The notes under the pieces: generated by a model
What the model saw: only the letters and a program-made list of their open reading frames with translations
Told to the model about the DNA's origin: nothing
Database searches by the model: none
Shown: in pieces, positions 1-64,000 of the stretch
How the letters are laid out: each line of letters opens with the position of its first letter
Position numbering within the stretch: the stretch's first letter is position 1
Program-made: the position numbers and the translations under genes
Source: a virus
Taxonomy: Duplodnaviria; Caudoviricetes
Reading direction: 5' to 3' (one strand)
IMG/VR virus record: IMGVR_UViG_3300017716_003594
Coordinates: 3,424 to 67,423 of that record
DNA length: 64,000 nucleotides

Positions 1-171
1 TGCCTCACCGTGTCGTCGCCATCGTATCGCGACCGCCCGCACCAATGGGATGGCGTGCACCAGGAAACCTGGACCTACGGGTCTCCCAGCGTTGAGACCA
101 GGGTGAACCGCGTCCGCGACGAGCGGCTGGCCAAGCGCCTGGAGTTCGAGCGTACAGGAAAACCCTGGTAG
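1..171 (+). CDS. 3' end of a hypothetical protein (truncated by window edge)
   Basis: Frame 1 is open from base 1 to TAG at 169-171 (..ERLAKRLEFERTGKPW*). Confidence 0.5.
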   Translation, partial: CLTVSSPSYRDRPHQWDGVHQETWTYGSPSVETRVNRVRDERLAKRLEFERTGKPW

Positions 172-208
172 CTGAATGAGGGTTTAACTGGGCAAAGCTC
201 TCGGGTAT

Positions 209-516
209 CCTGGCTTGGCGTTCGTTGAGATCAAGCTAGGACGGCGACACCCGGGGGCAGTGCCCGGCGCCTCCACCAAGTGCCAACCGGAGACCACTGT
301 CTCCGCAGCTGTCAGGCCGCCATGTGTCGCCTGTCTCCGGTTGGTACCTGATGGGGGCGACACAGGTTCGACCGACGTTTGACTGCAAGATGGAGAGCGT
401 CGGTTGACCCCGCAAAAGTCGCGAACTAACTGCCAACGATAACGTTGACATGGAAGAAATGCGCCTCGCGGCGTAACCTTCCGGGGCCCGGCGACGCCTA
501 GCAACAGAAGTCGCCA
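209..516 (+). ncRNA. ssrA: Circularly permuted (two-piece, alphaproteobacterial-type) tmRNA
   Basis: T-arm CCGGG-GGCAGTG-CCCGG (251-267), then acceptor 3' strand CGCCTCC-A-CCA (268-278). These precede the acceptor 5' strand GGGGGCG (353-359), which pairs with it and gives a G3.U wobble. The tag ORF is at 432-476, followed by a terminal hairpin GGCGAC..CCTAGCAACAGAA..GTCGCC (490-515). The 5' start is approximate. Confidence 0.93.
432..476 (+). other. tmRNA tag reading frame, (A)ANDNVDMEEMRLAA*
   Basis: TAACT followed by GCC AAC GAT AAC GTT GAC ATG GAA GAA ATG CGC CTC GCG GCG TAA; has the ANDN start and LAA end typical of ssrA tags. Confidence 0.9.
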
Positions 517-669
517 CTTTATTCGGACGGCGGACGTCCTGTACGGTGAGGCACCTGGCCCACCAAAGAGCCGCAGCCAGGTCGGGCCAACTGGACCTCT
601 TAAGGTCCCGTCCGGAAGGCCCGCTAGGTCCCGAGCCGGGGCGTTTATGAGGAGGCTCGACGACCGCCA

Positions 670-768
670 TGCTCGTCTCCGAGCTGCATCTACCTGGCGC
701 TAGACTGGCGTCTCGGCCCCTGGCTAGTCACCAGGGTCTCATATGGTGGTGCAGCACGGAGACGAGCA
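670..768 (+). ncRNA. Candidate structured RNA: long stem closing a three-way junction with complementary loops
   Basis: 670-681 pairs perfectly with 757-768 and 683-690 pairs with 748-755. The two inner hairpins have loop regions GACTGG and CTAGTC that can pair with each other. No credible ORF. Confidence 0.45.
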
Positions 769-874
769 CATTGGCGCCGGTAACAGGTACTCCCCGCACG
801 TCACCTAACGACATAGGCCGGGGGAGTTAAACGAGTGGATGCGGGACGGCCTGTCCGCCAATAAGGAGAGACCC

Positions 875-1198
875 ATGGGCTTTGATGGACGCGGCCGAGA
901 CGCCAGCACTCTCCCCGACACCGTGATGGAAAAGCTTCCTCGGACCCACGTGCCAATGCACGCCAGGGACCTGATCCGGGCGTTCGTCAAGCGCATCCAG
1001 AACATCGATGACGAGATCGCCAAGCACAACGCCGCGAAGTCTGAGGTCTACTCCGAGGCCAAAGCGCTGGGACTCTGCAAAGCCACGCTCCGCAAGGTGG
1101 TGCAGCGAGCCAGGAAGTCCAAGGACGAAGTCGAGGAAGCCGACACACTAGTCGAGCTTTACGAGCGTTGCCTCCAGCGCGATCCACTGGACGATTGA
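875..1198 (+). CDS. gapR: GapR/DUF2312 family nucleoid-associated DNA-binding protein
   Basis: RAFVKRIQNIDDEIAKHNAAKSEVYSEAKALG..TLRKVVQ..EEADTLVELY matches the GapR pattern; SD AAGGAG lies before ATG 875. Confidence 0.85.
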   Translation: MGFDGRGRDASTLPDTVMEKLPRTHVPMHARDLIRAFVKRIQNIDDEIAKHNAAKSEVYSEAKALGLCKATLRKVVQRARKSKDEVEEADTLVELYERCLQRDPLDD

Positions 1199-1254
1199 GG
1201 GCGTCTTTCCCGTAGGCTTTCCGGCATGTTGACCTCCAAACAGGAGATCAGGCC

Positions 1255-2205
1255 ATGGCCACAAGAGAGATACCGGACGCCGTTGACGGCTTCTTCCACA
1301 ACTACCGCGACCACTCCTTCAACAAGCGCACAGTCGAGATGCTCGGCCACGCGACCAGGATCGTGGACAACATGCGGGAGCAGGGCTACAAGCTCACGCT
1401 CCGCCAGCTCTATTACCGGCTGGTGTCGGAAGGGCTGATTGCCAACAATGACCACGAGTACAAGAAGCTCGGGCGCATCGTCACCCATGCACGCGAGTCC
1501 GGCCGGATGGACTGGCTGGCCATTGAAGACCGCGGCCGTCAAGCCTACGGTCCGCAGTGCGAGGAAGACCTCGACAAGCTCGCCAAGGGCATTGCCGACC
1601 AGTTGAAGTTTGACCAGTGGATGCGCCAGGACACCTACCTGGAAGTCTGGGTCGAGAAGCAGGCGCTCGAGTCCGTCATTGCTCGGCCCTGTAACCGGCT
1701 TGACGTCATCTACATGGCCTGCAAAGGTCACCTGTCGGCGTCTGAAGCCTGGCGCGCCGGCCAGCGATACCAGCGAGCCTTGGACCGCGGCAAGAACTGC
1801 GTCCTGATCCACCTGGCCGACCACGATCCGTCCGGCATCCACATGACCGAGGACAACCGTGACCGGGTCCGCATGTTCGCGGAAGACCAGGGCATAAAGG
1901 TCGAGCGCATTGCTCTGAACATGTCGCAGGTCGAACAGTACGCTCCGCCACCGAACCCGACCAAAAAGACAGACTCCCGCACGGCGTCATACAACAAGCG
2001 CTTTGGTGGCAGCTGCTGGGAGCTCGACGCTCTCGAGCCGTCGGTGCTGGACTCCCTTATCACCGGGGCAATCAACCGCTATCGTGACGAAGACCTGTGG
2101 GCCGAAGTCCTGGAGCTCGAGGCAGAAGAAAAGCGTCCGCTGGAAGCCCTGGCCGACAACTGGAACGCGGTCAAGAAGTTCATGAAGGACTCCGAGTTCT
2201 ACTGA
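1255..2205 (+). CDS. Top6A/Spo11-like protein (winged helix with catalytic Tyr plus Toprim), Mini-A-like
   Basis: LTLRQLYY (Y53/Y54), WVEK (E134) and DHDPSG (D189/D191) motifs; SD CAGGAG. Confidence 0.75.
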   Translation: MATREIPDAVDGFFHNYRDHSFNKRTVEMLGHATRIVDNMREQGYKLTLRQLYYRLVSEGLIANNDHEYKKLGRIVTHARESGRMDWLAIEDRGRQAYGPQCEEDLDKLAKGIADQLKFDQWMRQDTYLEVWVEKQALESVIARPCNRLDVIYMACKGHLSASEAWRAGQRYQRALDRGKNCVLIHLADHDPSGIHMTEDNRDRVRMFAEDQGIKVERIALNMSQVEQYAPPPNPTKKTDSRTASYNKRFGGSCWELDALEPSVLDSLITGAINRYRDEDLWAEVLELEAEEKRPLEALADNWNAVKKFMKDSEFY

Positions 2206-2495
2206 TGACCCCGGAAACGGAAAAGCGCCTGAGGGACCTCGCGGATAGTCTCCGCGGGTCCTGCCGGCTTCTCGACGACGAAGAACGGGACCTTGTAGAC
2301 GAGGCTCCCGAGTTCTTTGACACGCTGGTCTTCTGTTGCGAAGAGTGCGGCTGGTGGTGTGGGGAAGACGAGTACGGCCGGAAAGACATGCACTGCGACG
2401 AGTGCTCCCCAACCGAGGACGACGGTTTCCCGGAAGACGATGACGACGCAGACTCCGACTATGACAGCGACGACGAAGATGACGAGGACGGATAA
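2205..2495 (+). CDS. Small Cys-rich protein with very acidic tail
   Basis: TGATG overlap with the upstream gene; CCEECGWWC and HCDEC motifs; D/E-rich C-terminus. Confidence 0.7.
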   Translation: MTPETEKRLRDLADSLRGSCRLLDDEERDLVDEAPEFFDTLVFCCEECGWWCGEDEYGRKDMHCDECSPTEDDGFPEDDDDADSDYDSDDEDDEDG

Positions 2496-4965
2496 CTGGG
2501 GCCATTGGTATGTGCACCTGGGGAACCTCGTCGACAAGTGGAAGGCCTATCTCCGGCTCCACCCAAACGCCCACGCTACTGCGGACTTCGAGACCAGGTC
2601 AGCCTGTGAGCTGACCGTCGTCGGTTCCTGGCTCTACTCCAAGCATCCGACAACGCAGGCCATGTGCCTGTCCTACAAGCTGCCGGGCGAGACCTTTGTC
2701 CGTCGCTGGCATCGCGAGCACCCTGGCATTCCGGCAACGGCGCCTCCTGAGGAGCTGTTCGCCTTCATAATGGCCGGCGGCAACGTCGAAGCCCACAACG
2801 CCTTCTTTGAGCGGGTCATCTGGAAGAACGTCTGCGCCGCTCGTATGGGCTGGCCGGAAATGCCCAGTCGTCAATGGCGCTGCTCCGCCGCCAAGGCCAG
2901 CGCTTCTGCCCTGCCTCGGGACTTGGCCTTGGCCTGTAACGCCATGGGCCTGGCCATCGGGAAAGACGGCGAGGGCCGGAAGCTCATGCTCAAGATGAGC
3001 AAACCCCGTAAGCCGACCAAGAAGGAAGTCGCTGCCTGGAAGGAAGCCTGGGGCGATACCGAGATGGGTCTCGACTGGCACGAAGACCCGGACGACCTCG
3101 AGCGGCTTTGGCTGTACTGCGACCGAGACGTGCTCGCCGAAGAGGCGTTTAGCGAAGCCGTACCTGATCTTTCCCCTGACGAACTAGCTCTCTGGCAGAT
3201 AAATCAAGAGCTTAACGAGCGGGGAAGCCGGTTTGACCTGCGTTTTGCCAAGATCGCGCTGGCAGCTGCTGACAAGTGGAAAGCCGTTCTGAACCGTGAG
3301 CTCCACGCCATGACCGGCATACCCGCCGCGTCTCAGAGGGCGGTGGTCAAAGCCTGGCTCAAGGAGCACGAAGACCTCGACCTGCCCGACACCACTGGCG
3401 AAGTGGTCGACTTCTACCTGGGCCGGATCGAGATGAGCGGTCGCGCCAGGCGCGTGCTGGAGATACTCAAGCAGGTCAACCGGACGTCGATCCGGAAGTT
3501 CCAGGCCATGCTGAAGATGTGCGACCCGGACGACGAGCGGGCGCGAGACCTGCTGATGTTCCACGGCGCCAACACCGGACGCGACTCAGGCAAGGGCATC
3601 CAGGTCCACAACTTCCCACGCGGCAAGTGCGAGAACGCCTGGTCCAAGAAGGATGGCAAGCCCTACTTCGATATGGACAGGGCGGTCGAGGACGCGCTCA
3701 CCGGCGACGTCGAGTGGATGGCCTCGATGGCCGGCGACGTCATGGAGATGCTGTCCAGCGCCTTGCGCGGAGCCGTGATCCCGGCAGACGGCCGAGACCT
3801 GATCGTTGCGGACTACGCCGCCATTGAAGCCAGGTGCGTACTGTGGGAAGCCAACGCCACCGAGGCGCTGCTGATCTTCCTCCGCACCGACACAGACATC
3901 TACTGCGACATGGCGACCGGCATCTACGGCTTCGAGGTGCGGAAGAAGGACCACCCGAACGAACGCCAGTTCGGCAAGCAGGCCGTGCTGGGTCTCGGCT
4001 ACGGGATGGGCTTCATCACCTTCCTGCTCACCTGCCGAAAGTACGACATCACCTTCTCAGTCGAGCAGGTCAAGGGCATTCTCAAAGACCATTACGACAA
4101 GTACATGGACTGGGTGACCAACTACCTGTTCCCCAAGCCTGCAAAGAACCCGACGCCTGAGCAGCAGAAGAAGGACGTCGCCCGGATGCGCCAGGCGGCA
4201 AAGGTACGGTACAGGCTGATCGAGAAGCGCGAGGACCCCAAGGCGATCATCCATGAGCTCGCACTCATGAAGTACACCGTGGACGTCTACAGGTCACGCT
4301 ACCCGGAAGTCAAGAAGTTCTGGAGCGACCTGGAAGAGGCCGCCATCAGCGCCGTCGAAGCTTGGGACAAGATCATTGATGCTGGCCTGGAGGACCTGCT
4401 CGAGAACAGAGCCTGGCTCGAGACACCGGCAGGTACAGCCTGGCGCGACAAGATCAAGGGCCCGGAGTTCACCGTCGGAGATACCGGCAAGATAGTCTAC
4501 TATTGCGACCGTGGCTTCCTGTGCTGCCGTCTGCCGTCGGGTCGTATCCTGCGCTACAGGAACCCCGAGGTTAAGCCTGTGAAGACCGAGTGGGGTGCGG
4601 TCAAGAAGGGTCTGCGCTACTGGACAATCGTCAAGGGCAACAAGTGGGCTCGTACCCGCACGTACGGAGGCAAGCTGGCAGAGAACGTCACCCAGGCCGT
4701 TGCCCGCGACATCATGATGGACGCTGTCCGGCGAGCCAACGGAGACCAGGGGCACACAGTCGAGGGCAACATCATCACGTTGCACTGGGGCCCCAAGAGC
4801 GTCTACGACATCAACTTCTCGGTCCACGATGAATTGCTGGCCGAGGTAGACAAAGACAAGGGTTCCGTAAAGGACTTCGAGAACCTAATGTCTGAGACAG
4901 AGGAATGGGCAGACGGTTGCCCGATCCTGGCAGAGGGGAAACGTTTCCCCCGATACAGAAAGTGA
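2479..4965 (+). CDS. polA: Family A DNA polymerase with 3'-5' exonuclease domain
   Basis: ADFETRS (Exo I), ADYAAIEAR (motif A), RQFGKQAVLGLGYG (motif B), GGKLAENVTQAVARD, SVHDE (motif C). Start placed at ATG 2479. Confidence 0.95.
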   Translation: MTRTDNWGHWYVHLGNLVDKWKAYLRLHPNAHATADFETRSACELTVVGSWLYSKHPTTQAMCLSYKLPGETFVRRWHREHPGIPATAPPEELFAFIMAGGNVEAHNAFFERVIWKNVCAARMGWPEMPSRQWRCSAAKASASALPRDLALACNAMGLAIGKDGEGRKLMLKMSKPRKPTKKEVAAWKEAWGDTEMGLDWHEDPDDLERLWLYCDRDVLAEEAFSEAVPDLSPDELALWQINQELNERGSRFDLRFAKIALAAADKWKAVLNRELHAMTGIPAASQRAVVKAWLKEHEDLDLPDTTGEVVDFYLGRIEMSGRARRVLEILKQVNRTSIRKFQAMLKMCDPDDERARDLLMFHGANTGRDSGKGIQVHNFPRGKCENAWSKKDGKPYFDMDRAVEDALTGDVEWMASMAGDVMEMLSSALRGAVIPADGRDLIVADYAAIEARCVLWEANATEALLIFLRTDTDIYCDMATGIYGFEVRKKDHPNERQFGKQAVLGLGYGMGFITFLLTCRKYDITFSVEQVKGILKDHYDKYMDWVTNYLFPKPAKNPTPEQQKKDVARMRQAAKVRYRLIEKREDPKAIIHELALMKYTVDVYRSRYPEVKKFWSDLEEAAISAVEAWDKIIDAGLEDLLENRAWLETPAGTAWRDKIKGPEFTVGDTGKIVYYCDRGFLCCRLPSGRILRYRNPEVKPVKTEWGAVKKGLRYWTIVKGNKWARTRTYGGKLAENVTQAVARDIMMDAVRRANGDQGHTVEGNIITLHWGPKSVYDINFSVHDELLAEVDKDKGSVKDFENLMSETEEWADGCPILAEGKRFPRYRK

Positions 4966-4973
4966 GACCAGCG

Positions 4974-5237
4974 ATGGCAAAGACGATCCAGAACCGCCGG
5001 CACATGCGCGGCTTCCTGTCCAAGAAGGCAGGCACTCCAGGCCAGCCATATCGCCGCTGCATTGACATCCAGTACACGGCTCCAAAGTCGCTGGCTCTCG
5101 ATGACGGCCGCCTGATCCACCCGGACTCCGGCGAGCGCAGCCGCTTCCCTTTCAACATGAACTACCTGCACCCGACCAAAGGCCGGCGCTCGCGTCGCTG
5201 CCCGGTGCCGCGTGACCAGTCCATGAAGCCGGCGTAA
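4974..5237 (+). CDS. Small basic hypothetical protein
   Basis: ORF fills the gap between polA and the HD gene; Arg/Lys-rich. Confidence 0.6.
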   Translation: MAKTIQNRRHMRGFLSKKAGTPGQPYRRCIDIQYTAPKSLALDDGRLIHPDSGERSRFPFNMNYLHPTKGRRSRRCPVPRDQSMKPA

Positions 5238-5242
5238 CGGTC

Positions 5243-5899
5243 ATGAGCGGAGAGCACCATCTCTACCAGGTTGAAGACGGCTGGTGCGAGCTGGGCGATG
5301 GTACGGCCTTCTACTTCGGGGCCGAGCCGAACGTCCTGGCTGAGTCCATTGAGCCGTGGTCTATTGCCATGGCGCTCTCCAAGCTCTGCCGCTACAATGG
5401 CCACACCCGGCGGTTCTACTCGGTCGCCGAGCATACTATCCTGATGGCCGACTACGTCGAGAAGGTCCTGAAGCTCGGGCCGCGCGAGTGCCTCACGGCT
5501 CTCCACCACGACGACAGCGAGGGCCTGGTGCTTGGAGACCTGCCAAGGCCAGTTAAGGTCAAGATGCCCCAGTTCAAGGCCCTCGAAGACCGGCACGACA
5601 AGGCCATCTCGATCAGGTTCAACACAATCTACCCGCTGCCGCCGTTTGTCAAGGACCTTGACGCCCGCATTCTGAACGACGAACGCCGGGCAGTCATGCG
5701 CAAGTCGCCTCACACCTGGGGCGTCGATGACCTGGAGCCAATGGGCGTGAAGTTCTGGGCGATCCGTGGCCGGTTCTGCAGGCTGGTTGCTCACGAGTGG
5801 CTCAAGCGCCATGAGCGCTGGACACGGATGATGGAGTCTGAGAAGACGCCGGAGCTGCCTGTGTTGGTCGCCAACCTGGACTCCTATCGGGGCGTCTGA
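5243..5899 (+). CDS. HD-domain (YfbR-like) deoxynucleotide phosphohydrolase
   Basis: RYNGHT..YSVAEH..LHHDDSE..GDLPRPVK motif. Confidence 0.85.
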   Translation: MSGEHHLYQVEDGWCELGDGTAFYFGAEPNVLAESIEPWSIAMALSKLCRYNGHTRRFYSVAEHTILMADYVEKVLKLGPRECLTALHHDDSEGLVLGDLPRPVKVKMPQFKALEDRHDKAISIRFNTIYPLPPFVKDLDARILNDERRAVMRKSPHTWGVDDLEPMGVKFWAIRGRFCRLVAHEWLKRHERWTRMMESEKTPELPVLVANLDSYRGV

Positions 5900-5900
5900 T

Positions 5901-7385
5901 GTGGCCCAGTACACCCACGAGATCATCGGAGCGTCGTTCAAGACGTCGCCGTTCATTCACCAGCTTAAGGAGCTGGAGCACCACGGTCTTGTGGCTGCTC
6001 GTGCTCTCTTCTGGCAGATGCGAACCGGCAAGTCCAAAACCATCGTGGACACGGCCTGCCTGGCGTTCACGCTTGGGACCATCGACACTGTACTGGTCTT
6101 TGCACCAAACGGCGTGCATGAGAATTGGGTTCAAAGGGAGCTCCCACTCCACCATTGGGACAACGTAGACCGGACCGCCTACTTCTGGCGTACGGACCAG
6201 CGAGACGACCCCGAGTTTGTCGAGGCCTTCAACGCTGCTATGGAGACCAAGAAGAAGCTCTCCTGGTTTGCGTTCTCTTCCGCCGTCATGACACGTGACG
6301 ACGTCCGCAAGCTGGTCAAAAAGGTTGTTCGCAAGCGCCGCTGCATGGTGGTGTTCGACGAGTCGCATGACTGGCGCTCTCCAGGCTCCAAGCGTACCAA
6401 GATGGCCAGGGCTCTTACCCTGCACTGTCCGATGCGTCGCATCCTGACCGGCACCTCCGCGGACAACTCGCCTCTGCATCTCTTCACCCAGTACGAGCTG
6501 CTGGGCTCTGACTCGCTTGGTTTCAGCACCTTTGAGGACTTCGAGAACAGGTACGCCGAGTACGAGATCAAGAAGACCTTCCACGAGAAGCAGTACCCCA
6601 AGCTAAAGGACTACAAGAACCTTGACGAGCTCCGGGCCAAGATCGCGCCACTGACGTCTGTCGTGCTCCGGACAGACTGCCACGACCTTCCGGCGCTTGT
6701 GCCTGATCGTCGCACGATCGAGCTCACCGAGGAGCAGAAACGCGTCTATCGTGAGCTGCAACACCAGTACCGGCTCGAGCTCGAACAGCATGGCCAGGTC
6801 TCGGTCGGCGAGAAGACGCAGAAAATGGTCAAGCTCCAGCAGGTCGTGTCCGGGTTCTTGAAGGATGAGTATGGCAAGGTGCACTGGCTTGCTGGCGGAA
6901 ACCCCAGACTAAACGTCCTGAAGCACGAGGTCCTCATGACCGCCGGACGTGTCATCGTCTGGTGCCAGTTCCACGAAGACCTGGACGCTGCAGCAGCTGG
7001 CTTGAGGGCTATCGGACGCGAGGTCCTAGAGTACCATGGCCGAACTTCCCCTAAGATGAAGGAGAAGGCGCGACGTTCGTTCGACCCGCTCTCGGGCGAC
7101 GGAGACTACGGACCGGACCTGGTAGCACAGGCTCAGTCCGGAGGCGCTGGACTCGCTCTGGGGGCAGACAGGATTATCTGGTACTCGCACACCTTCTCCG
7201 CGATTACCAGAAGCCAGGCCGACGAACGGGCTACGATCATGGGCGGAAAGAATATCCGCGTCACTGACTTCGTGGCCCCTGGAATTGACCCGTATATCCT
7301 GGACCATGTGAAGAAGAACGTGACCATCGCAGACGCCCTCACAAGACAGGGACTGCGGGAAGTCCTTGATAGGGTGAGCATATGA
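5901..7385 (+). CDS. SNF2-family helicase/translocase
   Basis: QMRTGKSK (Walker A-like), VFDESH, LTGT, VIVWCQF, QSGGAGL, RSQADER motifs. Confidence 0.9.
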   Translation: MAQYTHEIIGASFKTSPFIHQLKELEHHGLVAARALFWQMRTGKSKTIVDTACLAFTLGTIDTVLVFAPNGVHENWVQRELPLHHWDNVDRTAYFWRTDQRDDPEFVEAFNAAMETKKKLSWFAFSSAVMTRDDVRKLVKKVVRKRRCMVVFDESHDWRSPGSKRTKMARALTLHCPMRRILTGTSADNSPLHLFTQYELLGSDSLGFSTFEDFENRYAEYEIKKTFHEKQYPKLKDYKNLDELRAKIAPLTSVVLRTDCHDLPALVPDRRTIELTEEQKRVYRELQHQYRLELEQHGQVSVGEKTQKMVKLQQVVSGFLKDEYGKVHWLAGGNPRLNVLKHEVLMTAGRVIVWCQFHEDLDAAAAGLRAIGREVLEYHGRTSPKMKEKARRSFDPLSGDGDYGPDLVAQAQSGGAGLALGADRIIWYSHTFSAITRSQADERATIMGGKNIRVTDFVAPGIDPYILDHVKKNVTIADALTRQGLREVLDRVSI

Positions 7386-7732
7386 CCTCGCGGGTATTCA
7401 TTGTCCAGCGTCCGGCCCAGTACGACAAGACCAAGGGCGGTTGGATCAACAAGTATGACCTGAGCCCAGCGTCCGAGCACGGCGAGCTGGTCTTCCTGCT
7501 CCGCCCTGGCAATATCTTCAAGGCCAAGCTGGCCGACGCGCTGGAACGCCTGGAGCGCGAGCTCAAGGACTTCTCAAGCAACGACCACCTCCTGGCTGTT
7601 GGCGATCCGGTCGCCATTGCCGCCGCGGTTATGGTGGCGTCCAGGGCTTCTGGCGGCACGGTCTCGCTCCTCAAGTTTGACCGGATGACTGGCCGGTACG
7701 ACCCGTACGTCATTTCCCTAAACAATGGTTGA
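7382..7732 (+). CDS. Hypothetical protein
   Basis: ATGA overlap with the helicase; 116 aa with normal codon usage. Confidence 0.7.
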   Translation: MTSRVFIVQRPAQYDKTKGGWINKYDLSPASEHGELVFLLRPGNIFKAKLADALERLERELKDFSSNDHLLAVGDPVAIAAAVMVASRASGGTVSLLKFDRMTGRYDPYVISLNNG

Positions 7733-7757
7733 CGGGACCCAAACTCCCCGGCATCCT
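7729..7757 (+). promoter_or_regulatory. Putative sigma70-type promoter
   Basis: TTGACG-N17-CATCCT upstream of the ORF at 7831. Confidence 0.5.
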
Positions 7758-7830
7758 GCCTGGGTCGCGTGCCCAGACATGGCCGCGAAGTCCCGGGCCT
7801 AAGAGCTCACACAAGAAAGAGAGACATCCC

Positions 7831-8091
7831 ATGTCGAAAGACGCTGCTGCCGCCAAACCGGCGAAAGAACCCAAGGGCCCCACCGTCGGCGACGTCGCCA
7901 TCGAGGCCATCCGCGCCGGCAAGACCAACGAGGAAGCCCTCGCCGCGGTCAAGGCCAAGTTCCCGGAAGCGAAGACTTCCATGCCGTCCATCAACTGGTA
8001 CCGGAACAAGCTCCGCTCGGAAGGCGAGAAGGTTCCGACGGCGCGCGAGCTGAAGAAAGCCGCGAAAGAAAAAGCCGACCCGCTGGCCTAG
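7831..8091 (+). CDS. Small basic putative DNA-binding protein (paralogue of 13759 and 41927 genes)
   Basis: VKAKFPEAKTSMPSINWYRNKLR motif is shared with two other ORFs. Confidence 0.75.
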   Translation: MSKDAAAAKPAKEPKGPTVGDVAIEAIRAGKTNEEALAAVKAKFPEAKTSMPSINWYRNKLRSEGEKVPTARELKKAAKEKADPLA

Positions 8092-8129
8092 GCCCGGTTC
8101 GCAACCCCTCCGGGGCGTGCTATCATGAA

Positions 8130-8161
8130 GGGGACCGGGCATTCCGCTCGGTCCCCTTTTT
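8130..8161 (+). terminator. Rho-independent terminator
   Basis: GGGGACCG/CGGTCCCC stem followed by TTTTT. Confidence 0.75.
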
Positions 8162-8179
8162 GCTTACGGAGACAGACAG

Positions 8180-8929
8180 ATGAACGCTCTACAACGGCCC
8201 GAGGTCTTTGACCAGATCGGGGAAGGACTTGACTACCGACGCATTTACTGGCTCAACGGCCCGAACGTCAAGGGCAACGATAACAAGTGGGCCGTGAAAG
8301 ACCCGCCGACCGCTGGCTGGCAGTCAGCTATCGTGATACGGGGTGAGAAGCGGTCAACAATCTTCTGCCCGTTCTCGCTCAACAGCTGGGTGGTGCCGAA
8401 CCACTGCGCCGAGTTGACGCTGGCCAAGCACCAGCCGTTCGACGCCGAATGGTTCGCTAAGGCCATCCCGCGCATCTGGGCGGAAAACCAGAAGTTCGGC
8501 TACCAGAAGGACTACGACACCTGCGCCATGATCCTCAAGCGCATGGGTCTTCCTGTGCCTGAACAGGTCATGCGCGACGGCGAAGTGGACAACCGGGTCA
8601 AAGGCGGCAAGACAGTTGCCAAGAAGCTGGAAAAGCCCGTCAAGCTCAAGGGCAAGCGCGGACAGTTCCTGCTCTGGTTTCTGGAAGGCGGCGGCACTCG
8701 GTCCGTTCGCGAAGCCATGGCCGAGCACGGCATGTCCCGATCCAACGCACTGAGCTACCTCTACATGCTCCAGAAAGACCACGGCATCGGATACGAGCTG
8801 GTCGGCGACATGGCTCACATCAAAATGCCGGAAGGCGTCAGCAATCCGTTCGACGAACCATGGGGCGCTGAGCAAGAACCGGCCAAGGCCGAAGCTGAGG
8901 GAGTGTCCGATGACTTCCTCGACACCTGA
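8180..8929 (+). CDS. Hypothetical protein with C-terminal HTH-like segment
   Basis: SD GGAGA; RSVREAMAEHGMSRSNALSYLYML looks like a helix-turn-helix. Confidence 0.7.
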   Translation: MNALQRPEVFDQIGEGLDYRRIYWLNGPNVKGNDNKWAVKDPPTAGWQSAIVIRGEKRSTIFCPFSLNSWVVPNHCAELTLAKHQPFDAEWFAKAIPRIWAENQKFGYQKDYDTCAMILKRMGLPVPEQVMRDGEVDNRVKGGKTVAKKLEKPVKLKGKRGQFLLWFLEGGGTRSVREAMAEHGMSRSNALSYLYMLQKDHGIGYELVGDMAHIKMPEGVSNPFDEPWGAEQEPAKAEAEGVSDDFLDT

Positions 8930-9350
8930 GCGCATCATCCACCCAGTCCAACGCCTGATGGAACGCTACCGTTTGTCGTTGGAAGAAGCCAAAGCCACGC
9001 ATGTTCGCCATCACGGGGTTCTGCGGACAATGTCAGCAAAGGGCCGGTTTTTCCACTCCGGCGGCATTGTGCCAATAGAAGACGGAGACACCATCTTCTA
9101 TGCGGCCGTTGTTCGGCGTGAGAACGGTGAGGTCTTCATAGCCACCTACTACTCCAAGGCTATGTACGACAGCATGGTGCAGGGCCACAAGGCGGCGTCG
9201 CCATCTCGGCAGACTTTCGAGGTATACCGGGAAGGCGAGAAGTGCAAGATGAAAGGCATAAACACGGGTAAGCCGAAAGCGCGAGCCCGGCGTCAGCGCA
9301 TTACATCTGCTGGCTTCATCGCCAGGTACTGCCGAGGCGAGTTCGAATAA
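8910..9350 (+). CDS. Hypothetical protein
   Basis: SD GGGAG before ATG; overlaps the upstream gene end. Confidence 0.65.
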   Translation: MTSSTPERIIHPVQRLMERYRLSLEEAKATHVRHHGVLRTMSAKGRFFHSGGIVPIEDGDTIFYAAVVRRENGEVFIATYYSKAMYDSMVQGHKAASPSRQTFEVYREGEKCKMKGINTGKPKARARRQRITSAGFIARYCRGEFE

Positions 9351-9434
9351 CCCCGCCCTCGTTTCCCATTTGCTTGTTTACTCCCAGTTGGGGAGTCTGG
9401 TAATTCTCTTCCACAGTCACAGACAGGATGAGAC

Positions 9435-10598
9435 ATGGACCGGACTCCCCCACAACCTATCACCCGTGGCCTTGAGCAGGTCAAGCGCTTCCAGCAGGAA
9501 ATTCTCGACTTCCCCATCCCGCCGGTTCCGACGCGTCTTCATCCGACCCGGAAGAAGTTCGCCGTCAGCGCCATCGGCGAAGAGCTGATTGAGTTCGAGC
9601 AGGCCGAGACCCTGGCCGACGAAGCAGACGCCCTTCTGGACATGTGTTACTTTGCCTACGGCCGTCTTGTCGAGATGGGCCTTATGCCGTCGGTACTGGT
9701 CGACGAAGTTCATCGGGCCAACATGGCGAAGAAGCGCGGCGACCTGAAGAAGGCGCGCTCCGAGTTCAGCGGCGGCTATGACGCGGTCAAGCCTCCAGGC
9801 TGGACGCCTCCTGACCTCGAGCCCTACTTCATGACCCAGGACCAGATCGAGCAGGCTGCAAGTCTGATCCTGCATGGTCTTGCTGTGGATCATTCCATGG
9901 GTCATCACGGCATGTCCACCGACTGGACTCCGCCGGCTCCGCGTGTGGACACAAACAACACCCGCGAGTATAACCGCCCTCCCAAGATCATCGTGATCGG
10001 CCACGCCCGTCACGGCAAGGACACCGTGGCGGAGAAACTGTCCGACATCTACGGCCTGCCATTCACCTCGTCTTCCATCTTCTGCGCCGACAAGGTCATC
10101 CTCCCGCTGACCCAGGACGAAGACAAGCGGATGGCGTTCAGCCACCGGCTTCTCCAGCGCCTTGACTCAAAGCTCCCTGCCGAGCTGGCGCACTCGATCA
10201 GCGACCGGCTCGCCGATGTGCATGGCCAGTACGCCGACCGCGAGACCTGCTACGCCGACCGTCACCGAGACGACCTGATGCGCGCAACCTGGTACGAGGC
10301 GATCCGAGACTTCAACCGGCTCGACCAGGCAGCGCTTGCCCGGGCTATCTTCCAGGAGAATGACGTCTACTGCGGCTTGCGTTCCAAGCAAGAGCTGCGG
10401 GCGGCAATCAACTCCGGAACGGCCGACCTGGTTGTGTGGGTGGATGCGCTTGACCGCATGCCTCCCGAGCCGGCGACGTCCATCACTGTCACCGAGGCGA
10501 TGGCTCACTTCACCATCGACAACAACGGGTCCCTGGCGGACCTTGACCGGAACATCCGCGAGCTCTTCAACACTCTCGGCTTCAAGGCGGTGCGCTGA
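9435..10598 (+). CDS. MazG-like NTP pyrophosphohydrolase fused to dNMP kinase
   Basis: N-terminal EELIEFEQA..EADALLDMCYFAYG..EVHRANMAK (all-alpha NTP-PPase); C-terminal GHARHGKDT P-loop and IDNNGSL. Confidence 0.8.
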   Translation: MDRTPPQPITRGLEQVKRFQQEILDFPIPPVPTRLHPTRKKFAVSAIGEELIEFEQAETLADEADALLDMCYFAYGRLVEMGLMPSVLVDEVHRANMAKKRGDLKKARSEFSGGYDAVKPPGWTPPDLEPYFMTQDQIEQAASLILHGLAVDHSMGHHGMSTDWTPPAPRVDTNNTREYNRPPKIIVIGHARHGKDTVAEKLSDIYGLPFTSSSIFCADKVILPLTQDEDKRMAFSHRLLQRLDSKLPAELAHSISDRLADVHGQYADRETCYADRHRDDLMRATWYEAIRDFNRLDQAALARAIFQENDVYCGLRSKQELRAAINSGTADLVVWVDALDRMPPEPATSITVTEAMAHFTIDNNGSLADLDRNIRELFNTLGFKAVR

Positions 10599-11506
10599 TG
10601 AAAGAGCAGACCTTCCATCAGGCCTATCGCTCGCTCCTCACTGAGCTGTTCCACCACGGCGTCGAAGAGCTGAACCAGCGAACAAACACCAAGATCAAGA
10701 TGCTCCGGGGCGGCCACAGCTTCAAGCTGGACCTGTCCGACTGTCGCGTCCCTGTAGCGGGCAACCGTCGCTACTGGCCCCACGTTGCAGCCGCCGAGGT
10801 GGCCTGGCAGTTCATGGGCACGAAGGACCCGACCTTCATCCTGGCCAAGGCCCCAAAGCTGTGGTCCAAGTTCGTGGAAGACGGCGAGCTCAAGACCGCC
10901 TACGGTTACAGGTGGCGCGAGGCCTTTGGGCGCGACCAGCTCGACCTGGCCATGAAGGCTTTGACCGATGACCCGTCGAACCGGCAGGTATGGCTCCAGG
11001 CCTGGGACCCTCGCTCCGCCGGTCTTGGCCAGCCCGGACAGCCGAAGAACATCCCGTGCCCGATCGGCTTCACGCTGAGCCGCGATGGCTCGTCGCTTCA
11101 CATGTCGCTGTTCATCCGGTCTTCGGACGTCTTTGTCGGACTGCCTTACGACGTGATGGCCTACGCGCTCACACTCGACGCCATCTGCGCCTCGATGAAC
11201 CTGAAGCCCGGAACCCTGCACGTCACCCTGGCGCATCCTCACATCTACCAGCCTCACTGGCCGGCTATGGCAGCATGCCTCCATGAAGACGCCTGGCGCC
11301 AGTTGCCCGCAAACCGCGAACAGGGCTACAAGGCCCAGGCAATGGGCGACCGGTCCAATTGGTCTGACGACGTCGAGCCTGCCATGCCGGGGCTGACGAT
11401 CCAGCACATTCTGTCGGCGCCGGACCAGTATGTTGAGCACGTCAAGCTCCTGTCCAACCGGGTCGGCCACAACCCCTGGAACCCTGCGCCCGAGGTGATC
11501 GAATGA
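10598..11506 (+). CDS. Thymidylate-synthase-fold enzyme, predicted dCMP methylase/hydroxymethylase
   Basis: AEVAW, AYGYRW, DPSNRQ, IPC (C154), RSSDVFVGLPYD (D185 where dUMP-specific ThyA has Asn), HIY. Confidence 0.85.
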   Translation: MKEQTFHQAYRSLLTELFHHGVEELNQRTNTKIKMLRGGHSFKLDLSDCRVPVAGNRRYWPHVAAAEVAWQFMGTKDPTFILAKAPKLWSKFVEDGELKTAYGYRWREAFGRDQLDLAMKALTDDPSNRQVWLQAWDPRSAGLGQPGQPKNIPCPIGFTLSRDGSSLHMSLFIRSSDVFVGLPYDVMAYALTLDAICASMNLKPGTLHVTLAHPHIYQPHWPAMAACLHEDAWRQLPANREQGYKAQAMGDRSNWSDDVEPAMPGLTIQHILSAPDQYVEHVKLLSNRVGHNPWNPAPEVIE

Positions 11507-11943
11507 GCGGCCTGTCCAAGTGGGACCACCGGTTCCTGGCCATTGCGAACGACGTTTCCTTCTGGTCCAAGGACCCGGCGGGCGGCGTTGGCTGTGTGCT
11601 CGTCTCTCCTGACAAGCGCCAGGTGTCCTGGGGCTACAACGGCTTTCCTGCCGGGATACCCGACAACTATGAGGGCCTCAACCGGGAAGCCAAGAACCGG
11701 CTGACGCTCCACGCCGAGGACAACGCCCTGGCAAACGCTCCGTGCTCGGTTCACGGCTGGACCCTGTACACAACCAAGGCGCCTTGCTTCGAATGTTCCA
11801 AGCGGATCATTCAGAACCGGATCGCCCTGGTAGTACGTCCGCCGATCACGGACCTGAGCACCTGGTTCCTGGACCAGCGCGAAGGCGCTGCGCTTCTGAC
11901 GCAGGCTGGCGTTCGGCAACTGGTCGACGGTAAGGACCAATGA
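11503..11943 (+). CDS. dCMP deaminase family protein
   Basis: SKDP, GYNGFP, HAEDNA and PCFEC zinc motifs. Confidence 0.92.
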   Translation: MSGLSKWDHRFLAIANDVSFWSKDPAGGVGCVLVSPDKRQVSWGYNGFPAGIPDNYEGLNREAKNRLTLHAEDNALANAPCSVHGWTLYTTKAPCFECSKRIIQNRIALVVRPPITDLSTWFLDQREGAALLTQAGVRQLVDGKDQ

Positions 11944-12395
11944 GCGCGAGCCCGAAGGTTCCGGAGTCCAGTCTGTGGGACTGGCTAAAGAAGGCCAATC
12001 TAACCTTCCGCGAACTCCTGCATATGACCAGGATCGAGAACACCGCAGGCGACGGCGCCTCAGACGTCGAAGGTGTACTGGACGGCGGACCGTTCTACAT
12101 CGAGCTCAAGTCGGCTGCTCGGCCAGTCCGACCTGGCACTCCGATCAAGGTGCGCTTCGAACCGTCGCAGCCTGGATGGCACGAGGCTCGGCGCAAAGCC
12201 GGTCGGATGACTTTCATCCTGCTCCCGGTCGGAGCGCAGCATCAGGCTCGCCGCTATCTGGTCGAGAGCACGCACATTCCGGCCATGGCCGAAGGTGTGA
12301 CGGAGCAATGGCTCAACGAGCACGCCGTCATCGGTGCGCTCTCAAGTCGTGAGGAAATACTGGTCAGGGCTTCAAGAAGTCTCTACGCGCCCTAG
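11940..12395 (+). CDS. VRR-NUC / PD-(D/E)xK nuclease (resolvase-like)
   Basis: RIEN..GASDVEG..FYIELK..RFEPSQ.GWH pattern. Confidence 0.75.
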   Translation: MSASPKVPESSLWDWLKKANLTFRELLHMTRIENTAGDGASDVEGVLDGGPFYIELKSAARPVRPGTPIKVRFEPSQPGWHEARRKAGRMTFILLPVGAQHQARRYLVESTHIPAMAEGVTEQWLNEHAVIGALSSREEILVRASRSLYAP

Positions 12396-12697
12396 TACAC
12401 CAGCGCGGGGTCAGCAAAAGGCTTCGTTCGCGCCAAGTTCCAGGCAGCATTCCAGATGGGAACCCACGTGTCCTGCGGAAGAGCCTCGTCATCCCACATG
12501 AGCAACTGGTCTTCGTGGCAGCGGAAGACTTGGCAGATGGCGTCTTGCATCAGCATGTTGGCGTCTGAGAAGTCATGGGTTGCGCACACGCCGGGGTCGT
12601 AGGCGCGGTTCCGCTTGTCAATTTCCTTGACGTAGTCGGCCAGTTCTGTCCTAACGATGTAGCGGAAATGGTTGGCGGCTTCTGCAATCATGTCCAT
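12392..12697 (-). CDS. Hypothetical protein
   Basis: CATHDFSDAN..AWNLA; member of a compact minus-strand early operon. Confidence 0.7.
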   Translation of the reverse strand: MDMIAEAANHFRYIVRTELADYVKEIDKRNRAYDPGVCATHDFSDANMLMQDAICQVFRCHEDQLLMWDDEALPQDTWVPIWNAAWNLARTKPFADPALVY

Positions 12698-12865
12698 CTA
12701 GCGGTCCTCCATGTGGCCGTGCTTGGCGATGTACTCGTCGTACGCCTTCTCGTCAGCTTCGCGCTGGGCCCGATAGGCGGGATCATTGGCCATGCGGTCA
12801 GCATGTCGCTGGTCGCGTTCGCGGTTGCGAAGGGCGGTGGCCAACTGGTTTTGTGTCAGGAACAT
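12698..12865 (-). CDS. Small hypothetical protein (55 aa)
   Basis: MFLTQNQLATALRN..HGHMEDR*; SD AGGAG; abuts its neighbours. Confidence 0.6.
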   Translation of the reverse strand: MFLTQNQLATALRNRERDQRHADRMANDPAYRAQREADEKAYDEYIAKHGHMEDR

Positions 12866-13107
12866 TGCAGCACTCCTTTGGCTTTGAGGTCGGCAATGTT
12901 CTTGCGGACCTGCGCTTTTGCTTGGGCGAAAGTAAGCGGCTGGTTGACCTTCTCGCCAATGGCTTGGATCATCAGCACTGCTTCAGCCCAAGCTGGCGGA
13001 AGACCAGCGTTGGGACCGACTTTGAGCCATTTACGCGCCGGTTCGGCGTAGATGGCGGCGTGAGAGGCCTGCAGTCTCTCGAGAGACAGGTGACTGTAGC
13101 AGTTCAT
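12856..13107 (-). CDS. Hypothetical protein
   Basis: ATGA overlap with the upstream ORF. Confidence 0.6.
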   Translation of the reverse strand: MNCYSHLSLERLQASHAAIYAEPARKWLKVGPNAGLPPAWAEAVLMIQAIGEKVNQPLTFAQAKAQVRKNIADLKAKGVLQCS

Positions 13108-13250
13108 GACGCGTACACCTCGCCGTCGTCGAGGGCTTCGTGCTGCTCGATGTACGACCAGTAACCGTTGGCCATGTCTTCAGAAGCGTTCTTGGGCAGT
13201 TCTTCGCCTTTGCCAGCGAGGTTCCAGCCGATTTGGAATTGGTCGGTCAT
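13104..13250 (-). CDS. Small hypothetical protein (48 aa)
   Basis: MTDQFQIGWNLAG..VYAS*; tightly packed. Confidence 0.55.
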   Translation of the reverse strand: MTDQFQIGWNLAGKGEELPKNASEDMANGYWSYIEQHEALDDGEVYAS

Positions 13251-13253
13251 TGT

Positions 13254-13409
13254 TCAGCCCTCCGTGCGGGTGATGACGTCGTAGCCAAGCTTGACCCACA
13301 TTTTGCGGACCTCAATGGCGGTTTGTTCGGCGTGACGGCCAGACACGCGAAGCTCGCTGACAATGAGCTTGGCCTTGTCGTTGGTAAGGGCGGTTACGTA
13401 GAAGGTCAT
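13254..13409 (-). CDS. Small hypothetical protein (51 aa), paralogue of the 13413 gene
   Basis: Ends LGYDVITRTEG*; shares a junction repeat with its neighbour. Confidence 0.6.
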   Translation of the reverse strand: MTFYVTALTNDKAKLIVSELRVSGRHAEQTAIEVRKMWVKLGYDVITRTEG

Positions 13410-13412
13410 TGT

Positions 13413-13580
13413 TCAGCCTTTCAGTTTGGTGCGGATGGTGATGTCGTAGCCAAAGCGGTCTTCGTACTGCTTCTTGAGTTCTTCGGCCTGCTGGCGTGTA
13501 GCGCAAGGGATCGAGGTCTTGCGGCCCTTGCGGGTCCACTCGACCAGATGGTCTCCTTGATCTTTGAACATGCCGCGCAT
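13413..13580 (-). CDS. Small hypothetical protein (55 aa)
   Basis: SD GGAGA before ATG 13580; ends FGYDITIRTKLKG*. Confidence 0.65.
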   Translation of the reverse strand: MRGMFKDQGDHLVEWTRKGRKTSIPCATRQQAEELKKQYEDRFGYDITIRTKLKG

Positions 13581-13605
13581 CAGTGTCTCCGTCGTTGATG
13601 AGATA

Positions 13606-13671
13606 AGCATACGCTGGGTCCCTCTCTATGTACATGCCCTCGCCAACGTTTCTTGATGCCGTATTGCTACG
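13606..13671 (-). promoter_or_regulatory. Repeated early-type promoter, copy 1
   Basis: Minus strand CGTAGCAAT-N28-TGTACA-N17-TATGCT; near-identical copy at 18567-18642. Confidence 0.75.
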
Positions 13672-13758
13672 AACTATTTTCTCGTGGGCCCAGTTTACAT
13701 TGGCCCGCAGGCATGCCATTGTCCCATCATCTATCGCAACCCATGCAAGGAGACAGTC

Positions 13759-14298
13759 ATGGAAACCTACGCCTCGAAAAGCGGACCCGAGCTCACCGTC
13801 ATCTACAACGACCTGCGCGCAAAGATTGGCGAGCCGCCCATCAAGCGCTGGGCAGGCGCCAAGTCCGAGCTGATCGCCAAGATCGAAGTGCTCGAGCTGC
13901 GGCAGAAGCCCGAAGCAACGCCGCCGGCACCGACTCCTGAAGTCGTTGCCGAGAAGCCCAAGGCAAAGCAGAAGCCCGCCGCCAAGCCGAAAAGCAGCGA
14001 CGGCCGCACCATCCGCGAGACCAGTCTGGACCTGCTTGCCCACATTGACTTCTACGAGGACAAGCTTAAGCCGTCCAACGACGAGAACCGCGTCGACGCC
14101 GACCACAAGAACGCCCGCTCCGTTGGTCTCGCCTATCTCGAGATCATCCGCCGCGTGAAGGAAGAATTTCCTGACGCCGACACGCCGGTTGCGTGCCTCC
14201 GCTGGTACAGCGTCAAGGTCCGCGACTTCAAGAGCCACCCCGAGTACTCGGGTTGGAAGCTTCCGCAACGTCGCCCGCGTGCGACGCCCAAGAAGTAA
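13759..14298 (+). CDS. Putative DNA-binding protein (paralogue of 7831 and 41927 genes)
   Basis: SD AAGGAG; C-terminal IIRRVKEEFPDADTPVACLRWY motif. Confidence 0.75.
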   Translation: METYASKSGPELTVIYNDLRAKIGEPPIKRWAGAKSELIAKIEVLELRQKPEATPPAPTPEVVAEKPKAKQKPAAKPKSSDGRTIRETSLDLLAHIDFYEDKLKPSNDENRVDADHKNARSVGLAYLEIIRRVKEEFPDADTPVACLRWYSVKVRDFKSHPEYSGWKLPQRRPRATPKK

Positions 14299-14336
14299 CG
14301 GTTCCCTTTTGCCCCCGCCCTGACTAGGGTGGGGGC

Positions 14337-14831
14337 ATGAACATTTTTGCCACCTCTTCCTGCCCTTGGCAATCCGCCATTGACCTCGACGACGCGCGGG
14401 TCGTGAACCAGTGTCGCGAGACTGCTCAACTGTTGTGCTCGGCCATCCACCTTCGCGGTCGGTGGAACGATACCCTCATGCGTCCGACGCACCTTCATCA
14501 TCCAGTCACAAAGTGGGTTGCGCTCAACGACGGCAACTTCTTCTGGACTTGGTGCCACCTGGAAGCGCTCGGCCGCGAAAAGCGCCACCGCTATCCTGAC
14601 GCTGAGGACCATAAGTCCTGGACCGGTTACCGGCTTCTCACCGCCCAGTTTGGTTCGCTGAAGTACGGCAAGCCCGACAGCTTTGAGAACTGCGCCGCCA
14701 ACGCATCGCTTGGTCTGGACTTCAAGCACATTCCAGACGTCCATCTGGCGTACCGCGAGTACATGAAAGCCCGCTGGGCCCTGGCCAAGCGCGAACCTCG
14801 GTGGACTAATCGACGGAGGCCTGAATGGTAG
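14337..14831 (+). CDS. Pyrimidine-dimer DNA glycosylase (DenV)-like protein
   Basis: MNIF..P..SA..LDD.RVVNQCRETAQLL..PTHLHHP..W pattern. Confidence 0.7.
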   Translation: MNIFATSSCPWQSAIDLDDARVVNQCRETAQLLCSAIHLRGRWNDTLMRPTHLHHPVTKWVALNDGNFFWTWCHLEALGREKRHRYPDAEDHKSWTGYRLLTAQFGSLKYGKPDSFENCAANASLGLDFKHIPDVHLAYREYMKARWALAKREPRWTNRRRPEW

Positions 14832-15079
14832 CGCGAGCCCTGACCCCAGAAGACATTGACGAGATGGAGCGCCACGGCCTCGGTTCGATGGTTCGGTTCG
14901 TGGACCAGGTGGCCTATTCTGACGAGGACTTAGTGCATTGCGACGACTGTGATTTTGTCGCCGTGACCAACGACCCAATGGACCACATGAACAGGTGCCC
15001 TGACTGTGCCCGGCAAGCCGCTGAAAGCGCTGCAGACCTGGAAGACCTTAGAAGCTGGTATAGGAGAGTAGCCCGATGA
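14825..15079 (+). CDS. Small Zn-ribbon hypothetical protein
   Basis: HCDDC and RCPDC motifs. Confidence 0.6.
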   Translation: MVARALTPEDIDEMERHGLGSMVRFVDQVAYSDEDLVHCDDCDFVAVTNDPMDHMNRCPDCARQAAESAADLEDLRSWYRRVAR

Positions 15080-15285
15080 TGCAAGGCACGCACTACAGAA
15101 ACAGCAAGGGCGGCAACACCCTTGACAAAACCAACAATGCCCCGGCGGCGGTTCTTCCGGGGCTGTTGTATATGCTACACGAGGGAACACCGTTTATGCT
15201 GGACGGCCGGGAGCGCATGCTTCTCAAAGTCGTGAAGCAACTCCCAGAGAAGAAGTCTTCCATCGTTACGTATGAAGACCGTTGA
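15076..15285 (+). CDS. Hypothetical protein
   Basis: Short ORF overlapping the upstream stop; real start uncertain. Confidence 0.45.
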   Translation: MMQGTHYRNSKGGNTLDKTNNAPAAVLPGLLYMLHEGTPFMLDGRERMLLKVVKQLPEKKSSIVTYEDR

Positions 15286-15391
15286 AGGCTGAACTCGGCC
15301 AAGGCCAGTTGACTCCTTGACGGTGTTCTAGAGCGTGAGCTCTCGGCACAGTAACAGCTCACTGCAACCACCGACACCTGGAGACTACCCG

Positions 15392-17119
15392 ATGATGACC
15401 CCCGGCCCCAAGCTGAGGTTCTCCGACCATTTGCACGGAGAGAAATACCGCCAGCCTGGAGAGAGCTTTGCTCAGGCTATGGTCCGGGTCGCCAACGCAC
15501 TCAAGGACGACAACACCCACGGCGGCCAGTTCCGGGACATCCTCCTGGACATGCGCTTCATGCCGGCAGGCCGAGTGCAAGCGGCGATGGGCGCCGAGAA
15601 ACAGGTCACCCCATACAACTGCTATGTCTCCGGCACCATTGAAGACAGCTTCGTCGACGGCGAGGGCTGCATTATGGATCGGGCCAAGGAGTCGGCGGCC
15701 ACGATGCGCATGGGCGGTGGGATCGGCTACGACTTCTCGACGCTCAGGCCTCGCGGAGCCTTGATACGCAAGCTCCATTCGCATTCGACCGGGCCTGTGT
15801 CCTTCATGAACATCTTCGACGCGGTCTGCAAGAACGTTGCGTCGTCGGGCCATCGCCGTGGCGCTCAGATGGGCGTTCTGCGCATCGACCACCCGGACAT
15901 TTTCGAGTTCATCCAGGCCAAGCAGAACGTCACAAACCTCACTGGCTTCACCCTGTCCATTGCCGTGACCGACCGGTTCATGGAGTGCCTGGCAACTGGC
16001 CGGCCGTTCGACCTGGTCTGGGGTGGGGAAGTTTATAGAACTGTGGACCCAGCCGAGCTCTGGTCCGCCGTCATGGACTCAACCTGGGACTGGGGTGAGC
16101 CTGGCGTCCTGTTCATTGACACCATCAACCGGCGCAACAATCTCTGGTACTGTGAGAACATCGCCGCGACCAATCCCTGTGGCGAGCAGCCGCTACCTGC
16201 GTTTGGCGCCTGCCTCCTCGGCTCTTTCAACCTGACCGAGTACATGCGCAAGGACCTGGTCGGCTGGTCGTTCGACTGGGACCTGTTCCGCTGGGACATC
16301 CCGGTCGTCGTCCGGGCAATGGACAACGTTGTCGACCGGGCCATCTATCCTCTTATCCGCCAGCGTGATGAAGCCTGGAACAAGCGGCGCATGGGTCTTG
16401 GGGTGACCGGCCTGACCAACGCCGCCGAGGCAATGGGAATGCTGTACGGCTCGAAGCGCTTCCTGGAGTTCGAGCAGAAAGTCCTGGAGACCTTGAGCCA
16501 CCAGTCCTACCTGGCCAGCGCTGACCTGGCGGCGGACAAGGGTTCGTTCCCAATGTTCGACGAAGACAAGTTCCTGACCGGGGAGTTCGCCAGGGAATTG
16601 CCGGACGACGTGCGCGCTGCAATCGAAGCCAACGGACTTCGCAACTCTCACCTGACGTCGATCGCACCAACCGGAACCATCTCGATGTGCGCCGACAACG
16701 TGTCCAGCGGCATTGAACCGGTTTTTGCCTACGAGACCACCAGGAAAGTCCACATGCCGGAAGGCCTGATCGAGGTCGACCTGCCGGACTATGGCTGGGG
16801 AACGTTTGGCGTCAAGGGCAAGATTGCCATGGAAGTGACGGCCCAGGAGCACATTGATGTGCTGGCGGTAGCGTCCAAACTGGTCGACTCCGCAGTGTCC
16901 AAGACCTGCAACGTCGACGGACGTATGCCTCGCGACCAGTTTGCCGGACTGTACATTCAAGCGTGGGAACGCGGCGCCAAAGGTTGCACGACCTTCAACT
17001 CAGACGGCAAGCGCATGGGCATCTTGATGGCCAAACCGGCCAAGGCCGACGAGCCGGAAGTGGTCGAAGGCGCGGCTTGTGCGTTCGATCCTGCGACTGG
17101 ACAGCGTGAGTGCGGCTGA
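15392..17119 (+). CDS. nrdJ: Class II (adenosylcobalamin-dependent) ribonucleotide reductase
   Basis: FMPAGR, NCYV, GGGIGYDFS, RRGAQM, TNPCGEQPL, IAPTGTIS, KGCTTF motifs; no small subunit gene nearby. Confidence 0.9.
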   Translation: MMTPGPKLRFSDHLHGEKYRQPGESFAQAMVRVANALKDDNTHGGQFRDILLDMRFMPAGRVQAAMGAEKQVTPYNCYVSGTIEDSFVDGEGCIMDRAKESAATMRMGGGIGYDFSTLRPRGALIRKLHSHSTGPVSFMNIFDAVCKNVASSGHRRGAQMGVLRIDHPDIFEFIQAKQNVTNLTGFTLSIAVTDRFMECLATGRPFDLVWGGEVYRTVDPAELWSAVMDSTWDWGEPGVLFIDTINRRNNLWYCENIAATNPCGEQPLPAFGACLLGSFNLTEYMRKDLVGWSFDWDLFRWDIPVVVRAMDNVVDRAIYPLIRQRDEAWNKRRMGLGVTGLTNAAEAMGMLYGSKRFLEFEQKVLETLSHQSYLASADLAADKGSFPMFDEDKFLTGEFARELPDDVRAAIEANGLRNSHLTSIAPTGTISMCADNVSSGIEPVFAYETTRKVHMPEGLIEVDLPDYGWGTFGVKGKIAMEVTAQEHIDVLAVASKLVDSAVSKTCNVDGRMPRDQFAGLYIQAWERGAKGCTTFNSDGKRMGILMAKPAKADEPEVVEGAACAFDPATGQRECG

Positions 17120-17147
17120 TCTAAAAAGCTTCGGTATCAACGAGTTA

Positions 17148-17180
17148 GGCGTCTCGGCACCTATAAGGCACCGAGACGCC
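17148..17180. terminator. Hairpin between convergent genes
   Basis: GGCGTCTCGG/CCGAGACGCC 10-bp stem, no clear U-tract. Confidence 0.5.
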
Positions 17181-17216
17181 CGCCCTGCCTGCGAAACAGC
17201 AACGGAACGCAGGCAA

Positions 17217-17600
17217 TCAGGCCATGAGAACTACGCACCAGCCAGCTAGGCGGTCCTCTTTGGCTTTACAGTAGTGGGCATCGTGACCCATGCCAACCAG
17301 CATTCTGACCGCCGCCGCATGGTCTACGCCCTTGATCCGGCACTTCGTTGACCCTGCACCTTGCGGTTCCTGCTCCCACGGTGGCGGAAGGTCAAGACCG
17401 GTGTTGAAGGTGGCGGTCAGGTACGTAAAGCCCTCGCGTCGCGTACTGTCCACCTTAATCTCTTGACCGCCGTGTTGGCGCATAAATTTGACGATCACGT
17501 CTGTGGACAGCGTTGGGTTCTCCGCCATCCACTTGTGCGACAGTTCAATCTGCTCGCGCAGCTTTACAGCAGCCCTTGCCTTGTCTACGCTCATGCTCAT
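17217..17600 (-). CDS. Hypothetical protein
   Basis: ATGA overlap; part of the second early operon. Confidence 0.65.
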   Translation of the reverse strand: MSMSVDKARAAVKLREQIELSHKWMAENPTLSTDVIVKFMRQHGGQEIKVDSTRREGFTYLTATFNTGLDLPPPWEQEPQGAGSTKCRIKGVDHAAAVRMLVGMGHDAHYCKAKEDRLAGWCVVLMA

Positions 17601-17821
17601 TTGGCGCAAAGCTCCGTCAACTGGTCAAACCAATGACCGCCTAAGTACGCGCCGCTGGTTGCACGAGCCATGCAGGCGAACTCGTTGTCCTTGCCTTGCA
17701 CACCGTTGATGCGCAGCATGAAGTTGTGTTCGAAGTGTTCCCGCTTGCGCGAGCACTTGATGTGGTCAATGATGACCATTGGCCCGCGGTTGATGTCGAG
17801 GACGACGGTGTGCGACTTCAT
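17597..17821 (-). CDS. Hypothetical protein
   Basis: ATGA overlap. Confidence 0.6.
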   Translation of the reverse strand: MKSHTVVLDINRGPMVIIDHIKCSRKREHFEHNFMLRINGVQGKDNEFACMARATSGAYLGGHWFDQLTELCAK

Positions 17822-18039
17822 GGGGTATCCCCAAAGCTGAAATTCTTACAATAACCGGTCACTGAGAACTCCCCAATGATGTACGGCTTTGTGGCGTCGC
17901 CACGGATGGTGTAGAGCGGAAACAGCGTTGCATAGGCGGCGCGTGTCGCCTCAGTGTTGTGGTGGACATTACGCTTGCGGGTGCGGTGCTCCACAAGCTC
18001 AGTCTCACGTAATGTCTGCCAATGTTGTTCGTTTGCCAT
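17818..18039 (-). CDS. Hypothetical protein
   Basis: TAATG overlap. Confidence 0.6.
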   Translation of the reverse strand: MANEQHWQTLRETELVEHRTRKRNVHHNTEATRAAYATLFPLYTIRGDATKPYIIGEFSVTGYCKNFSFGDTP

Positions 18040-18539
18040 TAGCGCACCGCCATGTTGGCTTGGTACAGTTTGAACGCCTCGTCGGCGGGCATGCCGTTGA
18101 GGAAGGTGAAGGTGGGGTACTTGGCTTTGTACGCCGCAAGCACCGCCGCCTTGTCCTTGCCCTTGGGGAAGGAAGCGCCGTAGACGTTCTTGTCGTTGGG
18201 TTTCACGTACATGACGCTGCGCGACAGTTTGGACGCAAAGTTCTTCTTGTCGCCTTGCGCAAAGACTTCAGTGTGGCACCAGCCTTCGAGCGAGGCTTTT
18301 ATTTCAAGCTTTTCGCCGTTGTGTTCGTAGTAGTCAGCTTCGTGGTTGGCAGCAACCCACTCGTCAACGCGCTTGTAGGCGTCCCACGCGTTGTGGGGGT
18401 GAATTTCGTCGCAGCCACCGTGGCCGTGGTTGGAGACGTCGCAGAGCTTCTTGCCGTCGACGTAGAGGGTTGCGGTGTACGCGGGGGTCTCTTCCGAGAG
18501 GGACGCGAGGAACTTGATGTTCTTGAGTTCGAGTTTCAT
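18039..18539 (-). CDS. Conserved-looking phage hypothetical protein
   Basis: SD GGAGA before ATG 18539; KFLASLSEET.AYTATLYVDG..SNHGHGGCD. Confidence 0.75.
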   Translation of the reverse strand: MKLELKNIKFLASLSEETPAYTATLYVDGKKLCDVSNHGHGGCDEIHPHNAWDAYKRVDEWVAANHEADYYEHNGEKLEIKASLEGWCHTEVFAQGDKKNFASKLSRSVMYVKPNDKNVYGASFPKGKDKAAVLAAYKAKYPTFTFLNGMPADEAFKLYQANMAVR

Positions 18540-18566
18540 GGGGTAGTCTCCGTTGCTGATGAAGAA

Positions 18567-18642
18567 AGGATACGCTGGGTCCCCTCCGATGTAAACGCCC
18601 TTTCCAACGTTTCTTGATGACGTATTGCTACGGATTGCTACG
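18567..18642 (-). promoter_or_regulatory. Repeated early-type promoter, copy 2
   Basis: Minus strand tandem CGTAGCAAT boxes, then N28-TTTACA-N17-TATCCT. Confidence 0.75.
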
Positions 18643-18710
18643 AACAACAGAGGTATGACGCCAAGGCCGGTTATGGCACAGTTTACCCACTATTAGCATC
18701 GGAGACAGAT

Positions 18711-18956
18711 ATGCCCTTGACCAAAGCACAGCAGGCCATCGACGCCAGACGCGCCGCGGCTCTCGAGTCCTTGTCAGAAGGAACGGCCGCGACCCTGGCC
18801 CGGGCTTATGACCGAGCTCGTGCGGAAGACCGCGAGGTCATATATCAGCATGGTGACGAGCTGCACGCCAGATGCCTGAGCACGAAAGAGCGCGCAGAAC
18901 GACTTCGGGAAGCCCTGCGCGCTCGTGGCGTGTTCGTCCTGGACGATGCCGAGTAG
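18711..18956 (+). CDS. Hypothetical protein
   Basis: SD GGAGA; divergent from the 18539 gene. Confidence 0.65.
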   Translation: MPLTKAQQAIDARRAAALESLSEGTAATLARAYDRARAEDREVIYQHGDELHARCLSTKERAERLREALRARGVFVLDDAE

Positions 18957-18974
18957 CATCGCCGAAACGGCCGG

Positions 18975-20630
18975 TTAAGCCCGGAACTTGTCCGCCCAGA
19001 ACACCAGGAGCGCTCGCTCGCCGTTGTCGTAGGTGAGGATGTGGGTGATGCTGTGCGAGCTCGGGCCCTTCATGTACGGGAACCGGCGGGCGAAAGCACC
19101 GGCGCTGAACACGTCGTCCATGATACAGGCTATGTGGTCGTGACCCTTGTTGACCGCCCTGGCCAGCTTGGTCAAGCCGGCCGTCGAGCCTCTGGCGCCG
19201 TTCGGGGAGAGGTCCCCGTGCAGGCCGTTCTCCACACCGGCAACGACGTACGAACCGTCCTCTTCCAGGAAGGTGAAGCCAGGTAGCTCGCCCTTCTGCC
19301 GGATAGCCCACTCTGTGAGCTTGAAGTCGTTGTCTCCGCGGTCGACGGCGTCAAGCGACTGGTACAGCAGGAGCGACCAATACTTCGCGTTTATCGGGTC
19401 CTTGCGGTGGTCGGCTTCGTTGACCCAACGGTCCAGGTGCCGGCTGTGGTTATCAGGCACGCCGACCGAGACGCACCAGCTCCGGCAGATGCCGAAGAGC
19501 CGGTCGTAGGTGAGCTGGACTTCGTCCTCGACGGTCTCTTCTCCGTGGACATGCTTCTTGTAGGTGGTCAGGAAGTCCTTCATGTCGTGGTGACCACGCG
19601 AGCGCATGGAGTAGTAGTCGCCCACAAACTGATGCTTGGGCTTCAGGGTATCGAGCGCTCCGCCCGGCGCAAAGGCCAGGTCGTAGGCCCAACGCTCCTG
19701 CTCGGCCGCGTGGAAGTCGCCCCAGTAGATGCCGGCAAGAACGCCTTCTTCCTTGACCTGGACCTGACCGGCCTGGACGCGAATGCCGGAATACGGAGCC
19801 GGGCCAATGTCCAGGATAGCGTCGTCGGCGCCGATTGAGATGTGGCGCGGGTACCAGTTGCCCTGGTCATCGACCTCGACCAGGAGCAAGGAGTACGAGT
19901 GGAGGCGCTCGGCTTCTTGGCCGGCGTTCTTCTGGATGTAGTTCTTCTGGGTCAGCGTACCCGTGGAGATGTTGAACTTGACCGCCTCGTCAGGCATGGA
20001 GGCAATGGACTCCCATTGCTTCTTTGCGTGGGGGATGATGTTGGACTTCCGGCCGTTCAGGTCATGCTTGCCAGAGAGCGGCCGCTTGACAGTAGGCAAG
20101 ATGTTCTTGGAGCCACACCATACCAGCGACGGAGCAATCTCAACGTCGCGGTCCACGATGTATTCAAGCGCCTGCGGATCGTACCACACTTCATCGTCCG
20201 CGTCGGAACGCTTTGCCGTGCCCATCTTAACAGAGCGTGCACCGTAAGAGCTCTTATCGTAGGTGAATGTTCCAAGGAAGAGCCGGGACTCGGACTTGGG
20301 CCGGCGCCCGAACCACTCGACGGTCGCCAGAACGTTTGGCCAGGCGGGGTGAAGGTGGGTGTTGTTCTGCAGGGAGCTGAAGAAGTAAAAGGCTCGATGG
20401 CCTTTCTTGGGGAGCGGCAGCTTGGGAATTTCCGCTGACTCGACCCGGCCGCCAACGACCTTGCCAACCTTGATGCCCAGTCTGGTCTCTGCCAGGGTGA
20501 GGCGGTCGGCGTAGGTGGATCGGGATAGGTTGAGAGCCCTTGCGGCTTCGGCCTTATTCCCGTAGTTGTCCGAATAGGCCTTGACGGCCGCCTTGAGTTG
20601 AGCGTCCGTCGGTCCCTTGGCTTTCGCCAT
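18975..20630 (-). CDS. Calcineurin-like metallophosphoesterase with N-terminal HTH
   Basis: NKAEAARALNLSRSTY (HTH); WGDFH, VGD, PDNH, LHGD and KGHDH metal-binding motifs. Confidence 0.7.
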   Translation of the reverse strand: MAKAKGPTDAQLKAAVKAYSDNYGNKAEAARALNLSRSTYADRLTLAETRLGIKVGKVVGGRVESAEIPKLPLPKKGHRAFYFFSSLQNNTHLHPAWPNVLATVEWFGRRPKSESRLFLGTFTYDKSSYGARSVKMGTAKRSDADDEVWYDPQALEYIVDRDVEIAPSLVWCGSKNILPTVKRPLSGKHDLNGRKSNIIPHAKKQWESIASMPDEAVKFNISTGTLTQKNYIQKNAGQEAERLHSYSLLLVEVDDQGNWYPRHISIGADDAILDIGPAPYSGIRVQAGQVQVKEEGVLAGIYWGDFHAAEQERWAYDLAFAPGGALDTLKPKHQFVGDYYSMRSRGHHDMKDFLTTYKKHVHGEETVEDEVQLTYDRLFGICRSWCVSVGVPDNHSRHLDRWVNEADHRKDPINAKYWSLLLYQSLDAVDRGDNDFKLTEWAIRQKGELPGFTFLEEDGSYVVAGVENGLHGDLSPNGARGSTAGLTKLARAVNKGHDHIACIMDDVFSAGAFARRFPYMKGPSSHSITHILTYDNGERALLVFWADKFRA

Positions 20631-20639
20631 CTGTCTCTC

Positions 20640-20900
20640 CTACTTGTGGATAAGTGCCTGGAAGCCGAGCCACAAGGCAGCAATTGACCCGGCGATGAAG
20701 ATGCCGAGGAGCGTGAGCATACCATGCCGCTTAAGCGAGCTGGTTGTCTGCCGCCATTCCCGGAGGTGCCGGAAGTCCGCCTGCATCTCGGTCGGATTGG
20801 TGCTGTCCACACCAAGGCGCAGGAAGGCTTCAGTCACGCCCTCACTTACGATCCTCTTGAGCTCAGTCTCTGTAAGGTTCACAACCTTTTCCTCCGACAC
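20640..20900 (-). CDS. Small membrane protein in the lysis cassette
   Basis: C-terminal hydrophobic segment GMLTLLGIFIAGSIAALWLGF. Confidence 0.7.
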   Translation of the reverse strand: MSEEKVVNLTETELKRIVSEGVTEAFLRLGVDSTNPTEMQADFRHLREWRQTTSSLKRHGMLTLLGIFIAGSIAALWLGFQALIHK

Positions 20901-20902
20901 GG

Positions 20903-21187
20903 TCAGTCACCTTTCTCGAGTTCAGCTGCTGTCGTGTCCAGCAGAGTGTTGAGGGCGGCGAGGCGCCCTTTGCAAATCTCATGAGCCTGCGCAAGCCTGA
21001 GGGTGAAGACCCCGACGTCGCGCTGGGTGTAGTCGCCCTCGGGAACCTCGGGTCTGTCAGGGCAGGAGCGGAGTTGCTCCGGTATTCTGGGAACGATAAG
21101 GCGGTCAGCCGGGGTCGCGCAGCCCGTCAAGAGCGCGCTTGAGCACAGGAGCGACAGGGCCATCATCTTCAGGGGGCGCATCGGCAA
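20903..21187 (-). CDS. Rz1-like outer-membrane spanin lipoprotein
   Basis: Lipobox LLTGC, Pro-rich, start overlaps the end of the Rz-like gene. Confidence 0.75.
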   Translation of the reverse strand: MPMRPLKMMALSLLCSSALLTGCATPADRLIVPRIPEQLRSCPDRPEVPEGDYTQRDVGVFTLRLAQAHEICKGRLAALNTLLDTTAAELEKGD

Positions 21188-21509
21188 CTTCTCTTTCCAC
21201 TTCCACGATACGGTCGACAGTCTTCGTCACCGTGACTATCACCTTCTCAGCCGCCTTGGTGCCCTTATCCTCGGCTTCAGCCTGCTTCCGCTCGCGTTCG
21301 AGGGTAGCCTTTGTCTCAGTCAGCTCACGCTCGACGCGGGCCTTGTCGTCTTGCAGGTCCAGCACATAGAACACCCCGAGCACCACGACAGTGACGGCGC
21401 CGATGGCTACGGCCTGCTTCCAGCCTAGCCACTTCCACGCCGCCGCCGCTCCTGCCGCTCCAATGCCGGCGATCGTCAGGTAGCTCGAGAGGTCCCAGAG
21501 CCAGTCCAT
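21105..21509 (-). CDS. Rz-like inner-membrane spanin
   Basis: N-terminal TM segments plus coiled coil; ends GPVAPVLKRALDGL. Confidence 0.75.
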   Translation of the reverse strand: MDWLWDLSSYLTIAGIGAAGAAAAWKWLGWKQAVAIGAVTVVVLGVFYVLDLQDDKARVERELTETKATLERERKQAEAEDKGTKAAEKVIVTVTKTVDRIVEVEREVADAPPEDDGPVAPVLKRALDGLRDPG

Positions 21510-21817
21510 TATTCAGCGGCCGCCTTCTTGCGAAGCTCTTCGATCGCGGCCTTCACTTCCTTGGGATCAACGCCGGCCGGAAGGTTGGGGCTGTTCGTGA
21601 ACATCGCCAGGATGCCGAGGAGGCCAATGACGGTGGTGAACCAGAGGTCCAGGGTCGAGTCTGCCACGACGATCCCGAAGGTCGCCAGGATGGCGGCGAT
21701 GCCGCGCCAGGTCGACTGCTGCTTGGCCCGCACGATTATGTACTGGGTGGCAGGATGGTCGAGCACACTCTTGGCCATGGCCTTGAGTTCGTTCCACTTG
21801 GAGACAATCCAGTCCAT
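21509..21817 (-). CDS. Putative holin
   Basis: Two TM segments (STWRGIAAILATFG..; LWFTTVIGLLGILAMF) and a charged C-terminus; adjacent to the endolysin. Confidence 0.65.
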   Translation of the reverse strand: MDWIVSKWNELKAMAKSVLDHPATQYIIVRAKQQSTWRGIAAILATFGIVVADSTLDLWFTTVIGLLGILAMFTNSPNLPAGVDPKEVKAAIEELRKKAAAE

Positions 21818-22425
21818 TACGGCTTCCTCTCGTAGGGGCTTTTCATTCCGGCCTTGAGCAGCGCGTCAAGGAAGTGCTGGTGGTAGACGGCAATGTCCGC
21901 AGCGCGGTCCGTGCCATTGATGATCTTGCGGGCGTTGCGCGGGTCATCGTCCATGGAGTTGAAGAAGCGCGCCAGCGTCTTGCCGGTGAATGTGCCCTTC
22001 ATCATTCCGCCAACCAGTATCTTGGCCGCGTTGGTGAGGGCCAGGGCAAGGTCCGGGTTGCGCACCAGGTCGAGGCCAAGCTCCTGGCCCCACTCCTCGT
22101 AGTTCGTGCGCCAGGTCAGCTGCACCAGACCCCGGCCGTAGTACGCATGGCCTGTTTCCGAGTCGCTGCGCGCGTACGCACGAGCCTTGAGCTTCAGTCT
22201 GGCTTCCGCATCGGTCTTGGCGAAGGTCTCGCGAACCGGCTCCATCGTGCGTCCGGTCTCATGGTACGCCGTCGCCAGGGAGTAAGCCACCCAACGCGCA
22301 TCCTGGTCTTCCGGCCAGGCGTTCAGAATAGCGGTAAGACCGTTGACCTGAGCCTGCGACAGCTTGCCGCCGAACAGGTGATCCCGCACTGCGTCATAAA
22401 AGGCTTTTGCGTTGGGAAGCAGCAT
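21817..22425 (-). CDS. Endolysin, glycoside hydrolase family 19
   Basis: [37 protein letters not shown] motifs. Confidence 0.9.
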
Positions 22426-22517
22426 TGCCGGGGGCTCCAGGATCGAGGACCCAGAGTGCCGCACGCGTTGCGATACGCAAACCTCCGGACCGAACTGGCC
22501 GACGTTACGTCACGTGC

Positions 22518-23804
22518 TCAGAAGAAGAACCGGCTAGAGGCATAAGCCGACGAAGCCCCGACGTGAGCCATTGCCAGGCCCATGAACAGGTAGGCCGTGC
22601 CGTTGGTTGTCGTGTACGAGATGTCAAAGCCGCCGGAAGTATAGGCTGCAATCTCCCCAGCCAGCAGGTTGTCTACCCCTGTGCTTCCGAGAGACAGAGA
22701 GCTGCCGTCGGAATTGCTGTAGTTGAGGGAGTTGGACGGGTCGACGTTGTCCTGGCTCAGGAGCACATACATCCCCGAGTCCCCGCCGCTGTAATGCGCA
22801 GCAATGTAACTGCTGGCATTGGCTGCATTGGGCCCAGAAGCAGTATTGATGGTCGTAGACCCGCCACCTGCAAGAACAAGCAACTCCGGTTGGAAGCCAA
22901 GGCCGGTTATGTTCTGGGTGCCGTTCGATGTGCGGGTCAGATAGTCGTCCAGTGAAAAGTTTATGCCCGGCGCCTTGATAGCCAGACACGACAGGATTTG
23001 ACTTGCAAAGTTTGCGCTCGGCGTCACACTGTAGCCGCTGGCGTCGTAGCTCCCGATTGTCACATGACCAAAGATGGACGGAGACGTGCCACCGGTGACC
23101 GAGACACAGATGCCGTTGTCGATGACCGCATAGTTGGACCGGTTGACCGTCAGAGTTCCCGAGCCATCTCGCCGGCCAATAGCGCGCTGGGTATCGGCGC
23201 CGTCATTGAGGCCGATGCCAAAGGAGAACAGACCGAAGCCAGCGCTTGACGACGAGAGACCAGTTGCCGACCTGGCGCAATGAGCTGCAAACACAATATC
23301 CGGCTCAAAGCCCGGGCCAGTCTGGTCAAGCGCCGAGGTGCCAGTACCCAAGTTGATATTGTTGAGGTGCACCTGGCAGTCGGAACCCCCAAACACAATG
23401 AAGGTGAACTGTTGTTCGTGGCCTAGCGTAATTGGAACGTTGGACCAGTTGATGGTGATCTGGTCAGCAGCTACGGAGCTGAGGAACACTTCCCAGTCTT
23501 GGCTGAACGTACCCCCGGTGTAATACAGGCGAGCCGTTTCGTACCGGGTGTTTGAGCTCTGGACACTGTTGGCGTCCTGGATTATCATCTTGTTCATGGC
23601 ATACAGAGGCGCGGCCGTTGCAAAGCCGACTACTTCCTCTGGGCCTTCCACTGAGCTATACGCGGTGCCAGCGGTGCCATTAGCCGGGTCATGCCTGTTT
23701 GTCAGCAGGATGACCGCAACAGGCGTCTCGCCTCCAAGGTCAACTGCATACGAGGCAGTCCCTTTTGTGTCCCGAAGGACCGTTACAACACCAACCTTAG
23801 CCAT
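22518..23804 (-). CDS. Putative tail fibre / receptor-binding protein
   Basis: Gly/Ser/Thr-rich beta-type sequence at the distal end of the tail operon. Confidence 0.6.
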   Translation of the reverse strand: MAKVGVVTVLRDTKGTASYAVDLGGETPVAVILLTNRHDPANGTAGTAYSSVEGPEEVVGFATAAPLYAMNKMIIQDANSVQSSNTRYETARLYYTGGTFSQDWEVFLSSVAADQITINWSNVPITLGHEQQFTFIVFGGSDCQVHLNNINLGTGTSALDQTGPGFEPDIVFAAHCARSATGLSSSSAGFGLFSFGIGLNDGADTQRAIGRRDGSGTLTVNRSNYAVIDNGICVSVTGGTSPSIFGHVTIGSYDASGYSVTPSANFASQILSCLAIKAPGINFSLDDYLTRTSNGTQNITGLGFQPELLVLAGGGSTTINTASGPNAANASSYIAAHYSGGDSGMYVLLSQDNVDPSNSLNYSNSDGSSLSLGSTGVDNLLAGEIAAYTSGGFDISYTTTNGTAYLFMGLAMAHVGASSAYASSRFFF

Positions 23805-24535
23805 TACGGAAGCGATCCCAGGATGGTTACGGCAATGCCCGCAAGGCTGTCAAAGGCAGCCGGGCAAACAAACGTGAGGCGGTCCCCGGCGGCAAACGAA
23901 ATGGCGCCCCCGGTTGTTGCAAAGGTTCCTGTAGCCGTGCTGACGGCAAAGGTGAGGGAGCCAATGGACGACCCGTTCTTTTCGATGTCGATCACGACCG
24001 AACCCGTCGCCGCAACAACGGCGGCGTAGGCTTGCGAGCCACCAAAGTCGTCGAGGAAGTCAACGGCCTCGGCAAAGACATGGGTCAGCTCTTTGTTCTC
24101 GTCGACTCCATCGCCGGCAAAGAACGTGGCAACCCTGTACGGACCTCCACCGGTGCCGTCTACGCCAACAGACAGGACGTCCGTCCCGTCACAGTAGACG
24201 ATGGCCGCGGTTCCATCAAGCAGCACCACGTTGGCGCCACCACCACCGGTCACCTGAACCGTAAGATCGTCCCCGCAGTTGTTGGTGACGACCACCAGGC
24301 GCTTGATCGACGCCGGGAAGTTCAGGGTGCGGGCAACGCCTGGAGAGCCGGTTGCGTTGAAGCGGACATAGCCTCGATACTGTGGCGAGGTCAGTGTGAC
24401 ATTGCCTGCCGTCATCGAGACGTCCAGCGAACTGTTGCCGGCGTTGTCCAGAGCGGTGAGACCGTCGTTGATGGTCACCTCTTTCTGGTTCTGACTGGCC
24501 GTCACCTCGGTGATGTTCAGGTTCGGGGTAGCCAT
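23804..24535 (-). CDS. Tail fibre-associated protein (DUF2793-like N-terminus)
   Basis: MATPNLNITEVTASQNQKEVTINDGLTALD. Confidence 0.7.
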   Translation of the reverse strand: MATPNLNITEVTASQNQKEVTINDGLTALDNAGNSSLDVSMTAGNVTLTSPQYRGYVRFNATGSPGVARTLNFPASIKRLVVVTNNCGDDLTVQVTGGGGANVVLLDGTAAIVYCDGTDVLSVGVDGTGGGPYRVATFFAGDGVDENKELTHVFAEAVDFLDDFGGSQAYAAVVAATGSVVIDIEKNGSSIGSLTFAVSTATGTFATTGGAISFAAGDRLTFVCPAAFDSLAGIAVTILGSLP

Positions 24536-27500
24536 TAGACGATCTCCACAGTCCAGTCATGAGTGAAGCCGCGCCCGACAGTGGCCGACCTCTGGTAGAC
24601 GCGCAGGTAGAGCGTGGTGTCGCCGTCCGTGCCGTCGGTGATCCTATTCGCGTTCGTGTAGGTGTAGTCCGTAGTCGCGTTGTTTGAAACCGTTCTTAGG
24701 ACCGTCGTGAACGTCGGGTCCATGACCTCGAGGTCATACAGCTCAGACGCTTCGTTCAGCGGAACGTCGCCAGTGCCGTCAAGGAGTTCCCCGCCAATAC
24801 GCGTGCGGCGCTGCCAGGCAATGTCCACATCTCCGCCGCCGGCGTCCGTGCAGGTGACGTTGGTGGGAGCATACGGCATGAGGTCCCGGCCAGTGTACTC
24901 GAAGGTCGTGACCACCGCCTGGTCGAACGTCTGGCCAAACGTCGGGGCCTTGTAGTAGAAGTCCACGTTGAGCGAGCCGTGCGCCGTGCTGAACCGGCCA
25001 AGAGACGCGTCGGTCAGCACCAGGAAAGTCTCGTTGGCGGTGTGGTTGAAGGCCATGGTGTCGGTGCCTCGACGCCCCCGGAGAAGCCCAGACAGCTCGT
25101 AGTTGCCATTGCCGATCACAGTCACCGTCTGCCATTGGACGACTTCAACCGTGCCGTCGGCCTTCAGGAGGATACCGGCGTTGGCTCCGTTGAGTACTTC
25201 CGTCTCGGTCGCCGACGCAAGGTCGTCGCCTCCAGTCACCATAGACACCTCGATGGTGTTCACGGTATCGGTGCGCCAGACACTTTCCGGGTCGCCAAGC
25301 GCCGCGGTCGTAACGCCCCAGGCAGCATCGTCCACAAGCTGGTTCATCTCAAGCCAGGCAGTGTTGTCCGACGACCGGTTGAGGAGTGCTCCAGGCCAGG
25401 CGCCTTGTCCGTAGTTGGCGCCCATCCAGTACGACCTGGAAGCCGTCGTGTTGGAGTCCGAGTCCGTAAGAAGCGGAGCATCAATCAGGAAGACGTTGGT
25501 CGGGCCAACCACAGGCAACGAGCCGGGGTTTCCGTCGGCGCCATCGGATACAGCCGTCGAAACGTACTGGCCAGCGTTCTCCTGGGTCAGGTTGCCCGAC
25601 TCCAGGGAGAAGTCCGAACCAATGTCCAGGTCTCCGAAGCGGCCACGGAACGTGAACCCGGTGTCCAGCGACACAGTCACAACGTCGGCCGGCTCGAGCG
25701 CCAGACGGCCCCAGTGCAGACGGAAGGAATACTCGGAACGTTCCATCCACCGGGTAAACGCAATCTTTTCAGCCATCTGCTTGGCGGCAGTGTACTGCAA
25801 TGCAGCAGCAGCGCTGATCTCTTCCTGGTCATAGCTCTGGACCGTAGACGTCGGTCCCTGGATACGTTTGAAGGTCACCGAGCCAGGGTGATAGTCGAGG
25901 TCCGCATCCATGAACCCAATGGTGACGCTGGCCGGGAGCTCAAGTTCCTGCTTGATCGTCTCTTCGTACTGCTCCGGCCGGTCGTTGGTCTTCTGGATGA
26001 ACTCCGACTCCGTGATGGTAATCGACGGAGTGTCCCCACGTTCGCGATAGAATATCTTCCCATCGCGCTCGCCCGGATCAAAGAAGAACAGTTGGGACAG
26101 CGGCTCCAACGCGGCTTTTACTGCCGTGGCCGAGTCCAGAATAAACCCGTTCACCGAGCCAGTAAGGTCGGACACGTCAAAGTCCGTGCCGGCTACGAGG
26201 CCAACGCGTTCCGACAGGCTTGTGATGATAGATGCAACCGTGCAGGACACCGCGTCCCTGGGGCCAATCTGGAAGCGCAGGAAGTTGTTCCCGTTGCGCG
26301 CAAACAGGCAGTTGCTTGCATCGTCCCAGACATAAGTTCCGTCGCTGGTGACGACGTCTACCCCGAAGTCTTGCGTGCCGTCAAAGTAGGAGTCAATCTC
26401 CCCTGTGGACACATTGATCTTCAGGATATGGTCGCCGCTCGTGTTTGACACAATGGTCCACGAATCTCCGCCAACTCGGTCACCGCTATCGTAGGTTGCG
26501 TTGCCAAAGGTAGGGTCCATTGCGCTGGGGATGTCGGTCACCCAGAGAGGGTTGCCATCGCGATCCAGCTTGATGACGTGATTACCCAGGTCCGTGACGC
26601 ACCAGATAAGGTAGCCTTCCGACACCGGGTCAGCAACCGCGCGCCAGCCGTCGGGGCCATACCAGATGAACGTGGTGGCTCCCGCCTTAACGTTTGCCGG
26701 AGTCAGGGTGCGAATGAGCGTACGGTTCATACCGCCCGGCCCAGGCAGTGAGCCGGTAAGACCGAACGGCCCCGGCGGTCCAGGGGTCAAGGTGCGGGTA
26801 GCTTGCAGCCGGTAGATGGTAGCTTGCGTGGTGTCGATGAAGCCATAGAAACCAAGGCCAGAGCCCGGGCGCGCAGCCGAGAACTTGATGTAGCCCCCAT
26901 CCGCCAGGCCCACCAGCTCTTCGCGGAAGGTCATGGTTCCCATGGCGTGCGTGCGCCATGTGGCTGTAAACGTGGACCCAAAGCCGAAGTGATAACGGGA
27001 GACGAATATCTCGTACAGCCCGTCATCGGCCTGGAGCGACAGGACGTTGCCCGAGTACCCAACAGCCTGAGAGGTGTTGTTGTTCGAGGAGTTTGAGACC
27101 TCAATCCCACCGGACACGGGGTTCACAACGACGTCGTCGTTGCCGGAACGTCCGACCAGTTTGCCGGATACCTGGCTCACTCCGTGAAGGTCGAACAGCG
27201 GCAGCTTGCCAATGATCTCCATCGTGTTCAGCTGAACTACGTAGATGCCACTGTTGTCGTCTGTCTTGCAATAGAACCGGTTGCGCTGCCAGTCAAAAGC
27301 CCCGTCGTCCGAGGTGAAGCCCCCATACGCCGACACATCCAGAGCGGTGGTCTCAAAAAAGCTGGCGTCGTCGGCGGGGTCGGAGAAGGCAATCTCTGCC
27401 GTGAACGCCGGCGGACGGTTCCCGAAGTCCTGAAGCGGGAAGCGCTCAAGGACCAGATACACAAGCCCACGGTGCGCCGGGGCGTCGCCACGATCAAGTT

Positions 27501-27903
27501 CAATGGCAGCGTCAGGCAGCTGCTCTTCCGTTCCGCGGTAGAAGCGGAAGTTGAGACCTTCTTTTGTGCCTTGGCCGGTTCCGGTTTTCTGGGAGTAGAT
27601 AAGCTTGCCATCTGCCCACAGTTGCATGAGCTGCTTGGCTTCGCCTTCCGCAAACGCAATGGCGCAGGTGAGGAAGTAGTTGTAGGTCGTGTTGGTGTTT
27701 GAGACCTTGCCCCCGCCCTTACCCCCGGTCCGCGTTGTCGTAGAGACCTTTTCCTCTTCGATCTCCTTGGCCCAGATGATGTTGCCCTCCAGGCGCGCCG
27801 TCCCAAACGCAATCGGGATGCCCATGCCATAGGCGCTATCGGAAAGCGTACGCGACTCTAGGCGCGGGCCTTCAGAGGAGGTCTTGATATTTGGTGCGCC
27901 CAC
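24535..27903 (-). CDS. Tail tip / central fibre protein (GTA g15-like)
   Basis: SAYGMGIPIAFGTARLEGNIIWA, PAHRGLVYLV, GAN..E.VQW..LSGLLRGRRGT, WQRRTR motifs. Confidence 0.85.
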   Translation of the reverse strand: MGAPNIKTSSEGPRLESRTLSDSAYGMGIPIAFGTARLEGNIIWAKEIEEEKVSTTTRTGGKGGGKVSNTNTTYNYFLTCAIAFAEGEAKQLMQLWADGKLIYSQKTGTGQGTKEGLNFRFYRGTEEQLPDAAIELDRGDAPAHRGLVYLVLERFPLQDFGNRPPAFTAEIAFSDPADDASFFETTALDVSAYGGFTSDDGAFDWQRNRFYCKTDDNSGIYVVQLNTMEIIGKLPLFDLHGVSQVSGKLVGRSGNDDVVVNPVSGGIEVSNSSNNNTSQAVGYSGNVLSLQADDGLYEIFVSRYHFGFGSTFTATWRTHAMGTMTFREELVGLADGGYIKFSAARPGSGLGFYGFIDTTQATIYRLQATRTLTPGPPGPFGLTGSLPGPGGMNRTLIRTLTPANVKAGATTFIWYGPDGWRAVADPVSEGYLIWCVTDLGNHVIKLDRDGNPLWVTDIPSAMDPTFGNATYDSGDRVGGDSWTIVSNTSGDHILKINVSTGEIDSYFDGTQDFGVDVVTSDGTYVWDDASNCLFARNGNNFLRFQIGPRDAVSCTVASIITSLSERVGLVAGTDFDVSDLTGSVNGFILDSATAVKAALEPLSQLFFFDPGERDGKIFYRERGDTPSITITESEFIQKTNDRPEQYEETIKQELELPASVTIGFMDADLDYHPGSVTFKRIQGPTSTVQSYDQEEISAAAALQYTAAKQMAEKIAFTRWMERSEYSFRLHWGRLALEPADVVTVSLDTGFTFRGRFGDLDIGSDFSLESGNLTQENAGQYVSTAVSDGADGNPGSLPVVGPTNVFLIDAPLLTDSDSNTTASRSYWMGANYGQGAWPGALLNRSSDNTAWLEMNQLVDDAAWGVTTAALGDPESVWRTDTVNTIEVSMVTGGDDLASATETEVLNGANAGILLKADGTVEVVQWQTVTVIGNGNYELSGLLRGRRGTDTMAFNHTANETFLVLTDASLGRFSTAHGSLNVDFYYKAPTFGQTFDQAVVTTFEYTGRDLMPYAPTNVTCTDAGGGDVDIAWQRRTRIGGELLDGTGDVPLNEASELYDLEVMDPTFTTVLRTVSNNATTDYTYTNANRITDGTDGDTTLYLRVYQRSATVGRGFTHDWTVEIV

Positions 27904-27906
27904 GTG

Positions 27907-28329
27907 TTAGTCCTCCACGCCGGGGTACTGGAAACACGCAACGGCTTTAGGGAGCCAGAACTGCATCGGGTCTTCGACGACGGCCTTGCGCACCACGTAC
28001 GCGTGCACGATATGGGCTCGACCCAGTTTCTCCGTCACGATGGACGTGTGACAGGGGTACGTGCCCTCGCGCAGCACCAGGATGTCTCCAGGCTTTGCTT
28101 CTGTGATGGGCTTCTGGATGCCACCGCCTTCTTTGAAGTAGTGCAGGAAGGCGCTTCCGTTCGGATGCCGCTGGTAGTCGGTGCGGTCGTACCCGATGAG
28201 TCCGAGATTGTTGCCAACGCAGATGACCAGGCCAGCGCAGTCTACACCATCGCGAGTGCGGCCCTGGTGGACCCACCGCGTTTTGAGGTAGGACCGTGCC
28301 TCCTCTACAATCTGCGCCCGCGTTACCAT
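27907..28329 (-). CDS. NlpC/P60 tail-associated peptidase (GTA g14-like)
   Basis: WVHQGR..GVDCAGLV..PGDILV..CHTSI..IVHAY. Confidence 0.88.
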   Translation of the reverse strand: MVTRAQIVEEARSYLKTRWVHQGRTRDGVDCAGLVICVGNNLGLIGYDRTDYQRHPNGSAFLHYFKEGGGIQKPITEAKPGDILVLREGTYPCHTSIVTEKLGRAHIVHAYVVRKAVVEDPMQFWLPKAVACFQYPGVED

Positions 28330-28337
28330 CTGTCTGC

Positions 28338-29435
28338 CTACTTGGAGTTGGGGTAGCGGCCAAGCCAATCACGGCCAGGCAGGTACGGCTCTCCACGGAA
28401 ATTGATACCATTACCCTCGGCAAAATTGACGCTGCCGCTCAGCAACCACTTTGCCTTGCATGTTGAATATCGTTTGTCGCAGCCCGGATAAACCCTGAGC
28501 CTGTCCCCGACCTGTACGTTGAAGGCCATCGGCATAAACAGGGTGAGAGTGCTTGAAGACTGCACCCAGTCTTTGACCTCCATGGCGGCTCCGTCGTTGT
28601 CTCCGGACTCAAAGACAACGGCTCCACCGTTAAACCAATCGTCGACCGCACGGCTTTCGGTGATGGTCACTGTGAACGTCTGATTGTCCGTGACCGTGGC
28701 TACCACCGCGTGACGTGTCCACGCCTGATAGGCTTTTAGCGTCGCCGTACCGTCAACGGTTGTGTTCCCGGGCGTCTCGTCGTACGTCGGCTGAACGGAA
28801 GCATGGGTTGTGCCTGCTACCGTGCACTCGTATATGCGGTTTTCATACTGGGCTTGGTCCAGGGCGCCAGAGTCAGTGACGACCACATAGAACTCGCCCA
28901 CTGTAAGAGCCAAGGCGCGAGTCAGAACCGTTGGAGCAATAGGAACTTTGCACTTAGAAGACCCAAGATCGACCCGGCATTCCGGCTGGATGCGCTCGCC
29001 TACCTTCTGAGTAAGCGCCTGCTTAAGTCCTCGAAGCTCCGCGGTAAAGCGCCCGGACGGCGACAGACGCACGTCTCCAAGGAAGCCCTTCTTGAGGATG
29101 ATTGTACCCTGACTTGTGTCCTGGTGGTTCACGACCAGGATAGTCAGGCGCGCGCCATTGAACAGTCCGCCCTTCACGTCTGCCATCGGAATAGCCGCGT
29201 CAGAGAAGAAGCCAACGATGTCCAGGTTATCCGTCGAGAAGTCGGCGGAGCATTTGACCGCGGTGCGCTCAAAGCCGGAGGAGCTTATGTACAGGTCCCC
29301 ACTTATGGTGAGGTCCTTATCGTGATCCGTGAAAAAGTACTCCGTGCCGTCGCGCCGGACAATGCTCCAGCACGTTGCCAGGGAGGTGCATTCCTCAAGA
29401 AGATGGGTAGCCAGGCCGGACGGAACTGTACGCAT
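28338..29435 (-). CDS. Baseplate hub protein, DUF2163 (GTA g13-like)
   Basis: TSLATCWSI.RRDG..FFTDHD, AELRGL, GCDK..TCK..NFRGEPYLPG. Confidence 0.88.
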   Translation of the reverse strand: MRTVPSGLATHLLEECTSLATCWSIVRRDGTEYFFTDHDKDLTISGDLYISSSGFERTAVKCSADFSTDNLDIVGFFSDAAIPMADVKGGLFNGARLTILVVNHQDTSQGTIILKKGFLGDVRLSPSGRFTAELRGLKQALTQKVGERIQPECRVDLGSSKCKVPIAPTVLTRALALTVGEFYVVVTDSGALDQAQYENRIYECTVAGTTHASVQPTYDETPGNTTVDGTATLKAYQAWTRHAVVATVTDNQTFTVTITESRAVDDWFNGGAVVFESGDNDGAAMEVKDWVQSSSTLTLFMPMAFNVQVGDRLRVYPGCDKRYSTCKAKWLLSGSVNFAEGNGINFRGEPYLPGRDWLGRYPNSK

Positions 29436-30055
29436 CAGACCACATCCTCGGCCCGCAGCTCAAGGATTTGCAGCGTCGGAATTGCCCCGGCGTCGAAGTG
29501 CTGCAGGGTAATATCGAAGCTGTCCCGCTCGAAACGGACCGGCACGTCGAACTCGCCGGCCCATTCGATCACATGGCCGTTGGTGCCTGGCGTCACAAAT
29601 GTGACGACGCCAGTGTTGTAGTTGATTGAGTAATGGGTCGTCTCGGTCAGGAGGACGTTGTTCCGCCAGATGGACACCGTGCCTTCCACAGGCTTTGTAA
29701 TGGTGCGGGTGTACGAGTAGCCATCGTCGTCTTCATACGTGGCCGTCAGCTGGAAAGTCAGGTCGGCGCCATCCGCCGTCGCAAACTGCTGGCGCGCGAC
29801 TTCAAAGTCCGACCAGTCTTTGAACCGGAACCCAAAGGCCCTGCCTTTGCGGGCGTAGAAGAACTTCAGCACCCTGGTGAAGTCGACCTTGCTCTGGATG
29901 CCATAGGAGATGTCCCACGAGCCACGGGACTGTGACCAGTCCTGGTTACGCTTCTCGGAACCGGACTTCAGGGTCACCACGGTCGTCTTGAACCCGGGAC
30001 CGCCTTGAGCGCCACGCTCCACATCGTCTGGGAGTCTTGCGTCGTGAAAGCTCAT
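29435..30055 (-). CDS. Distal tail protein, DUF2460 (GTA g12-like)
   Basis: FHDARLP..GAQGGPGFKT.V..SG.E.RN..W, GRAFGFRFKDWSD, GEFDVPVRF. Confidence 0.9.
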   Translation of the reverse strand: MSFHDARLPDDVERGAQGGPGFKTTVVTLKSGSEKRNQDWSQSRGSWDISYGIQSKVDFTRVLKFFYARKGRAFGFRFKDWSDFEVARQQFATADGADLTFQLTATYEDDDGYSYTRTITKPVEGTVSIWRNNVLLTETTHYSINYNTGVVTFVTPGTNGHVIEWAGEFDVPVRFERDSFDITLQHFDAGAIPTLQILELRAEDVV

Positions 30056-30057
30056 GG

Positions 30058-33000
30058 TTATCTCCTACTGTTGGCGCGGCGCAGACGGCCTTCCGCTCGA
30101 GCGTCCATCTGGCCTTTGGAGGCATTGAAGGAGTCGGCGTCGGGAGTCTGAACATTCCACGTATTGTTGATGACTGTACGCCCTTGTCCGACGTCTTCAC
30201 CCCGGTTGATGGCTTCAAGCGTGCCACGGTTGGCCTTGGTGGCGGCAGCGTTGACTACAAACTCTCCATTGGACAGGCGCTTGTTGCCAGCCAGGATGGA
30301 GTCCGTGCGCGATCCGCCAGCGCCTTGAACCAGGCCACCGTTCATGTAGCCTCCGGTCGGAGTCGAGCGGATTGGGGCAACGTTGGCAAGACCCGCAACA
30401 ATAGCAGCCGCTGCAGCCGCGGCGCCGAGCGCCGGACCAACATACGGAATACTGGCCATGGCTGCATAAGCCGCGTTGGCCGCCTGGTAGGTGTTGACCA
30501 GGGCTTGAGCAACGGCGGCGGCTTTGCCGATGGCGGCAATCCTGGAGTTCCCTGACTTCTGCAGCTCAGCCAGTGATCCAAAGAACTGGTCCGCTTTGTC
30601 CAGTTGTTGCTTCTGGACGTTCTCGCGGATTTTCTGGATGGCGTCTTGCGCCTCGGCTTCGCTGATGACGTTCTTATCCCGGAGCTCTTTGACCCGGTCG
30701 TAGAGCTTCTGCTCGTTTTCCAGGTAGAACGTGGACGCATCGGTATAGCGGATAGCCGCGTCGACCGCCGAGTTGATGGCGTTGATGTTGGCGTTCTGCA
30801 GTTCCAGTTTCTGCCGGAGTATCTCGTTGCCTTCCACGTCCACCATTATCTTCTGGCGTTCGGCTTCGGACAGACGACCCTGGCTCTCAATCTCCTGCTC
30901 GGTCAGGCCGAGGTTCGACTGGCGACGGTTATCCCGCAGCTGCTTCTCGATCTGCATCACAGCCAGGGCGCCAGCACGCTGTTCTTCCGTCAGGCCGATG
31001 GCAATACGCTCCTGCTCGAGGTCGCGGATAGCTCCACCAACCAGAGCCGCACGCGCGCTGGCCAGGTCCGTAAGGGCTTTGGTGCGGCGCTCTTCTGCGT
31101 CGGCAGCGTCCTTGGTTGCCTGCGTTGCAGCGTCTTCCGCGGCCTCCAGGGCGTTTTTCTGGATGACCAGACCGGCAATGACCTGACCCTACGCCGAGTA
31201 CCGATCGGTAAGGGGGTTGAGCCCCTGGGAAATAAGCTCGGCGGCAATATCCCGCTCGTCGCCCTGAGCAATGCCAAGCAGCAGGACTTGATCCCGCAGC
31301 TTCTGGATAGCTTCCGCCTGGCGCTCCCGCGCCTTCTTGGCTTCGTCCGCAGCAGCTTCGGCGGCGTTCAGGCGATAGACCTGAGACACCAGGTCCTTGA
31401 TGCGCTGCGCCGTATCCGTGGCGCCGTCTTTGACCGGGTCCAGACCGGCAGCCAGGAGCGCAGCCATCTGCTCGCGCGCGAGTCCGGCAGGAGTGCGGAG
31501 AGTTGCCAGCTCCTCTGCCAGGCTCTTGATGGCCTTCTCTGAAGACTTCACGGCCTCTTCGCCGCCGCTCAGGACCTGAGCACCACGGTCCAGTTCATTC
31601 ACGAACGCCGTCAGAGGTGCGGCTTTGAGGGTGTCAATCCTAGTTTGCAGGTCAGTCAGGGTGGCTTTGTACCCCTGCAGCGCTGTCACCGCGCTGTCAA
31701 TGGTCTGCTGGGTCTGGTTGCCGCCAGTGAAGAAGTCAACAATTTGCTGGCCGCCGGAAGAGTTCAGGTCGCTCTGGGTCTGTTTGATGAGGCCTGCACG
31801 CTCCGCCTGCACTCGCTCCAGTTCCTGAGTGAGTTCGTCCAGCTTTGCCACCTGACGCGCACGTGCAAGGCCCAGAATGGCTCCGGTAAGGCCATCTACC
31901 TCGGTGCGAGTATCACCCAGCGCTGTCTGCGCTTTCTGCGCTTCGCTAGGCAGGTCCTTGAAGAGCGTGATCCCGTTGATCTCGGCAATGCTTTCGTTCA
32001 CGTTCTCGATGACCGTGCGGCTACGTTCCGCCGTCTTGTTCATCGTTTCGATGGCTGCGGTGGCCCGTTCAACAGCTCCCTGGAAGGACAGGAAGCCGGC
32101 GGTCACAACGCCAAGGGTGATGAGCAGGATACCAAGCGGTCCGCCTGCCAGAGTGAAGGCAACGTTGAGGAGACGCCCGGTTGCAGTGCCAACGGCGCCA
32201 AGAGTGAACAGGGCCGCAGAGCCTGCGCCGGAAGTGACTCCGACCAGGGCGATTGACGCTGCAACGGCCCTAAGCGAGGGAACAACGCTTCCAATTGCCG
32301 TCTGAGCCAGCGCAACCATTGCGACCACCAGGCGGGACGCAATAACGACCGCAATGACCCCCAGTATGTTCGCCATGGTCTGGAGGTTGTCAGACAGGAA
32401 GATGATCGCCTGACCAAGCGATCGCGTGATGCCGAGCGACGAGTCTGCCTCGCCAACGAACTTGGTGAAGTTGTTGGTTGCAACCTCGAGCGACTGGCTC
32501 AGGGTCGGAACAGTCTTGGCAAAGCCTTCATCGACCGACTTCTCGGCCTGCTTAAAGGCGGACAGGATAATCTCTGCCGTGATCTTGCCTTCGGCGCCAA
32601 GGGCCCGCAGCTCTCCGCGTGTGACCCCCATACCTTTGGCGATAATGTCTGCGACAACAGGAAGCTGCTCGAGGACGGACCGAAGTTCGTCGCCGCGCAG
32701 GGCCCCGGACGCCATACCCTGAGACAGCTGGACCAGTGCAGCCGAAGCTTCCTGGGCGGTAGCGCCAGACAGGATGATCGCCTTGTTAAGGGTCTCCGTA
32801 AACTGGATGAGCTGGTTCTGAGAGACTCCGAGCTGCTTTGCGTTGGTGGCCAGACGGGCATAAAGTTCGGCCGTGGCCTCAAACGACCCGCGCGAGCGCT
32901 GGGCGACGGCGAACAGTTTCTCCGTCACAATGCTGAGTTCCGCCTGTCCAGACGTGACAGTGCGCAGGCGGTTCTGAATGCGGGTGTAGCTTTCGGCCAG

Positions 33001-33174
33001 GTCGGTAAGGCCACGAACCAGAAGCCCGACGCCGATACCTGCAAAAGTCCCCTGGATCAGGTTGCGGGTACGATCCGCCGCTGCAGAAACGCCTTGCAGC
33101 TCCTGCTTGACCTGCTGTGCCCCGGCCTTTACGTTGGACGGGTCCAGTTGGACTTTGATGTTGTAGATGGCCAC
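30058..33174 (-). CDS. Tape measure protein (1038 codons) interrupted by one in-frame TAG at 31189-31191
   Basis: N-terminal tape-measure domain (QLSQGMASGALRGDELRSVLEQLP) and C-terminal GGLVQGAGGSRTDSI..SNGEFVVNA lie in one frame separated only by that TAG. Confidence 0.85.
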
Positions 33175-33189
33175 GGGGTGAGTCGCCCC

Positions 33190-33576
33190 TTACTTTCGTT
33201 TGCGTTGGACCGGTCCAGTGTCAGGCGCTGGCGTAGCTGCCTGGGTCTTCTTCGCCTCGTCTGAGTTCCATTGAACGTACTCTGCGTCCATGGCTCTGAT
33301 GACAGTGACGAACGGTGCGAGCATATCGTCGTCGAGACCGAAGCGCAACCCATACTCGATGATGGCAGTCCAAGGAATTGGCCCCAGACCGCCACTGAAG
33401 GAGCGGCAGGTGCTCAATTCCCAGAACGCTTCAAGGTAGAAAGTATCCCCTGGAAGAAGCTCAGGCTCCTCCAGAAACCAGTCGGGGAGGCGGCGGCCTT
33501 TACGCTCTGCCGCCTCCACCGAGAACCCGTCACGCCGGAGCCTTAGCTCCCACGCGAGACGGGCGGCTAGTTTTTT
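33190..33576 (-). CDS. Tail assembly chaperone, -1 frameshifted C-terminal extension (GT product)
   Basis: The -1 frame is open from the slippery site: KKLAARLAWEL..FYLEAFWELSTCR..IPWTAI..VIRAMD.EY. Confidence 0.8.
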   Translation of the reverse strand, partial: KKLAARLAWELRLRRDGFSVEAAERKGRRLPDWFLEEPELLPGDTFYLEAFWELSTCRSFSGGLGPIPWTAIIEYGLRFGLDDDMLAPFVTVIRAMDAEYVQWNSDEAKKTQAATPAPDTGPVQRKRK

Positions 33577-34013
33577 CCGTGCTGTTCCGTCGTTGTGACG
33601 TCCAGGCCGTCGGAGAAGTTCGTCGGCGTTCCGCAAAAGTTGCGGAGGTCATCAAAGATGAAGTTGTCGATGGCGCCCAGGAAGTCCGCGCAGTCAGCCT
33701 GGGTGAACGGAACGTCCTGGCCGTCTTCGCCGACGACGTCGCGCCAGCCGGTGATGATGTGAACCGGGTAGAGCTCGCGGTCCTCGTTGCGGTTCTCGGC
33801 GATGGTGGCGGCGTCGATGCGTCCAGCCTGGACCTTGCGCTGCAGACGAGCGGAGCGCTTGAGCAGGGCATTGAAGTAGCCCTTGTTGATCTCGCTGGCC
33901 GGTTTCACGATCAGGGTGGGGCTCTTGCCGTTCACAGTGATCTGGTGCAGGACGTACTCGACGGTCTTCTCTGCCGTCAGGTTTGCCTTGGCGATGTGGC
34001 CGAACTTACTCAT
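33567..34013 (-). CDS. Tail assembly chaperone (G product)
   Basis: SD AGGAG; lies between major tail and tape measure genes; ends GGA AAA AAC TAG. Confidence 0.85.
   Translation of the reverse strand: MSKFGHIAKANLTAEKTVEYVLHQITVNGKSPTLIVKPASEINKGYFNALLKRSARLQRKVQAGRIDAATIAENRNEDRELYPVHIITGWRDVVGEDGQDVPFTQADCADFLGAIDNFIFDDLRNFCGTPTNFSDGLDVTTTEQHGKN
33570..33576 (-). other. -1 programmed ribosomal frameshift site A AAA AAC
   Basis: X XXY YYZ heptamer directly before the stop of the chaperone gene. Confidence 0.85.
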
Positions 34014-34099
34014 GTGGTCTGTCTCTCCTGGACTGATGACGGGACGCGCCCGTATGGTCCGGTCAGAATGCACCGGCTCCCCGGCCTAGAACACCCCCG

Positions 34100-34128
34100 T
34101 TTACATCCCCTTCAATCCGGCGTATAAT
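34100..34128 (+). promoter_or_regulatory. Sigma70-type promoter
   Basis: TTTACA-N17-TATAAT. Confidence 0.75.
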
Positions 34129-34173
34129 GAGCCATGGCCAGTTCCGGTCATGATGTTTGAAATGGAGACAGTT

Positions 34174-34452
34174 ATGGCGAAAGCCACAGGAGACCAGGGC
34201 TCGGAAGAGCGAGTCTGGATCGAGCTTGAGTACCCCAAGGGCGGCGACGACGCTCTCGGTGAAAAACGGGCGAACCTGGCTAACAAGATGCTCGACCGTT
34301 TGGGCTTGCCGAGCGAACCGCCCTGCAAGACCTTCTGGTGGAACAAGCGGAAGAAGTGCTACTGCGTTACGATCGATGTGGCCGGCGGGTTTATGGAATG
34401 CGCTGACCATGGGCACTGGTTCCGCCTCTCGCACCTTGGAAGAGACTCGTAG
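34174..34452 (+). CDS. Hypothetical protein (insert in the tail operon)
   Basis: SD GGAGA before ATG 34174; opposite strand to the flanking tail genes. Confidence 0.7.
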   Translation: MAKATGDQGSEERVWIELEYPKGGDDALGEKRANLANKMLDRLGLPSEPPCKTFWWNKRKKCYCVTIDVAGGFMECADHGHWFRLSHLGRDS

Positions 34453-34513
34453 CAATTCGTGATCGGCAAACGCTGGGAACGCTGTGTACTTTACAGTGGG
34501 CCCAGCGTATGCT
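34448..34513 (+). promoter_or_regulatory. Repeated early-type promoter, copy 3
   Basis: CGTAGCAAT-N28-TGTACT-N17-TATGCT, followed by the leader TTCTTCATCAGCAACGGAGAC also found at 18546-18566 (minus strand). Confidence 0.75.
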
Positions 34514-34539
34514 TTCTTCATCAGCAACGGAGACACCCC

Positions 34540-34725
34540 ATGCTTATCTACGACGTCCCGACCAACCAACTTGAGGCGCGTCTTGAAGCCAAGCGCGCGG
34601 AGGTCAAGCAGACGACCGACCCAGTCCAAAAGTTCCGGATTGCCTCGGACTGTTCTGTGATCGTCTCCGCCATCTCGTGGCGGAAGAAGTGGGTCGACAA
34701 CAAGGAGGCACCCAATGGGAATTGA
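34540..34725 (+). CDS. Small hypothetical protein
   Basis: SD GGAGA; first gene after promoter copy 3. Confidence 0.7.
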   Translation: MLIYDVPTNQLEARLEAKRAEVKQTTDPVQKFRIASDCSVIVSAISWRKKWVDNKEAPNGN

Positions 34726-34903
34726 AGAACTATTGATGATCGAACCGCCGCCAAAGCCATGGGTTGTCGTGTCAAACGGCAAGCCCGTCGGCTACGGCGA
34801 CACCCACGACGAGGCCTATGTCCACACCAAGGGCCTCAAGTTTTGGGCGATGTGGGACTGTACAGACCCCAAGAAGCCAAGGTTTGCAGGCGCTAGGGCG
34901 TAA
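34715..34903 (+). CDS. Small hypothetical protein
   Basis: SD AAGGAGG. Confidence 0.65.
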   Translation: MGIEELLMIEPPPKPWVVVSNGKPVGYGDTHDEAYVHTKGLKFWAMWDCTDPKKPRFAGARA

Positions 34904-34907
34904 CGAG

Positions 34908-34940
34908 GAAGGCCCGTGGATTGCTCCACGGGCCTTCTTG
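34908..34940. terminator. Terminator between convergent units
   Basis: Perfect 13-bp stem GAAGGCCCGTGGA-TTGC-TCCACGGGCCTTC followed by TTG. Confidence 0.75.
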
Positions 34941-34968
34941 TCGTACTCTACAGAGTAGCGCGGTGGGC

Positions 34969-36519
34969 TTAGCCCAGACCGCCCGGGAAGATCGAGACGC
35001 CGATGGACGAGCCGAAGGTCGCATCGCCGAAGGCTTGCGCCGTCGTGTTGATGAGAACCGACTCGTTGACGGGGAACTCCCGGTCGCCGCCGCCAAGCGT
35101 CAGCGAGGGAATATCCACAGCAATCACGCCGTCATCGTTCCGCAGGATGAAGTCCATCGTGCAGGTTTCGTTGGCGCGAACCTTGTCGATCACCGCCGAG
35201 TTGGTGAAGACCAGCTGAGCTTCGACGTCAATCTCGAAGTTGCCCGTGTTGATGAACGCCGCGCCGAGCTGGCCGAGGACTTTCTCGGGGCTCACGTTGT
35301 TGTTCATGGACAGGGTCAGCGACTTGAAGTCGGTCGACAGTCCAGTCTCGTCAGCTTCCTGGAAGCGGAGGCGAGCAATGTCCGAGCTCGTGTTGAACGC
35401 GCCGGTTTGCAGGGGTTCGGCCGCAGCGGAAGCGCCAGTCTTGCGCGAACCAGACTCGACCGGGTTTTCCGTGTCAGTGCCGATGAAGGCAAAGCCGACC
35501 GTTGCCTTGTCCGTCAGGGGCAGGTTGAACGACGCCGTGTTGGCGTAGTTGCCCATGGCGTACTGGGACATGTCGGCGCCAGGCGTCTGGGACAGGTTCG
35601 GGTATTCCACTTCGAAGTGGAACGACCGCTCCAGGTATTCCGACGAGCTGACGGCGACGTTGCGGATGTACTTCCCGAACAGAATGTCCAGGGTGGACGG
35701 GATCGTCGGGGAAGCAATCGCCAGGGTCGTATCGACCTTGTCGCAAATCAGGGTCGACGCCGACACCGAGCGGATACGCGCAAAGCCATACTGGTCGTTG
35801 GCAACGCTGTCCTGGAGCGCATTTTGACGGGCGCCGGCAGTGTTGTACGAACCAATGTGGATAAACTGGCCAGCAGTCAGTCCGGCCGTGGCAAAGGAGC
35901 CAACCGCCGAGACAATCGTGAGAAGACCGGCCGAGTAGGAGATGGTCAGGTCGGTCACGGCGTCCAGGAAGCGGAGACCGGCCAGCTCGAGCTGGGCATT
36001 GGTCGGCGACTCGTCAGCCAGGGCAGAGGTCACGGAGATGGCAGTGGCCGAGGTGGCCGGGTCCGCGTTGACTTCGTGCAGGCCATTGTTGGCGGTGTTC
36101 GTGAAGCCGCGCGCATGGATGAGCGAAGCAAACTCCGTGGCGGAGTAGCGGATTTTGACGGCCGCGGTAGCAGATAGCGCCGGGACAGTGAAGTCGTCGG
36201 TCGACGCAGTGGCTGCCGACGGGATGATGTCGCACTCCGAGTTGACCGCCGTCGAGAAGCAGAAGCCCTCGATGAAGTCGCGGAAAGCGCTCATGGTCAG
36301 GTCGTGCTCGAACTCGACGGAGGAGTCGAGGTCGGTCACAGTGCCCTTGCGGCGCTGGCGGTTCTTGCTGATCGGCGTACGGGCAACGGTCGTGATCGTT
36401 GCGCCGAAGGCGCCCATGCTGTTCGGTTCAAGCAGCTTCCAGCCGGAAGTTGCGGGGGTTTCCAGCGCCGTCTCGACGACGTAGCTGAGGCTGAGGTTGT
36501 TGGTCAGGACGCGACCCAT
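34969..36519 (-). CDS. Major tail tube protein
   Basis: R.PISKNRQRRKG.VTDLDS, LSMNNN..GNFEI, position upstream of the chaperone. Confidence 0.85.
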   Translation of the reverse strand: MGRVLTNNLSLSYVVETALETPATSGWKLLEPNSMGAFGATITTVARTPISKNRQRRKGTVTDLDSSVEFEHDLTMSAFRDFIEGFCFSTAVNSECDIIPSAATASTDDFTVPALSATAAVKIRYSATEFASLIHARGFTNTANNGLHEVNADPATSATAISVTSALADESPTNAQLELAGLRFLDAVTDLTISYSAGLLTIVSAVGSFATAGLTAGQFIHIGSYNTAGARQNALQDSVANDQYGFARIRSVSASTLICDKVDTTLAIASPTIPSTLDILFGKYIRNVAVSSSEYLERSFHFEVEYPNLSQTPGADMSQYAMGNYANTASFNLPLTDKATVGFAFIGTDTENPVESGSRKTGASAAAEPLQTGAFNTSSDIARLRFQEADETGLSTDFKSLTLSMNNNVSPEKVLGQLGAAFINTGNFEIDVEAQLVFTNSAVIDKVRANETCTMDFILRNDDGVIAVDIPSLTLGGGDREFPVNESVLINTTAQAFGDATFGSSIGVSIFPGGLG

Positions 36520-36534
36520 GGGGAGTCTCCTTGG

Positions 36535-36945
36535 TTACTTGATCTCTTCGTAGTCGAAGTTGGCCTGAACGACCACTCCATACCATTTGCCGTCGGGGCC
36601 TGTCTCGCGCACTAGGACGTCCAGGAACGATACATCAACCGAGGCCAGCGTAACGCCCTCGAAGATGTTTCGCGCCTGGGTCGCCAGGTCGTCCGCGGAT
36701 TTTACCCCACTGTTGATCGGGACGAACACCTGCACAAAGGCTGCGCCCAGGCTCCCGTACTTCCTGTTTCCAGCGGCTCCGAGAGTTCTCTGGGAGCGGC
36801 CTGTATGTCTCACCGCCAGGCGCACATAGGATGTGTTCTCTGCCGGGGAATAGGCTTCGTTGTCCAGGGCGATCGGAGTCGTGGCGCCCCAGGCCGTCAC
36901 AAAGGCCGAGTAGATGGCCTCGCGCGCTTGGTTCATCGTCGCCAT
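36535..36945 (-). CDS. Tail terminator protein
   Basis: Position and YVRLAVRHT..G.AFVQVFVP.NSG pattern. Confidence 0.7.
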   Translation of the reverse strand: MATMNQAREAIYSAFVTAWGATTPIALDNEAYSPAENTSYVRLAVRHTGRSQRTLGAAGNRKYGSLGAAFVQVFVPINSGVKSADDLATQARNIFEGVTLASVDVSFLDVLVRETGPDGKWYGVVVQANFDYEEIK

Positions 36946-37347
36946 TTACCTGGCTCCTGCTACAGTCTTGACCGCAGTCTGGATGGCCATCTGGACAAAC
37001 CCGGCTGGGGCTTGCTGAGATGATCCCTCGTTGAGCTTCTGAATATAGGGGACGTTGTTGGTCACGAAGATCGGTCCCCTTGTCAGCTTGTAGCCAGCGA
37101 GTGCTGCGCGTCCTTCTGTTTGTCTACGTCTTGCGGCCGAAATGTCGGCGGCGTCATTCGGTTGGCCCACGTTTGCTTCGTAGGCCTGGGTGATACTCGG
37201 GACCCAGTTTGCTCGGGCCCAGCCGAGGTCTACTGGAGTGGCTTCGATCAGGTTGGCGGTTACTTCCAGGGAAAGCCGGATAATCTCCCTTTCGGAAAAC
37301 TGCTCCAGGCCGCCAACAATTATCCGGATTTGCGGATCGTCTGCCAC
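36946..37347 (-). CDS. Neck / tail completion protein (HK97 gp10-like)
   Basis: TPVDLGWARANW..NNVPYI.KLN.GSS.QAPAGFV. Confidence 0.8.
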   Translation of the reverse strand: MADDPQIRIIVGGLEQFSEREIIRLSLEVTANLIEATPVDLGWARANWVPSITQAYEANVGQPNDAADISAARRRQTEGRAALAGYKLTRGPIFVTNNVPYIQKLNEGSSQQAPAGFVQMAIQTAVKTVAGAR

Positions 37348-38052
37348 CTAGTCCTCCAGGGGGTCGCTCTCCTCGTTGCCCATGTCCACGATGGCCTGCT
37401 CGAGACGTGCTTCACGGTCAGAGCTTTCCAGCTCATTCCATTCGGCGGCGCTCATGCCAGAGGCCTTGTGGGCGTAGACCACGACGTCGCCCAGTTGAAC
37501 CATCACACCTGGTTTGATCTCAACGTGGTCAGGCTGGACGTCGGAGCCGAGCAGCATCGTGTCGTTGGACTGATCGTCCTGAGCCTGTGCCGCAGCCGCA
37601 GCTTCTTCGGCGGCCTTCGCCTCAGCAGCTTCAGCCGCCTGCTTGTCGAGCAGTTCTTGGGCCGCCGATGTGGCTGCGCCCTTTGACGTGAAGGTCTCGG
37701 TCAGGCCTTTGACGTTCCATTTGCGCTGGGCGCCGGAGACCAGTTCCTCGGCCGTGGCCGGCTTTGCGGTTTCCTGGGACGGCTTGACCGTTCCGTCCAG
37801 GCGCATGTGCTTGGCGCCAGGGTTGTTGCCGTCGAACACCGCAAGCTCGATGGTCTTGGCTTCCCAGAACAGGCGGAGCTTTTTGGGGTTGTCGAGAAGC
37901 GATTGGGGGCACAGCGCGCCCACCACAGTCTCTTCTCCGCAGAAATTGATGCGACGCCGCCAGATGTACGCCGCGCCTTTTGTGAAGCGCTGGCGATAGT
38001 GCCGCAGCCTGGAAACTTGGCGCAACGGGGCGTTCTTGACCTTCTCGCTCAT
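37348..38052 (-). CDS. Hypothetical virion-region protein
   Basis: SD AAGGAGG; C-terminal GS..QP..VQLGDVV..A..ASGMS..EWN domain. Confidence 0.75.
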   Translation of the reverse strand: MSEKVKNAPLRQVSRLRHYRQRFTKGAAYIWRRRINFCGEETVVGALCPQSLLDNPKKLRLFWEAKTIELAVFDGNNPGAKHMRLDGTVKPSQETAKPATAEELVSGAQRKWNVKGLTETFTSKGAATSAAQELLDKQAAEAAEAKAAEEAAAAAQAQDDQSNDTMLLGSDVQPDHVEIKPGVMVQLGDVVVYAHKASGMSAAEWNELESSDREARLEQAIVDMGNEESDPLED

Positions 38053-38175
38053 GAGACATCCTCCTTGAGGGAAGTCTGGCCGGTCAGACCAGACGAGCAC
38101 TGCTGAATTTTCTACTGAAGCGGCCCGCCGCGGTGCAGAACCGGGCGGGCCAACTCAGTGCTAGGCAGTCAACCG

Positions 38176-39225
38176 TTAGGCGACGATGCCGTTGAAGAAG
38201 TAGCCGAGGTCGGCTGACACCTTCTTCTGGTCGTAGGCGGCCTCGACCTCGACGCGGTCCGACTTGATGTTCTGCATCCACCACTTGGAGATGTTGATGC
38301 CGTTGGCGTCGCTGCCGAGGAGTCCGGTCCAGCTGAAAGTGTAGCCGGCGGAGGGAGTCATGATGCCCGGCGTGGGCGGCTTGTAGGTCAGGAGGGCGTG
38401 CTTGCCAGCGATGAAGCTGTGCGACGCCGACTGGCCTTTGACAGCCGTGTTCTTGATCGCCTTGGAGACCAGGACCTCGTCAACTTCGAAGAGGTCGGCC
38501 AGGGTGACCAGGTTGGCACGGGCCGCGCCGCTCGTCTGACCGCGATCGATACGGCCGACGATGTCGGGGTGGTCAAGCAGGGTGTCGTAGGTCACCTTGC
38601 CGAGGGTCAGCGTGTTTGGCTCCATGCCCGTGCGCTCGAGCACGTAGCGTTTGCCCTGGCGAACGTCCTCGATGGGGTTCGAGTTCGCATCATTCCACTG
38701 GAGCTTGTCGTTGTTCGACGCGTTGGTCGGGTCGAACGACGCAGCAGCGGTGGCGCCAGACGAGACGCCGTCAGCGACGAACGTCCAGATTGCACCAGGC
38801 GCGCCGGCCGTGAAGTAGGTCGTGACCCAGTTGACTTCGCGGTTGATGAGGGCCTTGTGCGTGACGAACAGGGTCGCCTCGCGGTCCATATCAAGCGGGT
38901 TGTCGGAGTTCGCACGGACCTGCGCCGGGATGTCCTTGTGGAAGGCGCGGACCTTGGCGTAGTACGTGTCGTTGCTGATGGTGTACGAACCACCAGCGGA
39001 CTCGGTGCCAGGCGCACGCTCGGCCATCTCGTCGCGGTTGAACTCGCCGCGGTCAAAGGTGAAGTACGAGTCAGACTGCTTGGACACCGGGACCAGAGGG
39101 AACACCTTGGCCGCGATGAAGGACTCGTCCGACTGCACGAATGCAATCGAGATGTTGGTGAGCGGGCGGTTGACGTGGACGTCCGACCGGCTCGGCTGAG
39201 TGAAGGACTTACGGAAGCGGCTCAT
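38176..39225 (-). CDS. Major capsid protein
   Basis: LTNISIAF..F..VFP.VPV.KQSD.YF; strong codon bias; follows scaffold and decoration genes. Confidence 0.9.
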   Translation of the reverse strand: MSRFRKSFTQPSRSDVHVNRPLTNISIAFVQSDESFIAAKVFPLVPVSKQSDSYFTFDRGEFNRDEMAERAPGTESAGGSYTISNDTYYAKVRAFHKDIPAQVRANSDNPLDMDREATLFVTHKALINREVNWVTTYFTAGAPGAIWTFVADGVSSGATAAASFDPTNASNNDKLQWNDANSNPIEDVRQGKRYVLERTGMEPNTLTLGKVTYDTLLDHPDIVGRIDRGQTSGAARANLVTLADLFEVDEVLVSKAIKNTAVKGQSASHSFIAGKHALLTYKPPTPGIMTPSAGYTFSWTGLLGSDANGINISKWWMQNIKSDRVEVEAAYDQKKVSADLGYFFNGIVA

Positions 39226-39316
39226 GGGCCTTTTCTCCTTGGTTCGGCCATTACAGGGCCAGGGTTGTTTGTCTGGAGGTACTCCCTGGCTTTAAGGGCC
39301 AGGGAGACCAGGCTCA

Positions 39317-39745
39317 TTAGGCCGAGTGAGGTGCGGCGACGATCTGGAAGAGAACCGGGAAGATGTCCCCGTCCGCAGCAGACTCGAGGGCGATACCGAC
39401 AGCCATCGAGTCGACGGCCAGGGCACCGACACCAGTGACGCCGGCGACGCGACCCGTGGTCGTGTCGGGGACAATCAGCTGGCCAGCAGTGATCGAAGCG
39501 CCGGCCTTCATCAGGCCGATGCCACCGCCCGAGATGATCGCAACCGGGACCGCGAGGCCATCGGTCGTGATGTCGGTGCGAGGCTCTTCAGCAAGGACGC
39601 CAATCGGCGACTCCGTGACGGCCGTGGTCTTGATGACCTTGCCGACGCCACTGTCGTTCTCGACTTGCAGCAGCTCGAAGACGTCGCCACGGAGGTCTTC
39701 CCCGGCGATCATGGTCACAACTTTGACGTTCTGGAAGCCCTTCAT
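39317..39745 (-). CDS. Capsid decoration/cement protein (DUF2190-like)
   Basis: AGASITAGQLIV.DTTTGRV..AVGIALESAADGDIFPV. Confidence 0.75.
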   Translation of the reverse strand: MKGFQNVKVVTMIAGEDLRGDVFELLQVENDSGVGKVIKTTAVTESPIGVLAEEPRTDITTDGLAVPVAIISGGGIGLMKAGASITAGQLIVPDTTTGRVAGVTGVGALAVDSMAVGIALESAADGDIFPVLFQIVAAPHSA

Positions 39746-39832
39746 GGGGGTATCTCCTTGAGTGGGTCTGGCCGGGGGTCAATCAATCGCCCCGGCCAGG
39801 GGGTTGGTGGATCGCTTAGGCGCCCAGCAGGG

Positions 39833-40903
39833 TTACTGCTTGATCGCTTCGGCGTAGAGCTCGGCGCCGCGGCGGGTCTTGAGGACCGCGTCCATGGCTT
39901 GCGCGTCGGTGACGTTCGGGTTGGACTTGACGTAGGCTTTCGCCAGGGTGTCCAGCTCGTCGGAAGCGTCCTTGGCTTCCGGGGACTCGAAGGAGTCGCC
40001 AGCTTCGCCAAACGACTTGCCGAGTTCGACCGACTGGGACTTCAGGGCTTCGAGCGAACGCTTGCGCGCGCCTTCGTCCTTGATGAGGTCGATGGCCTTC
40101 AGCATCTCGATGTGGTCAGCTTCCGAGCCAGGCAGGTTGGCGATCTCGCCGGCGCGCTTGGCGTACTGGGCGTCAGCAGCGATCTTGTTGGCTTTCTCGA
40201 TCTCGCCGGCCTGATCGTCAAGGCGCTTGGCCATGTTGACCAGGATGGGGTCGTGCGACTTGGTGTAGACCGTGCCGTCCTTCGCCGTGTAGACGGGAGC
40301 ATTCGCGGCCTTGGCCAGGTCAGCAACAGCCTTGACGATCGAGTCGCGCTCGTCGGCGGACTTGGCAAGGAAGGCCGAACGATCGGCTTCCGGGAGGGCG
40401 TCGTAGTGGCCCTTGTGCGCGGCAGGCAGGGCGGCGATCGCGTTGGCTTTTGCCAGGTCAGCTTGAAGCTGGGCAATCTGCTCAGGCGTCATGGGGGAGT
40501 CTCCTTGAGTTGGATCGGCGTTCTTGCCGATGGTTTCCACAGTGTGGGTGTGGCCAGAGGCCGCCCCGATCTCGATGCTTCCGTCGGAGCGCCTGATCCA
40601 GGGATGGCTGTGGCCATGTGACCACGACGTCTCCCCGGCGTGAAGCTCTCCATTACCATGGTCCAGGTAGAGAACGTGGACATGCCCGTCGACCTCGGTC
40701 GAGAGAGCTGCCCGCTTCACTATTTGGTTCTGGTCGGAATTGTCTGGCGCGGCGTCGTACCGCTTCATGATCGGGGCCGTTGCGCCCTCTTGGGCAGGAA
40801 CGTCCACGCCGCTGATCTCGTTGATCTTCAGCACTCGCATGATGCGGCGCTTCTCGGTGGTTTGTACACCAGCGTTTTTCTGAAACTTCTCGTTGGCGCG
40901 CAT
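39833..40903 (-). CDS. Scaffold-like protein with N-terminal protease-type segment
   Basis: EISGVDVPAQ near the N-terminus, GHxH repeats, Ala/Lys-rich coiled-coil C-terminus; directly upstream of the capsid genes. Confidence 0.7.
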   Translation of the reverse strand: MRANEKFQKNAGVQTTEKRRIMRVLKINEISGVDVPAQEGATAPIMKRYDAAPDNSDQNQIVKRAALSTEVDGHVHVLYLDHGNGELHAGETSWSHGHSHPWIRRSDGSIEIGAASGHTHTVETIGKNADPTQGDSPMTPEQIAQLQADLAKANAIAALPAAHKGHYDALPEADRSAFLAKSADERDSIVKAVADLAKAANAPVYTAKDGTVYTKSHDPILVNMAKRLDDQAGEIEKANKIAADAQYAKRAGEIANLPGSEADHIEMLKAIDLIKDEGARKRSLEALKSQSVELGKSFGEAGDSFESPEAKDASDELDTLAKAYVKSNPNVTDAQAMDAVLKTRRGAELYAEAIKQ

Positions 40904-40904
40904 T

Positions 40905-41303
40905 TTATTCGACCTCTTCGTCCTCGACGCGTTGCCCGCCAATCGAAAAGCCGGTGTACGTACCGTCCTTGAACTTGGCCAGCATTTCAGCGTCGGGCTG
41001 CATTGCGATGATGAGACCTGTCTTCTTGGTCACGATGCCGAGAGCCTCGGCAATTTCCGTCGTGAGCGGGAAAGCGAAAACGACCTGGCCGCTTTCGTCG
41101 CCCTTCTGGTGCATGTCGCGCGCCAGGCGGGAGTTCTTCATGAAGTCTGTGGCGGCTTTCAGCATCGACGCTTCCGGGATGTGATCGCCCTGGAGGTCGA
41201 AATAATCCTCGCCGTCTTCCTTGCAGACGATCGCGAAGCCAAGCACGAGGCCGAGGTCGTCGTCGACCTTCTCAACCTTTACGTAGGTCTTCTTGATTGT
41301 CAT
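40905..41303 (-). CDS. XkdF-like prohead serine protease domain
   Basis: DLQGDHI..KAATDFM..MH..KDGTYTGFSIGG. Confidence 0.8.
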   Translation of the reverse strand: MTIKKTYVKVEKVDDDLGLVLGFAIVCKEDGEDYFDLQGDHIPEASMLKAATDFMKNSRLARDMHQKGDESGQVVFAFPLTTEIAEALGIVTKKTGLIIAMQPDAEMLAKFKDGTYTGFSIGGQRVEDEEVE

Positions 41304-41340
41304 GGAAGCACGCCTGTTCCCGTTGGTGTGGGTCAGGCGT

Positions 41341-41374
41341 CAGGATGACGCAGGCCTAAACTGGGTGTATGCCA
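41341..41374 (-). promoter_or_regulatory. Second promoter class, copy upstream of the capsid operon
   Basis: TGGCATACACCCAGT-N12-CATCCTG on the minus strand. Confidence 0.65.
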
Positions 41375-41395
41375 GCAATCCCAACGTTTGAAAGG

Positions 41396-41552
41396 GACAG
41401 GCCAGGTGAGGCGACGGCGCGCAACGGGATCGAACCGCCACACCCGTCACTGTTGGTCAACTAGGCCAACCCTGGGCTTGTCAGGGTATGTGGCCGACCG
41501 GTTCATGGATACCCGGTCCTAACCTAGTGGCCGTCGCCTCGCCTGGTCTGTC
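41396..41552 (+). ncRNA. Candidate multi-branched structured RNA
   Basis: 23-bp closing stem (41396-41418 with 41530-41552) enclosing four hairpins; non-canonical pairs are G.U only on the + strand. Confidence 0.5.
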
Positions 41553-41748
41553 AGTGCATTCGGCCGCCGACAACGCGAAGGAGCGGCGCTGGTGCTTTGC
41601 CGAAGGTCATGCTGGCTATACGTTCGTCCGCCAGCATCTGGACAAGTTCAGGTCCAAGAGCTTTACATGCGGCGTCCAGGGCTGTTTCGAGCTGATCGAG
41701 TACCGCAACGCGCGGGTCTTCTGCCATTGTTTCAGGCGTGTTGCTCAT
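41551..41748 (-). CDS. Small hypothetical protein
   Basis: 65-aa ORF downstream of an AT-richer intergenic region. Confidence 0.55.
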   Translation of the reverse strand: MSNTPETMAEDPRVAVLDQLETALDAACKALGPELVQMLADERIASMTFGKAPAPLLRVVGGRMH

Positions 41749-41926
41749 GTGTGATGTCCCTTAAACCGTCCGTTTGCATAGCCTATTCTATCCTCGTACA
41801 TAAACAACCCAGCAAATAGGACATTCCCCTCAATTGATGGCATAATGGCAGGTAACTATTAAGGGGAAAGGGCGTATATATGAGGTACACGCGGAATGCT
41901 TCCGAGTGAAAACAGTGGAGACTAAC

Positions 41927-42127
41927 ATGGCCAAGGCCGCATCTGGAACTATTGGTGAAACCGTCCGGCACCTGCTTGCTCGCAAGCGCCCGCTAACCTA
42001 CACCCAAATCATCGAAGCCGTCAAGGAGAAGCACCCGGGCGCGGCGACGTCGCGCGACAGCGTGCAGTGGTATGCCTCGCGCATGCGTGCAGAAGGCCTC
42101 GAGCCCAACGTGAAGCTCGCCGGCTAG
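41927..42127 (+). CDS. Small putative DNA-binding protein (paralogue of 7831 and 13759 genes)
   Basis: SD GGAG; TYTQIIEAVKEKHPGAATSRDSVQWYASRMR. Confidence 0.75.
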   Translation: MAKAASGTIGETVRHLLARKRPLTYTQIIEAVKEKHPGAATSRDSVQWYASRMRAEGLEPNVKLAG

Positions 42128-42155
42128 CCTTTCCCTAACAAGGGAGCATAACGTA

Positions 42156-42186
42156 GAGGGCCCGCGGCTAGCGCCGTCGGGCCCTC
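42156..42186. terminator. Hairpin between convergent genes
   Basis: GAGGGCCCG/CGGGCCCTC stem. Confidence 0.55.
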
Positions 42187-42204
42187 GTGCCGTTTACCGG
42201 CAAA

Positions 42205-42723
42205 TTACCGGAACCACGTCAGCGGGTTCCACCACGATTTTCCGTTGTCCGCCTTGATGGCTTCCACGGCGGCGTCAGCGTCTTCCGCGCTGAGCGTTGA
42301 GGCGTCGACAGCCGCAACCTCTTTTCCTTGGGTTGCAACCTTGAGAGCCATGGCTGTTTCGACCAAGAGTCCCCGCAGCTCCGTTACCTGAGAAGTCAGC
42401 GCCACAGCTTGGGCCTTGGCCTGGGCTGCTTCTCCTTTAAGTTCCTCTAAAGACTGCTCGGCTTTGCTGGCGCGCTCTTCCATTTCAATTGCCCGAGCGG
42501 CGGAAATTATATTGAACTCTGCCAGCACGTCTGGCAAAGTAATGCCTTCGCGCACGGCGACTTGCATGTCCTTCTGGACTTCCTGGCCAACAACGCGAGT
42601 GCCATCGTCAAACTCTTTGACTGTAACCCGGTTGACAAACGCCCCAAAGCCCCGCTCCGGCTGATTGACGTCGTGCAGCTGGGCATAGAAGGTTGTCGAG
42701 TAGGTTTTTTCTGTGAAGGCCAT
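42205..42723 (-). CDS. Hypothetical coiled-coil protein (possible fibre chaperone)
   Basis: SD AGGA; follows the fibre gene. Confidence 0.65.
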   Translation of the reverse strand: MAFTEKTYSTTFYAQLHDVNQPERGFGAFVNRVTVKEFDDGTRVVGQEVQKDMQVAVREGITLPDVLAEFNIISAARAIEMEERASKAEQSLEELKGEAAQAKAQAVALTSQVTELRGLLVETAMALKVATQGKEVAAVDASTLSAEDADAAVEAIKADNGKSWWNPLTWFR

Positions 42724-42739
42724 GACTTTTTCCTAACTA

Positions 42740-44761
42740 TTACGGGATGGTTCCGCCGGCCGACATGTTCCATGTAGAACCATCGTACCGGAAAGAAACC
42801 CATTGTTTTGTGGCCGTCAGAGACACAGTGGTCCCGCCAACAATGTCCCAGTTGAATGCCCCGGTTCCAAGTCGAGTGATTGTAACCACGTCTCCCGCCT
42901 TTGCACCAGTTGTTCCAAGTGTGTAGGTGCGAAGCGCCGTGAGGGTCGCGTTGCCGCGAACATGAGCTCCACCGCCGTATACGCTGTAAGTGGCCGTGTG
43001 AGCCCCGTCCGTCGCAATGGTGGCGACCCCGCTCACCGCTTGCAGGTTCGAGCTTACTACGTTCCAGACGGTGCCGTTGAACTCGTAGAGGACCTGGTCG
43101 CCAGCAACGCGCAGGATGGTTGTGGTGTTACCCACGATAGACCAGTCAAAGGCACCGCCACCTTCGCGGCGGAAGCTCACGCGGTCGCCGTTCTGCGCGC
43201 CAACCGTATCGAGGGTGGCCGTGCGTGCGGCAGTCAGGGTGGCGTTTCCAAGAACGTGGTCGCCGTCGGTGTAACGCGAGTACGTGAATGTGTGCGTCGC
43301 GTCGGTGGACTTGGTTGTGACGCCGCTTGGACGCGGCAGGTTGTAGGCCACCAAAATCCAACCGGCGAGAGCGTACTCGAACTCGACCCAATCGCCAGGC
43401 TTCGAGAGGATGGATGTGGTCGCGCCGACGATAGACCAATCAAAGTTGCCCGTGCTGTACCGGCAGACACGGACACGTGCGCCCACGACGACGTTGGTCG
43501 TGCCGAGGGTGTACGTGCGGGCGGCAGTGAGCGCGGTTGCTGAGCGAACGGTCGGAGCGTTCGTGAGGTAGTTCCATGTGGCTGTGTGCGCTGCATCGTT
43601 GGCGATGGACTCGACGCCGCTCTGGTGGACCCGAACCCAGTTGGTCCCGTTGGAGAACAGCAAACCAGCGCCCGCAGCACCAGGAGTCGGGCCCAGGTCC
43701 GAGCAATGGATGATGCCGGTCGTCGTGATCGTGGGCAGAGTCGCAATCGTGTAGGACCGAGGCCGCAGGATGCGGTTCGAGTCGATGACGACGTTTGCGC
43801 CGTACATGGACAATCCGGTGGCATACTGCCAGCGCATGAAGTCGGTAAGCGTAACGCTGCCGGCAGGAGACAGGTTGAATGTTACCCTTGTCTCCATGTC
43901 GGTCGAGGAGGGCGTTGCAGCAAGGACTGCCGGGACCATGGAAAACCCGGATTGGAACGTAGTGCCATCATGCCCGGCCCACGTCAGGCTTCCAAGCTGA
44001 TCCAGCGAGGTGACGACTGCTGGCGATGCCAGGCTGCCTCGTGCTTTCCCGAAGATGATGTTGGGTCCGCCAGTGTTTCCCTGGTATCGGCGCCAGTTAG
44101 ACGAGCCAGTCGTCCCGTCGGCGTTGATGTTGAGCGCAGAACCGCCCGTGATGTTCGCGGTCAACATGGAGCCAGCAGCGGGGTTGAGCGTGAGTGCAGC
44201 ACCGCTTGAAGGAGTGATCGTCATGTTGCCGAGGAAAGCGTTGGACGATGCAGAGAGGTCCGCAATGTTCATGGCGAGCAACGTGTGCTCTGCCCATGCG
44301 CCGGCAGCAGTCGCGCCGATCACGCCACGCGCAGTCGCGTTGACCAGCTTGTCAATGCCGAGCGTGTTAGCAGGCACCATGCCGTTCGTGAGTTGTGTGA
44401 ACGCCAGTGCGTCTGCGATACGGGCAAGCAGGCGGTCATTTGTGGTGGCGGGGATGTCAGTGCGTGCGCCAGCAGCTTGCGCGCCGAGGACCGACATTGC
44501 CGCAGCGTCTACAAGCTTGTCGAGCCCGACCGTGTTAGCAGGCACCATGCCGTTGGTGAGTTGGGTGAAGCCCACTGCATCCGCCACGCGCGCAAGCAGG
44601 CGGTCATTGGCCGAGGCCGATATGTCCTGGGGAGTTGCAGACGCGTTGGTTGCGTTGCCCTTTACAGACAGCGCCGGGGCGTTTTCAAGTTCAGCGTTGG
44701 AGATGGAGCCAGCAGGTACGGCGCCCGGGCCGATGCTGACGCCAAAAGGGCCGGACATCAT
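42740..44761 (-). CDS. Fibre-like structural protein with internal repeats, in the head module
   Basis: Two NDRLLAR..FTQLTNGMVPANT repeats and three C-terminal D..HT..ATLTA.RT.TL.T.G..G.G.F.W.IVG repeats. Confidence 0.7.
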   Translation of the reverse strand: MMSGPFGVSIGPGAVPAGSISNAELENAPALSVKGNATNASATPQDISASANDRLLARVADAVGFTQLTNGMVPANTVGLDKLVDAAAMSVLGAQAAGARTDIPATTNDRLLARIADALAFTQLTNGMVPANTLGIDKLVNATARGVIGATAAGAWAEHTLLAMNIADLSASSNAFLGNMTITPSSGAALTLNPAAGSMLTANITGGSALNINADGTTGSSNWRRYQGNTGGPNIIFGKARGSLASPAVVTSLDQLGSLTWAGHDGTTFQSGFSMVPAVLAATPSSTDMETRVTFNLSPAGSVTLTDFMRWQYATGLSMYGANVVIDSNRILRPRSYTIATLPTITTTGIIHCSDLGPTPGAAGAGLLFSNGTNWVRVHQSGVESIANDAAHTATWNYLTNAPTVRSATALTAARTYTLGTTNVVVGARVRVCRYSTGNFDWSIVGATTSILSKPGDWVEFEYALAGWILVAYNLPRPSGVTTKSTDATHTFTYSRYTDGDHVLGNATLTAARTATLDTVGAQNGDRVSFRREGGGAFDWSIVGNTTTILRVAGDQVLYEFNGTVWNVVSSNLQAVSGVATIATDGAHTATYSVYGGGAHVRGNATLTALRTYTLGTTGAKAGDVVTITRLGTGAFNWDIVGGTTVSLTATKQWVSFRYDGSTWNMSAGGTIP

Positions 44762-45117
44762 ACCACCAACCTCGCCCAGACTTCAGTGTTCTCGTTGTCC
44801 AGTAGTCCTCCGTAGGTCATCAGACCGCCAGACGGAGGGATCAGGTAGACCGGAGCCACCGCAGCGGCCGTTTCGCCAGGGCTGATGAACGCCAGCTCCA
44901 CGTCAAAATCCGTGTAGCCCCCAAAGCACCTGCGCAGGCGGTCAGCCTGGGTGGCGGAGAAGGTCAGGACCTGGGTGAAGGTGGAGGAGTTGAGCGAAGC
45001 GCTCTCGACGACTGCGGAAGCATCCGGTGCGCCAACAATTACTGCGCCTTCGCGCTTGCCCGGTTTTGAGACATGGAGCACCAGGGACATGACTTCACTC
45101 TGTTTGCTGGGTTGCAA
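44758..45117 (-). CDS. Hypothetical virion-region protein
   Basis: Packed between the gpF-like gene and the fibre gene. Confidence 0.6.
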   Translation of the reverse strand: MQPSKQSEVMSLVLHVSKPGKREGAVIVGAPDASAVVESASLNSSTFTQVLTFSATQADRLRRCFGGYTDFDVELAFISPGETAAAVAPVYLIPPSGGLMTYGGLLDNENTEVWARLVV

Positions 45118-45153
45118 ACTCGAAAGTGCGTCAACGATACTTCCACGTAAACC

Positions 45154-46134
45154 CTACGGATCGAGACGTGTTGATAGCACGCACCGGCATTGAACCGTCT
45201 CGGACGCTGGTGCGTCGGGGTCGCCGGGGTATTTCAGCGGACCGTCGGCCCCTGGAAAGGTCTCACCGGTCAGTCGCACCAGGCCGCTCAGGTGGCGGTG
45301 GGAGTCCCTGGTGCGCTTGTCCCTGGCGGCAATCCACTTGTGCTTGACCTCTGCCTGGCCCAACGCACCGGTCTCGAAGGCCTGCTGGTACATCTCCAGG
45401 GTGCCCTGGTGGACTGACCGCAGGGCCTCTGTCCGGCCGATAACCTCGGCCCTGTACTTGATGTACCGCTCCCGGTAGCGGCCGACCATGAGGTCAATCT
45501 GTGCTTTGGTCAGCGGCTTGCTATCTCGGAGCGCACGGGCTACGGTACGGTCAAACCGACGGTCCCGACGCTTGCGCTGCAAGGCTTCTGCGCTGTCACC
45601 CACTCCACGACCAGCGCCTTCCAGCATCCGGCGGTAGTTCCGGACAGCGGCTTCCTGCCGTTGAGTCAGGCCGATGGCGTTCCTGAAGTTGCGGGCCTGC
45701 TCGCGCGGATTGGCGCCTTCCTTGATGCCCTCGGTGATGGCTTGCCTTACCGCAGCTTTCTGTTCCGCGGTAAATTCCCGCACCAGGCGAAGCTTGTTCT
45801 CCTGCATCATCGCGACGGCGCGGTAGTTGGTCTGGTCGAAGGAGACTTCCACAGTCAGTGCGTTGGCTGACAGCCAGGCGGCGGTGTCGCGCGCGGCAAT
45901 GGAGAGCTGCTCCCCGTAAGTGTTCCCGATCTTGATGGCCGCACGATCAACGGCCTCGAGCGCCTCCTCGAGCTTGCCGGCCTCTAGCAGGTCGGCCAGT
46001 TCGTTCAGGGTGTACTCGTCAAGGATGAGCTGGATGGCTTCCTGGAAGACCCGGCGGAAGCGGCGCTCCTGGATGGCGATAAGGGCCTCGATGCGAGAAG
46101 CCGGGTCCGTCGCGCCCTTTGGTTTGACGGCCAT
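45154..46134 (-). CDS. Minor head morphogenesis protein (Mu gpF / SPP1 gp7-like)
   Basis: RAEVIGRTE, KWIAARDKRTRDSH..L.G, GDP..PASETVQCRC. Confidence 0.88.
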   Translation of the reverse strand: MAVKPKGATDPASRIEALIAIQERRFRRVFQEAIQLILDEYTLNELADLLEAGKLEEALEAVDRAAIKIGNTYGEQLSIAARDTAAWLSANALTVEVSFDQTNYRAVAMMQENKLRLVREFTAEQKAAVRQAITEGIKEGANPREQARNFRNAIGLTQRQEAAVRNYRRMLEGAGRGVGDSAEALQRKRRDRRFDRTVARALRDSKPLTKAQIDLMVGRYRERYIKYRAEVIGRTEALRSVHQGTLEMYQQAFETGALGQAEVKHKWIAARDKRTRDSHRHLSGLVRLTGETFPGADGPLKYPGDPDAPASETVQCRCVLSTRLDP

Positions 46135-46138
46135 GGGA

Positions 46139-46525
46139 TTACCTCTCGACGCGCAGCGAGTAAGTCGCCGCAGCAGGGTCCCTTTTTACCGTCAAAATTC
46201 TATACTTGACGCCCTCGATAGTGACCTTATCGTTCTCTGCTGGCACCTGAGCGCCTTCGATCGAGTCCCCAATGAGCGTGACGTAGCGCTTGATCTTGCG
46301 CACCAGGGAGTCGCCGTCGTTGCCCTGGCCGTCCTGGGCGAAGTTCTCTTCCACAAACCCCCTGGCCGTGTAGTCCGTCTCGGTCGGGTTGGTGCCGGAG
46401 GTGAGCTGGCCAGAGGTACGTGTGCCCGCACTGACTTTGTGCAGGGTGGCAGGGATCAGGTCCTGGGCCATGGCCGAGTTGATCTCGGCGGCGATGTCTA
46501 CGCCAAACAGGGTAATGCTGGACAT
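46139..46525 (-). CDS. Head closure / head-tail adaptor
   Basis: Position; ND.VTIEG..YRIL.VKRDPAAATY. Confidence 0.7.
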   Translation of the reverse strand: MSSITLFGVDIAAEINSAMAQDLIPATLHKVSAGTRTSGQLTSGTNPTETDYTARGFVEENFAQDGQGNDGDSLVRKIKRYVTLIGDSIEGAQVPAENDKVTIEGVKYRILTVKRDPAAATYSLRVER

Positions 46526-46758
46526 TACTTCTTCTCCACTTTGTCCAGCCAGGCGATTATGTCCGCCTTCTGGAAACAGGCCGTCACGTCCAGTTTGCCG
46601 TCAGGACGCTCCTTGACTGTGCAGAGCAGCCCGAGCGGAGAACCCTGGCGCGTCAGGTGCACCGAGTCGCCGAAGCGCGCGTTGCCAGGGCGGATGATGG
46701 TCAGGTAAACGTGCTTGGGACCGCCCGTGCACAGTTTCCGCATCTCCCGGGGCGTCAC
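46525..46758 (-). CDS. Small hypothetical protein
   Basis: GTGA and TAATG overlaps with both neighbours. Confidence 0.6.
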   Translation of the reverse strand: MTPREMRKLCTGGPKHVYLTIIRPGNARFGDSVHLTRQGSPLGLLCTVKERPDGKLDVTACFQKADIIAWLDKVEKK

Positions 46759-47333
46759 GGGTAGCCATCCGTTATCGGGTAGACCCTGGAGTCCTCGAAG
46801 GACGACTCGGTGTCAGTACCGTAGGCAACCATACCAACGCTGGCCGATGTGACAGAGTTCGCGAGCCAGTATTGCAGCAGCGCCCAGGCCGTTTCGTCCT
46901 GGAGAGGCACACCGGTCGTCGGGCGGAAGAACTCAACCTCCGCAGAACCGGCTTTCACCTTTTTCTTGTTGCTTCCCGACGTACCGGCGTTGCCGGCTGC
47001 CGGGGTGATGGCCATTGTGCCGGCCAGGAGGATGGTGGCGTTCTGGATGTCGAGAGGAACTTCATCGTCGGGGACAGTCGTGCCGTCCGGGTACGTGAGA
47101 CTTGTCCGGCCCCACTGGTTTGCCTGTACGGAGCCGCCGGTCTTGTCGCCGCTGTAGCTGAACAGGTCCAGGCGCCTGGTGGCCGCAACCAGCAGGGCGC
47201 CTTTCTGGTCCGTGGTCTTGGCGGCCCAGGTCGTGCCACGCACGGGGTCAACGGCCAGGTACTGGTCCGCTTCCGTTACGCTGGCGTAGGCGGTGTAATC
47301 CACCGTTGCAATGGTGATGGTCGAGATGGTCAT
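46755..47333 (-). CDS. Head-tail connector (DnaT-like / gp6-type adaptor)
   Basis: AYASVTEADQYL..W..K.ALLVAATRRLD..G.K..Q..W.R..VP.DIQNA. Confidence 0.8.
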   Translation of the reverse strand: MTISTITIATVDYTAYASVTEADQYLAVDPVRGTTWAAKTTDQKGALLVAATRRLDLFSYSGDKTGGSVQANQWGRTSLTYPDGTTVPDDEVPLDIQNATILLAGTMAITPAAGNAGTSGSNKKKVKAGSAEVEFFRPTTGVPLQDETAWALLQYWLANSVTSASVGMVAYGTDTESSFEDSRVYPITDGYP

Positions 47334-48838
47334 TCCTGGCCTCCGTCACGCTCGTCGGCGTCCGTCGATTTGTCTTCCTTCGAGCCTGGCGCCTTGGGAT
47401 CGAGCCCGGCCTTTGCCCTGGTTGCGTCCATCGAGGCCTGCTGAGCATCCCGCTGCAGCATCATGTCCTCCTCGATCTCGTCGAGCAGGTCTTGCGGCGT
47501 GCGGCTGATGCCGAGGAGGTCCCTGATCTCGCCGACAGCCGGGTCGCGCATGTCGAGGGTTGCGCCGGCCGTCGCCAGGTCTTTCAGGGCGGCCGTGATG
47601 ACCTCGACGTCCTGGTAGGACACGGCTTCGACGCTGGGCTTCGGCTTGAGCTTGCGGTCCCAGCCGTTCAGCATGAACAGGGGCGTGAGCAGGTCGTCCC
47701 CGACCGCTTCGCAGAGCTCTTTGAGCGTTCCGTTCACCAGCATGAAGAACGACTGGGTCTTGTCCTTGCTGAGCGCGTGCGAGCCGGTGCTCGACTCGCC
47801 AAGCAGCAGCTGTTCGACGCCGAGCACGCGAGCCATCTCGCGGTTCACCCGGTTGATGGCCTCTGCGACTTCTGCCTGGCCGGTCGAACCGGCTTTGAGC
47901 AGCTCGAGGTCCCATTGCTTTTGCGCCGAGGGGCTGGCCTTGTCGTCCTGGGTCAGGTACGGCATGGAGTCCAGCATCATCCCGAGCTTGGGGCCCTTGA
48001 TGTGGTTCTCGACAAACTCGCGGAGAGGCCCTTCGATCCGTTCGCGATCGGCGGCGGAGATGGAGCCATCCTTGACCATCTGGGCCAGTTGTGTGAACGG
48101 CCCACGGCCCACCGGGATGCCACGGAGGTCAGTCTCGAAGCCGACGCCTTCCAGTTGCTCGTAGCGTTCCAGGCGCTTGGCAGGTCCGGCCAGGTGGCGG
48201 AAGATGCCGAGGCCTTCCGGGCTGTCCGACAGGGTGTCGTCGACGACGTACAGGCACTTCCCGCGCGGGAGGTAAATCTCCCTGGAGTCCTGGGGCGACC
48301 GTTGCAGGATGCCCAGCACATCGCCGTTCTCGTCGACGTCCCAACGCTCGATCGTCTTTTGCGGCCTTGGCCGAATGTCAGCCATCGTGATGACTCCGTC
48401 ATCCCGCTTCTTGGCTGTCCATTCCTGAACGCTGAAACCGTAGAACCTGTACATGGCCGCGCGCCGGATGACCCGGTGCCAGGGCGTCTTCGGGTCCGAG
48501 AAGAGCAGCTGCTCGCACAGCTCGGCCATCTCGTGAGCTTCGTCCTCGTTGACGTCTTCGCCGGTCGCCGGCTGCATTGACCAGCGCGAGCTGGCCGTCA
48601 GGTTGAGGAAGTACCGCACGCCAGCGCCGACAATGCTCGTGTTGGCAAGCATGTCACTGTAGGTCTGGTATCGCCGGGAGCCTTTGAGAGCCGAGGAGCC
48701 TTCGCTGTCCTGGACCCAACCGCCATATACGGCTGTACCCATCGCGCCGATAACCTCGTAGGGGGTCACGCGATTGGGCTTGGAGCCGGTGGCGCGCGAA
48801 GAGGCCGCGCCGCGCAGTCTGTCAAGGATTGAGGCCAT
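47330..48838 (-). CDS. Portal protein (Mu gp29/DUF935-like)
   Basis: Position after the terminase; YGFSVQEW, NPEG-like SPEGLGIFR, GSHALS motifs. Confidence 0.88.
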   Translation of the reverse strand: MASILDRLRGAASSRATGSKPNRVTPYEVIGAMGTAVYGGWVQDSEGSSALKGSRRYQTYSDMLANTSIVGAGVRYFLNLTASSRWSMQPATGEDVNEDEAHEMAELCEQLLFSDPKTPWHRVIRRAAMYRFYGFSVQEWTAKKRDDGVITMADIRPRPQKTIERWDVDENGDVLGILQRSPQDSREIYLPRGKCLYVVDDTLSDSPEGLGIFRHLAGPAKRLERYEQLEGVGFETDLRGIPVGRGPFTQLAQMVKDGSISAADRERIEGPLREFVENHIKGPKLGMMLDSMPYLTQDDKASPSAQKQWDLELLKAGSTGQAEVAEAINRVNREMARVLGVEQLLLGESSTGSHALSKDKTQSFFMLVNGTLKELCEAVGDDLLTPLFMLNGWDRKLKPKPSVEAVSYQDVEVITAALKDLATAGATLDMRDPAVGEIRDLLGISRTPQDLLDEIEEDMMLQRDAQQASMDATRAKAGLDPKAPGSKEDKSTDADERDGGQE

Positions 48839-48864
48839 GTCTGGGGTCCTGGCTGGTCAGGTTT

Positions 48865-48903
48865 CCGGCCAGGATGTGCCAGCGCTCAACTGGGCGCAAG
48901 CCA
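48865..48903 (-). promoter_or_regulatory. Second promoter class, copy upstream of the portal gene
   Basis: TGGCTTGCGCCCAGT-N12-CATCCTGGCCGG. Confidence 0.7.
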
Positions 48904-50301
48904 TTATTGCCCTGCCCCCTGGTAGTCACCCAGGGCGACGGTCCTGGCGCCCATAATGGCTATGCGTCCGCGCCTGGCTTTGCGGTGGGCTTCCACGGCG
49001 TAGCGGCAGGCGTCGATTACGTGGTTGTCCCGGTCAGCCAGCTCTGGCAGAACTTCGTCCGTGATCTTGTCGACCTTGTACTGGTAGGTGTCCAGTTCGT
49101 CGATGGTGTGCGTGCAGCGCGGATGGACGACGATGTCATGGGACTTCATGAACTCGACGCCTTCCTCGACCGACTCGGCGCCCTTGACGGCCCGGCGGAT
49201 ACTGAAGCCCCGCTTTTCCATGTACGAGATGGTCTCAGGCCGTGCGGAGTCAGCCGTGATGAGCCCCTGCATGACGCCTTTGAGGCCGGGGTGGCTGTGC
49301 TTGTTCTCCCAACGCGGACCGGTCGGCCATGTGTCCGTGCCGGCGAACAGGCTCGGCGTCTCGTCGATCTCGCAGCGGACCTTGTAGGCCTCCTCGGAGA
49401 TGTAGAGCTTGCGACCCATAATCTTGCACTTGATGAGCACGGTTGGGTCGACCGAGAAGCCCCAGTCGGCGCCCCAGAGCCAGGACTCTTCGCTGGCTTC
49501 AGCCTCCGCGTCCAGGTCGTCAATGTCCCAGTTGGTGAAGACCTTCGTCTCCTGGCGGCTGAGCGGTTCGCCCTCCCAGACGTGGCGCCACTTGTCCCGG
49601 TCGCGCTCCATCATCCAGAGCATCTCTTCTTTGAGCGGGCTTTCGTCAAAGAACGGGTTATTGCGCCAGCTCACTTGCTGGATATAGCTGTTGGGAGGCG
49701 GGGTGCCTCCGAGGAACATGACGTCCACCGGCGCCTTGATTGATGACCTGTTAAAGCTGAAGATCAGCTGCGAACCAGGGCGGCGGACAGTAGGAGTAAG
49801 CAGGTCCAGGGAGACCTGGCTGCATCGATCGGCTTCCTCGACCCAGGCGCCGTCCAGGCCCTCCATCGACTTGACCGAGTCGGGGTTTGATCGCAGGCCG
49901 GCGAATAGGAACATGCTTTCGTTGGGCCCGGTAATGCCTTCCTTGGTGACATGGAAGCGCTTTGAGAGGTCCATTTCCTTGATCTTGTCGGCCAGCAGCT
50001 GCATGGACGACGTCGCCAGGGACTTTTGAATCTCCCTGGCGCAGAGCCAGCGCAAGCGCTCCCGGTCGGCCCGGTCAATGAGGCTTTCGGCAATGTTGTG
50101 GGACTTGGCTCCACCGCGGCCGCCATGCAGGACCAGGTAACGAGGCCTGGGGTGGCAGAACTCCTTGTGGAACCTCTCCGCCAGCGCTTTATCCCCGCCA
50201 GTGGCCTTGAGGCATTCCTCATAGGTCAGCAGGGGATCATAGAAGAGCGGCTGGAATTTCCTGGAGACCTTTTTAGGTCTGAATACCACTGTCCTGGCCA
50301 T
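48904..50301 (-). CDS. terL: Terminase large subunit (PBSX-type)
   Basis: HGGRGGAKS, CAREIQKSL, KSMEGLD.AWVEEA, GADWGF..DP, D.DNHVIDACRYA. Confidence 0.95.
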   Translation of the reverse strand: MARTVVFRPKKVSRKFQPLFYDPLLTYEECLKATGGDKALAERFHKEFCHPRPRYLVLHGGRGGAKSHNIAESLIDRADRERLRWLCAREIQKSLATSSMQLLADKIKEMDLSKRFHVTKEGITGPNESMFLFAGLRSNPDSVKSMEGLDGAWVEEADRCSQVSLDLLTPTVRRPGSQLIFSFNRSSIKAPVDVMFLGGTPPPNSYIQQVSWRNNPFFDESPLKEEMLWMMERDRDKWRHVWEGEPLSRQETKVFTNWDIDDLDAEAEASEESWLWGADWGFSVDPTVLIKCKIMGRKLYISEEAYKVRCEIDETPSLFAGTDTWPTGPRWENKHSHPGLKGVMQGLITADSARPETISYMEKRGFSIRRAVKGAESVEEGVEFMKSHDIVVHPRCTHTIDELDTYQYKVDKITDEVLPELADRDNHVIDACRYAVEAHRKARRGRIAIMGARTVALGDYQGAGQ

Positions 50302-50302
50302 G

Positions 50303-50830
50303 TCAGGTGTCCAGCGGATCGTCCTGCGGCATCTTTCCGTCTTCGATGTCACAGAACTGGAAGACTACCCTGGTACGGGGCTTGCCTTCATCGTCTTCCT
50401 CGGTCGACACGGTCACAGACCCGCCACCCTTCTTGCCACCAAGCACACCGGCCGTCTCGGCGAGTGCACTGAGCAGTGGATCACTGTGCTTGCGCACCGT
50501 TAGCGGAATGGGCTCCAGGTCATCGTCGAGCATCACGCGCCCGGTGTTGGGATCGTGCTTGTACATCACCCGGCCCTGGAAGATCACGGGTTCCTCGTAG
50601 CCGTCGCGCCCCCGACGGACAACTTCGTTCATCAGGGAGGCTTTGAAGCCCTCCATGGCGGCCTTCCAGGCGGCTGCGAACTCGGGGTCGTCCCGACGCC
50701 AGTTGATCTGGCTCGTGTAGGCTATGCCGGCATCGATGGCCGCGGCGGCGTAGTTGCCACGGACCTGGAGCGCCTTGAGGAAGACCTCCTGGCGAGCTTC
50801 TTTGGCTTCGGTGGTGGTTGAGAGACCCAT
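50303..50830 (-). CDS. terS: Terminase small subunit
   Basis: HTH-like FLKALQVRGNYAAAAIDAGI..WRRDDPEF; immediately upstream of terL; start at 50830 fits a leaderless transcript. Confidence 0.8.
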   Translation of the reverse strand: MGLSTTTEAKEARQEVFLKALQVRGNYAAAAIDAGIAYTSQINWRRDDPEFAAAWKAAMEGFKASLMNEVVRRGRDGYEEPVIFQGRVMYKHDPNTGRVMLDDDLEPIPLTVRKHSDPLLSALAETAGVLGGKKGGGSVTVSTEEDDEGKPRTRVVFQFCDIEDGKMPQDDPLDT

Positions 50831-50831
50831 G

Positions 50832-50870
50832 CCGGCCAGGATGCGCTGGCCTATGACTGGGCGCAAGCCA
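50832..50870 (-). promoter_or_regulatory. Second promoter class, copy upstream of terS
   Basis: TGGCTTGCGCCCAGT-N12-CATCCTGGCCGG, identical flanks to the portal copy. Confidence 0.7.
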
Positions 50871-50873
50871 GCG

Positions 50874-51080
50874 TTATACGAGCCGGATGTCGAAGTCCCC
50901 GGAGCCTGGCAGGAAGGCCACTTCTATGTGTTTTCCCTGCATGACCGGTAAGGCCAGCTCGAGGCTGGATACCGTAACCCCCTCGGAGTACCTAGACAGT
51001 AGGGCCATGAAGGCCATTTCCACAGACTTAAGCCTGTTCAGCTCTAACTGCTCGGTGGTCAAGGCTGGCCGCTCGGTCAT
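50874..51080 (-). CDS. Small hypothetical protein
   Basis: ATGA overlap chain. Confidence 0.55.
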   Translation of the reverse strand: MTERPALTTEQLELNRLKSVEMAFMALLSRYSEGVTVSSLELALPVMQGKHIEVAFLPGSGDFDIRLV

Positions 51081-51280
51081 CCGTTAAGTCCTTTCCAGCC
51101 TTTGGCGCTCAGTCCGCCGATAGCCTTGAGCGCCACATCAAGCTCAAAGGGGTCCAGGGTGATGGTCTGGACAGCGCCTTTACTGGACACCGAGAGCTGC
51201 AGCTTTCCATCGGGAAGACCGTAAGCTGTTGCCCTGACGTTCTTGCCGTTCGGCCTGGTCCGTTCCTTCTCGAACATCAT
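51077..51280 (-). CDS. Small hypothetical protein
   Basis: ATGA overlap chain. Confidence 0.55.
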   Translation of the reverse strand: MMFEKERTRPNGKNVRATAYGLPDGKLQLSVSSKGAVQTITLDPFELDVALKAIGGLSAKGWKGLNG

Positions 51281-51804
51281 CCTTTGTACGTCCTGTCTGA
51301 GGGGTTGGTAGGATCGAAGCCATCGGGCGCCGGTACGTTCTCGTTGTAGCTTCCCCAGGGGTTCTCGCGCGGGCCTTGCCTACGGGTATGCCTGGCAGTC
51401 AGGCTCCGAGGGTCCGGTGTGGCCTCCTGGCGCATCAGGGGTAGGTTCTTCGGCTCGGCGCGCTCAGGGGTCCGGTACAGGACGTCCTCCTGGGCCCAGT
51501 TGGCGTCCGGGTCGGGCCGATCCATGCGCCTGGGGTCCCGATGCTTGGCCGTCATCTCCACCAGCAGGTCACTGATGGTGCGCAGGCAGTCCTCCTCGAA
51601 GACCGTGGGGAAGCATGGCTCGAAGGCGTACTTGCGCCAGGCGTTGTTCCACTGGATGATCCCCAGGCAATGCTTCCCATCGGCCGTCCAGACAGCTACG
51701 CGCCTGGTCTTGAGATGGGCCGGCGTAGTGACCTCCTGGAAGGACAGCCAGGACCTGGCCTTGGCCACACCCTCCTGGCCTGGGAAGCGATCGTTACCAG
51801 CCAT
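51277..51804 (-). CDS. Hypothetical protein
   Basis: 175-aa ORF in the operon upstream of terS. Confidence 0.65.
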   Translation of the reverse strand: MAGNDRFPGQEGVAKARSWLSFQEVTTPAHLKTRRVAVWTADGKHCLGIIQWNNAWRKYAFEPCFPTVFEEDCLRTISDLLVEMTAKHRDPRRMDRPDPDANWAQEDVLYRTPERAEPKNLPLMRQEATPDPRSLTARHTRRQGPRENPWGSYNENVPAPDGFDPTNPSDRTYKG

Positions 51805-51915
51805 TGATGCGGTTCCCGTCCTTGTCGACTGGCACGAAGAGCATGGGCGGCCGGTTGTTCTTGATGGACGTGGTAGCCATCAGGTAGAGCCGCAGGGCGC
51901 GAGAGCTGAGTTTCA

Positions 51916-52137
51916 CTAGGGTTCTCCCATATGGTAGACCAGGCGTCGCATGATCGCCAGGCGTGAGTCGTAGTCAGGCTCGAACAGGAAGGCGTGGCAG
52001 CAGCTCATGTCCGGGCAGTGTTCGTCGTCCGTCTCGTTGTGGTAGGGCTTACCGGCCACCCAGCTGATGAGCTGCCGGATGACCCTGGCGCGATAGAGGC
52101 GCCTCGAGTGTACTGCTTCGGACTCTCCGCTCACCAC
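51916..52137 (-). CDS. Small hypothetical protein
   Basis: EHCPDMSCCH motif. Confidence 0.55.
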   Translation of the reverse strand: MVSGESEAVHSRRLYRARVIRQLISWVAGKPYHNETDDEHCPDMSCCHAFLFEPDYDSRLAIMRRLVYHMGEP

Positions 52138-52245
52138 GTTTCATCTCGATCCAGCCGGGTTCGGTCCCCAGGATAACCACCTGGCGCCTGGTCGTACGCC
52201 GCCAAACGGCCCACCAGGGCCGAGGCGTCTCCAGGGTCCATATGG

Positions 52246-52668
52246 CTACCACTTGACGTCCTCCCCGTTGATCCACCGATGAGCCTGGTCGCTGGTGAGT
52301 GGCGTGAGACTGGACGACCAGTGCGTGCTGGTGGTAGAGGCCTTCTTGCCTCCCCGGTAGACGCGCCTGGTGGTCAGCACCATGTGAGGCTTGCCCTGGT
52401 TGACCCAGCCGGAGCCCCGCTCCACGACGTAGACGCAGTGGTTGACTGTCCGGCACAGTTGGCCCTTTGCCAGGCCCGAGACCTCGAGCACGTAGTCGGC
52501 GACGGCCTCCCTGGCGGCGAGGAACTGCTTCTCCGCCGTAAGGTATTGGTTGACCGTGATGGCCTCCAGACGTCGCAGCCTGAGCTTCTCTTCGTTCTTG
52601 CCTGGGAGGGTGAGCTCCACCTGGGCATAGCTGGCGTTCAGCTGGTCAAGTCCTGGCTGGTCACTCAT
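52246..52668 (-). CDS. Hypothetical protein
   Basis: SD GAGGA; normal codon usage. Confidence 0.65.
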   Translation of the reverse strand: MSDQPGLDQLNASYAQVELTLPGKNEEKLRLRRLEAITVNQYLTAEKQFLAAREAVADYVLEVSGLAKGQLCRTVNHCVYVVERGSGWVNQGKPHMVLTTRRVYRGGKKASTTSTHWSSSLTPLTSDQAHRWINGEDVKW

Positions 52669-52858
52669 ATGGGTTCCGTCCTCTCAATACAGGTCCGCAG
52701 CTGTCACAGTCTGGGAAGCAGGCGTCCCGCTTGGCCCTGTTGTACTCGGCTCCATCAGAATGGCTCCAAGTCTTGCAGTCGTATCCCATTGTTTGGCAGC
52801 CACCCATTATGAGTGCACCAACCATGAGGGCCCAGAATATCCGCTTGCCCCAGGTCAA
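52661..52858 (-). CDS. Small putative lipoprotein
   Basis: Signal-like MTWGKRIFWALMVGALIMGGC. Confidence 0.5.
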   Translation of the reverse strand: MTWGKRIFWALMVGALIMGGCQTMGYDCKTWSHSDGAEYNRAKRDACFPDCDSCGPVLRGRNPYE

Positions 52859-53109
52859 TTGACGGCCTCTCCGACCTTTGGCCCTTCGACCTCGCCGGCG
52901 TCGCGGAACTCCGCCCAGGCGCCTGCCGAGTAGCCATGCTGTAGCTTGGTGCCATAGACTACCTGGCCATCAGGCGTTTCTCCCAGGGCTTTGTCGCCGA
53001 CACCCATGACGACCAGGTCGCCGTTACTGGTGATCTGCACCGCATGGCACAGATGGAACTCCTGGTCAGCCCAGGACTTGCCAGTCAGGCGAACTTCGAT
53101 CCGTCTCAT
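52855..53109 (-). CDS. Small hypothetical protein
   Basis: ATGA overlap chain. Confidence 0.6.
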   Translation of the reverse strand: MRRIEVRLTGKSWADQEFHLCHAVQITSNGDLVVMGVGDKALGETPDGQVVYGTKLQHGYSAGAWAEFRDAGEVEGPKVGEAVN

Positions 53110-53579
53110 GCGATTACCTCTTGGACAATGACTTCGTGAAGGGTAAGGGCGTGTGTATACCCTCTTTCAGGACGGAACCACCGATTGTTTCGGAGGTCGA
53201 TGCGGCCGCAGACCAGGCTCACGGCGCCGAGTCGCATAGGACGTCGCAGACTCGTCGCCAGGGCGTGCTCCTGGAGCCAGGCGTCCTCGAGCCGTCTCAG
53301 TTTGGCGCCTGGATCGCTGTCATGAGGCAACATCGGCGGGACCAGGGAGACCCTGGGCGCGAAGTTCGATCCCATCCGGACGTGAGCCTGGCCGACGCTG
53401 TGCGGCGACTCGTCTGGCCGTCTGATTGGCTTGATGTTGAGGCCCTCGAGCAGCTCTGGCTGGTCGGCCAGGGCGTCGGTGCGGACCCATATGTCAAACC
53501 TGCCGAATGAGTTGGGAGCCAGTATGTGGCTGAAGGCCCTCTGTTCAGCCGTGGTGTGAACTGTCCAGCGATCGGTCAC
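53106..53579 (-). CDS. Hypothetical protein
   Basis: GTGA overlap with the upstream gene. Confidence 0.6.
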   Translation of the reverse strand: MTDRWTVHTTAEQRAFSHILAPNSFGRFDIWVRTDALADQPELLEGLNIKPIRRPDESPHSVGQAHVRMGSNFAPRVSLVPPMLPHDSDPGAKLRRLEDAWLQEHALATSLRRPMRLGAVSLVCGRIDLRNNRWFRPERGYTHALTLHEVIVQEVIA

Positions 53580-53830
53580 GTGCGGCTCCAGGTCTGGACC
53601 AGATTGCGGACGGCCCATGTGGGAGCGTTGGACAGTGGCATGACCTTGTGCAGCTCGACGCCAACCAGGTTAGGATCGTTGGCGCCGATCAGGTCCTTGA
53701 CCTTCTCTGCCGCTTCGCGCACGCTGGTGAACCGGATGTGCTGGACCTCTGCTACGTTGGATCGATAGACCTGAAGCTCATGATAGGGGTCCAGGTCCAC
53801 TGGCGGTTGTGCTGGCGCATTGGCGGTCAT
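53576..53830 (-). CDS. Hypothetical protein
   Basis: SD AGGAG before ATG 53830. Confidence 0.65.
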   Translation of the reverse strand: MTANAPAQPPVDLDPYHELQVYRSNVAEVQHIRFTSVREAAEKVKDLIGANDPNLVGVELHKVMPLSNAPTWAVRNLVQTWSRT

Positions 53831-54000
53831 GTCTGTCTCCTGTTGCCGTGAGCATGCCTGGGAGGGGTCGGATCGTAACCCAGCGATCGTTGTGTCATAC
53901 ACGCGCGCACGTACGTGACGCGAGGGGTCCTCTCTTGGAGTCGATTAGTTTGGACCAGTTACCGCCCCCTTATTCCAAGCTGTTGAGGCCGTCGAACAGC

Positions 54001-54120
54001 TCGAACGTTTAAGGGTTTTTTAGGCTATTCAACAAAAAGTCCTTATTTTGCAAAGCTTTTTAGACCTATGAATAGTATGAATATCAATAATAACATAAAT
54101 CATATCATGTATGCACATAC
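54001..54120. other. AT-rich non-coding island, candidate replication origin
   Basis: 34 G+C in 120 nt by manual count (about 28 percent) in a GC-rich genome; TATGAATA direct repeat at 54067-54074 and 54076-54083; lies downstream of the primase-helicase. Confidence 0.5.
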
Positions 54121-54267
54121 ACACACGATGAGTCCGGGGTGACTTCACGATGCTGTTCGGCCATAAGTCATTCAGCCCAGTTGCCAAAACAAACGGGAAA
54201 CGGCTGCCCGGAGCAAAACGCTCGAGCAGCCGCATAGTTCGAATGACCTGAATGGCCTGAACTCAGG

Positions 54268-56670
54268 CTATTCGATCGGCGAGAACACCGCGCCCTTGAC
54301 CACTCTCTCAAAAGCTTCCCGGCATTCCTGCAACGCAGGGATAGCATACGCCCGGGCCCTATTCCCAGTTCCGATGGCCTTGATTTCAGAGGCGCGGAGA
54401 CCGTCATCAGTAGGAAGGACCTCACGAGCATCCGGGTTCAGGTCGGGGCAAATCCTCTTGAGCTCGGCGGCGAAATACCGCTCAATCCCCCGGTTCATGG
54501 CGTTCGCCCGGATACTGTTCTGGGCGCACCAGTTCCTGAAGTCTTCCTGGACTTCCTGGTAGTAGACCTTGATCGGCCCGTCCTCCCAACGCATTCCGTC
54601 GCGGGTCGGTTCGACGTTCAGGCGCTGGTTCTCCAGCTGCTCGTACCACCACTCCTGGACCGGGTCCATGTTGCGGAGCTTCTGCTCGACCAGCGCCTCG
54701 GTGTTCGGGATACTGGTGCGAGGAGTCCAGCCTTTGAGGTCCATCAACTGGAGGTCGTGAAGCATCGCAGCCAGGCCGCCCTGCTCGAACAACTGCCGGC
54801 GAAGCGCACCAAAGAACACCTCGTCGCCCTGTCTCGTATTGTTGACCTTGGACACGAAGTACCGGCGTTCCCCATCCGCTGTGCCAGTGTCCAGGAACCG
54901 GTCGTCGTTCGACGCCATCATCACGTGGACCCTGTTAACTCCGCGCTTCACGTCCTTGCCCTTTGCCTCATAGGCCATGTCGCGCTCAGTGATAAGGGCC
55001 TTGAGGATGTTCTTGGCCTCCTTATCTCCCGGACTGACCGCTTCATCGGCGAACAGCATGACGCAGTCCATGAGGTGGGAGTTGAAGTTGCCGGTCAGGT
55101 GTTTCGGTGACGACGTCTGAAGACCATGCCGCCCGGCGAGCTCGACAAGCGCGTGCCCAAGCGTGCTCTTACCGGTTCCCTTGTCACCATGGAAACAGAT
55201 GGCGACGCCAGGCGGCTCCCAGGGCTTCTGTACCATGTAGGCAATCCACTTGATGACGTAGTCATTGGCCTCTTCATTGCCGTTGCACAGCACGTCCCGG
55301 ATGAGCTCCTGGGTCAGCGACCAGTCACCGGCTTTGGGTTCGACGGCCCAGCCAGTCCAGAGGTTCAGCCAGCCAGGGTGATCCTTCTCCGGGTCGAACA
55401 CATCTCCCATGGCCGATCGCCGCGGACCCCATTCGAGCCAGGCGTTCGAGATGGGAACGATCTTGAGTTCCTGCTCGCCCTTCTTGTTCACCACCATCTT
55501 CTCCGCTCTCCTGTTCGACAGCATGTCCATGAAGTCCTGCTTGCCGTACTGTATCCACATCTTCCGCTTCAGCGCCGGGTCTTCAATCTGTTCCATGATC
55601 CGGAACTTCCCGCCGTCGGTGACCGCCCAGTACCGCTTGTTCATCCTGGACAGCGGACCGAGCTCTTCATGCTCCATGTCTTCCAGTACAATCTGGCCTT
55701 CTTCTCCTGGCAGCTCGATGTCGTCGGCGAAGTCCTGGGCGGCCGATACGGTCGGGATCAGGTCTTCTTTGCCTGCGTCCTTGAGGAACTTGTTGAGCGT
55801 GCGATAGGTACGAGCAGGGCCATCGGTCTTGCGGTGCAGCGAGTCCCATCGACGACCGATTATCCAGCCGTCATCGGCGTATTGAGGGTCGCGAGTTGAC
55901 CACTCGATGAACTCGTCTCGAGCCGATCCACCGGACGCGTGGTGGACCGACATCATCAGGGTGAGCCACAGGTCCTGGTCCTTGAACTCGGTCGGGTCCA
56001 GGCCATCCAGCATCTTGCCGATGCGTTCCTGGTCGTACTCTCCACCATCCGCAGACGAAGAGCCAGACTTGGCGGGCCGGCGGATCAGGGTCAGAAGCCG
56101 GTCAGGTATCCGAGCCGACCCGACCTTGCCGTTGGGCATGAACATGGAGTCCAGTTCCGGCGCAAACAGGTCCCACTCGTACAGTTTGCCGTTGGGGTGA
56201 CGCGAACCGGCTGCGACGACCTGGCGTCCGTAGGTCTTGAACTCAACGCCCTGGTAGGCCTCCAGGCTGTCCAGGGTCGACACATCAGCCGGTTTGTTCA
56301 TGTACACATGGAGGCCGCCTGAGCCTGTCTCTACGCGCGGATAGGCGTCTGCGTCCAGACCCACGTCCCGGCAAAGCTCGGCGAATGAGTCCCGTCCTTC
56401 CGGGAAGTTGCGTGGGTCGACGTCGATGACCAGCTGCTCAGGTGTCAGGCGCACACCAGTGTTGTTGCCACCAGCTTCGGCCATGGCCACAACTTTGGCG
56501 CCGTAGGCCTTCTTCACCCAGTCGGAGTGCAGCGGACGCTTTCCGTCCGGGCGCTCCTTACCTTTGTGCGATGACTTGCTGTCCCACTTGTGGAGAGGTA
56601 TGAGCTGGAAGCCGCACTTCGCATAGATGGCCATCTGGGAATAGTCAGGGCCGCCAACGCTGTCTGTCAT
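54268..56670 (-). CDS. Primase-polymerase / SF3 helicase fusion
   Basis: N-terminal Prim-Pol (NNTGVR..VIDVDPRN..TGSGGLHVY), PriCT-like domain, C-terminal GDKGTGKST..LFADE..RRYF; SD AGGA before ATG 56670. Confidence 0.9.
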   Translation of the reverse strand: MTDSVGGPDYSQMAIYAKCGFQLIPLHKWDSKSSHKGKERPDGKRPLHSDWVKKAYGAKVVAMAEAGGNNTGVRLTPEQLVIDVDPRNFPEGRDSFAELCRDVGLDADAYPRVETGSGGLHVYMNKPADVSTLDSLEAYQGVEFKTYGRQVVAAGSRHPNGKLYEWDLFAPELDSMFMPNGKVGSARIPDRLLTLIRRPAKSGSSSADGGEYDQERIGKMLDGLDPTEFKDQDLWLTLMMSVHHASGGSARDEFIEWSTRDPQYADDGWIIGRRWDSLHRKTDGPARTYRTLNKFLKDAGKEDLIPTVSAAQDFADDIELPGEEGQIVLEDMEHEELGPLSRMNKRYWAVTDGGKFRIMEQIEDPALKRKMWIQYGKQDFMDMLSNRRAEKMVVNKKGEQELKIVPISNAWLEWGPRRSAMGDVFDPEKDHPGWLNLWTGWAVEPKAGDWSLTQELIRDVLCNGNEEANDYVIKWIAYMVQKPWEPPGVAICFHGDKGTGKSTLGHALVELAGRHGLQTSSPKHLTGNFNSHLMDCVMLFADEAVSPGDKEAKNILKALITERDMAYEAKGKDVKRGVNRVHVMMASNDDRFLDTGTADGERRYFVSKVNNTRQGDEVFFGALRRQLFEQGGLAAMLHDLQLMDLKGWTPRTSIPNTEALVEQKLRNMDPVQEWWYEQLENQRLNVEPTRDGMRWEDGPIKVYYQEVQEDFRNWCAQNSIRANAMNRGIERYFAAELKRICPDLNPDAREVLPTDDGLRASEIKAIGTGNRARAYAIPALQECREAFERVVKGAVFSPIE

Positions 56671-56830
56671 GTTGAGTCCTTTAATCAGTCGGCCATTCAG
56701 GCCATGCAACTTCATGGCGCGCAAGCTCTCGGCAGAACAACCCTCATTCCTCGCCCAGTTGCTCTTCAACGGTTTGCGAGCGACGTGGAGACGTCCTAAC
56801 CTGCTCTCGACAAGCGAGACAGGAGTTCCC

Positions 56831-57274
56831 ATGCAAGTCACCCTTACTGTTGATACCAGCGACCACGACAACGTCCACGAAGCCATCGCCCTGCTGACGA
56901 AGATTGTCGTCGCTGAAGCAGATGCCCAAGAGAAGTCCGCCGCCAAGGCAGCCAGCACCAAGTCGGCCGACAAGAAACCCGCCGGCAAGACCCCGCCGTC
57001 TGAAGCGTCGCTGCCACCGCCTCCCCCTCCGCCTCCGCCGCCCCCGGAAAAAGACCCGCTCGACGATGAACCGGCGGCGCCTCCGGCCAAGCCGATCGAT
57101 CGCGAGGAAGTCCGCGCCGCCCTCAAAGCCGTGCAGACGCTTGACGGCAAGGACGCAGCGGTCGCCATCCTGAAGAAGTACGGCGCGAACAGCATGTCCG
57201 AGCTGAAGGAAGAGCACTTCGCCGGCGCGCTGGCCGAGGCAAAGGCCAATCCGAAAGTCAAGGCGGCCGGGTAA
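56831..57274 (+). CDS. Ala/Pro/Lys-rich hypothetical protein typical of DUF2800-DUF2815 replication clusters
   Basis: SD AGGAG; poly-Pro linker; C-terminal REEVRAAL..DAAVAILKKYGA..SELKEEH. Confidence 0.75.
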   Translation: MQVTLTVDTSDHDNVHEAIALLTKIVVAEADAQEKSAAKAASTKSADKKPAGKTPPSEASLPPPPPPPPPPPEKDPLDDEPAAPPAKPIDREEVRAALKAVQTLDGKDAAVAILKKYGANSMSELKEEHFAGALAEAKANPKVKAAG

Positions 57275-57375
57275 ACGGGGGCATTGCACCCATTCCCCAA
57301 ACGGCGCGGTTCGTGCAACATAGGATGCACGGGCCGCGTCGGGCGGCTCGGTACGAGACAAGGGACAGTAGAGTA

Positions 57376-57885
57376 ATGCGAGTTAAACTGGGTATTTGGC
57401 ACAGCGAGTACGCCCTGTATATGGCGACGCCTCTGCCACCTGGCCGTTGGTCATTGCTGGTCGAGCGCCGGCACGACGGCCTGGCTGAGCTGGTCCTGGG
57501 TTCGGATAACGCCGGGCTCGAACAGGCCGAGCATCTGATTGACGGCGAGGTCCACATCTACGGCTATCGCTACCTGATTAGGCAGGACAGGCCAGCAGAC
57601 TGTAAGATCGCGAGGTGTTCGCTGATGGCGCTGGACATGCGCGAACATGCGACCAACCTCTGGTCTGTGATCCTGCCGCCGGACAACCTGATGCCCTGGC
57701 CGCAGGCTCGTGAGTGCAACCAGTACACGCCAGCGGACGAACTGTTCGACGAGTGCGTGAAGCGGCGCGCCTATGCGAAACAATTCGGGGGGTCTTTCAC
57801 ACCACCACCTGAGGTGACGAGACGGCTAACGGCGCAGCAGCGTCGTCGGCTGTTCGCCCTTGATGAGCGAGAAGCTGCAGCATGA
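57376..57885 (+). CDS. Hypothetical protein
   Basis: ORF in the rightward operon; start uncertain. Confidence 0.6.
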   Translation: MRVKLGIWHSEYALYMATPLPPGRWSLLVERRHDGLAELVLGSDNAGLEQAEHLIDGEVHIYGYRYLIRQDRPADCKIARCSLMALDMREHATNLWSVILPPDNLMPWPQARECNQYTPADELFDECVKRRAYAKQFGGSFTPPPEVTRRLTAQQRRRLFALDEREAAA

Positions 57886-58112
57886 CAACGCCTGCCACTT
57901 ATTATCGGTACACAGTCGACTCGACTGGCGACCTGAAACCCGTCGAAGACGGCCACTCCGTTGGCCCGTACGAGACCCTCGGCGCGGCCCAAGCCGTCAG
58001 CCCTGAGACTGTCTACGCCCTGCGCCGCGAAGGCCGGCAGGTCATCATCCTGACAATCGCCCGCCGGCTCGGCCTGCGGATGGAAGTCATCGGCCTGGAG
58101 GACAAACCATGA
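57882..58112 (+). CDS. Hypothetical protein
   Basis: ATGA overlap chain. Confidence 0.6.
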   Translation: MTTPATYYRYTVDSTGDLKPVEDGHSVGPYETLGAAQAVSPETVYALRREGRQVIILTIARRLGLRMEVIGLEDKP

Positions 58113-58426
58113 CGGCGGACTATGACCGAGCAATGGAAAGAGCAAACGAGCACCAGGTGCGACGCCAGGATGTCATCAGCCGTCCGACCTACCACCTGGC
58201 CCGGCTCAACCCGGTCACGCTCCAGTTGACACCAGTCCAAGGTTTACGCGGGAACGCTGACCTGGACAAGCTCCTGGACAGTGTGCCCAACATGCGAACG
58301 CATGGAAACGCCAACCAGCTCGTTGTGGTGCAGGTCGTGAGCCTTCTCGATGTGAAGACCACGGTCGTGCGCCAGGACCTGAAGCCCGAGACGCTCGTCA
58401 AGGGCAAATCGCAGGAGAAAAAGTAA
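58109..58426 (+). CDS. Hypothetical protein
   Basis: ATGA overlap chain, SD GGAGG. Confidence 0.65.
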   Translation: MTADYDRAMERANEHQVRRQDVISRPTYHLARLNPVTLQLTPVQGLRGNADLDKLLDSVPNMRTHGNANQLVVVQVVSLLDVKTTVVRQDLKPETLVKGKSQEKK

Positions 58427-58527
58427 TGGAACGCGTTGTTTTTGCTGTGAATGTCCTGGTTGGCGTCCTGTGCATTGGCACTGGCGCCTGGGTCCTGGGC
58501 TACCTGCTTGGAGCCTGGAGCGGATGA
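58426..58527 (+). CDS. 33-aa hydrophobic peptide
   Basis: MERVVFAVNVLVGVLCIGTGAWVLGYLLGAWSG*; overlaps both neighbours; SD AGGAG. Confidence 0.5.
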   Translation: MERVVFAVNVLVGVLCIGTGAWVLGYLLGAWSG

Positions 58528-58712
58528 AAGCCGGAGCGCTCTCAATCCTGGTAGCCCTGCTTACCGTTGCAGTAGCCTGCACCACTGTGCAGCGCATCAT
58601 CCAGCCAGAGCGCTCCATTCTGCAGCCAGTCATCATCCAGCGGAACTACCTGGTGCCTATCATCCCGGGAACTCCGCATTACCAACCACCGCCAGACACT
58701 GGTGAAGCATGA
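58524..58712 (+). CDS. Small putative lipoprotein
   Basis: MKAGALSILVALLTVAVAC lipobox-like signal. Confidence 0.55.
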   Translation: MKAGALSILVALLTVAVACTTVQRIIQPERSILQPVIIQRNYLVPIIPGTPHYQPPPDTGEA

Positions 58713-59059
58713 CCCAATCGCTCATAATGGCCGGCATGAACCAGCCAGTAGAAGTCCCACACCTGGAGGAAGGCGACATGATCGTCGTGACCGTAACGCT
58801 GCACTCTGCCCTCGATGGCCGCAAGGAGGTGCTGGCGGAGTCCATCATCTTCAACGACGGCTCGGGCACAAGGACCAAGGGCAACTACAAAGCCCTGGCG
58901 ATACGGAAGAACATCGACTTCCGGGACGGCAAGGACAAAGAACCTGGCTGGCTGAAGAAGCACGTCATCCGGGAGGGCGAGGTCAAGGGCTACAACCGGA
59001 TCAGCGAACACGTCTGGAACCTGGTGGCCCAGGCGTTGGCGGCGATGGGCTACAAGTAG
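58709..59059 (+). CDS. Hypothetical protein
   Basis: ATGA overlap chain. Confidence 0.65.
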   Translation: MTQSLIMAGMNQPVEVPHLEEGDMIVVTVTLHSALDGRKEVLAESIIFNDGSGTRTKGNYKALAIRKNIDFRDGKDKEPGWLKKHVIREGEVKGYNRISEHVWNLVAQALAAMGYK

Positions 59060-59311
59060 ATGGCCGCGCGCACGCCAAACGCCCCCATTCCGCTCCTGGT
59101 GCCAGGCGATCCACCAATCCATGCCATCTACACCCAGTGGCAGCTGTCCTGGGGCGAGCGACTGATGGTCCTCTTCACCGGGAAACTGTGGCACAGCACC
59201 TGGGGAACCAAGCCAGTTCCGACGTCGATCGGCGCTGGCAAGCGTTTCGCACCATTCAAGACCATAGCCGCCGTCGAGGCAATGAAGGCGGCAAGCGACA
59301 GGAAGCACTGA
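59060..59311 (+). CDS. Hypothetical protein
   Basis: Abuts both neighbours. Confidence 0.55.
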   Translation: MAARTPNAPIPLLVPGDPPIHAIYTQWQLSWGERLMVLFTGKLWHSTWGTKPVPTSIGAGKRFAPFKTIAAVEAMKAASDRKH

Positions 59312-59312
59312 C

Positions 59313-60737
59313 ATGGCCGGACACAAGCGCCTCTCCGCATCCCGCACCAAGCAGTGGTGGGAATGCCCTGGCTCCCTGGCGCTGGACGCCCAGGAGAACT
59401 ACCAGGACAATGACAGCGGCGACAGCGCCAGGCTCGGCACGTGCGCCCACCATCTCGGCGAGACCTGCCTGCGTAAGGGCGAAGACCCTGAACAGTACAG
59501 GGACAGGGTCATCACGATCCTCAACGAGGGGACCGAGTCTGAGGGTGTGTCCATCCTCCGCACCGGCGGCAAGACAGCCAACCTCAAGGGCTTCTGGACC
59601 GTCATCGACACCGACATGATCGAGGCGGTGGACACGTACGTCTCATACGTCCGCCGGCGCTGCGCAGAGCTCGACCTGATCTCGCTCGAAGGCGACATCA
59701 ACGCCCAGGTCGCCGAGCTCGTCGCAAAGAACGTGGTGCGACTGGAAGTCAAGGTCAATCCGCTGCCCGAGCGTGAGGACACAGGTGGCTCCGGCGACAC
59801 GGTCATTGACGCCTGGCCCGACCTCCAGGAAGTCATCGACTACAAGCATGGCGCCGGCGTGTTTGTCCCGGTCACAAAGAACCACCAGCTTCGCTCGTAC
59901 TCCGCCGGCTCGGCCATCCCTGACCAGTGGTCACATGACAAGTACCGGTACACCATCGTCCAGCCACGCAACAGGGAAGCCCTGGCTGCGAGCCCGAACC
60001 ACGACGGCATCTGCCCGGAAGAGGTGACGCGCGAGGAGCTGCAGGCCTGGACAGAAGAACTTCGGGCCAAGGCCGGACGTGTCGACCAGGCGGACAAGAT
60101 GCTGGCCGAGGGAAAGACAGGCGAAGACCTGTTCAAGGCCGGTCTGGTATCGGTCGGCAACGATGGCTCGCACTGCACCTTCTGTCACCGCAAGGCTCGC
60201 TGCCCGGCTGCCCTGGCCAAGGTGAAGGAGATGACGGCGGTGGACTTCGCCGAGCCGCCCGAGCACCTGGAAGCCCCTGGAGACAACATGCTCCCGGCCA
60301 TTCTTCCCTGGGTGCCGTTCATCGACAAGTTCCTGAAGGAAGTGACTGCCAGCGCTGAGCGCAAGCTGCTGTCCGGGGGCAAGGTTGAAGGCTACAAGCT
60401 GGTCCGAAAGAAGACCAACCGCACCTGGGCGCCCAGCATCAAGATCGGCGACCAGGAGGTGGAACTGGCCGACGGAACTCTCCAGATGCTGATGGAGGAG
60501 AAGTTCGGCGTCGAGCCCGAGGAGCTGGTCATCACCGAGACCTCCCGCATCTCTGGCCCGCAGGCCGAGAAGCTGGTGCCCAAGGCCAAGCGGAAGGAGT
60601 TCAACGACCTCTTCCTGCACAAGCCGACCGGCGGTCTGACAATGGCCGAGGAGCCCGATCCCAGGGACGCCGTCGAGCATGGCGCTGGCGATGACTTCGC
60701 GGAAGCTCCGGAGGATACCGATGGCCTTGAGTCCTGA
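59313..60737 (+). CDS. Cas4-like / DUF2800 PD-(D/E)xK exonuclease
   Basis: HKRLSAS..W.ECPGS, SARLGTCAH, GSGD..VIDYKHG.G.FV..N.QL..Y, HCTFC..K..CPA. Confidence 0.88.
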   Translation: MAGHKRLSASRTKQWWECPGSLALDAQENYQDNDSGDSARLGTCAHHLGETCLRKGEDPEQYRDRVITILNEGTESEGVSILRTGGKTANLKGFWTVIDTDMIEAVDTYVSYVRRRCAELDLISLEGDINAQVAELVAKNVVRLEVKVNPLPEREDTGGSGDTVIDAWPDLQEVIDYKHGAGVFVPVTKNHQLRSYSAGSAIPDQWSHDKYRYTIVQPRNREALAASPNHDGICPEEVTREELQAWTEELRAKAGRVDQADKMLAEGKTGEDLFKAGLVSVGNDGSHCTFCHRKARCPAALAKVKEMTAVDFAEPPEHLEAPGDNMLPAILPWVPFIDKFLKEVTASAERKLLSGGKVEGYKLVRKKTNRTWAPSIKIGDQEVELADGTLQMLMEEKFGVEPEELVITETSRISGPQAEKLVPKAKRKEFNDLFLHKPTGGLTMAEEPDPRDAVEHGAGDDFAEAPEDTDGLES

Positions 60738-60738
60738 T

Positions 60739-61002
60739 ATGCTGGCACTGGCTCGAGGCCAGATAACGCCGGAGCAACTGCTGGCTCGGTCATTCAAGCA
60801 GCTTGGTGTGCACGAGTCGCACCGCAGTCCGGTGTGCGTCGAGAAGTACATGAGCGTCAGCGAAGGTGGATACGTCATTACCTTCCAGTGCCCAGCATGT
60901 GGCGAGAAAAGCAGCAACGACGGTTTGTCCCAGCCGTGCACCAAGGCACAGTCGAGACCTGAGCAGCTGCCTCCGTGGGGTAACTGGCAAACCGAAGATT
61001 AG
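60739..61002 (+). CDS. Small hypothetical protein with CPAC motif
   Basis: Fills the gap after the exonuclease. Confidence 0.5.
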   Translation: MLALARGQITPEQLLARSFKQLGVHESHRSPVCVEKYMSVSEGGYVITFQCPACGEKSSNDGLSQPCTKAQSRPEQLPPWGNWQTED

Positions 61003-61011
61003 GAGACTGTC

Positions 61012-61470
61012 ATGGGCGTTGTACTGTGGACCCTGCTGGGCGGACTGGCAAACAGGCTGTGCGGCATGGAACGGTGGGCGCCTGGACGGAACGTCTACTG
61101 GGTAGCGCTCGGCGTTCTGGCGCTGGCTGTCTGGCTCCAACCGGCTGCGGCCATTCCGCTCTTCCTGACCGTGCTGGCCTACCGTCTTCCAGGCTGGTTC
61201 GGCTCCATCGACATGGGCCGCAACGAGGACACTGTCCTGCGCGACTTCGGGGTCATGTTCCTGCGCGGTCTGTGCGCCGTCCCTGTCTTCTTTTTCTGCG
61301 GTCCGACCCTGGTGTGGCTTGTCGTACCTGCGGCCCTGATGGCAGCGCTTGCCTACCTGCTGGTTGTCTGGCGTGTCTGGGACCGCGTGAAGGACCCGTA
61401 CGTCTACGCCGAGTTCGCCGCCGGTGCTTCCATCGGCTTTTGGGCCGCGATCGCGTGGGCGCTCAAATGA
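61012..61470 (+). CDS. Multi-pass membrane protein
   Basis: SD AGGAG; several hydrophobic segments. Confidence 0.7.
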   Translation: MGVVLWTLLGGLANRLCGMERWAPGRNVYWVALGVLALAVWLQPAAAIPLFLTVLAYRLPGWFGSIDMGRNEDTVLRDFGVMFLRGLCAVPVFFFCGPTLVWLVVPAALMAALAYLLVVWRVWDRVKDPYVYAEFAAGASIGFWAAIAWALK

Positions 61471-61913
61471 CCACGGTGGTGTACAGGGACGGAGTGCTGG
61501 CTGCTGACCGGCAAGTGACCATGGGCGTCACACACGTCGGCAAAATGCGGAAAGTCTATCGCAGGCCAGACGGCGCCCTGATCGGTGGCCGAGGCGACAC
61601 CAGTCTGCTGGTGAAGTTCTTCGACTGGTTCATGGCCGGCGAGCAGGGATACCGGCCAAGGCTGAAGTCCGCGTACGCCGATGGGGACGACGCCGAGACC
61701 CAGCTCATTATTGTCCGGCCCAACGGCTCGGTCGAGCTGCACGACTCCCTGGGCTATACCCCGATCCAGAAAGGCAAGTTCTTCGCCATCGGCTCAGGCG
61801 CCGAAGTCGCGTATGGCGCCCTGGAAATGGGGGCAACCGCTGTACAGGCTGTTCGGGCAGCTGCAAAGCATGACATTCACACGGGCGGCGGCGTCCATCA
61901 GGTGACGCTGTGA
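61467..61913 (+). CDS. HslV/proteasome-beta-like Ntn peptidase
   Basis: MTTVVY..G.LAAD.Q, FAIGSG..A.GAL..GA....AV..A...D..TGG; ATGA overlap. Confidence 0.75.
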   Translation: MTTVVYRDGVLAADRQVTMGVTHVGKMRKVYRRPDGALIGGRGDTSLLVKFFDWFMAGEQGYRPRLKSAYADGDDAETQLIIVRPNGSVELHDSLGYTPIQKGKFFAIGSGAEVAYGALEMGATAVQAVRAAAKHDIHTGGGVHQVTL

Positions 61914-62275
61914 GCCCTCCGATCCGAGGCCCAGTTGTCCTGGTGACCGGTGGCCGGCACTACATGAACAAGGCCCACGTGAACCGGGTCCTGCAAGAGA
62001 CCATGCCTCGGTGCGCCGTACAGGGCGGAGCCAAGGGAGCTGACGCCCTGGCAAAAGCCTGGGCCGTCACCTGCGGTGTCCCTATGATCGAGGTGCCAGC
62101 AAATTGGGGCTTCTACGACCTGGGGGCCGGAACGCTGCGCAATGGTTGGATGCTCGAGTTCGTCAAGGTGGAGCTCGTTATCGCTTTCCCTGGCGGACGC
62201 GGCACCGACAACATGGTCTCCCTGGCCAAGCGCCAGGGCGGTATCGACATTCGAGATGAGAGGAACGCCTCGTGA
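61910..62275 (+). CDS. SLOG-family (DUF2493/YspA-like) protein
   Basis: VLVTGGRHY, QGGAKGADALA..W, AG.LRN..ML, IAFPGGRGT.NM. Confidence 0.82.
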   Translation: MSPPIRGPVVLVTGGRHYMNKAHVNRVLQETMPRCAVQGGAKGADALAKAWAVTCGVPMIEVPANWGFYDLGAGTLRNGWMLEFVKVELVIAFPGGRGTDNMVSLAKRQGGIDIRDERNAS

Positions 62276-62529
62276 AAGTCACCGAGATAGTCATCTCCCG
62301 GTCTATCCGGGTGAACACTGGCAACTATGAAGGCACTGACCACTTCATATCGGCCAAGGCCGAATTAGACGAACTGGACGACTTCGCCAGCGCTTCGGCC
62401 GACCTGGCCGCACAGGTGGAAGAGCAGATGGTGACCCAGTTGCGGGCCCATTATGGCGTACGGAACGTCAAGAACCTGTTGGAGCTTAGCGCCATCAGGA
62501 AGCATCACGGGCTAAAAGGTACTAAATAG
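62272..62529 (+). CDS. Hypothetical protein
   Basis: GTGA overlap, SD AGGA. Confidence 0.6.
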   Translation: MKVTEIVISRSIRVNTGNYEGTDHFISAKAELDELDDFASASADLAAQVEEQMVTQLRAHYGVRNVKNLLELSAIRKHHGLKGTK

Positions 62530-62819
62530 TGGGCATCCAGCACCAAACAGACGCGCTACCATCACCTGAGTGGTCCGGCTTCAAAGCCTGGCTGAGCACG
62601 ACGATGCGTGGAGAGAAGCTGTGCTGTCCGCTTACTGTTCTCTGGAACAACTACGACGCCCACTGCCAATGGCATGGCTTCCCGAAGGCTTCTGCCGCGG
62701 ACTTCGTTCACTTCTTGACCGACTGCACGGAAGGGGTGACGGTACGGGAGGGCGGAAGAGGCCGCCTGCGCCGGGTGGCAATGGGCCTGGCAATCGATCA
62801 CGACCCGACGATGAAATAG
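62529..62819 (+). CDS. Hypothetical protein, possible winged-helix
   Basis: LWNNYDAHCQWHG segment; overlap chain. Confidence 0.55.
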   Translation: MGIQHQTDALPSPEWSGFKAWLSTTMRGEKLCCPLTVLWNNYDAHCQWHGFPKASAADFVHFLTDCTEGVTVREGGRGRLRRVAMGLAIDHDPTMK

Positions 62820-62935
62820 CCTGGAGCGTTACCTCGCTCCTGGTCTGGGCGATGGCGTTTCTTGCCAGCGCAATCGGTTGGGTTCTAGTATTCAAGCTGG
62901 GAGAGCATCTGCTGTCCCTCATTTAGGAGACGACA

Positions 62936-63481
62936 GTGGACGTGATGATTGACCTGGAAACTCTCGGGACCAGGCCCGACGCAGCTATCATTCAGATTGG
63001 CGCCGTGCTCTTCGAGGCGCACGACCGTGGCCGCATCCTGAACGGAAAAGGCTTCAACCGGCATGTCCTGGTCCAGGACGGAGCAGGCACGATTGACCAC
63101 AGCACCGTCGCCTTCTGGCTCCAGGAGAAGTCGGCGGCAAAGATGGGCGACAAGCTGAAGAACGACGCCATCCCGTTGTTCTCTGCCCTGAACGGCTTCG
63201 AGTCCTGGCCGGCGGAACATGGCTTCACCTGGGATCAGATTGACACGGTCTGGTCCAACGGGGCGTCGTTCGACCAGCCCATCCTGGCCAGCGCCTTCTC
63301 GAAGATGGGCCGCAACGTTCCCTGGAACTATCGAGCCAGCAGGTGCTGCCGGACCCTGTTCGCCCTGGCTGGCGGACCGCCGAAGATCGACTGGACGGGC
63401 CTGACCCCGCACGACGCCCTGGATGACGCCCTCGGCCAGGCGATGCAGGTCCAACAGGCTTTCCGACAGCTGGCGGCGTGA
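62936..63481 (+). CDS. DEDDh 3'-5' exonuclease (DUF5051/Rv2179c-like)
   Basis: VMIDLETLG..IIQIGAV, WSNGASFD, RCCRT, HDALDDA..QA. Confidence 0.88.
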   Translation: MDVMIDLETLGTRPDAAIIQIGAVLFEAHDRGRILNGKGFNRHVLVQDGAGTIDHSTVAFWLQEKSAAKMGDKLKNDAIPLFSALNGFESWPAEHGFTWDQIDTVWSNGASFDQPILASAFSKMGRNVPWNYRASRCCRTLFALAGGPPKIDWTGLTPHDALDDALGQAMQVQQAFRQLAA

Positions 63482-63491
63482 CCTGAAACAG

Positions 63492-63525
63492 TGGCTTGCT
63501 TCCAGTCATTTGCCCCGACACGCTG
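63492..63525 (+). promoter_or_regulatory. Second promoter class, variant copy upstream of SSB
   Basis: TGGCTTGCTTCCAGT-N12-CACGCTG. Confidence 0.55.
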
Positions 63526-63647
63526 TGACCTCGATCGACCAGGGTCACAGCGAAAGGATCAACACCACACCGTAAACGGCAAGGACTCCACCGCTCCCTG
63601 CCCCTGCAAGATCGAACATCCCTAACAGCCTTCTCAGGAGAATAGTA

Positions 63648-64000
63648 ATGGCTGAAGTTGTGCGCTACAAGACCCCGCCTTTCCGTCTGTCGTTCCCGGC
63701 GCTTTTCGAAGCCCAGTCGTTCGACGGCGGCGCCCCCAAGTACGGCTGCTCGGCCGTCTGGACGCCGGCCAAGTTCACGGACAAGGACAAGGCCCTCTGG
63801 GCTGCGATCCAGAAGGCGATGGACGAAGAGTCCGTCAAACGCTTCAAGAAGAAAATCAAGGACCTGCCCGACAACAGCAAGAAGGGCATTCGCGACGGCT
63901 CCGAGAAGGCTGACATGGCCGGCTACGGGGAAGGCACGAAGTTCGCGTCCCTGACAACCAAGATGAAGCCCGGCACCGTCCTGCTCGACGGCTCGGACGG
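63648..64000 (+). CDS. DUF2815-family single-stranded DNA-binding protein (truncated by window edge)
   Basis: SD AGGAG; FRLSFPALF....PKY..IRDG.EK..GY. Confidence 0.85.
   Translation, partial: MAEVVRYKTPPFRLSFPALFEAQSFDGGAPKYGCSAVWTPAKFTDKDKALWAAIQKAMDEESVKRFKKKIKDLPDNSKKGIRDGSEKADMAGYGEGTKFASLTTKMKPGTVLLDGSD

Follow-up and report, generated by a model that had tools for sequence, protein, structure and literature searches.

The DNA analysed here, referred to as the window, is a stretch of 64,000 nucleotides spanning bases 3424–67423 of a complete IMG/VR virus record (67,423 bp), which carries direct terminal repeats and is rated 100% complete. The first 8 kb of the window resemble the replication module of the Roseobacter phages RDJL Phi1 and Phi2 and of Ruegeria phage Tedan, and likewise the Rhodobacter phages RcRudolph and RcSimone-Hastad and YuA/Xp12-like phages. 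A permuted tmRNA (ssrA) gene heads this replication module, ~3.6 kb from the record end. An AAA ATPase gene lies upstream of it in the same direction, and its immediate surroundings are as follows:

1–171, plus strand: 3′ end of a 181-aa open reading frame (ORF) upstream of the tmRNA gene, with no Pfam match and a TAG stop codon at 169–171
185–567, plus strand: whole permuted tmRNA (ssrA) gene, its extent as called by ARAGORN with the permuted flag
839–1198, plus strand: gene for a GapR-like DNA-binding protein (PF10073, E 1.2e-13), downstream of the tmRNA gene
1255–2205, plus strand: Top6A-like gene, following the GapR-like gene
2317–4965, plus strand: family A DNA polymerase gene (PF00476)

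The ~320 nt between the tmRNA and the GapR-like gene (520–838) are devoid of a credible ORF, and inspection of this interval revealed neither an Rfam match at a permissive threshold nor a terminator-like site. A short GC hairpin lacking a U-run (~525–539) directly follows the 3′ domain of the tmRNA, as is likewise the case in the Rhodobacter phages. A search near the tmRNA gene brought up neither a sigma-70-like promoter nor an intrinsic terminator, and positions 1–1400 contain no riboswitch or other Rfam family at the permissive threshold.

Both ARAGORN and the Rfam covariance models, the searches proposed with an earlier sequence-only reading of the locus as a permuted two-piece tmRNA with its own tag, called a permuted tmRNA. 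Beside the ARAGORN prediction at 185–567, the alpha_tmRNA family (RF01849) matched window positions 179–518 over its full model (1–355 of 355; 74.4 bits, E 2.2e-18), and so did tmRNA_permuted (RF04321; model positions 1–213 of 213; 65.7 bits, E 1.9e-10). With gathering scores of 50 and 47 bits, respectively, these matches are far beyond chance, and they are the sole Rfam matches in the 64-kb window. The parts of the gene are:

219–278, plus strand: acceptor piece, delimited from the RF04321 alignment, the sequence and pair counts; its 5′ end is approximate
219–250, plus strand: P2 3′-side strands within the acceptor piece
251–267, plus strand: T-arm within the acceptor piece, its stem formed by 251–255 with 263–267 (5 bp) and closed by the 7-nt loop GGCAGUG
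268–274, plus strand: acceptor 3′ strand CGCCUCC, followed by the discriminator A275 and an encoded CCA at 276–278
279–352, plus strand: intervening segment of 74 nt between CCA278 and G353, holding no gene
353–518, plus strand: coding piece, comprising the acceptor 5′ strand, the D-loop-like region, the P2/PK1 region, the tag ORF and the 3′ helix; its 3′ end is approximate
353–359, plus strand: acceptor 5′ strand GGGGGCG, pairing with 274–268
360–371, plus strand: D-loop-like region of the coding piece
372–431, plus strand: P2 5′-side strands and putative PK1 region of the coding piece
432–476, plus strand: tag reading frame, with the resume codon GCC at 432–434 (Ala), the ORF at 432–473 and the stop codon TAA at 474–476
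490–515, plus strand: 3′ helix, GGCGAC (490–495) with GUCGCC (510–515), enclosing the conserved loop GCCUAGCAACAGAA

In this permuted order, the T-arm, acceptor 3′ strand and CCA (251–278) precede both the acceptor 5′ strand (353–359) and the tag frame (432–476). The acceptor stem consists of seven pairs, the third being G355·U272; a G·U at the third acceptor pair is the alanine identity element. The earlier assignment to the alphaproteobacterial form with G3·U is thus borne out by this pair and by the RF01849 match, and all positions that had been given for the acceptor halves (251–278, 353–359), the 15-bp stem (280–294 with 333–347) and the 74-nt segment proved correct on the sequence. This stem, which contains one G·U, forms the base of the intervening segment, whose predicted fold (–35.2 kcal/mol, z = –4.74) was equalled by none of 200 shuffled sequences. 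Immediately 5′ of the mature 5′ G (G353) lies the tetranucleotide UGAU (349–352). Since a stem closing the intervening segment was found in 98 of the 106 permuted tmRNAs compared, and UGAU ahead of G+1 is widely conserved among them, the processing context is the standard one.

The P2 region is shorter than in the model. The RF04321 alignment pairs an outer helix (219–223/395–399) and an inner one (244–246/376–378), with three P2 pairs deleted and two to three further pairs non-canonical. The window tmRNA scores below those of the Rhodobacter phages (74 vs. 95–98 bits with RF01849; 66 vs. 104–109 bits with RF04321). An unconstrained two-strand minimum-free-energy fold did not recover the canonical T-arm and P2, and was left out of the evidence.

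ARAGORN reads the tag peptide as ANDNVDMEEMRLAA. Read in frame from 432 to 476, it ends in LAA, as the sequence-only reading had it, i.e. in a hydrophobic ClpX-type C-terminus followed by the stop codon. A helix (460–465/470–475) covers the last tag codons and the stop.

The entire 67,423-bp record was searched for SmpB and for tyrosine integrases, and encodes neither. The completeness of the record with its terminal repeats, the replication genes on either side, the missing integrase and the synteny in cultured virulent phages (below) establish that the tmRNA gene is phage-borne, lying inside a bona fide phage genome rather than on a host flank or an attP fragment; the earlier description as phage-encoded and without SmpB therefore holds for the whole record. 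An attP or other integration remnant was considered as well and was ruled out by the absent integrase, the virulent relatives and the gene being full-length.

Relatives in viral contigs were sought by DNA patterns; a viral-contig search seeded with the Top6A-like protein gave no match. RcRudolph, RcSimone-Hastad and two IMG/VR loci have a permuted tmRNA followed by the Top6A-like, polymerase and helicase genes, the synteny of these genes being judged by tblastn. One of the latter (L101) is RcRudolph-like and shares its downstream arrangement with the window; the other (L163) is a complete 65,039-bp record with the tag ANDNQVVVAQELPLAA and a polymerase 51% identical to that of the window. Proteins adjoining the tmRNA are 45–54% identical between the window and these syntenic phages, and the constant position of the gene beside proteins so diverged argues for long residence in phages. 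The synteny is confined to the downstream side, as the upstream 181-aa ORF has no homology to the HIRAN-domain gene found upstream in the Rhodobacter phages. Whole-genome inspection of the marine Xiamenvirus-type phages RDJL Phi1 and RDJL6 and of phage Tedan revealed no permuted tmRNA, and all three have the polymerase and helicase module in common with the window phage. The gene therefore marks one sub-lineage of a wider group; either a freshwater/soil branch gained it or the marine branch lost it.

RcRudolph (OP009285) and RcSimone-Hastad (MW677525), both of cluster RcG, each possess a permuted tmRNA with the tag ANDNVRMDAQALAA (Rfam scores of 95–109 bits). It is located in the gap between a HIRAN-domain gene and a gene annotated as DNA topoisomerase, which matches the Top6A-like gene of the window. 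RcSimone-Hastad is the closest cultured relative of the window phage and was described as virulent (PMC8601537). Neither GenBank record carries a tmRNA annotation, the papers on the two phages (PMC8601537, PMC9753621) leave a tmRNA unmentioned, and both phages are absent from the table of a 2022 survey of phage tmRNAs (PMC9004378). In RcRudolph, the tmRNA (L002:2423–2758; 95–104 bits) is overlapped by a coding sequence labelled ‘hypothetical protein’ (RCRUDOLPH_61), which is probably spurious; in RcSimone-Hastad, it falls in an unannotated gap (L003:2210–2759). The gene has thus been overlooked in two phages of Rhodobacter capsulatus that are cultured and virulent; with a genetically workable host and plaque assays, they represent a tractable system for asking how carrying a tmRNA benefits a phage.

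Both the structure and the tag of the RNA are under selection. In a MAFFT alignment of 23 phage and bacterial homologues, pair counting revealed the acceptor stem and T-arm to be 100% paired and G3·U to be invariant (23/23), while 13 pairs showed changes on both sides. In this alignment, which is unreliable in the P2 columns, the covariation score of 0.233 compares with a shuffle mean of 0.077 and was reached by none of 500 shuffles; with pairing partners slid, the score was at most 0.066. The 3′ helix (490–495/510–515) comprises six canonical pairs in the window, RcRudolph, RcSimone-Hastad, L101 and a further viral locus (L152), and its base pairs differ among these five, i.e. through compensatory changes. 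As for the tag, variation among phage homologues is greatest in its middle, with both ends fixed: in the syntenic lineage (window, RcRudolph, RcSimone-Hastad, L101 and L163), every tag starts with ANDN and ends with LAA. Judged from these comparisons, the compensatory changes and the constant LAA end point to a working RNA rather than to a passenger or a decoy.

The gene shares with the alphaproteobacterial two-piece tmRNA (RF01849/RF04321), which was described in Caulobacter by Keiler, Shapiro and Williams in 2000 (as cited in PMC9004378), the order of acceptor 3′ half, intervening hairpin, acceptor 5′ half and tag; the seven-pair acceptor stem with G3·U, 5-bp T-arm, 7-nt loop and encoded CCA; and the ANDN…LAA form of the tag as well as the conserved GCAACAGAA loop in the 3′ domain. 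It differs in residing in a phage genome without smpB, in its shorter P2 region and in being only ~60% identical over its whole length to the sampled bacterial genes. With RcRudolph and RcSimone-Hastad, the window shares the position and architecture of the gene, including a simple 3′ helix, and a tRNA-like core that is 90–93% identical (93% for the T-arm and acceptor 3′ strand, 90% for the acceptor 5′ strand and D-loop-like region). In contrast, overall identity is ~58–61%, the tags differ (ANDNVRMDAQALAA vs. ANDNVDMEEMRLAA), and the intervening segment measures 97–98 nt in these phages vs. 74 nt in the window.

Two-piece tmRNAs are already a known kind of phage gene. The 2022 survey detected tmRNA genes in 402 of 18,146 phage genomes, and 53 of 133 distinct forms were two-piece as called by ARAGORN, among them those of Caulobacter phages and of Lacusarx (PMC9004378); in the latter, a Sphingobium phage, a two-piece ssrA is annotated (PMC5648845). 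A single strict DNA pattern alone retrieved 48 permuted cores from IMG/VR. The view of the sequence-only reading that a permuted phage tmRNA is notable in itself thus has to be dropped. OM43 phage Melnitz, the survey forms (PMC9004378) and Lacusarx (PMC5648845) have in common with the window a complete alphaproteobacterial-type permuted ssrA in a phage without integrase, with a function that is inferred only. Unlike them, the window gene belongs to a ~65-kb YuA/Xp12-like siphovirus and adjoins replication genes, in a region without a detected riboswitch and with no gene in the intervening segment. Cluster C mycobacteriophages and Bacillus phage G likewise encode tmRNAs that are used with host SmpB, but these are one-piece, not permuted, and stem from phages of Gram-positive hosts (PMC4131195). 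Little is new beyond this: a siphovirus lineage joins the carriers, the gene had gone unannotated in two cultured phages, and the window gene shows the mosaic pattern described below. The window and its relatives add a clade of ~65-kb siphoviruses of alphaproteobacteria to the phages with a complete two-piece tmRNA.

Comparison of the tag with bacterial ssrA tags, likewise suggested earlier as a way to approach the host, brought out Microvirga and Enterovirga as closest. Bacterial genomes, one for each species, were scanned for tags beginning with ANDNVDM, a pattern that pre-selects the first seven residues; this returned 110 loci, mostly from these two genera (tags e.g. ANDNVDMGAVRLAA and ANDNVDMGEVRLAA). 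Their tags equal the phage tag in length, share its first seven and last four residues and differ only at positions 8–10; the tag region is 84–88% identical in nucleotides over 82–94 nt. Because of this pre-selection, an even sample of 401 alphaproteobacterial genomes served as an unbiased control. Among the matches listed for it, the tag region was strongly matched only by the Microvirga genome used as centre (94 bits) and weakly by one further genome; the remaining listed matches covered only ~30 nt of the universal T-arm/acceptor core. The sample includes two unpublished genomes (G242 and G042), and no claim is built on either.

Compared end to end, the phage RNA does not exceed 61% identity to any bacterial tmRNA sampled, and recent capture from a sampled bacterium was rejected on this ground. 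In a tree, its nearest neighbours were two viral contigs, L130 and L134 (support 0.82–0.85; deeper nodes unresolved). Across the T-arm and acceptor 3′ strand (251–278), identity to the window is 100% for L134, 93–96% for L130 and the RcG phages, and 75–79% for Microvirga/Enterovirga; across the tag frame (432–476), the corresponding values are 87%, 73–76% and 87–91%. The tRNA-like domain is the best-conserved part of the tmRNA, and the Microvirga tmRNA departs from the phage one in its T-loop and in bearing an additional hairpin in the 3′ domain. Given these region-wise identities and structural differences, the gene looks like a mosaic of a phage-type tRNA-like domain and a Microvirga-type tag, and the tag region tentatively hints at a Microvirga/Enterovirga-like host. 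Conceivably, though we regard it as doubtful, the phage lineage retains a tRNA-like domain of its own but has a tag region that tracks the tag of the host, whether through recombination with host ssrA or through convergent selection to suit the host adaptor and protease. If true, phage tmRNA tags could be used as markers for host prediction, here of a Microvirga/Enterovirga-like host, and the phage would need the host degradation system to recognise the tagged products.

Two observations on Microvirga tmRNAs were made alongside. In Microvirga sp. VF16, a tmRNA gene with the tag ANDNVDMGAVRLAA resides on pMVF16-2 (L232), a 1.39-Mb replicon labelled as a plasmid, and in Microvirga lenta the tag-start pattern occurs on two different scaffolds (L175, L204), which suggests a second ssrA copy.

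Taken as a whole, the locus most likely represents a functional alphaproteobacterial-type two-piece tmRNA gene of the phage's own, which would perform ribosome rescue together with host SmpB. From established knowledge of two-piece tmRNA, we infer the following course of expression, processing, charging and use. The tmRNA would be transcribed, probably together with the co-oriented replication genes, and its precursor would fold such that the intervening hairpin sets CCA278 beside G353. Host enzymes would then excise the 74-nt segment, as for cellular two-piece tmRNA, leaving an acceptor piece that ends in CCA paired to a coding piece that starts with G353. G3·U is expected to direct charging with alanine. 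Host SmpB, needed since the phage genome has none, would bring the tmRNA into stalled ribosomes, whereupon translation would switch to the tmRNA frame and add ANDNVDMEEMRLAA, the LAA end of which would mark the tagged product for the host ClpXP protease. The phage would probably benefit through added ribosome-rescue capacity during infection, as truncated mRNAs accumulate; this benefit is speculative, as in the published cases (PMC5648845, PMC9004378). It is also plausible that rescue would be sustained when defence nucleases cut host RNAs.

A functional RNA might nonetheless serve reprogrammed tagging, with the more acidic middle of the tag (DMEEM) altering adaptor or protease handling; tagged proteins might then be turned over faster, recycling amino acids, or be kept out of a host pathway. 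Such a role has been speculated upon for Melnitz (PMC9004378) and Lacusarx (PMC5648845) and would fit the variable tag middle between fixed ends. However, only positions 8–10 depart from the Microvirga/Enterovirga tags, with length and ends being equal, and this likeness resembles compatibility with the host system rather than divergence; we therefore deem reprogramming unlikely. The ANDN…LAA form of the lineage tags argues against a non-degradable tag and equally against a pure decoy, whose tRNA-like domain would soak up host SmpB or compete with host tmRNA and so inhibit host trans-translation. For the latter there is a precedent in a molecule resembling the tRNA-like-domain-only sequence of mycobacteriophage DS6A, which is reported to inhibit tmRNA strongly, perhaps by titrating SmpB (PMC4131195), and a phage that has no SmpB of its own and conserves its tRNA-like domain best could act similarly. 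Yet every member of the lineage keeps the full tag frame (Ala resume codon, ANDN, LAA and a stop codon within a conserved helix), for which a pure decoy would have no need, and the 3′ helix of the coding piece covaries too, rendering a decoy quite improbable.

Least of all do we expect the gene to be passenger DNA without a phage role, i.e. host ssrA acquired by imprecise excision, or an attP remnant. Integration into tmRNA genes is common, and pieces of such genes can end up in phages (PMC9004378; PMC4383910), which lends this idea some background. Here, however, the gene is complete rather than fragmentary, the record has no tyrosine integrase and the relative RcSimone-Hastad is described as virulent (PMC8601537); moreover, the locus is kept across phages with ~50% identical proteins, identity to the sampled bacterial tmRNAs does not exceed 61%, and the helices carry compensatory changes. 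A passenger is hence extremely unlikely, and a functional phage tmRNA remains the favoured reading.

The searches encountered further permuted tmRNAs in viral contigs. One call (L165:8373–8819) has an atypically long, basic tag with a double stop (AAKKVVTMPVRPRVQPLVLAYAA), the frame of which may be miscalled. Two others (L064:99–591 and L117:11449–11941) are equal in gene length and carry the tag ANDNVDMGSYALAA; their intervening segment is unusually long (176 nt in L064) and could hold something. Lastly, a 9.6-kb IMG/VR contig (L140) harbors two different permuted tmRNA genes ~600 nt apart (8159–8493 and 9090–9481), with the tags ANDNFASEDYALAA and the SAR11-like ANENFALAA.

Follow-up and report, generated by a model that had tools for sequence, protein, structure and literature searches.

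Does the gene block around a ThyA-fold enzyme in an uncultured freshwater phage direct the replacement of cytosine by 5mC at the level of the nucleotides, or does it serve an ordinary supply of thymidylate? The question was raised by a first-pass annotation of the window, i.e., the whole stretch of 64,000 nucleotides that was analyzed, and all coordinates given here are window positions. We conclude that the window probably carries an Xp12-type nucleotide-level cytosine replacement module. The novelty claimed for this prediction was overstated, as the module has been published and already connected with modified cytosine (bioRxiv 10.1101/2024.12.05.627091; eLife PMC8670742). Since the mechanism is already known, the gain lies in its breadth and in a testable variant, and not in a new principle.

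Genomic setting of the gene block

The genome is complete (67.4 kb) and belongs to a siphovirus, in which the module is located within the early/replication region. Of the public sequencing runs, a single one contains the sequence, namely a freshwater metagenome, stored as contigs, from which it probably derives. The alphaproteobacterial host that had been suggested for the phage is supported by its nearest cultured relatives, which infect Roseobacter (RDJL Phi1, Phi2, RDJL3 and RDJL6; Xiamenvirus), Ruegeria (Tedan) and Rhodobacter (RcRudolph and RcSimone-Hastad). The presence of a permuted tmRNA, of GapR and of GTA-like tail genes was taken as further support for such a host.

All genes of the block are encoded on the + strand, and the first three are intact open reading frames. 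Gene 1 (9435-10598) encodes a 387 amino acid long fusion protein that joins a MazG-like NTP pyrophosphatase to a dNMP kinase resembling T4 gp1. Gene 2 (10598-11506) encodes a ThyA-fold enzyme of 302 amino acids, which we read as an Xp12-type dCMP C5-methyltransferase, and gene 3 (11503-11943) a zinc-dependent dCMP/dCTP-type deaminase of 146 amino acids. Gene 4 (11940-12395; 151 amino acids) is a homologue of RDJL Phi1 gp14 and is translationally coupled to gene 3. The junctions consist of TGATG at 10596-10600 (genes 1 and 2), ATGA at 11503-11506 (genes 2 and 3) and a second ATGA overlap (genes 3 and 4). Thus, the translational coupling described in the first-pass annotation holds, but the block comprises four genes instead of three. 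A promoter and terminator scan of positions 8000-13800 revealed nothing convincing that would bound the operon.

Gene 4 matches phrog_2165 (8e-29), and its region was recovered by tblastn with RDJL gp14 (2e-39), with the corresponding neighbours in Xp12, Tedan and JWX (1e-19 to 3e-33) and with the RcRudolph 'nuclease' (3e-15). Pfam and NCBIfam searches with gene 4 gave no matches. A galectin-like assignment, based on a single PDB sequence match in which no stretch passed the threshold alone, is not credible and was dismissed. The gene order, i.e., helicase, three small genes, MazG gene, synthase, deaminase, in some cases DHFR, and gp14-like gene, is common to the window, Xp12, PaMx74, RDJL Phi1, RDJL3, Tedan, RcRudolph and JWX.

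Avoidance of the sites RGATCY and TGATCA is complete, which suggests that the DNA is still exposed to some restriction enzymes. The avoidance is compatible with 5mC-containing DNA, because the 5mC DNA of Xp12 is fully digested by DpnII (GATC) but only very partially by BstYI, and because the Xp12 genome itself contains zero TGATCA sites. Restriction-site statistics were consequently discarded as a modification test, since the avoidance fits modified and unmodified DNA alike.

The ThyA-fold enzyme and its neighbours

The product of gene 2 matches PF00303 (1e-35), and this is the only PF00303 match in the whole genome, so that no second ThyA was detected; whole-genome family searches also found neither ThyX nor a C5 DNA methylase. 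Alignments of six and of eleven sequences confirmed the residue assignments made at first pass: the catalytic Cys154 (TGC, 11057-11059) aligns to C146 of E. coli ThyA and the specificity residue Asp185 (GAC, 11150-11152) to N177. In the same alignments, P155 occupies the position of H147, and the core residues E58, Y94, R126, R166, S167, D169, H207 and Y209 (E. coli numbering) are retained. Asn177 of ThyA selects dUMP, and the N177D exchange is reported, with citation of Liu and Santi (1992) and of Hardy and Nalivaika (1992), to turn ThyA into a dCMP methylase. All of the 120 closest database homologues (55-100% identity) carry this pair, Asp at 177 and Pro at 147, which makes a chance occurrence of Asp185 improbable. 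The same two positions were those that best separated modified-C from unmodified contigs in MetaGPA (eLife 2021 PMC8670742).

Of the 21 positions that make up the active-site signature, gene 2 agrees with Xp12 and PaMx74 in 20. The sole mismatch, R127Q, is also found in RDJL, Tedan and JWX, and in L. casei TS the corresponding residue, Arg179, can be dispensed with. The C-terminus (PEVIE) aligns with the C-terminus of ThyA, and residues 7-302 of the predicted model align to residues 1-264 of E. coli ThyA (Z 29.8; rmsd 2.0; 255 residues). In a tree of eleven sequences, the window grouped with Tedan and RDJL with modest support (82/87) on a separate, weakly resolved branch; as the backbone was not resolved and the outgroups sat on very long branches, the active-site signature and the fold were used instead to place gene 2. 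On its fold, the Asp/Pro pair and the retained C-terminal segment, gene 2 was classed as a putative ThyA-fold dCMP methyltransferase.

The fusion of an NTP pyrophosphatase with a dNMP kinase, already noted at first pass, was borne out by family and structure searches. The N-terminal MazG-like domain of gene 1 (residues 1-147; 9435-9875) is an all-alpha NTP pyrophosphohydrolase domain that matches PF01503 (PRA-PH/MazG) at 1.2e-10, scoring 42 bits where 21 are required. It is similar to DR2231 and 3NL9 by phmmer and to DR2231 by Foldseek (TM ~0.6 on the target), and the acidic residues of its metal-binding motif (EExxE ... D), i.e., E49, E50, E53, D65 and D69, do not vary among 31 homologues. 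A linker (residues 148-176; 9876-9962), which has a pLDDT of <50 in the AlphaFold model and varies in length between homologues, connects it to a C-terminal P-loop kinase domain of the T4 gp1 type (residues 177-387; 9963-10598). This domain matches phrog_139 (dNMP kinase) at 4.7e-13 and contains the Walker A motif GHARHGKDT, of which G189, H193, G194, K195 and D196 are invariant in the 31 homologues. Its top Foldseek match in the PDB is the T4 dNMP kinase 1DEK (E 9e-5), with a target TM of just 0.41 over the whole two-domain model. The fused kinase was found by search in RDJL Phi1 and Tedan and by alignment in RcRudolph, and gene lengths suggest the same fusion in RDJL3 and RDJL6. Across the whole Xp12, PaMx74 and JWX records, no homologue of the kinase domain was detectable.

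By analogy, the MazG domain is proposed to hydrolyse dCTP, and possibly also dUTP, to the dNMP and PPi, and the kinase domain to convert 5-methyl-dCMP to 5-methyl-dCDP. The assignment of dCTP is a guess, because the crystals of DR2231, the closest relative of known structure, contained dUMP and a dUTP analogue but no cytidine nucleotide, and DR2231 appears to act on dUTP.

Gene 3 encodes a dCMP-type deaminase, as had been predicted. It matches PF00383 (2.6e-17) and phrog_174 (5e-39), the HAE (H70, E72) and PCFEC (C95, C98; PCxxC) motifs are intact, and, among proteins of known structure, it comes closest to human DCTD (2W4L) and to the bifunctional dCMP/dCTP deaminase of PBCV-1 (7FH4), with E values of ~4e-13. 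The enzyme is proposed to turn a 5-methyl-dC nucleotide into a dT nucleotide, with a selectivity for 5mC that is suggested by the literature on related proteins. Within the deaminase family (PF00383) this selectivity is reported to be sporadic. It is present in mSCD-B5, a 5mC-selective deaminase that acts on 5-methyl-dCTP (bioRxiv 10.1101/2024.12.05.627091), and, like this related enzyme, gene 3 may act on 5-methyl-dCTP rather than on 5-methyl-dCMP. Deaminases of the mSCD type also accept 5hmdCTP.

A gene for DHFR adjoins the deaminase gene in Xp12, PaMx74, RDJL Phi1, RDJL3 and RcRudolph, is placed between the deaminase and the gp14-like gene in Xp12, RDJL and RcRudolph, and has been reported in all eight Pamexvirus phages. 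A PF00186 search of the genome studied here gave no match, and, as the same search also missed the annotated DHFR of RDJL Phi1, it was redone by tblastn. With five related phage DHFRs, the best E value was no better than 0.2; in the same test, the gp14-like gene downstream of these DHFRs reached 1e-15 to 1e-39 in the window. DHFR looks accessory to the module, because it was undetected in Tedan and JWX by a low-sensitivity PF00186 search, with none annotated beside their modules, and because the gene calls on the nearest relative, a partial contig, include none. A Pfam scan of the called ORFs of at least ~60 amino acids in the 67.4-kb genome, which covers all but a few shorter calls, revealed neither a glycosyltransferase nor TET, and at this level the earlier remark that no glycosyltransferase is visible holds.

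A candidate pathway for cytosine replacement

While gene structure, domain content, catalytic residues, homology and synteny were observed directly, all substrates of the pathway and the composition of the DNA are inferred. The MazG-like domain of gene 1 would convert dCTP to dCMP, which would drain the canonical triphosphate and feed the methylation step. Gene 2, with Asp185 in place of Asn177, would then methylate dCMP at C5, using methylene-tetrahydrofolate and yielding 5-methyl-dCMP and dihydrofolate. As the phage has no detected DHFR, the recycling of dihydrofolate would fall to the host. The fused gp1-like kinase would produce 5-methyl-dCDP, host NDP kinase would produce 5-methyl-dCTP, and the phage family-A DNA polymerase (2317-4965) would incorporate it into DNA. 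The deaminase would turn part of the 5-methyl-dC nucleotide pool, at the level of the triphosphate or the monophosphate, into dT nucleotides, and one methylase could thereby supply both 5mC and T. In virion DNA, most or all cytosine would be expected to be 5mC, and most C-containing Type II restriction sites would be blocked.

The first-pass annotation had already outlined dCMP methylation, phosphorylation and partial deamination to thymidine nucleotides, and each of these steps matches the experimentally studied Xp12 pathway and is assigned to a homologous protein. The Xp12 synthase makes 5-methyl-dCMP in published assays, and the Xp12 enzyme and five of seven deaminase-linked Asp177 synthases yielded 5mdC in vivo (bioRxiv 10.1101/2024.12.05.627091). 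The neighbourhood of PRA-PH, synthase and deaminase is enriched on modified contigs (bioRxiv 10.1101/2024.12.05.627091), and, with an Asp177 synthase, it is a published marker of cytosine-modified phage DNA (bioRxiv 10.1101/2024.12.05.627091; eLife PMC8670742). Several findings speak against an Xp12-type pathway: gene 2 is just 42-48% identical to the assayed Xp12 enzyme and falls on a separate branch of the small tree, DR2231 was crystallised with uridine nucleotides, the complete avoidance of RGATCY and TGATCA indicates exposure to some restriction enzymes, and DHFR is missing although a methylase, different from a hydroxymethylase, consumes reduced folate.

The last point leads to the quite unlikely possibility that gene 2 is a dCMP hydroxymethylase and that the DNA contains unglycosylated 5-hydroxymethylcytosine instead of 5mC. 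The missing DHFR would fit a reaction that regenerates tetrahydrofolate, T4 gp42 likewise carries Asp at the N177-equivalent position in the alignment, and 5hmdCTP would also be accepted by a deaminase of the mSCD type. However, gene 2 is only 19% identical to gp42, compared to 42-48% for the Xp12 methylase, and gp42 departs from the 21-residue signature at 10 positions, including three tail positions that are absent from gp42. In ThyA, the tail closes over the folate site, while gp42 lacks the C-terminal 27 residues of ThyA and has an open folate site; gene 2 keeps this segment within a predicted ThyA-like fold, and the accessory nature of DHFR weakens the folate argument. An assignment as T4-type dCMP hydroxymethylase (EC 2.1.2.8) was rejected on the C-terminal segment and the low identity to gp42. 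The earlier alternative of 5mC or unglycosylated 5hmC can therefore be narrowed: because the predicted fold retains the segment that T4 dCMP hydroxymethylase lacks, it favours 5mC, and 5hmC is less well supported.

If gene 2 does methylate dCMP, the product could still be destined mainly for thymidylate. The module would then be a dUMP-independent route from dCMP via a 5-methyl-dC nucleotide to a dT nucleotide, with little or no 5mC in DNA or with partial replacement. The deaminase directly follows the methylase and could use up most of its product, the exclusion of dCTP is presumptive given the uridine nucleotides in the crystals of DR2231, and the complete avoidance of RGATCY and TGATCA points to continuing restriction pressure. 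We nevertheless consider this route unlikely, as a dedicated dNMP kinase on the same polypeptide as the pyrophosphatase is best explained by a need to bring a non-canonical monophosphate to the triphosphate, the same core genes give complete replacement in Xp12, MetaGPA ties the neighbourhood to modified DNA, and the site avoidance is compatible with 5mC DNA in view of how DpnII and BstYI cut Xp12 DNA. Very improbable is an ordinary phage thymidylate cluster, in which the deaminase would produce dUMP, the synthase dTMP, the MazG domain would be a house-cleaning dUTPase and the DNA would be unmodified. The homologues are indeed labelled plain thymidylate synthase and dCMP deaminase in GenBank, and the fold of gene 2 is the ThyA fold. 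Yet the dUMP-selecting Asn177 is replaced by the Asp that is described as converting ThyA to a dCMP methylase, in all 120 homologues, and Asn is retained in the alignment by PaMx11, a related phage whose homologue uses dUMP. Gene 2 also scores only 87 bits against the best NCBIfam ThyA equivalog, far under the cut-off of 327 bits. An assignment as canonical ThyA (EC 2.1.1.45) was rejected for the same residue and score.

Cytosine replacement of the Xp12 type is hence the preferred reading, and it can be extended by a broader proposal, which we advance tentatively and regard as slightly more doubtful than probable. Gene 1 would be a bifunctional 'swap' enzyme that destroys dCTP but spares 5-methyl-dCTP and selectively phosphorylates 5-methyl-dCMP, and that could be sufficient, together with the methylase, for complete replacement of cytosine. 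This design, without DHFR in the lineage of the window, may characterise a large group of aquatic siphoviruses of alphaproteobacteria that has so far escaped notice. RDJL, Tedan and the Rc phages would belong to it, and the DNA of its members would be fully 5mC-substituted.

More than 1,000 database homologues of the synthase (E of 1e-20 or better) and ~290 of the fusion protein were found. If the reading is true, complete C-to-5mC replacement reaches beyond a few phages of Xanthomonas, Pseudomonas and Stenotrophomonas, and the Xp12-type replacement is widespread in phages that infect Rhodobacterales-like hosts in the sea and in freshwater. This group includes model roseophages and is thus directly testable. 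It bears on the escape from restriction and the exposure to methyl-dependent (Type IV) defences, as well as on the biases of restriction-based or bisulfite-type analyses of aquatic viromes. In addition, the fusion protein and the adjoining deaminase offer candidate enzymes for making or reading 5mC nucleotides.

Comparison with known replacement systems

The 5mC module of Xanthomonas phage Xp12 and Pseudomonas phage PaMx74 consists of a pyrophosphohydrolase, a ThyA-homologous dCMP methyltransferase (EC 2.1.1.54), a deaminase and DHFR. The window shares with it the gene order, with the helicase upstream and the gp14-like gene downstream, a homologous MazG-like domain, and a synthase with Asp177, Pro147 and a PEV(I/V)E tail. 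The deaminases of the closest relatives of Xp12 are ~41-42% identical to that of the window. Judged by sequence, the window module differs from that of Xp12 in the fused kinase and the missing folate-recycling gene: the gp1-like kinase domain on gene 1 is lacking in Xp12, PaMx74 and JWX, whereas DHFR is lacking in the window. Further differences are the Gln at R127, the alphaproteobacterial host and the freshwater habitat.

Among the nearest cultured relatives, the synthases of RDJL and Tedan are 59-65% identical to that of the window, and those of the Rc phages 42-45%. RDJL Phi1, Tedan and RcRudolph share both the MazG-kinase fusion and the module order. RDJL Phi1, RDJL3 and RcRudolph keep DHFR after the deaminase, in contrast to the window, which resembles Tedan in this respect. 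The module genes of the RDJL, Tedan and Rc phages are annotated as 'Cof hydrolase', 'thymidylate synthase' or 'ThyX-like', and in the literature found on these phages, the 2009 description of RDJL apart, 5mC is nowhere stated for them. With the Asp177 synthases of MetaGPA, the window has in common, by domain content, PRA-PH, Thymidylat_synt with Asp177 and dCMP_cyt_deam_1 within 3 kb. The deaminase mSCD-B5 shares with gene 3 the closest solved relative, 7FH4 of PBCV-1.

The T4 pathway for hmC employs the dCTPase gp56, the dCMP hydroxymethylase gp42, the dNMP kinase gp1 and glucosyltransferases. The window differs in its MazG-like instead of gp56-like pyrophosphatase, which is fused to the kinase in one polypeptide, in its synthase, which is distant from gp42 and keeps the C-terminal segment, and in the lack of a glucosyltransferase in the Pfam scan of its genome. 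The logic of both systems is nonetheless the same, as dCTP would be destroyed, dCMP modified by an Asp-bearing ThyA-fold enzyme and the product phosphorylated by a gp1-type kinase.

Gene content of the coupled block

The three genes that the first-pass annotation had read as an operon for nucleotide-level cytosine modification are all intact ORFs on the + strand, namely gene 1 (9435-10598, 387 aa), gene 2 (10598-11506, 302 aa) and gene 3 (11503-11943, 146 aa). Their overlaps, TGATG and then ATGA, agree with the proposed coupling, but a further ATGA joins gene 3 to gene 4 (11940-12395, +), and therefore the coupled block consists of four genes rather than three. Gene 4 is homologous to RDJL gp14 and, in Xp12, PaMx74 and RcRudolph, to the gene located after DHFR.

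Both halves of the proposed NTP-PPase/dNMP-kinase fusion in gene 1 are supported. Residues ~10-130 form a MazG/PRA-PH all-alpha NTP pyrophosphohydrolase (PF01503, phmmer and Foldseek matches to DR2231) with an acidic motif that is invariant among homologues. A disordered linker (residues 148-176) leads to a P-loop kinase (residues ~180-387) with the motif GHARHGKDT and a match to phrog_139 (dNMP kinase); its top PDB fold match in Foldseek is the T4 dNMP kinase (1DEK). The fusion protein is widespread, with ~290 matching database proteins, many from 60-kb viral contigs, and is also present in RDJL Phi1, Tedan and RcRudolph. Together with the Asp177 synthase, a ThyA-fold enzyme with Asp at the position of E. 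coli ThyA N177, it is found on ~60 kb NCBI contigs labelled Brucella abortus; these contigs probably represent either the genome of a related phage or contaminating sequence within a Brucella assembly. Public annotation of these genes is misleading: in the Xp12, RDJL Phi1 and RcRudolph records, the MazG or MazG-kinase gene is labelled 'HAD superfamily hydrolase' or 'Cof hydrolase', and the Asp177 gene 'thymidylate synthase' or even 'ThyX-like thymidylate synthase'.

In gene 2, Cys154 (TGC, 11057-11059) and Asp185 (GAC, 11150-11152) coincide with ThyA C146 and N177, as had been proposed, when the protein is aligned to ThyA of E. coli, gp42 of T4 and homologues from phages. T4 gp42 and the Xp12 enzyme also carry Asp here, and the dUMP-using PaMx11 homologue keeps Asn. 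Each of the 120 closest homologues in the database (identity 55-100%) has Asp177, Pro147, Phe83 and Gln127; thus, Asp177 is a fixed trait of the lineage. Positions 177 and 147 are the two most discriminating synthase residues in MetaGPA data (bioRxiv 10.1101/2024.12.05.627091; eLife 2021, PMC8670742). Gene 2 matches PF00303 (1e-35) and is 59-65% identical to the RDJL/Tedan enzymes, 42-48% to Xp12/PaMx74, 26% to ThyA and 19% to gp42. Its score of 87 bits is far below the 327-bit NCBIfam equivalog cut-off for true ThyA. Whole-genome family searches revealed a single PF00303 match and neither ThyX nor a C5 DNA methylase.

The deaminase predicted beside the synthase is borne out by the PF00383 match of gene 3, which carries the motifs HAE and PCxxC. 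Among solved structures, human DCTD and the bifunctional dCMP/dCTP deaminase of PBCV-1 are most closely related to it. The published mSCD-B5 deaminase acts on 5mdCTP and 5hmdCTP, not on the monophosphates.

Methylation or hydroxymethylation

Gene 2 could act as a dCMP methyltransferase or as a dCMP hydroxymethylase, the latter yielding DNA with unglycosylated 5hmC. Its AlphaFold model (pLDDT 88) superimposes on ternary complexes of E. coli ThyA (residues 7-302 versus 1-264, Z 29.8, rmsd 2.0 A), and its C-terminus, PEVIE, aligns with that of ThyA. According to the MilA structure paper, the final ThyA residues partly cap the active site upon folate binding; in the T4 hydroxymethylase the 27 C-terminal residues of ThyA are missing, leaving a more open folate site. 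Compared with the Xp12/PaMx74 enzymes, gene 2 is the same at 21 functional positions except for R127Q. The retained C-terminal segment and this Xp12-like signature favour methyl transfer over hydroxymethylation.

The strongest argument for a hydroxymethylase is the missing DHFR; 8/8 Pamexvirus phages are reported to have this gene. No Pfam-model match to DHFR was found in the genome. Because the DHFRs of these phages are very divergent, such absences need a second test: a whole-record PF00186 search missed the annotated DHFR (gp15) of RDJL Phi1 and barely detected those of Xp12 and RcRudolph (28 bits). In tblastn with five related phage DHFRs, no match was better than E 0.2, and their downstream neighbour matched strongly. 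In the nearest metagenomic relative (gene 1 82% identical), the deaminase directly abuts the gp14-like gene on a 9-kb contig. For Tedan and JWX, neither the annotation beside the module nor the PF00186 search, whose sensitivity is low, shows a DHFR. For roughly half of all nucleotides made, a methylase feeding the 5mC as well as the T pool would consume one folate by oxidation and, lacking a phage DHFR, this virus would therefore have to rely on that of its host.

The earlier remark that no glycosyltransferase is visible holds for Pfam and PHROG scans of every called ORF of at least ~60 aa in the 67.4-kb genome, which likewise gave no match to TET/JBP or carbamoyltransferase families. Among the many small ORFs without any family assignment, there may be an unrecognised decorating enzyme. 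A 218-aa protein (5243-5899, +) matches phrog_318, annotated as HD-type deoxyribonucleoside 5'-monophosphate phosphatase, and gave no Pfam hit at E 0.01. At the corresponding place in RDJL Phi1, immediately upstream of the helicase, lie HD-superfamily phosphohydrolase genes. This protein may also shape the dNMP pool.

Genome, host and restriction sites

The virus record (67,423 bp, ~60% GC), of which the window spans bases 3424-67423, has direct terminal repeats of 123 bp and is rated complete by CheckV; a single public run, a freshwater metagenome, holds the sequence. By DNA and protein, its nearest cultured relatives are the Roseobacter phages RDJL Phi1, Phi2, RDJL3 and RDJL6 (Xiamenvirus), Ruegeria phage Tedan and Rhodobacter phages RcRudolph and RcSimone-Hastad; remoter ones are the Xp12/PaMx74/AXL1 group (Mesyanzhinovviridae) and Achromobacter phage JWX. 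The proposed alphaproteobacterial host is consistent with a permuted (two-piece type) tmRNA (185-567, +; ARAGORN, tag ANDNVDMEEMRLAA), GTA-like tail genes and a protein with a GapR domain. The GapR-domain protein (839-1198, +) adjoins a Top6A/Spo11-like protein (1255-2205, +; phrog_6247 'DNA topoisomerase', 2e-107), which lies directly upstream of the family-A DNA polymerase.

In the whole genome (window plus 3.4 kb upstream), RGATCY sites (AGATCT, GGATCC, AGATCC/GGATCT) are missing against an expectation of ~20, and so is TGATCA, for which 18 would be expected (Poisson probability 1e-8); there is no avoidance of GATC itself, CGATCG, CCGG, GGCC or GCGC. Xp12, PaMx74 and RcRudolph likewise contain no TGATCA, RDJL Phi1 has a single site and Tedan has 16. 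The 5mC-containing Xp12 DNA is cut completely by DpnII (GATC), very partially by BstYI (RGATCY) and not at all by BamHI and BglII. This is compatible with DNA in which most C-containing sites are protected and some GATC-core enzymes can still act; as it is also compatible with unmodified DNA under attack by two specific host enzymes, site avoidance is not counted as evidence.

Relation to the Xp12 system

In Xp12 DNA, 5mC takes the place of all C, and label from cytosine was recovered in 5mC and T alike. The Xp12 ThyA homologue produced 5mdC when co-expressed with T4 gp1, as did 5/7 other deaminase-linked Asp177 synthases from metaviromes. In MetaGPA, 70% of the deaminases on modified-cytosine contigs, but 6% of those on unmodified ones, were within 3 kb of a synthase gene, and PRA-PH ranks among the top co-localised domains. 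AXL1, a close Xp12 relative, resisted 26 of 31 restriction enzymes.

The first-pass scheme thus coincides with the published Xp12 scheme, and the window is clearly homologous to that assayed system; the observation stands and, by homology, its interpretation is supported. We consider it likely that the window encodes an Xp12-type cytosine-modification pathway, with 5mC as the most likely product; complete replacement of C is somewhat less probable. For the cultured relatives (RDJL, Tedan and Rc phages), none of the papers found describes 5mC. The module and its chemistry are already known from Xp12. Two differences set the window apart: Xp12 and PaMx74 have the MazG part alone, followed by a short unrelated tail, and searches of the entire Xp12, PaMx74 and JWX records gave no match to the kinase domain; and the window lacks DHFR. 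It thus adds a homologue with a kinase fusion and without DHFR.
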